This document shows, one piece after another, positions 1-26,978 of a DNA stretch of 26,978 nt. The stretch covers positions 1-26,978 of the IMG/VR virus record IMGVR_UViG_3300005764_000069. One strand, 5' to 3'. A program made the position numbers and the translations under genes. The DNA comes from a virus. Lineage: Duplodnaviria > Caudoviricetes. Each line of letters begins with the position of its first letter. The first letter of the stretch is position 1. The notes under the pieces are model-generated. The model worked only from the letters and a program-made list of their open reading frames with translations. It was not told where the DNA came from and made no database searches.

Positions 1-426
1 CTCTTGTTGCACCTCGGGCCCTTCGATGAAGGCGGGACCAAAAACAATCTCCGGGTTCAGTTTAAAACGTGGTACAGCGAGGCGATCGATCTTCACAAAT
101 ACAGCGTGATCAAAGTCGAGGCCGAGAAGCTCGATCGGATCAACGATATCCGCGCGGCGGCCGGGCTTGAGCGCTTCGAGTATTTCCGGATCCGCTCAAT
201 GAAGCGCGCGGCGGATCTCAAAGTGGAGATCTCCGCGCAGGCTTATCCCCGCGCCTATTACAACGCGATGGAATCGTGGACCATCCCGCCACCGATCACC
301 GGTGCGCCGGGGCTCGTGAATCCGGGTGGCGATTTCCTCACGCCGCCGGGCGTGTTGCCAATCGATAGCGGGAGCGTGATCGTTGAAACCGATCGCTTGA
401 TCTTCAAAGTGGCCGAGGTGGTTTAA
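1..426 (+). CDS. 5'-truncated putative tail/host-specificity protein C-terminus
   Basis: Frame is open from the window edge. It precedes the lysin, and the 'FRIRSM...VEISAQAY' segment resembles tail-tip proteins. The function is inferred from position. Confidence 0.5.
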   Translation, partial: LLLHLGPFDEGGTKNNLRVQFKTWYSEAIDLHKYSVIKVEAEKLDRINDIRAAAGLERFEYFRIRSMKRAADLKVEISAQAYPRAYYNAMESWTIPPPITGAPGLVNPGGDFLTPPGVLPIDSGSVIVETDRLIFKVAEVV

Positions 427-429
427 ATC

Positions 430-675
430 ATGCCGAGCAATTATGCCGCGTTTGATGTGATGTTTGAGAATGACGACGGGACTACCACGCCCGCGCCGGT
501 TGAGACCGTGCATGTGTATGACGCGACGGCCCTCGCGGCGCTTTCCGATCTCGTGACTGATAGCAACGGCCACATCCCGGCCGGGACCGTGAGCGGCGCG
601 GCCGGGACCGTGTTGCGCTTTTGGGTGGACCACGGCGACGGCCGCGTGGGTTATGCCGAGGTGATCACAACATGA
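430..675 (+). CDS. Small beta-rich hypothetical (putative virion) protein
   Basis: ATG lies 3 nt after the upstream stop, and the stop overlaps the next ATG (ATGA). Confidence 0.7.
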   Translation: MPSNYAAFDVMFENDDGTTTPAPVETVHVYDATALAALSDLVTDSNGHIPAGTVSGAAGTVLRFWVDHGDGRVGYAEVITT

Positions 676-974
676 ACCTTTTGATCGCACCCTCGGGCGG
701 CCGCAATCTCGTCGTGAGGCCCGGCGCGCGGCCAACCTTTTACGCCATGGCGACCTTGCAACCGGCGATCGTTGAGGTTTATTGGCGTTATGCGGACGAG
801 CCACCAAACGCCGCCAAATTGATCGGGCGATATTTACCGGGCCAACAGATCGGGGTCCCGGTAGATCGGAGCGTGCACCGGGATATCTATCTCTCGACGA
901 TCTCGATCTCGGCGGGCGGCGTGCGGTCCGTGCGCGACGTGCGCGACGCGCCCGCGCTTTTGGTCTCGCTCTAA
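672..974 (+). CDS. Hypothetical protein (MNLLIAPSGG...)
   Basis: ATGA coupling at 672-675 gives the likely start within the 621..974 ORF. Confidence 0.7.
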   Translation: MNLLIAPSGGRNLVVRPGARPTFYAMATLQPAIVEVYWRYADEPPNAAKLIGRYLPGQQIGVPVDRSVHRDIYLSTISISAGGVRSVRDVRDAPALLVSL

Positions 975-997
975 TTTTTTTTTGGAGGTTTCAGACT

Positions 998-1621
998 ATG
1001 ACACCAACCGTCGAGATCATCGATCTCTCGCATCACAACACGATCCCGCAGGACCTAACGGCCGCCAAAGAGGCGGGCGTGCTCGGCGTGATCCATAAGC
1101 TCACCGAGGGGAATAGTTTCGTCGACGAGAAGGCCGCCGCGCGCAACTTTCTTGCCAACGAGGCGGGGCTCTTGTGGGGCGTTTATCATTTTTTGCGGCC
1201 GGGCGATATGGGCGCGCAAGTCGATTTTTTCCTTAGGACCGCGCACGAGCTCGACGTGCTCGACGCGCGCGCCCTCGTTTGTATTGACTACGAAGATCCG
1301 GCCGTGAGTCTCGCCGATCTTCACGAGGCCCTCGCAACTCTGCGAAGCTTGAGCGGCCGCGCACCGGTCCTCTACGCAGGCGGCGCGCTCAAAGATAAAG
1401 GCGGGGCCGAGGCGATGCCGGAGTTAAGAGCGTTCCGGCTTTGGTTGGCACAGTACGCCGCCGAGCCCGAGTTGCCCGCGGGCTTCGATCACTTTTGGGC
1501 GTGGCAGTTCACCAAAGAGGGCACGATCGCGGGTGTCAACTCGCCGGTCGATCTCAACCACTACGCGAAAGCACCGGCGCGCTTGCGCTTCGATTGGGCC
1601 AATCCGGAGATGCCTTGCTGA
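998..1621 (+). CDS. GH25 family muramidase (endolysin)
   Basis: GH25 motifs IDLSHHN, KLTEG, GVYHF, IDYE (DxE), LWLAQY, WQFT and VDLN. GGAGG at 984-988 precedes ATG 998. Confidence 0.93.
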   Translation: MTPTVEIIDLSHHNTIPQDLTAAKEAGVLGVIHKLTEGNSFVDEKAAARNFLANEAGLLWGVYHFLRPGDMGAQVDFFLRTAHELDVLDARALVCIDYEDPAVSLADLHEALATLRSLSGRAPVLYAGGALKDKGGAEAMPELRAFRLWLAQYAAEPELPAGFDHFWAWQFTKEGTIAGVNSPVDLNHYAKAPARLRFDWANPEMPC

Positions 1622-1812
1622 CGGGGATCCGGGAACTATGGCGGGAGCTCGACGAGTTCGCGCGATCGGTGATCGGCACGGCGATCGCGCCGGGCACCGG
1701 GACCGCGCGCTTCACGTGGCAATGTGCTTTTTGCGCTTGTTGGAATCGTGAGGACGAGACGCTTTGCAGACAATGCAAAGCGATCCGCGGCTCGCACCCG
1801 CTCGGGCGTTAA
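1615..1812 (+). CDS. Small protein with RanBP2-type zinc-finger motif
   Basis: TTG start after GGAGA. WQCAFCACWNREDETLCRQC fits W-x-C-x2-C-x3-N-x6-C-x2-C. Confidence 0.6.
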   Translation: MLTGIRELWRELDEFARSVIGTAIAPGTGTARFTWQCAFCACWNREDETLCRQCKAIRGSHPLGR

Positions 1813-2015
1813 CGGTCCGGCCGCAAAAGATCCGCCTCGATCGCGTTGGCCGTCTCGCGCAAGATCTCGGGCACGGCCCAAAGTGTTTCGACGTCGCCCT
1901 GCACCTCTAAACCGTGGCCGCGCTCGCCGCCGAAGATCACGAGCACGATCCCGCGAGCTTTGGCCGCCTCGCGGGCCACCGTGGCGATCGCGTCATACTT
2001 GCCGGGGCCTTCCAT
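1809..2015 (-). CDS. Hypothetical protein (MEGPGKYD...)
   Basis: TAATG coupling with the upstream gene at 2013-2017. Confidence 0.7.
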   Translation of the reverse strand: MEGPGKYDAIATVAREAAKARGIVLVIFGGERGHGLEVQGDVETLWAVPEILRETANAIEADLLRPDR

Positions 2016-2233
2016 TAGTAGTCCTCGGGCTCGATCGTCTCGCCGAGCTCGACAAGTTCGCGCGTGCCGTCTCGGCCGCTCAAACTCCACCCGCAAAAGC
2101 ACCGGGCGAGCTCTTGGTGGATCTTGCCCTCGCGATCAAGGTGCACATGCAACCGGCACCGGGTGCACACGTCCGCGCCGCAATAGCGCGAGAAGATGAA
2201 ATCGTGCGGCGCGCAATCGGCCGGGTGCTTCAT
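2015..2233 (-). CDS. Cys/His-rich hypothetical protein (MKHPADC...)
   Basis: ATGA coupling at 2230-2233; CTRC and CFCG motifs. Confidence 0.7.
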   Translation of the reverse strand: MKHPADCAPHDFIFSRYCGADVCTRCRLHVHLDREGKIHQELARCFCGWSLSGRDGTRELVELGETIEPEDY

Positions 2234-2544
2234 GTTTCGATCCTTTCCGTGGCCGTGAGCTCCCGGACCTTGCGCGCCCACGCTTCATCGGTGGCCGCGT
2301 CGATAAAACCGATCGCCGCGTAAAACTCGATCTGTACATCACGAGCGCCGCGGCAAAGCCTCGGGGCCTTTCCGGTCCGGGCGTTGATCGCATTATTCGC
2401 GCCGGTGCTATGGCAGATCCGCGAGGCCTCGCCGAGCGCCGAGGCGGCGAGATCCGGCGCGAGATAACTGTAACGAGATCCCGCGCGGAAGGGGCACGTC
2501 GCGCACATTGAGCGCCGGACCGGCGGGAGCTTTGGCCGTCTCAT
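2230..2544 (-). CDS. Cys-rich protein, DUF6283-like (CxxCPF...CH...C)
   Basis: ATGA coupling at 2541-2544; pattern CATCPFR...ICHST...LCRG. Family recalled, not searched. Confidence 0.65.
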   Translation of the reverse strand: MRRPKLPPVRRSMCATCPFRAGSRYSYLAPDLAASALGEASRICHSTGANNAINARTGKAPRLCRGARDVQIEFYAAIGFIDAATDEAWARKVRELTATERIET

Positions 2545-2816
2545 GTTTGGATCCTTGTCTTGCCCGCCTCGCCCGCGGCGTGGGCGTTGATCGCCGCGGC
2601 CTGAATTAAAACCCGGCACACGCGCGAGCACCGCGCCCACAAGGGCCGGTCGCCTTCGATCTCCATATAGCACGGCGCGTGATGGTCCGTGACAAGCGCG
2701 CATTGATTGCCGCCGGATCCGATCATGACCGCGACGCCCGCGCCCTCGTCTATGACCATTGCGCGCCCGTAGAACGGGCAGTCGGGCTCGCCCGGCCCTT
2801 GGCTTGTCTCGGGCAT
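2541..2816 (-). CDS. Cys-rich hypothetical protein
   Basis: Abuts the upstream stop; CPFYG, NQCAL, PCYM and CSRVC. Confidence 0.65.
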   Translation of the reverse strand: MPETSQGPGEPDCPFYGRAMVIDEGAGVAVMIGSGGNQCALVTDHHAPCYMEIEGDRPLWARCSRVCRVLIQAAAINAHAAGEAGKTRIQT

Positions 2817-3134
2817 TTAATTCCTTTCCGCGGCCCGCCTCGCGCGCGTGCGGGCCTCTTCTCGCTTGAGCATAAACTCATAGGTCGCCCGCGCCGCCTC
2901 GCGCTTGGTGAGGCCCTCTTCGCAGGCGTGGCAATCCTCGTCGCCGCCTTGCTCGCGGCACCGGCCCCGGAGGTGCGTCACGCTCCCGAGGACCGATCGG
3001 ATCATGCACTCCCGATGTATCAGACCGGGCTTGCCTTCGACGCCGGTGCGAAACCCGATCATCGTGATCGGGATCGTCATACCGGCCGCGATCTCTTCGC
3101 CGGTGACCGGCTCTTCACAATGAACGCAAAGCAT
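2817..3134 (-). CDS. Zn-binding-like hypothetical protein
   Basis: CVHC...HREC...HL...C...CHAC; first gene downstream of the tRNA. Confidence 0.7.
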   Translation of the reverse strand: MLCVHCEEPVTGEEIAAGMTIPITMIGFRTGVEGKPGLIHRECMIRSVLGSVTHLRGRCREQGGDEDCHACEEGLTKREAARATYEFMLKREEARTRARRAAERN

Positions 3135-3145
3135 AGGATCAAACT

Positions 3146-3222
3146 TGGTGCCCGCGGCAGGACTTGAACCCGCAACCCCGGCGTCCGAAGCGCCGTGCTC
3201 TATCCGGTTGAGCTACACGGGC
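3146..3222 (-). tRNA. tRNA-Arg, anticodon UCG
   Basis: Cloverleaf GCCCGTG/CGCGGGC-ACCA. D-arm GCTC/GAGC carries A20 (Arg identity element). Anticodon arm CGGCG-CTTCGGA-CGCCG; T-arm GCGGG-TTCAAGT-CCTGC; 77 nt. Confidence 0.95.
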
Positions 3223-3509
3223 GGAAGGGGCCCGAAGGGGCACGCCTCGAAGCCCGCATCGGAAAGGGGCTTCGAAAGGGGCGCGCCCTCGGGCCACCCT
3301 GCGAAATCAACAAAAACGTTAAGCAAAAACGCATAAACATGATTGCGGCCAATTGGTTCGAAGCCAAAAGACGGCCGATATCAGGCGAGGTCACGCGGGC
3401 CCGCTCCCGGTCAAACGCCCGTTTTTATTGGCAAATTCAAAGGGTGCGAAATCAGGCGAGACCACGCGAGACCACGCACGGGCACCGGGAAAGGGGCTTC
3501 GAAAGGGGC
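3223..3509. other. Putative attP: arm-type repeats flanking a tRNA-like core (3344-3367)
   Basis: GGAAAGGGGCTTCGAAAGGGGC is identical at 3261-3282 and 3488-3509, with a variant at 3223-3241. A-tract spacer; core on the minus strand reads TTGGCTTCGAACCAATTGGCCGCA; adjacent to the integrase 3' end. Confidence 0.75.
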
Positions 3510-3522
3510 TCGGCCTCGGCCC

Positions 3523-3558
3523 AAAAAAAAAACGGGCGCGGCCCGAAGCCCGCGCCCG
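3523..3558 (-). terminator. Rho-independent terminator of the integrase operon
   Basis: 9-bp GC stem CGGGCGCGG/CCGCGCCCG with a cUUCGg loop, followed by 10 T on the minus strand. Confidence 0.85.
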
Positions 3559-3632
3559 CTCTTCCGATGGCGTCGCCGTTGGATACCTTTCGGCCTCTTA
3601 GGCCTTGGCCCGCGGCGAGTCTCGAAAGCTTG

Positions 3633-4871
3633 TCAATTGACGCCCTCGGCGTCGATCACCGGACCGGTTGACCGTTCGGCCTTAGCCTCGGCGGCGAGCA
3701 TGGCCGCGCGGGCCGCGTCGATCCCGGCCCCGAGGTTCCGGGCGATATCCTCGCCCACATTAACATAGGTCTCAAAGAACGTTTTCCAGTTCGTATGACC
3801 GACGATCTTCATCACCTCGATCGGTTGCAGTTTGAAAACGTGAACCATACGGGTGATCGCCGTGTGGCGCAGATCATGCCAGTGGAGATCCGCGATCCCG
3901 GCGCGCGTGCGGAGGTTCTCAAAACCGCGGCGCGGGTCGATCGTGAAGAGGCGATCCTCGCCACGCGGCCGGGTTTCAAGATAGGCCGTCAAAGCTTGGT
4001 TAAGCGCGCCGGTGATCGGCACCGGCCGCCGGACCGGTTGGTTGCCCTTGTAAGAGGTGGCCCAAAGAATCCGGCCGGGCAAGTCGAGATCCCCGAGCGT
4101 GAGCGCGAGTTGCTCGCCCCGGCGCATTCCGGTCTCAAGGGCCATCGTGATCCCGAAGGCGAGTTCCTTGGATCTCGCTTTCCCGGTGGCTTTGAAGATC
4201 CGCACCTCTTCGCCGCGGGTGATGGTCCGGGCGCGCTTCTTTTCGAGGCTTGGCCGGATGATCGGCTCGCCGTCCTTAAACGGGTTCCGCGTGAGCCAAA
4301 TTTCGGGCCGGTGGCGGATCGCGATATTCAGGACCTTCCGGAGCGCCGCGAGCTCGCGGTGGGCCGTGGTCTTTGAGAGATCGCCGCCGCCGCGCTTTTC
4401 CTCTGTGAGACGCTCCCGCATGAAATCGATCAGATCCTTATAGGTGATCGCGCTTATGTTGAAATCGCCGAAGTATTTTTTGATCGCGCTTAGGTGACTA
4501 ACCACGGCATCAAAAGAGCGAAGCCCGGCGATCTTTTCTTTGCCGTGCATCACGGCCGGTATGATCTCGCCCGCGTGCGCTTTCTTACAGATCGGGCACT
4601 CTTTAAGTTTGCCCGTGTCCTCGTCCGTCTCGGGCAAGCAATGAAGATAGAGATCGCGAAATTTGATCTCGCCTGCGATCGCGGTGCCGTTAAGCTCGGC
4701 CGCGATCGCCTCGTCCATTTCGCGCCGGGCCTTCGCCACGGCCTTGGGGCCACCGGCAACGATCCACTTTTTCTCGGCGCGGCGGCCTTTCTTGTCAATG
4801 TAACGCTTCCGGATCATGGTCCGGCCGTCTGCTAGTTTCTTTTCCGATCCATTTTGGTCGCCTTTAGGCAT
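3633..4871 (-). CDS. int: Tyrosine recombinase/integrase
   Basis: TGMRRGE (R), HDLRH (HxxR), VGH and ETY (catalytic Y); SAM-like core-binding region; next to attP. Confidence 0.95.
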   Translation of the reverse strand: MPKGDQNGSEKKLADGRTMIRKRYIDKKGRRAEKKWIVAGGPKAVAKARREMDEAIAAELNGTAIAGEIKFRDLYLHCLPETDEDTGKLKECPICKKAHAGEIIPAVMHGKEKIAGLRSFDAVVSHLSAIKKYFGDFNISAITYKDLIDFMRERLTEEKRGGGDLSKTTAHRELAALRKVLNIAIRHRPEIWLTRNPFKDGEPIIRPSLEKKRARTITRGEEVRIFKATGKARSKELAFGITMALETGMRRGEQLALTLGDLDLPGRILWATSYKGNQPVRRPVPITGALNQALTAYLETRPRGEDRLFTIDPRRGFENLRTRAGIADLHWHDLRHTAITRMVHVFKLQPIEVMKIVGHTNWKTFFETYVNVGEDIARNLGAGIDAARAAMLAAEAKAERSTGPVIDAEGVN

Positions 4872-5217
4872 TGTCGTTGATCCTTTCTTTTTCGGGGGTT
4901 GTTAGTAGTTTGGTGGCCGCCTCGATCGCTTCGTCGAGATCTCGAATAACGCGCGGTTTCTCGTCGCCATAAGGGATCCGCGTGCGCGCCTCAGCCATCG
5001 CATTGACGGCCGCTCGCAGACAATCGCGCTCTGAATTCCGATCGCCGTCCGCGGCCCACTCCGTGAGCAATTGCAAAATGAGAGCGCGAAGCGAGACACC
5101 CTCGCGCTTTGCCTTCGCCCGGACGCGGGTCCAAAGCCCGGCCGGGATCGAATCCAACAAGTAACGCTTTCCGGTTTCGCCGTGCGGCGTAAAGTCTTTG
5201 CTATATCCTCGTTTCAT
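4864..5217 (-). CDS. Ribbon-helix-helix (Arc/CopG-like) protein
   Basis: RYLLDSIPAGLWTRVRAKAKREGVSLRALILQLL fits the RHH pattern. Confidence 0.7.
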   Translation of the reverse strand: MKRGYSKDFTPHGETGKRYLLDSIPAGLWTRVRAKAKREGVSLRALILQLLTEWAADGDRNSERDCLRAAVNAMAEARTRIPYGDEKPRVIRDLDEAIEAATKLLTTPEKERINDNA

Positions 5218-5417
5218 TTCGCCGCCTCGCTTTCCTGCGCCGCCTCGCGCTCCCGCTCTTGACAGTCAGCACAAATCGGCGCGCCGTCCTTCATACTCCA
5301 CCCGCCAAACAACGCGGCGAGCTCGCGCGCCTTGGCGACGGTCACGTTGCCGAAGTGCTCGGCCTCAGTGCACACGCCGCAAACGATGAATCGATCCGTG
5401 TCAATTCTGAATTTCAT
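5214..5417 (-). CDS. Small zinc-ribbon protein
   Basis: CGVC...GW...CADC; ATGA overlaps at both ends. Confidence 0.7.
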   Translation of the reverse strand: MKFRIDTDRFIVCGVCTEAEHFGNVTVAKARELAALFGGWSMKDGAPICADCQEREREAAQESEAAK

Positions 5418-6100
5418 CGGCCCGCCTCGCTTTCCTCTTGCCACGAGCCATCGGCCGCAACGATGAAGCTTGACGCGCCGGGGACCGTTACATACCGGCC
5501 ATCGCTCGCGCAGTAAAACAAGCAAGTGAGCGGGGTGCCGATCGGCAGATCCGATCCGTAGTATTCGATCACCTCGTGGCGCTTGCTCGCCGGATTAAAG
5601 GCGACGAAGATCCGCGCGGGTGGCGCGGGCGAGGTCTCGGCCTCGCCTTCGTCGCCGTCGCAATTGAGGACCGCGCGCGCTTCATCGTTAAAAGTAAATT
5701 GCGTCCATGTGCCGCTCTCGTTGGTGATCGCATCGTGCACCGTGATCCAATCTTTTTTGACGAGCGAGGAAACCGCGCCGCGAGCTTGGCGCATGTTGAA
5801 AGGGCCGCGTAGATCTTCGATGAACCCGAAGTCGTGACCGTTCGCGGCGCTCGATTCAAAGAGCACATCGAGGATCTTGCTTTCGTATTCAGTTAGATCG
5901 GCCTTGCTCATTTTCGGCGCGGGCTTGACCGTGGCGCGCAGGCCGAGGCGCGAGGCGAGGGCCGCCTCTTCGGCCGGGATAAAATTGCAGCCGAGTTTAC
6001 ACGCGGCGCAAAAGTCGCAATAGGTTTCGTTTTCACATGCGGGGCACTCGAAGAGCGGCCGCGAGCAGTTAGGGCAAGTGTTTTTATTTTTGGTTGTCAT
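5414..6100 (-). CDS. Multi-CxxC zinc-finger plus winged-helix-like protein
   Basis: CPNC/CPAC/CDFC/C..C N-terminus and an LTEYESKIL...GAVSSLVKKDWI wHTH-like segment; RBS GAAGGA. Confidence 0.7.
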   Translation of the reverse strand: MTTKNKNTCPNCSRPLFECPACENETYCDFCAACKLGCNFIPAEEAALASRLGLRATVKPAPKMSKADLTEYESKILDVLFESSAANGHDFGFIEDLRGPFNMRQARGAVSSLVKKDWITVHDAITNESGTWTQFTFNDEARAVLNCDGDEGEAETSPAPPARIFVAFNPASKRHEVIEYYGSDLPIGTPLTCLFYCASDGRYVTVPGASSFIVAADGSWQEESEAGR

Positions 6101-6152
6101 TGTCTTATGTCCTTCGTTTTCTTTGGTTTAGGCTTTCCGCCTCACAAAAGAA

Positions 6153-6182
6153 ATTATAAGGGACAACCATATGATTTCGCAA
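6153..6182 (-). promoter_or_regulatory. Sigma70-type promoter for the operon ending in int
   Basis: TTGCGA-18 nt-TATAAT on the minus strand in an AT-rich intergenic region. Confidence 0.7.
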
Positions 6183-6225
6183 GCGGGAAACATAGGATTT
6201 GCGGGCGGCCGAAATCGGGCGGAAA

Positions 6226-6531
6226 TCAGGGGGTTTTCGCGGGATATCGGTTGGCGCGCCCGTAGTTCATGGCGCGGGACCATCCGGCGGGCTCGCCCTC
6301 GTTGGTCTCGCGATCCCACTTGTCCGGATCCCACTTGAGCGCCTCGCGCACGGCGAGGAAAGGATCGTCATATCACCAACCGTCGAGCCACGCGAAGGTC
6401 TCGGCGTTGTCGCTCAACATGATTCGCGCGCGGCCGCCGAGCAACGGGGCCACGTCGATCACGCGACCGTCCGGAAGCTCGCGCGTCAGAATGTAATCGG
6501 ATCTATCAATCGGCATTTTCTTTGAAGGCAT
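6226..6531 (-). CDS. 101-aa protein with in-frame TGA at codon 53 (candidate selenoprotein/readthrough)
   Basis: ...FAWLDGW-[TGA 6373-6375]-YDDPFLAVREALKWDPDKWDRETNEGEPAGWSRAMNYGRANRYPAKTP*. The downstream half has no start codon of its own near its beginning and fills the gap to the next promoter. Confidence 0.7.
6327..6366 (-). promoter_or_regulatory. Putative bacterial SECIS-like hairpin
   Basis: CCTCGC-CGTGC-GCGAGG begins 14 nt after the UGA, and the loop (G at 2nd position) is 20 nt from it. GATCC/GGATC can form an outer stem. Confidence 0.55.
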
Positions 6532-6590
6532 GGCTCGCGCCTCGCCGCAAGGTGTGGCGGGCCGAGGTGGGGGAGTAATGCGCCGGTGAT

Positions 6591-6869
6591 CTATCTTCCG
6601 CGCTTGTGCACCGCGGCGAGGTGCACGGACAACCAACGCCAACGCCGCAGACCGTAATCACATTCGCGCGGTGGCTTCTCGTGACAGACCGGGCACTCGA
6701 CGGTCAGGCCCCAATAGCGCCCCGCGCGTCTCACCTGAAAGAGACGCGCGAAGCCTGACGGCAAAGTGGGCCCCAAATATTTGAAGCCCACGGTCGGGAT
6801 CACATTCGATCGCTTTTTCTTTTCGAGCTCGTGATCGTGTTTTGGTTTTAATTGTGCACTCATGATCAT
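6591..6869 (-). CDS. C2H2-like zinc-finger protein
   Basis: CPVC...HLAAVH; ATGA overlap with the upstream gene. Confidence 0.65.
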   Translation of the reverse strand: MIMSAQLKPKHDHELEKKKRSNVIPTVGFKYLGPTLPSGFARLFQVRRAGRYWGLTVECPVCHEKPPRECDYGLRRWRWLSVHLAAVHKRGR

Positions 6870-7543
6870 CTAGCCTCTAACACCTTGGCGAGACCGGCGC
6901 GCAGGGCCACCGGATCGATCGAGTTGGACCGGGCGTAGTGATCCAAAAAGGCGTCCGTGTGCCCGGCCACATATGCGACGTGATGCGAGAGATCGGCCTC
7001 GGGTGATGCGGCGCGCGCCCGCGGCGGTTTTTTCGTCGCCGCTCGCGGTGCGCTCTTGCGCTCACTCTCGCGGACTTTCGCCGAGGCCCGGTTGCGTTTG
7101 AATTCCGGCGAGGTGGCGCGCTTGGCAATATCGGCCTCGCTGAATTTACCGTCCGCCATGCGGCGAACGTGCCCGGCTTTGAGCCAATAGAAAATCGTCG
7201 ACGGGTGGATCCTGTATTTTTTCGCGGCCGCCGATGCCGTGATCGTGTTGCCCGTGGGCGCGTTTGGATCGGGTGGCGGCGCGGCCTTGCGGCCGGGCTT
7301 CTTTGCCTGCGCGGCGGGTGCGCGCCCTTTGCGCTTCATTCTCTTGTTGGCTTTCAACGCCGCGACGATCTCGGCCTCGATGAAACCTTGGCCCGGCGTG
7401 TGATGAATTATCCCGCGCTTGGCGAGCGCGTAAAGGATCGAGTTTGAGATCCCAAACTTTCGCATCGCTTCGGCGTTGGTCATGAACGCGCCGGGCGTTA
7501 AGAGCTCGGCGTCGCCGTTCGCTTGTGTGGGTTGCGTTTGCAT
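6866..7543 (-). CDS. DNA-binding protein with two MerR/HTH_17-like domains
   Basis: MTNAEAMRKFGISNSILYALAKRG and ITASAAAKKYRIHPSTIFYWLKAG; RBS AAAGGA. Confidence 0.75.
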   Translation of the reverse strand: MQTQPTQANGDAELLTPGAFMTNAEAMRKFGISNSILYALAKRGIIHHTPGQGFIEAEIVAALKANKRMKRKGRAPAAQAKKPGRKAAPPPDPNAPTGNTITASAAAKKYRIHPSTIFYWLKAGHVRRMADGKFSEADIAKRATSPEFKRNRASAKVRESERKSAPRAATKKPPRARAASPEADLSHHVAYVAGHTDAFLDHYARSNSIDPVALRAGLAKVLEAR

Positions 7544-7688
7544 ATGGTTGTCCTTTCGGTTTTTGGTTGGTCAATTGCCGCCGCTCTTTGAGAGTGTATC
7601 GATCGCCTCGCCGAGTGGCTCGACGATCGCACCCGCCACGGAAGCGGCGCGAGTGAGGCGCGCGCACAATCGGCCGCGCGCCGAAAAA

Positions 7689-8015
7689 CTAAGCACGTTG
7701 TTTTTTCTTCTCGCCGTCGCCCCGGCGAAAGTTTGGCGTCTGCTCACGCAGACGCCCGGATCCTTTCCCGAGCAAACCACCGGCGACGATGATATCCGCA
7801 ACGCGGCGCGCGATCGCTTCATCGGACGGTAAGAGCGGCTCGTCTGAATGTTCGGGCGTGCGAGGTACTTTGCGGCGACGGTAGTTACGGACGGCGGACC
7901 GCAAGAGCATCTCGATCGCGTTGCTCAGCGTGCGCCGTTCCTCTTTGGCGATCTCCCGGATCTCGGCTTTGAGATCCGGCGAGAGTCTAAACGAAGCTTG
8001 CGAATTTCGCTTCAT
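7689..8015 (-). CDS. Ribbon-helix-helix regulator (repressor candidate)
   Basis: SFRLSPDLKAEIREIAKEERRTLSNAIEMLL fits the Arc/CopG pattern. Confidence 0.8.
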   Translation of the reverse strand: MKRNSQASFRLSPDLKAEIREIAKEERRTLSNAIEMLLRSAVRNYRRRKVPRTPEHSDEPLLPSDEAIARRVADIIVAGGLLGKGSGRLREQTPNFRRGDGEKKKQRA

Positions 8016-8033
8016 AGGGCTTTGGGTGGGCCA

Positions 8034-8107
8034 ATTCTAGATCGATCGGGCGATTGTCTGTCAATGTATATCTTTACTTGACAAGGTGGACACGGGTCTG
8101 TCAGGAT
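8034..8107. promoter_or_regulatory. Back-to-back divergent promoters/operators
   Basis: Leftward TTGACA(8064-8059)-19 nt-TAGAAT; rightward TTGACA(8078-8083)-18 nt-CAGGAT with an upstream TG. GTCTGTCA occurs twice. Confidence 0.6.
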
Positions 8108-8151
8108 CCGCGCCCCACACTCTTCAGATCCCCGGCTCAGTGGTCCTAGTA

Positions 8152-8391
8152 ATGGATTCAGAACCCAAAAGCGCGTCAATTTTCGTTCGTTGTGGCAGGC
8201 CCACGCGTGAAGCGCTCGAAAAGCTCGCGGCCGCGGAGGGCCGGACGCTTTCCAACTATGTGCGCTTGATCCTCGAAAGGCACGTCGCCTCGCCACAAAA
8301 AAAGAACAAACGAAAGAGACGCAAGAGGCCCGGCAAGTTTCCGTTTGCGGTGGTTCAGTCGCCCAACCATCCGGCCGAAAGATTGACATAA
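8152..8391 (+). CDS. Ribbon-helix-helix regulator (Cro-equivalent candidate)
   Basis: SIFVRCGRPTREALEKLAAAEGRTLSNYVRLIL fits the RHH pattern; first gene of the rightward operon. Confidence 0.75.
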   Translation: MDSEPKSASIFVRCGRPTREALEKLAAAEGRTLSNYVRLILERHVASPQKKNKRKRRKRPGKFPFAVVQSPNHPAERLT

Positions 8392-8403
8392 AGCCCGGCG
8401 AGA

Positions 8404-8480
8404 TTCGGGGCGCGCGGCCGCGATCGCCAGTTGCGGACCGCGCAGGCGCTCGGCCTGTCACGGCCAGCGCAGGCCCCGGA
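8404..8480 (+). ncRNA. 77-nt three-stem RNA, C4/CI antisense-RNA-like
   Basis: Closing stem TTCGGGGC/GCCCCGGA; hairpin with loop TCGCCAG (8412-8443); hairpin with loop TGTCAC (8446-8470). Confidence 0.6.
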
Positions 8481-8569
8481 CCGTTAAGAGGGCGCGCGCG
8501 GTTCTCGATTTACCGGCGAAGGTCCGCGCGTGCTCTCGCAAACGGCGGGAGCGAATAAAGGCGGCCCAC

Positions 8570-8998
8570 ATGCTTCGACGTTGCCCACATTGCGGCGAAG
8601 AGAAAGAGGCGAACGATCGCAACTTCGGCATATGCCGCGCGCGGGCCGATGGGATGAACCTTTATTGTAAACCTTGCACCCGCGAAAAGATCCGGATCCA
8701 TCGGGCCAACCTCAAAGCGAAGCGCAAGGGCGAGGCGATCGCCCGGCCGAAAGCGTCGCCGCCGCTCCCGGTGGTCCGTCGCCACGGCGTGATCGCCGAG
8801 GCCCGGCGAGGTGAGCCCGAAGATCGGGTCCTGCGCGCCCTGCGCGCCGGGGCGAGCACGCAACGCGAGATCGTCCGGTTGACCAAACTAACGCGCGACG
8901 AGGTGACGGACGCGATTGCCGAGCTTCTCTTATGGCGGAAAGCGATCGGCACCCGGATCCGCGGTGAGCGGCGGCACTACTTCATCAAGGCGGCATAA
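8570..8998 (+). CDS. Zinc-finger plus winged-helix protein
   Basis: CPHC...F...DG...YCKPC N-terminus and a TQREIVRLTKLTRDEVTDAIAEL HTH. Confidence 0.75.
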   Translation: MLRRCPHCGEEKEANDRNFGICRARADGMNLYCKPCTREKIRIHRANLKAKRKGEAIARPKASPPLPVVRRHGVIAEARRGEPEDRVLRALRAGASTQREIVRLTKLTRDEVTDAIAELLLWRKAIGTRIRGERRHYFIKAA

Positions 8999-8999
8999 C

Positions 9000-9404
9000 A
9001 TGCGAGACCAATTGACAGACTTTGCCCGGCGCGGGGCGGCCGCGCAAAAAGCGATCGACGAGCTCGAAGGCAAGCGGGCCCGCGCGCGGCGGCAATTGAT
9101 CGAGGCCGAGGCCTCGGCCGTGCACGCGCTCGCCGCGGCCCGGACCTTGATCACGGAGCTCGAAGAGGAAAATCGGCAACTTCGCGAGACGGTGGCCCGG
9201 CGCGAGGACGAGATCTACACGGAAGAGGAATTCGCCGCGCTCTTCAAGGTGAGCGAGAGCACGATGCAACGCTTGCGGCGCGCGGGGAAGATCTCGCCCT
9301 TTTGGCTTGGCACCTTGCCGCGCTACTCGCGGGCGGAACACTTCGAGCGGGCGGCCGAGCTCTTCGGGAGTAAAAAGCGCGGCGCGTTGAAAGGGGTGGC
9401 GTGA
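9000..9404 (+). CDS. Coiled-coil plus HTH_17 (excisionase-like) protein
   Basis: YTEEEFAALFKVSESTMQRLRRAGKI...PRY fits the Xis/HTH_17 pattern. Confidence 0.75.
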   Translation: MRDQLTDFARRGAAAQKAIDELEGKRARARRQLIEAEASAVHALAAARTLITELEEENRQLRETVARREDEIYTEEEFAALFKVSESTMQRLRRAGKISPFWLGTLPRYSRAEHFERAAELFGSKKRGALKGVA

Positions 9405-9652
9405 TGTTTTTGGTGATCGTGATCGGGGCGCTCGTGGGCGTTGGTCTTTTTCTTTTGGGCTTCGCCTTCGGCGTGCATATGAGCGAGAGCTCGGCCGCGG
9501 TGCGTTGGTTTCGAGCTCACGAGGCGGCCGAGCGTGCGCGCCGGGCGAGTGTCGAAGAGGTGCGGGCCGCGTGGCGCGAGAAGCGGGCGCGCGAGGCGGC
9601 CACCTACAAAGCGCTCGGATACGAGAGCGAGGCCGAGCGGGTGATCGGGTGA
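9401..9652 (+). CDS. Small membrane protein
   Basis: N-terminal hydrophobic helix; overlaps the upstream stop. Confidence 0.65.
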   Translation: MMFLVIVIGALVGVGLFLLGFAFGVHMSESSAAVRWFRAHEAAERARRASVEEVRAAWREKRAREAATYKALGYESEAERVIG

Positions 9653-9795
9653 TGCCAAAAAAGGGCAAAGGGCGCAGGGCCGGATCTCGCGTTTGCTGGC
9701 CCTCTAAGGCGTCGCCCGGACGGCCTATGCCAAGGGCCGGACCGCGACCAAATCGGGCGCAGGGCAAAGCGCCAAAGCAAACGCGACGGCTTTGA
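9652..9795 (+). CDS. Small basic hypothetical protein
   Basis: TGATG coupling only; composition is unconvincing. Confidence 0.3.
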   Translation: MPKKGKGRRAGSRVCWPSKASPGRPMPRAGPRPNRAQGKAPKQTRRL

Positions 9796-9822
9796 GCACC
9801 GGTAAGGAAAGCGATCGGCCCC

Positions 9823-10533
9823 GTGGGTGAATATCTCGCCCGGCAAGTCTGGCGATCCGGACTAAGCGCAAAACTGAAACCCCTTGCGGCATGTATGGCG
9901 AGCCTCGGGCCGGATGAAGGGAATCGGATCTTTCCTTCGGCGGACTTTCTCGCGTGGTCCCTCGGCGTGGGCCCACGGGCGATCCGCTATCAACTCGCCG
10001 AGCTTGTCGCGCTCAAAGTGATCGAGGCGCAGGCGGGCGGCGGCCGGGGCCGGGCGACGCGGTATCAATTCAACGCGGGCAACCTTCCGCGGCGGCCTTC
10101 GTGGCGCGAGTATCGGGGTCAAAACCATGCAACCGGTTGCAGGGTTTCAGGTGCGGAAACTATGCAACAGGATTCCGCGAAACCATGCAACCCGATTCCG
10201 CAAACTATGCAACCGGTTTCACCCTATGGATCAAGAGATGAAAAAAGATCTATGTGGCAGGGCGCGCCGGGGCCGCAACGAAAGCGCAATCAGATCGCGA
10301 GACCGGCGAGCGAGCCCGAGCGACAAACGCCGAATCGGTTGTTAGAAGCGATCGCGGCCGTGGACCGGATCATGAAGCGCGAGGGCAAAGCCTTTGACGA
10401 AGCGATCGCCCTCGTGGGCACGCGGCCGGAATTCGCGGACCGATCACGCGGCGAGGATTTTATCGGGACGGTGATCTTTTATTTTCGGAAAGCGCGCGGG
10501 CTTGAGCTCAGCGGCGGAAAGGTCAGAGCATGA
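9823..10533 (+). CDS. Replication initiator (N-terminal wHTH, internal iterons)
   Basis: FPSADFLAWSLGVGPRAIRYQLAELVALKVI...GRGRATRY resembles HTH_36; repeats lie in the linker, as in lambda O. Confidence 0.8.
   Translation: MGEYLARQVWRSGLSAKLKPLAACMASLGPDEGNRIFPSADFLAWSLGVGPRAIRYQLAELVALKVIEAQAGGGRGRATRYQFNAGNLPRRPSWREYRGQNHATGCRVSGAETMQQDSAKPCNPIPQTMQPVSPYGSRDEKRSMWQGAPGPQRKRNQIARPASEPERQTPNRLLEAIAAVDRIMKREGKAFDEAIALVGTRPEFADRSRGEDFIGTVIFYFRKARGLELSGGKVRA
10122..10213 (+). repeat. Iterons / putative replication origin
   Basis: AAAC(C/T)ATGCAAC at 10122, 10157, 10180 and 10202, plus an inverted variant at 10136-10147. Confidence 0.8.
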
Positions 10534-10892
10534 ACGAAAACGAAACCGGCGAGCGCTTCGTGAGTCTCGCCACGCTTAACAACGGGGCCGCGATCGAGCT
10601 CTTCGACAATGAGCTCGACGCCGTGCTGCAAAACATTTTGGATCCCAACACAAAACCGGAGGCGAAGCGCGAGGTCGTTTTGAAAGTCACGATCACGCCC
10701 GCGGAGAATCGCCGCCACGCCGACGTCAGTATTCAGGTCGCGAGCAAGATCGCCGCGCCGCAGGAATCGCGCACGGTCTTTTTTCTCGGGAGCAAGCGCG
10801 GCCGCGCGGTGGCCGCGGAGCGCGATCTCAAACAAATGTCTTTCCTCGACGAGCAAGCGCCGAGGCCGATCCCTTTGGAGGTGCAAAAATAA
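10530..10892 (+). CDS. Conserved phage protein (first of a common gene pair)
   Basis: GAAIELFDNELDAVLQNILDPNT...KREVVLKVTITP; ATGA coupling. Confidence 0.75.
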   Translation: MNENETGERFVSLATLNNGAAIELFDNELDAVLQNILDPNTKPEAKREVVLKVTITPAENRRHADVSIQVASKIAAPQESRTVFFLGSKRGRAVAAERDLKQMSFLDEQAPRPIPLEVQK

Positions 10893-10895
10893 GTT

Positions 10896-11666
10896 ATGGC
10901 CCGAACTGAATTCGAGAACGAGGATCGCGATCTAATTCATGCGATCCAAGGCGCAGTCAAAACCGAAATACTCGACGTCGACGATCGCGCGTTTGTCACC
11001 CGCGAGATCTTCAACCCGCCAAGCCCGGCGCAGGCCGCGGCCTTGGTGACGCATACGTTGCAAAGCGTGATCGATTACATCACGAGCGATCGCAAGTTCG
11101 ATCACGTGGTCCCGGAGCTCGCGACCGACGATGGTCTCGCGGTGCATGTGGTCTCGCCGGTCAAAGTAGAGATCGTGGGCCAGATCGAGGATCGCTTTCG
11201 CAAGCGTGAAACCTTCGTCCGGGCCGAGGCGATCGAGGTGATCGGCCGGACCTTTCGCTTCGGCGAATTCTATCCCCTCGATCAATTTATCATCGCCCTG
11301 CGCTCGCTCTTCGCCGAGACCGAGGACGTTGACGCGTTGATCCGGATCCTCGGGCGCGTCGAGGATTCGAGCGTCAAGCAATTCGACGACGACGGCGTAA
11401 GCCAAAGCGTTACGGCGACGGTGGGGATCACAACCAAGCGCGACGTCGCGGTGCCCGCGCTCGTGACCTTGATCCCGTGGCGGACCTTTCCCGAGATCAT
11501 GAACCCGGCGAGCTCTTTCTTTTTGCGCTTACGCAAGGCGGACGAGGACGAGCCACCCGAGGCGGCCCTCTTCGAAACCGATGGCGGCAAGTGGAAGATC
11601 GAGGCGATCGAATCTATTCGCGAGTTTCTCACCGGCAAGATCGGCGAGGTCCCGATCATTGCGTGA
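10896..11666 (+). CDS. Conserved phage protein (DUF2303-like partner)
   Basis: TLQSVIDYI...DDGVSQSVT...PWRTFPEI..P.S.F.LR...LFETDGGKW; GGAGG RBS. Family recalled, not searched. Confidence 0.7.
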   Translation: MARTEFENEDRDLIHAIQGAVKTEILDVDDRAFVTREIFNPPSPAQAAALVTHTLQSVIDYITSDRKFDHVVPELATDDGLAVHVVSPVKVEIVGQIEDRFRKRETFVRAEAIEVIGRTFRFGEFYPLDQFIIALRSLFAETEDVDALIRILGRVEDSSVKQFDDDGVSQSVTATVGITTKRDVAVPALVTLIPWRTFPEIMNPASSFFLRLRKADEDEPPEAALFETDGGKWKIEAIESIREFLTGKIGEVPIIA

Positions 11667-11938
11667 TGGCGCAGGGCGGCGGATCGTGGCGCGATATCGC
11701 CCGGCCGGTGATCGCGCGTGTACTGCGCGAGACGGCCGGACAAAGCGAGCAAGAGATCCGGCGCGCGTTGCGGGTGGCCTATCCGTTTTTTGAGCGGCGC
11801 ATGTGGCCGTATAAGGTCTGGCTCGACGAGATCAAGATCCAACGCGGCCTCAAGCGCGCGAGCTTTCAGGCGAAAGCCAACCGGCCGCCGGATCCCCGGC
11901 AGATTGGATTTGACTATGGCGACAATCAAAAAAGTTAG
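11666..11938 (+). CDS. Conserved hypothetical protein (YPF.ER..WPYKVW)
   Basis: TGATG coupling; aromatic motif. Confidence 0.7.
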   Translation: MAQGGGSWRDIARPVIARVLRETAGQSEQEIRRALRVAYPFFERRMWPYKVWLDEIKIQRGLKRASFQAKANRPPDPRQIGFDYGDNQKS

Positions 11939-13025
11939 TGCGAGAAACCCGGCGCGCATTAAGAGCGTGATCAAGATGCTCGATGCGGCCCTCGAAGAGC
12001 GGGGCGAGTTTTTGATCCTGCGGGGCGTGGTTGATCCCGGATCACTCGACGCGATCCTCGTGCCCGATTATCAACGCGGCGTCCTTTCGCCTGCGACGAT
12101 CAACGGATTGGCCCGCGCGATCAAAGACAGCAAGGTCCCGGATATTGAGCTCGCGGTCCGGGGCGGCGATTTCAAAGAGCGCGAGGGGTGCTTCTATATC
12201 AAAGATCCCGTTTTCGTTGTGGACGGCCTGCAACGCATCACCGGCGCGCGCCGCGTGATGCAGGACGGCGGCGAGCCTTACCTCGGCGCGACGCTTTACT
12301 TCAACACGACGATCCCGTGGGAGCGCGAGCGCTTCCGGATCCTCAACGCCGAGCGGGTGAAGGTCTCGGCGAATGTGCTCTTGCGGAATATTCGATCGGA
12401 AAATATCGCGGTCCGGTTGATCTATGAGATGACGCAGAAGGATCGTAACTTCGTTTTACACGAGCGCGTCGCGTGGGGTCAGAACCAAAAACGGACGGAG
12501 GTGCTCACCGCGCTCGTGATGATGAAAACGATCCGCGCTTTGCACGCGCACCTCGGCGGCAAGCTCGGGTCGCGGTGGGATCAAGTGGCCGAATCTATGT
12601 CCCGGTTGATGGCCGCGACGGACCGCGGGATCCTGATGAAAAACGTCGCGACCTTTTTCAATGTGTTGGACTCGTGTTGGTCGATTCGCAATGTGGTTTT
12701 TACTGAAAGGCAAACGCACCTCAAGGGGACCTTTCTCTACGCCTTCGCCGATGTGCTCTCGCGACATTTGAATTTTTGGGTCGATCAACGCCTCGTCGTC
12801 GAGCGCCACCTCTTACGCAAGATCGCCCTTTTTCCGATTCACGATCCGGAGATCAAAGCGTTGGCCCACTCGGCCGGACAGTCGCGCCCGCTTTTGGGCC
12901 ACCTATTGATCGATCACATTAACGCGGGCAAGCGGACCGGACACCTAAAGCCACGGACAAAAGAACCGTGCATCACCGGCGAAGAGCTCGACGAGGCCCC
13001 GGAGGCGAAGGCCGCCGCGGCATAA
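11916..13025 (+). CDS. ParB/Srx-superfamily DGQHR/DndB-like protein
   Basis: PDYQR and VVDGLQR motifs, then F..LN. Confidence 0.7.
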   Translation: MATIKKVSARNPARIKSVIKMLDAALEERGEFLILRGVVDPGSLDAILVPDYQRGVLSPATINGLARAIKDSKVPDIELAVRGGDFKEREGCFYIKDPVFVVDGLQRITGARRVMQDGGEPYLGATLYFNTTIPWERERFRILNAERVKVSANVLLRNIRSENIAVRLIYEMTQKDRNFVLHERVAWGQNQKRTEVLTALVMMKTIRALHAHLGGKLGSRWDQVAESMSRLMAATDRGILMKNVATFFNVLDSCWSIRNVVFTERQTHLKGTFLYAFADVLSRHLNFWVDQRLVVERHLLRKIALFPIHDPEIKALAHSAGQSRPLLGHLLIDHINAGKRTGHLKPRTKEPCITGEELDEAPEAKAAAA

Positions 13026-13039
13026 CGAAAGGGGAAAAA

Positions 13040-13630
13040 ATGATTAAGGGAAAATCTGAGTTGATACCGCGCGCGCAGATCATGACCGGTGATCCGACGC
13101 GGACTTTCACCGTTGACGATGTGGCAATCCTCGCCGCCGATATCCGGGCCGAAGGCCTGCGCGAACCTTTGCTTGTGCGGCCCCGGCCGGATCAGGGCGA
13201 CGGCTTTGTTGAGGTGGTTTTTGGTGAGCGCCGCCTGCGCGCGTGCACCCACGCCGGGCTCGAAAAGATCCCGTGTTTCGTCTCGAATATCGGCGACGAG
13301 GGCGTGGCCGCGGCGCGGGCCGAGTATCTCGCCAAGCGCCAGCGATGGGTCGCTTTATATCCGGCCGTGCGCGCGGCCATGCTCGAAAAGGCGGCGCGCC
13401 TGAAAAAGCTCACGCCCGGACTACTGCAAAAGCTCGCGGCCGAGCTCGGGTTGCCGAAAAAGATCAAGCCCGCGGAGTTTGGCCCGAGCTTGGCCGCCAA
13501 CTTCATCCGGGACGAGGTTAACGCCGGGGCCGCCTCTTACTTTGCGGAAGAGCGGATCGCGCCGTGGGCCAAGGGTCTCGGCGTCGATATCAAAGCGATC
13601 GAGCGGAAAGAAAAAGCAAAGCGACGGTGA
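13040..13630 (+). CDS. ParB N-terminal domain protein
   Basis: LAADIRAEGLREPLLVRP...FGERRLRA; RBS AAAGGGG. Confidence 0.85.
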   Translation: MIKGKSELIPRAQIMTGDPTRTFTVDDVAILAADIRAEGLREPLLVRPRPDQGDGFVEVVFGERRLRACTHAGLEKIPCFVSNIGDEGVAAARAEYLAKRQRWVALYPAVRAAMLEKAARLKKLTPGLLQKLAAELGLPKKIKPAEFGPSLAANFIRDEVNAGAASYFAEERIAPWAKGLGVDIKAIERKEKAKRR

Positions 13631-13989
13631 TGAAGGGCCACGCCAAGGCCGCGCGCTTGCTCGGGCGCGGCGAGCATATGACAGAGGACGAGCTCGCGGA
13701 AAATATCCGCGACGCCTGCGACGCTTTTGGGTGGCGCTTTCTTTGGCTTCGCAAGACGTTCAACTCAAGCGCCGGGATCCTCGATCTTTTATTGATACCG
13801 ATCCGCGGGTTGGACCATCGCCACATCTTGCACCGCGAGCTCAAAGGCTACAGCGCCCGCGGCGAGCTCGGGGCGTTGACGGTGGACCAACAGCAAACGA
13901 TTTGGGATATCAATGCCGCGGGCGGCGATGCGGCAAAGTGGGATCCGCGTGATTGGACCAACGGGAAAATCATTAACGAGTTGAGATGA
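13630..13989 (+). CDS. VRR-NUC-like PD-(D/E)XK nuclease
   Basis: TEDEL...GILDLLL...RELK...LTVDQ...W.P.DW. Confidence 0.75.
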   Translation: MKGHAKAARLLGRGEHMTEDELAENIRDACDAFGWRFLWLRKTFNSSAGILDLLLIPIRGLDHRHILHRELKGYSARGELGALTVDQQQTIWDINAAGGDAAKWDPRDWTNGKIINELR

Positions 13990-14052
13990 TCGCGGCCGTG
14001 ATACAATGTGGGCCTCTCACACGATCGCCGGTAGCCAGCAAAACCGCGCGAT

Positions 14053-14110
14053 CAAAGCCTCGAAACCGCGCGGCTTATTTGGCGGCGGGTTTCGAGGCTT
14101 TGTTTTTTTT
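14053..14110 (+). terminator. Strong Rho-independent terminator
   Basis: Perfect 15-bp inverted repeat CAAAGCCTCGAAACC/GGTTTCGAGGCTTTG followed by T8. Confidence 0.8.
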
Positions 14111-14123
14111 CCGGGGTGAATAG

Positions 14124-14609
14124 GTGGCGAGCTCGCGCAGGGCAATTGCAGAACGGCGCGCGCGCTTTCGTGATGCAAAGCGGAGCGCCCGAGATCTCGA
14201 CGCGCTCATTCTGGCCCGCGAGCTCGACAAACTCTCGGCCCGCTTTCCTCGCTTCTCATTCTCGATCAACTCGCTCAGCTATCGCGTGCGCTTTCAACTC
14301 CGATCGCCGCAGGAAAAACAAAAGTTAATCCGGCGCGCGCTCGCGAGCTTCGAGCGTCTCGCCCTCGAAGAGATCCGCGACGAGACCGGGCTTGATGCGA
14401 CGGCCGTGGTTGAATCGCTGGCCCCGATGGTCCGGGCGAAAGAGATCGGGCTTTGCCTGCGCGACGGGACGCCGTATGTGCCACCCGTGGGCGCACGCCT
14501 CGACGCTCTCGGGCGACAATTGGATTCGCTCAAGCGGGTCGCGCCTACCGTGCCGGGCGAGCACGGACGGCTCGCCGTTTATTTTCGTTTGACGCCGCGC
14601 GAGGACTAA
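14124..14609 (+). CDS. Hypothetical protein with wHTH-like segment
   Basis: LEEIRDETGLDATAVVESL; TAATG coupling to the MTase. Confidence 0.6.
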   Translation: MASSRRAIAERRARFRDAKRSARDLDALILARELDKLSARFPRFSFSINSLSYRVRFQLRSPQEKQKLIRRALASFERLALEEIRDETGLDATAVVESLAPMVRAKEIGLCLRDGTPYVPPVGARLDALGRQLDSLKRVAPTVPGEHGRLAVYFRLTPRED

Positions 14610-15661
14610 TGGCGGAAGATGTGATCATAAAAGTCGATCCCTCTGAGCTCGTGCCGCTCGAAGAATCCGATTTGATCTTGGCCCGCCTTGATCAAGCTCG
14701 GGCTTTGTTGGCCGAGGCTAAGGACGCGCGCGACGCCAAGCGCGTCGCCGATCTGGCGCAGGCCGCCGAGATCTACGCGCGCCGCCAAAAGCTTTCCGAA
14801 GATGCGATCGCGTACGCCCACGAGATCCGGATCGAGGCGATGACCTTGCTCGGCGAATTCTTACAGGGCGCAGAGTTGAGCGAAGGCGGGCGACCACGAA
14901 AAACCGCGGGATCGGATCCCGTGGTTTTATTTGACACGCCTGCGCCGGTGGTCCGCACGCCCACGCTTGCGGAGATCGGGATCTCGCATGATGAAAGTAA
15001 GACCGCGCAGTTTTTGTCGCGCTTGCGCGAGCGCAACCCGATCGCACACGAAGAGATCAAGCGCGGCGAGCGAAGCATCACGGAGGTCAGGCGCGCCGAG
15101 GCCCGCGAGGCCGCGGCAAAGTTCGATCCCGAGATACCGACGGGCAAATATCGGATCGTGTACGCCGATCCACCGTGGCGTTATGGCGACACGCGCGACG
15201 GTCTCGAAGGCACAACCGGCGCGAGCGCTCACTATCCGACGCTCTCGATCGCTGAGCTTTGCGCGCTTCCGGTGATCGAGTGGATCGAAGATAACGCCGT
15301 GCTTTTTCTTTGGACCACATCACCGCTTTTGTTTGAGTGCGCGCCGGTGATCAAGGCGTGGGGCTTTCAGTACAAGGCGTCTTTTGTGTGGGATAAGATC
15401 CGGCACAACCTCGGGCACTACAACAGCGTCCGTCACGAGCTCTTGTTGGTGTGCACCCGTGGCTCGTGCCTTCCGGACGTTCGCACCCTCTACGATTCCG
15501 TCGTGAGCATTGAGCGGGGCGAGCACTCGGCCAAGCCCGAGGAATTCCGGGTGATGATCGACGCCCTTTATCCACACGGGCGTCGGCTTGAGATGTTCGC
15601 CCGCACGAAGGCGGACAAGTGGGAGATCTATGGCAACGAACTATTACAAGGCGCAGCTTGA
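14609..15661 (+). CDS. MT-A70 family N6-adenine methyltransferase with helical N-terminal extension
   Basis: IVYADPPW, HYPTLS, LFLWTT, WGF.YK, HSAKP and LEMFAR. Confidence 0.92.
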   Translation: MAEDVIIKVDPSELVPLEESDLILARLDQARALLAEAKDARDAKRVADLAQAAEIYARRQKLSEDAIAYAHEIRIEAMTLLGEFLQGAELSEGGRPRKTAGSDPVVLFDTPAPVVRTPTLAEIGISHDESKTAQFLSRLRERNPIAHEEIKRGERSITEVRRAEAREAAAKFDPEIPTGKYRIVYADPPWRYGDTRDGLEGTTGASAHYPTLSIAELCALPVIEWIEDNAVLFLWTTSPLLFECAPVIKAWGFQYKASFVWDKIRHNLGHYNSVRHELLLVCTRGSCLPDVRTLYDSVVSIERGEHSAKPEEFRVMIDALYPHGRRLEMFARTKADKWEIYGNELLQGAA

Positions 15662-16262
15662 GCGCGGCCAACTCTATCAGGACTTTGTGATCGACGAGTG
15701 CTTCCGGCGTGGGTTGGTGATCGTTCAGTGGACAAGCAAGGTCTATCAATTGAGCGAGGGCGAATCCAAAAGCCTACACGAGATCAAGTTTGACGATCGC
15801 TTTGAACAAACGGGCAACCTTTGGATTGAGATCAAAGAGAAGAGCCACCCGCTTGATCCCGATTGGATCGAATCGGGGATCTATCGGCCTCACTGTAACG
15901 AGTTGGTGATTGGTAACTTCGACGTCTTTTATCGGTTGCCGGTCCGCACGTTGCGGCAATTGCACACGCTCAACCCGGACGGCTATCCGATCATCCCGAA
16001 CCATTTAGAGACGAGCCTCGGCTTTCTCTTGAGTGGCAACGAGGCGAAGCGCCACGCGGTCGACGTCTATGTGATCAATCAGAGAAGCGAGACGGTGCGC
16101 CGCCTGAAAGAGCGCAACCGCATCACGCGACGGATTGCCGCGCAGCATATGCGCGAGCTCTTCGATCAACGCGCGGACGCGCGACGCCCGAGGCTTGCGC
16201 CCGATCCCCGGCAACCGCAGATCTTTGGGTCCTTCCGAAGCAAGGGCACGCTGAACGGGTAA
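15630..16262 (+). CDS. Putative PD-(D/E)XK nuclease-like protein
   Basis: EIKFD...TGNLWIE...SGI pattern; overlaps the MTase 3' end. Confidence 0.6.
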   Translation: MATNYYKAQLERGQLYQDFVIDECFRRGLVIVQWTSKVYQLSEGESKSLHEIKFDDRFEQTGNLWIEIKEKSHPLDPDWIESGIYRPHCNELVIGNFDVFYRLPVRTLRQLHTLNPDGYPIIPNHLETSLGFLLSGNEAKRHAVDVYVINQRSETVRRLKERNRITRRIAAQHMRELFDQRADARRPRLAPDPRQPQIFGSFRSKGTLNG

Positions 16263-16290
16263 CGCGCAACGGCGGGGGAGGTCTAGCGCC
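16227..16290 (+). other. Possible cos (packaging) region
   Basis: GGGTCCT (identical to lambda cosQ), then ACGGGTAACG resembling the lambda sequence just left of the cosN nick; GpA-type terminase downstream. Confidence 0.35.
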
Positions 16291-16323
16291 AGAAAAAAGA
16301 TCCGTTTTCAACAACAACGATAG

Positions 16324-16527
16324 CCGGAACATAAACGAGGAAAGAGCGGGACGCGAAAATATGGCCGCAACGAGGCGAAGTGTAAGGCCTACCGCGTCGA
16401 TCGCGCCGGACCGAACAAGCTTCGCAAACTACGGCGGCACCTTGCCCGGCATGTGGGCGACGGGTGCGCGCTCGACGCGCTACTCAAAGCGCGAGGACTA
16501 ACGAAAGCACGGGAGGAAACATCATGA
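16324..16527 (+). CDS. Basic hypothetical protein lacking a canonical start (PEHKRGKSGTRKYGRNEAKCKAYR...)
   Basis: 67 open codons ending in an ATGA overlap with the next gene; preceded by ATAG where ATG would be expected. Confidence 0.5.
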   Translation, partial: PEHKRGKSGTRKYGRNEAKCKAYRVDRAGPNKLRKLRRHLARHVGDGCALDALLKARGLTKAREETS

Positions 16528-16652
16528 TCAGGACCGGACTTTTGATCGCCGCGATCGTCATTTTCGTGATCGAGGCCGCGCGCTCGAAATCATTGATCGC
16601 CGCCGGGCTCGCGGTGCTCGCGGCCTCTTTCTTTTTCGCAGGCGGAAAATGA
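16524..16652 (+). CDS. 42-aa two-helix membrane protein
   Basis: GGAGG RBS; two hydrophobic segments; ATGA overlaps. Confidence 0.7.
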   Translation: MIRTGLLIAAIVIFVIEAARSKSLIAAGLAVLAASFFFAGGK

Positions 16653-17260
16653 TTAACACCCGGATGACGATCAAGATCGCGGGCTCAACGGCCCTCGATA
16701 AACAAACGACGTTCGCCTTAGCCTCGGCGCTCACCGCGACGGCGAAAGAGATCCAAGCGGGCGTCATTCAAGAGATCGAATCGGGCTTCACGGTCCGGAC
16801 CGGGTGGGACAAACCGTCGAATATTTTCGGCGTGCGGATCAAGCCCGCGACGAAACAAGATCTCTCGGCGTGGATCGGCACCGCGGCGGACTGGCTCGAA
16901 AAGTTCGTCCAAAAGCCCGCGGGATCCTTTGTGATGAAAACACCCGCGGGCGATTTCCTCGCGATCCCGACAAAGAACGTCAAGCGCACGAAGCGCGAGA
17001 TCATCACGAAGGCGCAACGCCCGCGGGCCCTCGTGGGCAAACGTGATTTTGTGATCGTCACAAAGCGCGGAGTGCGCGTGCTCTTTCAGCGCAAGGGCCG
17101 CGGCAAAGCCTCGCGCCTCGTGGCGCTTTATATCCTCGTCCCGCGCGCGCGGATCCGGGAGAAGGATTTTTTAGGCGCGCCCACGGAGCGGATCTTTGCC
17201 CGGCGCTTTGGGCCAATCTTCGAGGCCGCCGTCGCCAAGGCCTTCGCGACGGCGCGGTGA
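16649..17260 (+). CDS. Putative tail-completion (gpZ-like) protein
   Basis: Basic protein, ALASALTATAKEIQ...FTVRT...; inferred from similarity recall and position. Confidence 0.5.
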   Translation: MINTRMTIKIAGSTALDKQTTFALASALTATAKEIQAGVIQEIESGFTVRTGWDKPSNIFGVRIKPATKQDLSAWIGTAADWLEKFVQKPAGSFVMKTPAGDFLAIPTKNVKRTKREIITKAQRPRALVGKRDFVIVTKRGVRVLFQRKGRGKASRLVALYILVPRARIREKDFLGAPTERIFARRFGPIFEAAVAKAFATAR

Positions 17261-17388
17261 TCATCCGGCCGCAAGTTTGGCGCGCGCCTGACGGCTCACG
17301 GCCGATCACTTATGCGATCTTTTCGGGCGGGACCTTTGTTTGTTACGCGCGAACCTTTTGCGGGGCCGCGCGCGCGCTTGAGGAAATC

Positions 17389-18621
17389 ATGAGGACCGAC
17401 GGCGTTAAGAAACTAAAAACGATCGAGGATCTGAGCTTCGACGATAAGAACGCCAACCGCGGCACCGATCGCGGCCGGGCCTTCGCCGGTCACTCGCTCG
17501 ATCGTTACGGCGCAGGCCGATCGGTGCTCACGGACCGGCGCGGCAAATTGATTGCCGGAAACAAGATCGGCGAGCAAGCCCGCGCGCGCGGCCTTGAGAT
17601 CCTCGTGGTCCCGACACGCGGCGATCAACTCGTGGTCGTGCAACGCACCGATCTCGATATGGACCGGGATCCCGCGGCGCGCGAGTTGGCGATTGCAGAC
17701 AACCGCGGCGGCGAGCTCGGGCTTGAGTGGGATCCCGAGATCCTCGACGTGCTACAACAAGAGGGCGTCAACCTCGATCAAATGTTCACCGCGGCCGAGC
17801 TCGACGAGCTCGCGAGCGTCGAGGCCCCGGCCACCGGCGAGGACGCCCCGGCCGCGGAGTTGATCGATCGCGCGGCCGAGCTCAACAAAAAATGGAAAGT
17901 TAAGCGCGGGCAAGTTTGGGCGATCGGCGATCACCGGCTCGCCTGCGGCGATGCCACGGACCGGCGCGACATCGCTCTTTTATTCGACGGCCCGATCGAC
18001 GCCGTGATCACGGATCCGCCGTATTGCTCGGGCGGGTTTCAAGAGGCGGGCAAGGCCTCGGGATCGATCGGCCGCCGCGGTAAACACCGGATCGCAAACG
18101 ACACGCTTTCCACCCGTGGCTATATCGCGCTTTTGAAAACGGTCTTGAGCAATGTGGGCGCGGGCGTGCTCTACATTTTCACGGACTGGCGCATGTGGAT
18201 CAATCTCTTCGACGTGGCCGAGAGCTCGGGCTACGGCGTGCGAAACATGATCGTGTGGGACAAGGGGACGCCCGGTATGGGCCAAGGGTGGCGCTCTCAA
18301 CATGAATTGATCTTGTGCGCGATGCGGGTGGTCCAACCTTTCGATCCCCACAAGGCGCAGGGCAACGTCGTCCAGATCGCGCGCACCGGCAACGTGAATC
18401 ACCCCACGGAAAAACCCGTCGAGTTAATCAAGACGCTTTTATCCGTCACGGATATCGCGCGCACGATTTACGATCCGTTCTGCGGGAGTGGTCCAACGTT
18501 GATCGCTTGCGAGGCGATGCACCGGACCGGCTTTGCGATGGATCTCGATCCGAAGTTCTGCGCCGTTACGCTTGAGCGCCTCACCTTGGCCGGTCTCAAG
18601 CCTGAATTGATGAAGAGGTGA
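17389..18621 (+). CDS. ParB-like N-terminus fused to N4/N6 DNA methyltransferase
   Basis: NAN...SL..YGAGRS...IAGN; TDPPY, HPTEKP and DPFCGSG; GAGGA RBS before ATG 17389. Confidence 0.9.
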   Translation: MRTDGVKKLKTIEDLSFDDKNANRGTDRGRAFAGHSLDRYGAGRSVLTDRRGKLIAGNKIGEQARARGLEILVVPTRGDQLVVVQRTDLDMDRDPAARELAIADNRGGELGLEWDPEILDVLQQEGVNLDQMFTAAELDELASVEAPATGEDAPAAELIDRAAELNKKWKVKRGQVWAIGDHRLACGDATDRRDIALLFDGPIDAVITDPPYCSGGFQEAGKASGSIGRRGKHRIANDTLSTRGYIALLKTVLSNVGAGVLYIFTDWRMWINLFDVAESSGYGVRNMIVWDKGTPGMGQGWRSQHELILCAMRVVQPFDPHKAQGNVVQIARTGNVNHPTEKPVELIKTLLSVTDIARTIYDPFCGSGPTLIACEAMHRTGFAMDLDPKFCAVTLERLTLAGLKPELMKR

Positions 18622-18725
18622 AAACGACCAAAAAAGGTCCATGCTATCGCCTTGCCCGCCTCGGAAAAACGCGTCACAGGGCGATTATGCGCGACGTTTT
18701 TTGGCCGATCCGGCAAAAATGAAGC

Positions 18726-19193
18726 ATGGCGGCAAAAAGAGCACCAACGGCCTCGATCTCGGCCCTGCACCGGCGGACCGGTTTATCACGCGCCACGATC
18801 GCCGAGCGTCTCGACGCGGCCGGGATCAAACCAAAGATCGATCGCCCGCGCGAGAAGCTTTACGACGAAGAGCGCGCGGCCGCGGCCCTCGGCAACGGGC
18901 GCGAGCCTTCGGGCCTGAATGAAGCGCGCCGCAAGAAAACGATCGCCGAGGCCGCGCGGATCACCCTCAAGCTACAACGCGAGCGCGGCGATCTCGTGGC
19001 CCTGAATGAAGTGCGCGAGCACCTCTTTCAATTCGTAAAGGCGATGCACACGAGGATCGCCCGCCGCTATCCCCGCGAGAATGCCAAGCGCCTGCGCCGG
19101 TGCCGCAGCGCCGCGGACCTTGCCCACACGATCGAGATCGATCTCTCGCTTATCTTTGAAGAGCTCAAACGAGACTATCCGCAGATCTTTTGA
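18726..19193 (+). CDS. terS: Terminase small subunit (Nu1-like)
   Basis: N-terminal HTH (SISALHRRTGLSRATI) and a coiled coil ending RERGDLV; upstream of terL. Confidence 0.8.
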   Translation: MAAKRAPTASISALHRRTGLSRATIAERLDAAGIKPKIDRPREKLYDEERAAAALGNGREPSGLNEARRKKTIAEAARITLKLQRERGDLVALNEVREHLFQFVKAMHTRIARRYPRENAKRLRRCRSAADLAHTIEIDLSLIFEELKRDYPQIF

Positions 19194-19211
19194 TGGAGGA
19201 AAAAACCAACG

Positions 19212-19427
19212 ATGCGAACCAAAGAGGAAACCCTCGATCACTTTCGTTATAAAGCGCCCACGGACGAAACCCGGCCACGCTTCGAGACCGTGACCGATCT
19301 CTTCATCAATGCGGCCGACACCTTGTGGGATCTAACGCCGGACGGTCCCGGCAAGACGCTTGCCTTCCGCAAACTCAGCGAGGCCCGGATGGCTTTCAAC
19401 TCAGCGATCGCTAACGGCGGACAGTGA
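19212..19427 (+). CDS. Acb2/Tad1-like small protein (putative nucleotide-signal sponge)
   Basis: F.Y..P...R...A...P.G..K.LA..KL.EA.M..N.AIA pattern; GGAGG RBS. Confidence 0.6.
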   Translation: MRTKEETLDHFRYKAPTDETRPRFETVTDLFINAADTLWDLTPDGPGKTLAFRKLSEARMAFNSAIANGGQ

Positions 19428-21403
19428 CACCCGCGGCCACGCTCACGATCGAATCTCTTTTCCGCGAAGCGATCGTCGCGGCGATCCCGGACGCGCGCCT
19501 CACGGTCAACGAGTGGGCCGATACATATCGCGTCGTTAGTCAGGGCCCCGAGGTGGGCGCACGGTGGCAAACCTCGCGGGTGCCTTTCCTGCGCGAGATC
19601 CTCGAATGCGCCACCGATCGCCGGGTGCGCGAGATCGTGCTTTGGTCCTCGTCGCGCGTGGGCAAGACCGAGGGTGTGCTTAACAACCTTGTGGGCTTTT
19701 TCATGCACACGGATCCGTGTCCGATCATGATGGTCCAACCGACGCTTGATATGGCCGAGAAGTATTCGCGCGATCGCCTCACCTCTTTGATCCGCGAGAC
19801 GCCGGTGCTTCGCGATCTCGTCGAGGATCCGCGCGCGCGAGACTCGGGCAACACGCTACTTCATAAAACGTTCCGCGGCGGGCACATTTCGATCGTGGGT
19901 GCTAACTCACCGGTGGGCCTCGCCTCGGAAGATATCCGGGTCCTATTGCTCGACGAGGTGGATCGCTTTCCGCAAAGCGCCGGGGCCGAGGGTGATCCGG
20001 TGGCCCTCGCTCGGGTCCGGACGCGCAACTTTGCCGCCATGCTCGACGCCCTCGTGGTCATGACGAGCTCGCCCACGATCGCCGGACAGTCACGGATCGC
20101 CCGCGCCTATGATGCCAGCGATCGCCGCCGTCTTTTTGTTCAGTGTCCGGCCTGCGATGCGTGGCAGGAGCCACTCTGGCAGAACGTCAAATGGTCCGAT
20201 CTCGATCTGGCCCCGGCCGACGCCGTCTATGTTTGCCCGGAGTGCGAAGCGCAGATCCGCGACGAGGACAAAGAGGAATTGACCAAGCGCTACGCGTGGA
20301 TCGCCGAGCGCGAGCTCGCGGGCGTCGCCGGTTTCAAATTGCCGGGCACGGTCTCGCCGTGGGTCTCGTGGGGTGAGATGGCCGAAGAGGTGACGCGCGC
20401 GGCCCACGAGCACTCGCTCACGCAAAAACAGGTCTTTGTAAACACGACGCTCGGCGAGCTTTGGGAACCGTGGGAAGAGATCGACAAAGAGGATCTAGAA
20501 TTCCGGCAAGAGGAATATAAGGCCGAGGTCCCGGCGGGCGTGGTCCTCTTAACCTTCGCCGTTGACGTACAGATCGATCGGCTCGAAGTGGAGATCGCCG
20601 GGTGGGGCGTGGGCGATGAACGGTGGTCGATCGACTATCAGATCTTGCGCGGTGATCCGGCGCGCGTCTCGGCCGAGGGTGAGATCACCGTGTGGGACGA
20701 GCTCACGCGCTATCTTGAGCGGGACTGGCGGCACGAGCTCGGCGTCGCGATGCGGGTGCGGTGCGGGTGCATCGATTCGGGCGGCGCTTATACCGACGCC
20801 GTTTATAAGTTCTGTAAGCGCGCGGCCGGGCGGCGTAAGCTTTGGTGGGCCGTCAAAGGATCGTCGATACCGGGCAAACCGATCGCGCCCAAAAAACCCT
20901 CGCGAGTGGGCCGGGAGAATGTGGCCTTGCGAACGATCGGCACGGAGGCGGCCAAGGCCCGGATCGCGGCGACGCTGAAATCCGGATGGTCCAAAGACCG
21001 CGAGTGGATCGGCGGGCCCGCCTCTTACCATTTTCCGGCGCACTACACGGCGGACTATTTCGATCAATTGACGAGCGAGCGCGCCGTGCAAACTTATCAC
21101 CGGGGATTCCCGGTCAAGCGGTGGGAGCTTAAGCCCGGCGCGCGTAACGAAGCATGGGACGATCTCGTTTACAACCTCGCGGCAAAAGAGATCCTAAAAC
21201 CAAACTTGAAACACTATCGCGAGCTCTTGCTTGAGCGCGCCGAGGCGGCGAAAACGGGGCAAGGGCCGCCGAAGCCCGAGCGCGGACCGGGCGAGGGCGA
21301 GGACCGGGGCGGCGACGAAGGGCCCACGAGTGGACCACGAGCACCGGCCGGGCGGCCTTTCAGAATGCCGCGAAGGCGCGGCGGATTCGTGCACAATTGG
21401 TGA
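19424..21403 (+). CDS. terL: Terminase large subunit, lambda GpA family
   Basis: Walker A SSRVGKTE, Walker B LLLDEVD, SSPT, two CPxC motifs, VDVQ, IDSGG and RNEAWD. Confidence 0.96.
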   Translation: MTPAATLTIESLFREAIVAAIPDARLTVNEWADTYRVVSQGPEVGARWQTSRVPFLREILECATDRRVREIVLWSSSRVGKTEGVLNNLVGFFMHTDPCPIMMVQPTLDMAEKYSRDRLTSLIRETPVLRDLVEDPRARDSGNTLLHKTFRGGHISIVGANSPVGLASEDIRVLLLDEVDRFPQSAGAEGDPVALARVRTRNFAAMLDALVVMTSSPTIAGQSRIARAYDASDRRRLFVQCPACDAWQEPLWQNVKWSDLDLAPADAVYVCPECEAQIRDEDKEELTKRYAWIAERELAGVAGFKLPGTVSPWVSWGEMAEEVTRAAHEHSLTQKQVFVNTTLGELWEPWEEIDKEDLEFRQEEYKAEVPAGVVLLTFAVDVQIDRLEVEIAGWGVGDERWSIDYQILRGDPARVSAEGEITVWDELTRYLERDWRHELGVAMRVRCGCIDSGGAYTDAVYKFCKRAAGRRKLWWAVKGSSIPGKPIAPKKPSRVGRENVALRTIGTEAAKARIAATLKSGWSKDREWIGGPASYHFPAHYTADYFDQLTSERAVQTYHRGFPVKRWELKPGARNEAWDDLVYNLAAKEILKPNLKHYRELLLERAEAAKTGQGPPKPERGPGEGEDRGGDEGPTSGPRAPAGRPFRMPRRRGGFVHNW

Positions 21404-21446
21404 TCGGTCCGGCATAATGGTCCCCGAGGAAAGGAAAGCCCACACA

Positions 21447-21878
21447 ATGAAAACGATCACAGTATTGATCCTCGTCGCCCTCGGCGGCCTCGGCGCGCCG
21501 CAGGCCTGCGAGCCCGCAAACATAAGCGTCAAAGAGGTGGCCGCCTATCGCTTCGCCGGGCGGCAATGGAAAGCGATCACGGTCCCGGCGAAGCTTTCGC
21601 GCGAGTGCTTGATCGCGCTCGCCGAATCGATGCACGCCAACGAGCCCGCGACGGCGTTTGAATTTTTCGACGCCGAGTCTAAGGATCTTCACCTCTATCT
21701 AAATTGTGAAAGCTCGGGCGACGAGAAGGCGATCGCCTGCAAACTCTATTCACAAAAATGGATCGACAAACATCTAATCGCCGCGGTCCAACCTTGGGAT
21801 CATTGCGGGACGTGGACACTTCTCACCGGCAAACGCGAATCGATCAAGCGCCTCGAAGCGGAACGTTGCGCCCGGTAA
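21447..21878 (+). CDS. Secreted/periplasmic protein (moron-like)
   Basis: Signal peptide MKTITVLILVALGGLGAPQA; own RBS (AGGAAAGGA) and a CATAAT upstream; six Cys. Confidence 0.75.
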   Translation: MKTITVLILVALGGLGAPQACEPANISVKEVAAYRFAGRQWKAITVPAKLSRECLIALAESMHANEPATAFEFFDAESKDLHLYLNCESSGDEKAIACKLYSQKWIDKHLIAAVQPWDHCGTWTLLTGKRESIKRLEAERCAR

Positions 21879-22024
21879 AAGGGCCGGACGGTCTTTATCA
21901 GGTGACCACGCGATATCTTTGCGCCGGGTTCGTGATCGAACGCGGGCGCGTGATCATGTGTGCGCCGATCCTGAAACCCACGATCGCTTTTTGGTTTTCG
22001 ATCGCGAAGTGGATCGCGCCCTGA
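21866..22024 (+). CDS. Small hypothetical protein (LYQV...CAGFVI..G.V...APIL)
   Basis: TTG start overlapping the upstream stop region; protein-like C-terminal part of ORF 21758..22024. Confidence 0.5.
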   Translation: MRPVKGPDGLYQVTTRYLCAGFVIERGRVIMCAPILKPTIAFWFSIAKWIAP

Positions 22025-22138
22025 AAAAAAAACGCACCGGCCCGCACGCCGCGTCGCGCGGGTGTATGATCTCCCCGGTTGCCAATTGTCGCTTGATCCA
22101 AATTTCCTGAAGGGTGTGGGCTTTTCAGGATAGGGGAG

Positions 22139-22176
22139 GGCCGGACCGGTTGCCCTGTTACCGGCCCGGCCTTTTT
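22139..22176 (+). terminator. Rho-independent terminator
   Basis: GGCCGGACCGGT/ACCGGCCCGGCC (11 of 12 paired) plus T5. Confidence 0.7.
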
Positions 22177-22272
22177 GTATGAAGCAAGAGCGCCTCGCGT
22201 TTTGGTTTGTGTGGTCGATCTGGCTCGTGATCCTCGCGGCCCTCGCCGCCGCTCTCTATTGGTTTTTCCGCA

Positions 22273-22316
22273 AGTGACACGCGCGGCCACAAAGCGCCGC
22301 CGCCTTCGTGTAGTCT
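22273..22316 (+). promoter_or_regulatory. Putative late promoter 1
   Basis: AGTGACAC-N8-ACAAA with TAGTCT 38 nt after the motif start; same geometry at 24501. Confidence 0.55.
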
Positions 22317-22326
22317 CCCGCTCGTT

Positions 22327-22872
22327 ATGAGCGAGACCACGGCCGATCCCGTCGATCCCGGCGACAAGAAAACATTTACGCAGGATTACACCGCGCTCTT
22401 AGGCGAGATCTCAGCCACGGAAAAGATCGTCGCTTCGGCGTGGTCCGTGCCCGATGGTCTCACAGTAATGAGCGAGGCCTTCGACGATACCTCGGCCACG
22501 ATCAAGATCGATTTTGCCAACGCCGCGATCGGCGTGAACTACTCTTGCTATAACGAGATCACAACGGACTCCGGCGAGGCGCGCCGCCGCGCGCTCGTGA
22601 TCCCGGTCCGGGACTCCGCGAGCTTTAGCGCCAACGCCGCCGAGTACAAGGCAACCCTCGACGCCATCCGGGCGGCGATCGCAAAGACGGCCACGCGCGG
22701 TCAATTGCGCCGTCAGATCGGCGATAAAACGATCGAGTGGATGAGCGTCGAGGAATTGATGAAGGCCGAGACGCGATTCCAGCAACTTTACAACGACGCC
22801 AAGCGCGCCGAGCGCGTCGCGCAGGGCGGATCCTTTATGACCACGATCCGCACGCGCTTTGTTGACTGCTAA
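22327..22872 (+). CDS. Beta-sandwich adaptor domain fused to gpW-like head completion domain
   Basis: N-terminal DPGD...DY...W...Y...N.ITT.SG...R. C-terminal LDAI.AAI...QIGDKTIEW.S.EELMK. Located between terL and portal. Confidence 0.65.
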   Translation: MSETTADPVDPGDKKTFTQDYTALLGEISATEKIVASAWSVPDGLTVMSEAFDDTSATIKIDFANAAIGVNYSCYNEITTDSGEARRRALVIPVRDSASFSANAAEYKATLDAIRAAIAKTATRGQLRRQIGDKTIEWMSVEELMKAETRFQQLYNDAKRAERVAQGGSFMTTIRTRFVDC

Positions 22873-22883
22873 GGGGCGAAGCG

Positions 22884-24500
22884 ATGCACCCGAAGATCCG
22901 GCGATTCCTGAAAGCGATCGGCATTGAGATCGGCAGGCCTGCGGCCCCGGCGAGTTATCACCGGCGCACCTACAAGGCGGCCATCCCTTCAAACCTGACG
23001 GCCGATTGGTCCGTGGCGCAAACCTCGGCCAACATGGAGATCCGCCGCTCGTTGCGAAATCTGCGCGCCCGCTCCCGCGAGCTCTACCGCAATAAGGGCG
23101 TCATGAAAAAATTTCTTTCGATGATCTCGGCGAACGTGATCGGGCCGGACGGGATCGTGTTGCGGGTGCAATTTGATCCGCACGGCAATTCGACCACGGA
23201 GCGCGACAAAGCGATCGCCCTGATGATCGAGGACGCGTTCAAAGAGTGGGGCGCGCCCGAGACCGCGAGCACCTCGGGCAAGCTTTCGTTTATCGGACAA
23301 CAGTGTTACGCCCTGCGCTCGATGGCCCGCGACGGCGAGTTCCTATGCCGCGAGGTTACGGGCGCGCCGAATCGATTTGGTTACGCGCTCAACTTCCGCG
23401 ATCCGGCGTGGCTCGACGAAACCTTCTCGCAACTCTTGCCAAACGGCCACCGGGTGCTTATGTCCGTCGAGCTCGACGAAAACGATCGCCCGGTGCGCTA
23501 CTACCTCACGCGGCCAACCTCGGATTACATGGCGGCCGAGTATGGGCCCGAGGCGCGGATCCGTTTTCCACTCCCGGCCGATCAGGTGATCCACAAGTTT
23601 CTAGTCACTGAGGACGAGATCCAAACACGCGGGGTGCCGTGGGTGCACGCGGCGATGGACGATATTCACACGTTAGGCGGCATGATCGACGCCGAGCTCG
23701 CCGCCGCGCGCGCCGGGGCGTGCGTGACCGATTACTTGATGCCGCCGAAAGATGAAGATCAAGGCGACGCGCCCGAGGCGATGCCGAGCGATTTCGAGGC
23801 GGGCGCGATCCGCGAGCTTGAACCCGGAATCGCAATGGTCTTGCCCGCCGGGTGGGAAGCAAAGAGCAACGATCCGAAACACCCGAACGCCAACGTCCCG
23901 GACTTTATCAAAGAGGTCAAGCGCGATATCGCCTCGGGGCTTGAGGTCTCTTATGAATCGCTGGCAAACGATCGCGAGGGTGTCAACTACTCGTCGATCC
24001 GCGCCGGGCTTCTCGAAGAGCGGGACCTTTGGCGCATGTTGCAGATCTTCATGATTCAACATTTTTGCTCGCGCGTTTTCAAAAATTGGTTGCGGTCCGC
24101 GATGCTCACCGGGGCGATCGATCTTTCCCTGCGCGACTATGAACGGGTCCGCGATACGTGGCGGCCGCGCGGGTGGGATTGGGTGGATCCGCTCAAAGAT
24201 ATCCAAGCGGCGATCCTCGCGATCATGAACGGGCTCGAATCCCGGACGGACTACTGCGATCAACGCGGCGACGATTTCGTTGATAACGTGGCGAAGCTCG
24301 CGGCGGAAAATAAATTGCTCGAAGCGGCGGGCCTTCCGGTGCAACTCTCGGCCAAGCCCGAGCCAAAACCTAAAACGGAAAAAGAGCAACCGGCCGCAGG
24401 CGAGGGCGCGGACAAGGGGCAAGAGGGCGACGGCGAGAACGCCGATCGCGTGCTCCCGATCTTCGAATCCGTTTTGCTCCCGAGCACCCGCACACAATAG
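22884..24500 (+). CDS. Portal protein, lambda family
   Basis: LRARSREL.RN, RDGEFL, QTRGVPW, VNYSSIRAGLLE and WVDPLKD. Confidence 0.96.
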   Translation: MHPKIRRFLKAIGIEIGRPAAPASYHRRTYKAAIPSNLTADWSVAQTSANMEIRRSLRNLRARSRELYRNKGVMKKFLSMISANVIGPDGIVLRVQFDPHGNSTTERDKAIALMIEDAFKEWGAPETASTSGKLSFIGQQCYALRSMARDGEFLCREVTGAPNRFGYALNFRDPAWLDETFSQLLPNGHRVLMSVELDENDRPVRYYLTRPTSDYMAAEYGPEARIRFPLPADQVIHKFLVTEDEIQTRGVPWVHAAMDDIHTLGGMIDAELAAARAGACVTDYLMPPKDEDQGDAPEAMPSDFEAGAIRELEPGIAMVLPAGWEAKSNDPKHPNANVPDFIKEVKRDIASGLEVSYESLANDREGVNYSSIRAGLLEERDLWRMLQIFMIQHFCSRVFKNWLRSAMLTGAIDLSLRDYERVRDTWRPRGWDWVDPLKDIQAAILAIMNGLESRTDYCDQRGDDFVDNVAKLAAENKLLEAAGLPVQLSAKPEPKPKTEKEQPAAGEGADKGQEGDGENADRVLPIFESVLLPSTRTQ

Positions 24501-24544
24501 AGTGACACCCGGCGCGACAAACCCACGAGATCTTGTGGTTCAAT
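24501..24544 (+). promoter_or_regulatory. Putative late promoter 2
   Basis: AGTGACAC-N8-ACAAA with TTCAAT 38 nt after the motif start; ATG 24554 lies 9 nt later. Confidence 0.55.
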
Positions 24545-24553
24545 CCGCGGCCG

Positions 24554-26539
24554 ATGCCGAAGCGTTTCCCAAATGGTAACGGCCGTCCCTTCGCCGAGGT
24601 CCTCAACCGGGTCTATGAGATGCCGATCGAGATCGATCGCGCCGCCGAAATAGACACGGAAAAACGCACCGTCGAGCTTTCGATCTCTTCCGATCAACCG
24701 ATCGATCATTGGTTCGGCCGGATCATTCTCGATCACGGCAAAGGATCCGTCCGCCTCGATCGGATGAAATCGGGCGCGCCCTTACTTCTTAATCACTCAG
24801 TGGACCAACAGATCGGCGTCCTCGAAAACGCCCGGCTCGAAGGCGGCAAGCTACGTGCGACCGCGCGCTTCTCGCGCTCGCAACTTGCCGAAGAGATCTT
24901 CCGCGATATTCAGGACGGGATCCGCCGTAACACCTCGGCGGGCTTCATCCTTCACGAGCTCGATCTTGAACAAAAGAGCGACAAGGGCCCGAGCACCTAC
25001 CGGTCAAAAGATTGGGAACCCCTTGAGGCTTCGATCGCCGCGGTGCCGCGCGATATCAGCGTCGGCATAGGCCGCACCCTACGCGCCGAGGGCGACGGGG
25101 AAGAGGACGATCCCGAGGCCGATCCCAAAGACAATCCAACGGACGAAGAGGAAACCGCAGAGCGCGCGCGCCGCGCCGCCAAATCAACGACGCAAGTGAG
25201 GTCAATTATGGAAACAACGCAAACGCCGCCGCCTGCAACGCAACCGAATCCCTTCGTCGCTATGACAGAGCGGACCAACTCTTTCGTCACGTTCGCCGTG
25301 GGCTTCGGCTCGACGGACGAGCGCAAGGCCGAGCTCACGGAGATGGCCCGCGAGTTTGCGCTCACCAACAAGACCGAGACGGAATTCTTTGCCGCGCTCA
25401 ACGAGAAGCGATCCGCGTGGGCCACCGCGCCGCCGCCGCCTGCGGCCCCGCTCGTGACACTCACGGACGGCGAGCGCAAACGCTATTCAATCGCACGGGC
25501 GATCCTCAGCGATGCCAACGCGCGCGATCGTGATTACCGCGGCGAGACCAAATGCTTTGAGCTTGAGATCTCGGAAGAGATCGAACGCAAGCTCGACGCA
25601 CCGGGCGCGAAAAAGCACGGCGGGTTTTACATGCCAACCGGGATCGCGCTTTCGCGCGGGCTTGAGCTTGAGCGCGCAGGCCTCGACACGAAAACGGCGA
25701 CGAAGGGCCAAGAGCTCGTCTTTACTGAGCCCGGATCCTTCATCGAAATGTTACGCAACAAAGCTAAGGTGATGCTCCTTGGCGCGACGGTCCTTCCGGG
25801 CTTGACCGGCAACGTCGCTTTTCCGCGGCAGACCGGCGCGGGGACCTTCGTGTGGGTGGGTGAGAATCCGGGCGCGGACGTTGCCGATTCCAATCTGTTA
25901 CTCGATCAGGTGGTCCTCTCGCCTAAGACCGGGCAAAGCTCGACGAGCTATTCGCGGCAATTACTGCAACAGGGCGTCGCCAACGTCGACGGCCTCGTGC
26001 AAAACGATCTTGTCCAGATCAACGCCTTGGCGATCGATCTGGCGGCGATTCACGGCGGCGGCGCGCCTGCACCGACCGGCCTCTATTCGTTGACCGGCGT
26101 CAACGCCGTGGCGATGGGTGGCGCGATCACTTTCGCCAAGGTGGTCGATATGGAAACCGTGATCGAAGCCAACAACGCGGACGTCGGGACGATGGCTTAC
26201 TTGACCACGCCCGAGATCGGCGGCAAGGCGAAACAAGCGCCGGTCATGGCGAACGTGATCGCCCTTCCGATCTTCGCTAACGGCGAGATGAACGGATACC
26301 GGGCCGAGGTGTCCAACCAAGTGAGCAAAACCCTCGGCGCGGGCACCAACGAGCACGGGATCATTTTCGGCGTGTGGTCTGAGCTCTTGATCGGTGAGTG
26401 GGGCGCACTCGAAATCATCACGGATCCCTATCGCCTGAAAAAACAAGGCATGATCGAAGTAACAAGCTTTGTGATGGTTGACGTTAACGCCCGGCACGCC
26501 AAGGCCTTCTCGAAGGGCACCGGCCTCACTAACACCTAA
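24554..26539 (+). CDS. HK97-type prohead protease fused to major capsid protein
   Basis: Protease motifs LLLNH, SAGF and WEPLEASIAAVP; capsid motifs FIEMLRN, PRQTG, WVGE and GEWGALEIITDPY. Start uncertain (24533 GTG or 24554 ATG). Confidence 0.93.
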   Translation: MPKRFPNGNGRPFAEVLNRVYEMPIEIDRAAEIDTEKRTVELSISSDQPIDHWFGRIILDHGKGSVRLDRMKSGAPLLLNHSVDQQIGVLENARLEGGKLRATARFSRSQLAEEIFRDIQDGIRRNTSAGFILHELDLEQKSDKGPSTYRSKDWEPLEASIAAVPRDISVGIGRTLRAEGDGEEDDPEADPKDNPTDEEETAERARRAAKSTTQVRSIMETTQTPPPATQPNPFVAMTERTNSFVTFAVGFGSTDERKAELTEMAREFALTNKTETEFFAALNEKRSAWATAPPPPAAPLVTLTDGERKRYSIARAILSDANARDRDYRGETKCFELEISEEIERKLDAPGAKKHGGFYMPTGIALSRGLELERAGLDTKTATKGQELVFTEPGSFIEMLRNKAKVMLLGATVLPGLTGNVAFPRQTGAGTFVWVGENPGADVADSNLLLDQVVLSPKTGQSSTSYSRQLLQQGVANVDGLVQNDLVQINALAIDLAAIHGGGAPAPTGLYSLTGVNAVAMGGAITFAKVVDMETVIEANNADVGTMAYLTTPEIGGKAKQAPVMANVIALPIFANGEMNGYRAEVSNQVSKTLGAGTNEHGIIFGVWSELLIGEWGALEIITDPYRLKKQGMIEVTSFVMVDVNARHAKAFSKGTGLTNT

Positions 26540-26626
26540 GCGAGCGAGTGAGGGCGCGGGAGCTCGGGCGCGATGATTAGTCGCCGCGGATTCTTCGAGC
26601 GGCGATATTGGAGGCAAAGACAAAAC

Positions 26627-26881
26627 ATGCCACCCGTAGGCTTTGGCCGTCAGGATAAAACGCGCCGGGTGCGCTTTCGGACCAACGTCTGCTATGCGGG
26701 CACCGATTACGGTCCGGACTATGACGAGGACGAGGCCGAGGTCCCGCTCAATTTTGCGTTTGAGCTCGTCAACGATGGCCGCGCCGAGTTGATCGACGAT
26801 GGCCCGGACGAGGCCGAGATCGACGAGACGATCGGCCGCACGGCCCCGGCGAAAAAGACCGCGACGAAGGGGCGCAAGTAA
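26627..26881 (+). CDS. Small capsid-associated hypothetical protein
   Basis: GGAGG upstream; A.ELV..GRAE motif and a basic tail, typical of the gene after the capsid gene. Confidence 0.65.
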   Translation: MPPVGFGRQDKTRRVRFRTNVCYAGTDYGPDYDEDEAEVPLNFAFELVNDGRAELIDDGPDEAEIDETIGRTAPAKKTATKGRK

Positions 26882-26882
26882 T

Positions 26883-26978
26883 GTGCCGAGTGGATACGAG
26901 AAAGAGGATCTCGAATCGTTCTTTGAGGTGGACGGCGTGGGCGTGCTCGGGCGCATCACCGGTCCCGGCCCGCCACCT
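26883..26978 (+). CDS. 3'-truncated putative head-tail joining protein
   Basis: GTG start; EDLESFFEVD; open to the window end; position after the capsid gene. Confidence 0.45.
   Translation, partial: MPSGYEKEDLESFFEVDGVGVLGRITGPGPPP

What the first reader, a model, noticed from the sequence alone, without database searches (positions are those of the whole stretch)
3146..3509. attP core mimics only a tRNA-Arg(UCG) anticodon arm, with a full replacement tRNA of the same anticodon downstream
Seen: between the arm-type repeats the minus strand reads TTGG-CTTCGAA-CCAA-T-TGGCC-GCA (3367-3344). This is an anticodon stem-loop with TCG, a variable loop and the start of a T-stem, after which tRNA similarity stops. 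About 120 bp downstream, in the same orientation, is a complete tRNA-Arg(UCG) with a different anticodon stem (CGGCG/CGCCG). Established: tyrosine integrases often cross over in tRNA anticodon loops and attP normally restores the 3' half. tRNA-dependent lysogeny has been reported for some actinobacteriophages. Inference: integration destroys the host tRNA, and the phage copy, recoded so it is not itself an att target, rescues it, possibly transcribed from the host tRNA promoter.
Basis: partly seen in the sequence, partly recalled or inferred. Interest (0 to 1): 0.85.

Follow-up and report, generated by a model that had tools for sequence, protein, structure and literature searches.

The report
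Phage attP with adjacent replacement tRNA
This soil phage's likely integration site keeps only the anticodon arm of an arginine tRNA gene, so inserting there would likely break the host's tRNA, and the complete arginine tRNA gene 121 bases further on likely replaces it: probably a new example of a known strategy called tRNA-dependent lysogeny.

Summary
Observation confirmed. The 7-base loop CTTCGAA (3363-3357) lies 125 nt past the arm repeats downstream of an intact tyrosine integrase. Eight relatives measured have a tRNA anticodon loop 115-131 nt past their arms and carry the whole tRNA 3' half; here T-arm and acceptor strand are missing. Nineteen contiguous bases match a real chromosomal tRNA-Arg(TCG) in two non-host genomes; the 24-mer was not found in viral contigs, nor a 20-mer of it in any tRNA of 185,579 genomes. 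A complete tRNA-Arg(TCG) follows 121 nt later, absent from the two syntenic relatives. Best reading (0.68): attP that cuts host tRNA-Arg(UCG) without repair, with a replacement tRNA. Not shown: host, attB, prophage junctions, essentiality, promoter. 'Recoded' is unsupported: the phage tRNA looks like a natural tRNA of another lineage, though it does lack the core. The strategy is published (actinophages, pelagiphages, rhizobial phages), and this scan noted it four times on other DNA. New here: the isoacceptor, a probable Acidobacteriota host (weak lead), canonical close relatives as controls, and an unexplained 80-nt hairpin abutting the tRNA.

The parts
3633..4871 (-). Tyrosine integrase, 412 aa, catalytic R250/H332/R335/H359/Y369 present
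   Evidence: PF00589 E 1.1e-15; phrog_1; residues invariant in 23-sequence alignment A1 and read out
3523..3558 (-). Terminator-like hairpin with T10 after the integrase; would insulate attP and the tRNA from int read-through
   Evidence: terminator-like site 3545-3533 plus T tail; extent of the longer stem read from the sequence and the fold
3489..3509 (-). Proximal (P) arm-type repeat pair, 12-nt period
   Evidence: direct repeat D1; 7-mers at 3491-3497 and 3503-3509; paired repeats at the same place in relatives L011, L007, L036, L037
3385..3475 (.). Second repeat, three 10-nt copies (3385-3394, 3456-3465, 3466-3475); candidate directionality-factor or accessory sites, function not tested
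   Evidence: repeat D2; coordinates
3344..3367 (-). attP core: tRNA-Arg(TCG) anticodon arm, variable loop and start of T-stem; 3349-3367 identical to a chromosomal tRNA-Arg(TCG)
3357..3363 (-). Predicted 7-bp overlap (anticodon loop CTTCGAA), 125 nt from the proximal arms
   Evidence: family spacing 115-131 nt; identity of four Arg(CCT) sites with the complete tRNA gene of L013 starts at the first loop base
3262..3282 (-). Distal (P') arm-type repeat pair
   Evidence: direct repeat D1; 7-mers at 3264-3270 and 3276-3282
3223..3302 (-). 80-nt long hairpin ending 2 nt before the tRNA 5' end; contains the distal arms and two more arm-like 7-mers (3225-3231, 3235-3241); role unexplained
   Evidence: -55.6 kcal/mol, z -5.78, 0 of 200 shuffles as stable; equivalent stretches of L036, L037, L005 z -0.47, -0.85, -0.35
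3146..3222 (-). Complete tRNA-Arg(UCG) gene with encoded CCA, A20, A15:U48 and loop CTTCGGA; predicted replacement tRNA
   Evidence: its 3' part joined to the next ORF is also held by a 151-nt record of another study with 0 differences (record 18)
2817..3134 (-). Small Cys/His-rich ORF directly after the tRNA; synteny marker (79% identical to L005, 53% to L036, where no tRNA precedes it)

Best explanation
The stretch between the arm-type repeats is likely the phage's attP, whose integrase would cross over in the anticodon loop of a host tRNA-Arg(UCG) gene and leave it broken, and the complete tRNA-Arg(UCG) gene 121 nt downstream likely compensates. Shown: intact tyrosine integrase; paired repeats either side of a core; an anticodon loop at the family's spacing; no T-arm or acceptor strand after it; a complete co-oriented tRNA of the same anticodon that the two syntenic relatives lack. 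Inferred: crossover within CTTCGAA; attL = host promoter, 5' tRNA half, truncated arm, P' arms, hairpin, phage tRNA; the phage tRNA was acquired from another bacterial lineage rather than recoded, after which the attP 3' half decayed; its G37 and different stem make it a poor target for the phage's own integrase; transcription likely comes by read-through from the host tRNA promoter, since no promoter-like or terminator-like site was found in between.
For: Family behaviour: of 16 relatives with at least 250 nt downstream of int, 8 carry a co-oriented T-arm plus CCA 3' half (Arg-CCT x4, Lys-CTT x3, Arg-ACG x1), 1 more a Leu-CAA 3' half seen by eye (L012), 1 a complete antisense tRNA-Arg(CCT) (L013), 6 none; none has a complete co-oriented tRNA within 900 nt. 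Arm-to-loop spacing is 125 nt here against 128, 125, 115, 129, 126, 127, 131 and 128. The integrase sits in a 99/99 clade of 5 with L036 and L037, which keep the full Arg-CCT 3' half. A chromosomal tRNA-Arg(TCG) in genomes G192 and G306 shares 19 contiguous nt with the core. Five of 61 viral matches are att-type 3' halves with this TCG arm, 4 of them beside an integrase, so such tRNAs are likely real phage targets. The distal-arm-to-ORF distance is 148 nt here, 60 in L036 and 91 in L005. Shuffle control 2 of 20,000. In 4 of 5 genomes with a TCG tRNA the pattern found ACG and TCG but no CCG tRNA, so UCG can be the only CGG reader. Precedent.
Against: No host tRNA or prophage junction was found: 0 viral matches to the 24-mer, 2 non-tRNA matches to a 20-mer in 185,579 genomes, 0 metagenome matches to the core extended by a T-arm consensus, no joint in four runs. 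The genomes with the 19-nt match are Pseudomonadota, where no close integrase was found in 301 genomes searched (no positive control), so they are probably not the host. The same stem is far commoner on tRNA-Arg(ACG) (33 of 35 matching genomes), and one ACG type matches 21 of the 24 core bases, as many as the TCG tRNA does. All 6 TCG-bearing genomes checked also have ACG, and 2 of them have CCG too, so the target may be dispensable. The close relative L005 has no tRNA 3' half and no tRNA gene in a 100%-complete record. No second phage with this truncated core plus a TCG tRNA was found among 43 viral matches.
Confidence: 0.68

Rival explanations
1. Same attP and same target, but the host tRNA-Arg(UCG) is dispensable; the 3' half decayed for lack of selection and the phage tRNA is cargo that helps CGA/CGG decoding or counters tRNA-cutting defences.
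For: TCG co-occurs with ACG in all 6 genomes checked and with CCG in 2. L005 lacks both a tRNA 3' half and any tRNA gene. The phage uses CGG 144 and CGA 41 times among 482 CGN codons in 19 ORFs. Most viral tRNA-Arg(TCG) matches are complete genes (56 of 61).
Against: The only tRNA in the 27-kb record has the anticodon of the core and sits just outside the P' arm in the orientation that would place it behind the host promoter; syntenic relatives with intact 3' halves lack it.
Confidence: 0.14
2. The target is the host tRNA-Arg(ACG), or another site, with the wobble base mismatched or outside the overlap; the phage UCG tRNA would then replace it by broader wobble reading.
For: TTGG/CCAA stems are mostly on ACG tRNAs (33 of 35 genomes); one type matches 21 of 24 core bases; family member L041 targets Arg-ACG; a lone UCG tRNA can serve all CGN codons in one Mycoplasma (PMC3711424 passages).
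Against: In the family, identity starts at the first loop base and includes the anticodon; overlap mismatches are described as strongly deleterious; the ACG arm in L041 has a different stem; real TCG tRNAs give the longer contiguous match.
Confidence: 0.08
3. The attP is a decayed relic: the phage no longer integrates here (or does so only at secondary sites) and the tRNA is unrelated to lysogeny.
For: No junction seen; no exact long match to any tRNA; no recurrence found.
Against: The integrase frame and catalytic residues are intact; arm pairs are near-identical and at family spacing; a variant in another sample keeps 3363-3651 with 4 substitutions and 4 gap letters (record 28).
Confidence: 0.06
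4. The crossover lies inside the complete tRNA at 3146-3222 (the contig is a prophage end or a chimera) and the upstream arm mimic is chance.
For: Hairpins with this 16-mer are often chance (32 of 43 viral matches); no listed record bridged 3223-3362 in the runs laid.
Against: Both arm pairs would lie on one side of the crossover; the DNA after the tRNA is phage (ORF 79% identical to L005; endolysin); the upstream loop, not the tRNA, is at the family's spacing.
Confidence: 0.04

Closest known systems
tRNA-dependent lysogeny of actinobacteriophages (Fionnbharth K4, Cluster L, Gaia X, BrutonGaster/OneUp CQ2, Mollymur DL; PMC10865867, parts 1, 2, 4, 5 of 8 read)
   Same: Tyrosine integrase, arm pairs around a short core inside a tRNA gene (8-17 bp there, up to 19 here), no rebuilt tRNA, same-isotype phage tRNA not closely related to the target, close relatives that do rebuild the tRNA.
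   Different: Arg-UCG instead of Lys-UUU, Ile2-CAU or Leu-CAA; a host probably outside Actinomycetota; tRNA abutting the P' arm with no promoter found, whereas the Fionnbharth tRNA overlaps gene 37 and has its own tested promoter; requirement shown there, untested here.
HTVC019P-type pelagiphages HTVC019P, 025P, 119P, 200P (bioRxiv 10.1101/410191, section 11 and passages read)
   Same: Core in the middle of a host tRNA, not complemented; phage tRNA of the same isotype presumed to substitute, next to the integrase in HTVC119P.
   Different: T7-like podoviruses of SAR11; tRNA-Cys/Leu; junctions mapped there, not here.
Rhizobium vTRX32-1-like phages (PMC8631192, passages) and Lo5R7ANS-like prophages of Sinorhizobium meliloti (PMC11476347, passages)
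   Same: Complete replacement tRNA; for vTRX32-1 the authors note that it lacks the 12-bp att motif and would prevent super-integration; in S. meliloti the replacement resembles tRNAs of other species more than the host's.
   Different: tRNA-Leu, alphaproteobacterial hosts; vTRX32-1 is an autographivirus; the idea that the copy is not an att target is therefore already in print.
Canonical anticodon-loop-targeting members of this integrase family (L036, L037, L011, L049, L007, L008, L040, L041)
   Same: Same layout: int, terminator or short spacer, arm pair, 115-131 nt, anticodon loop, and a distal arm pair where the phage side is held.
   Different: They carry the whole 3' half to CCA and no complete tRNA.

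Membership tests
tRNA-dependent lysogeny (PMC10865867) | Phage-encoded tyrosine integrase | tested here: met
   PF00589 and phrog_1; catalytic residues present
tRNA-dependent lysogeny (PMC10865867) | attB overlaps a host tRNA gene | tested here: inconclusive
   Family position and 19-nt match to a tRNA-Arg(TCG) of non-host genomes; host gene and junctions not found
tRNA-dependent lysogeny (PMC10865867) | Short common core; no functional tRNA rebuilt at the junction | tested here: met
   No T-loop or acceptor strand between core and phage tRNA; no tRNA call at thresholds 80-95. Sequence-level only
tRNA-dependent lysogeny (PMC10865867) | [quoted passage not shown] | tested here: met
   tRNA-Arg(TCG) at 3146-3222; same anticodon as the core, whose target is inferred
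tRNA-dependent lysogeny (PMC10865867) | Disrupted host tRNA is essential and non-redundant | not testable with these tools
   Host unknown; in non-host genomes TCG occurs without a detected CCG in 4 of 6 and with it in 2 of 6
tRNA-dependent lysogeny (PMC10865867) | Phage tRNA is required for viable lysogens | not testable with these tools
   Needs genetics in the host
tRNA-dependent lysogeny (PMC10865867) | Phage tRNA is expressed in the lysogen | tested here: inconclusive
   0 sigma-70-type sites at 9 of 12 in 3000-3750; best relaxed matches 8 of 12; no RNA run holds the stretch
Canonical tRNA-restoring attP (anticodon-loop class; class name recalled from Williams 2002, not read) | Crossover core starts at the anticodon loop between arm pairs | tested here: met
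   Spacing 125 nt against 115-131 in eight relatives
Canonical tRNA-restoring attP (anticodon-loop class; class name recalled from Williams 2002, not read) | attP supplies the whole 3' half of the tRNA | tested here: not met
   Similarity ends at the start of the T-stem

The most novel reading that the evidence does not exclude
An integration-gated tRNA: the replacement tRNA-Arg(UCG) has no promoter of its own, is shielded by the int terminator in the free phage, and is switched on only when correct-site, correct-orientation integration puts it behind the host tRNA promoter, with the 80-nt hairpin acting as a processing signal that frees it from the broken host transcript. Needing only the 7-bp loop, the phage could then use any host tRNA-Arg(UCG) whatever its stems, and the lysogen's CGG/CGA decoding would depend on the prophage. 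It would be the first case in Acidobacteriota found by my searches.
Probability: 0.25. Interest if true: 0.65.

Novelty: new member of a known kind. Interest (0 to 1): 0.42.

Why it matters
If true, it extends tRNA-dependent lysogeny to a new isoacceptor and probably to phages of an abundant, little-studied soil phylum. It also bears on an open point of the 2024 paper, the order of events: relatives within and outside this integrase's clade keep the full 3' half, so truncation plus a foreign tRNA looks derived here, and the leftover variable loop and T-stem start look like a partly decayed half. The layout makes the host-promoter idea directly testable. The strategy itself is known, so interest is moderate.

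Tried and rejected
Exact 24-mer in viral contigs: 0. 20-mer in 185,579 genomes: 2 matches, neither in a tRNA, about chance. Core plus T-arm patterns: 0 in viral contigs and 0 in metagenomes; both demanded more identity than the family needs. Phage and plasmid collections gave only distant integrases and generic tRNAs. Cluster look-ups named no organism. Whole-genome searches could be centred only on Pseudomonadota genomes, so Acidobacteriota tRNA sets were not examined; no close integrase in 301 Pseudomonadota genomes (no positive control). Laying four soil runs (48-84% of each read, contigs only) showed no joint and no listed record across 3223-3362: no evidence either way. Relatives of the phage tRNA's anticodon arm in viral contigs: 1 unrelated match. 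A search for recurrence through the 16-mer (43 matches) and through the downstream ORF (0) found none. Promoter scans found nothing at 9 of 12. My first guess of an alphaproteobacterial host was dropped. Reading L005's hairpin at the core position as a tRNA-Gly arm was considered and left open. L012 and L049 were mis-placed by the first geometry script; L049 was recomputed and L012 left out of the spacing list. No structure or complex prediction was run.

Full report
Setting. The window is a whole viral record, linear and estimated 69% complete, held by soil metagenome runs. It has lambda-like head genes, a GH25 endolysin and a tyrosine integrase at 3633-4871 on the minus strand with R250, H332, R335, H359 and Y369 intact. 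Phage genes lie on both sides of the site, so it is in attP form. The host is unknown. The nearest Atlas cluster of the integrase is commonest in Acidobacteriota (a lead only), and no close homologue was found in 301 Pseudomonadota genomes (no positive control).

Observation. The core and the tRNA are as described. In integrase orientation the order is: terminator-like hairpin, arm pair 3509-3489, three copies of a second repeat, core 3367-3344, arm pair 3282-3262, two more arm-like 7-mers, tRNA-Arg(TCG) 3222-3146, small ORF 3134-2817. No T-loop or acceptor strand follows the core. The tRNA folds as a cloverleaf with CCA, A20 and an A15:U48 pair (role of A20 as an arginine identity element recalled). 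Its loop is CTTCGGA, one mismatch to the core loop. In 20,000 shuffles of the inter-arm region the full TCG motif arose twice, any anticodon-like stem-loop 1,761 times. Of 43 viral matches to the 16-mer hairpin, 32 were not in tRNAs. So the hairpin alone proves little; position and context carry the case.

Family evidence. Relatives were collected with a 23-protein alignment. I examined 21 distinct close loci; 5 end within 63 nt of the int stop and were dropped. Of the other 16, eight carry a co-oriented tRNA 3' half with T-arm and CCA (L036, L037, L011, L049 Arg-CCT; L007, L008, L040 Lys-CTT; L041 Arg-ACG), L012 has a Leu-CAA half seen by eye, L013 has a complete antisense tRNA-Arg(CCT), and six show none. 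None has a complete co-oriented tRNA within 900 nt. The four Arg-CCT sites start to match the complete L013 gene at the first base of the anticodon loop. The distance from the proximal arms to the loop is 128, 125, 115, 129, 126, 127, 131 and 128 nt in the eight, and 125 nt to CTTCGAA in the window (arm motifs were picked by eye per locus). In a tree of 20 proteins the window's integrase falls in a 99/99 clade with L036, L037, L005 and L038, with restoring members also outside it. The ORF after the tRNA is 79% identical to that of L005 and 53% to that of L036, where it follows the distal arms after 91 and 60 nt, against 148 here. The tRNA is thus an insertion specific to the phage with the truncated core.

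Is the core a real tRNA arm? The strict tests failed: 24-mer, 0 viral matches; 20-mer, 2 non-tRNA matches in 185,579 genomes; core plus T-arm consensus, 0 metagenome matches. A looser pattern gave 61 viral matches, 60 with TTGG left of the loop; 56 are complete tRNA-Arg(TCG) genes and 5 are att-type 3' halves, 4 beside an integrase. In 301 Pseudomonadota genomes, 35 had this stem: 33 on ACG and 2 on TCG tRNAs. The chromosomal TCG gene of G192, also in G306 (2 of 7 in that family), shares 19 contiguous bases with the core. These are probably not the host, but they show the arm is genuine. One ACG type matches 21 of 24 bases, the same total as the TCG gene, which keeps an ACG target open at low odds.

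Recoded or acquired? The phage tRNA shares 60 of 77 bases with the TCG tRNA of G076 and 50 of 77 with the G192 type that the core matches. Deep soil contigs align to 3155-3206 with about 6 differences; the only one listed, away from contig ends, is A37. L014 has a natural G37 TCG loop next to another integrase. So acquisition from another lineage fits better than recoding. That it escapes the phage's integrase is inferred from the loop mismatch and stem difference, untested.

Expression. No sigma-70-type site reaches 9 of 12 in 3000-3750, and the only terminator-like site is the one after int; best relaxed matches are 8 of 12. Read-through from the host promoter at attL is therefore possible but unshown; the host may use promoters the scan misses. 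An 80-nt hairpin ends 2 nt before the tRNA (z -5.78; z -0.35 to -0.85 in three relatives). It may be an RNA processing signal or just inverted arm copies.

Is rescue needed? Among six non-host genomes with a TCG tRNA, all have ACG, four had no CCG match and two had one (completeness not given). The phage uses CGG 144 and CGA 41 times in 482 CGN codons of 19 ORFs. L005 has neither a tRNA half nor any tRNA gene in a complete record, showing that this clade can lose the half without a replacement. Four runs laid gave no junction; one record from another study holds the tRNA-ORF joint unchanged, and one from another sample holds 3363-3651 as a variant.

Literature. PMC10865867 (parts 1, 2, 4, 5 of 8 read) defines tRNA-dependent lysogeny with cores of 8-17 bp and shows the requirement genetically. 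bioRxiv 10.1101/410191 (passages and section 11), PMC8631192 (passages) and PMC11476347 (passages) describe replacement tRNAs in pelagiphages and rhizobial phages, including lack of the att motif in the phage copy. PMC12429752 and PMC3711424 were seen as passages. Five searches (listings only for the other papers) returned no title or abstract on an Arg-UCG or Acidobacteriota case; the library lacks most subscription papers and no supplements were read. Four earlier notes of this scan describe the same strategy on other DNA, one with the host-promoter layout; I did not check them.

Verdict. Real feature; attP core very likely; non-restoring integration at tRNA-Arg(UCG) with a replacement tRNA likely (0.68); dependence, host and promoter untested. 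New member of a known kind, interest 0.42.

Noticed in passing
window 3223-3302 (-): Near-perfect 80-nt hairpin (z -5.78) directly 5' of the tRNA, built partly from arm-type copies; much weaker in three relatives.
   Followed up: partly
L005 6299-6546 (record G001): Close relative with clear arm pairs but no tRNA 3' half and no tRNA gene in a 100%-complete record; a GC hairpin with a 7-nt loop sits at the family's core position. Target unknown.
   Followed up: partly
L013 6266-6342 (-): A complete tRNA-Arg(CCT) points at the 3' end of the integrase 15 nt from its stop, the reverse of the family layout; Arg-CCT tRNAs of this group have an unusual TTGGAAT T-loop.
   Followed up: no
L140, L165, L167, L184, L139: Five other att-type sites carry complete 3' halves of tRNA-Arg(TCG) with the same anticodon stem; four lie beside integrases distant from this one.
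   Followed up: partly
G192, G028, G306, G040: Pseudomonadota genomes in which the pattern found tRNA-Arg ACG and TCG but no CCG; the TCG genes look like anticodon-switched ACG genes.
   Followed up: partly
window 3385-3394, 3456-3475: Three copies of a 10-nt repeat between the proximal arms and the core, two preceded by the same 5 bases; candidate Xis/RDF sites.
   Followed up: no
window 14453-15661 and 17257-18621 (+): Two DNA methyltransferase genes (MT-A70 and N6_N4 with a ParB-like N-terminal part) and a ParB-domain gene at 12968-13630.
   Followed up: no
window 22327-22872 (+): A Gp77-like domain fused to a head-tail joining domain between terminase and portal.
   Followed up: no
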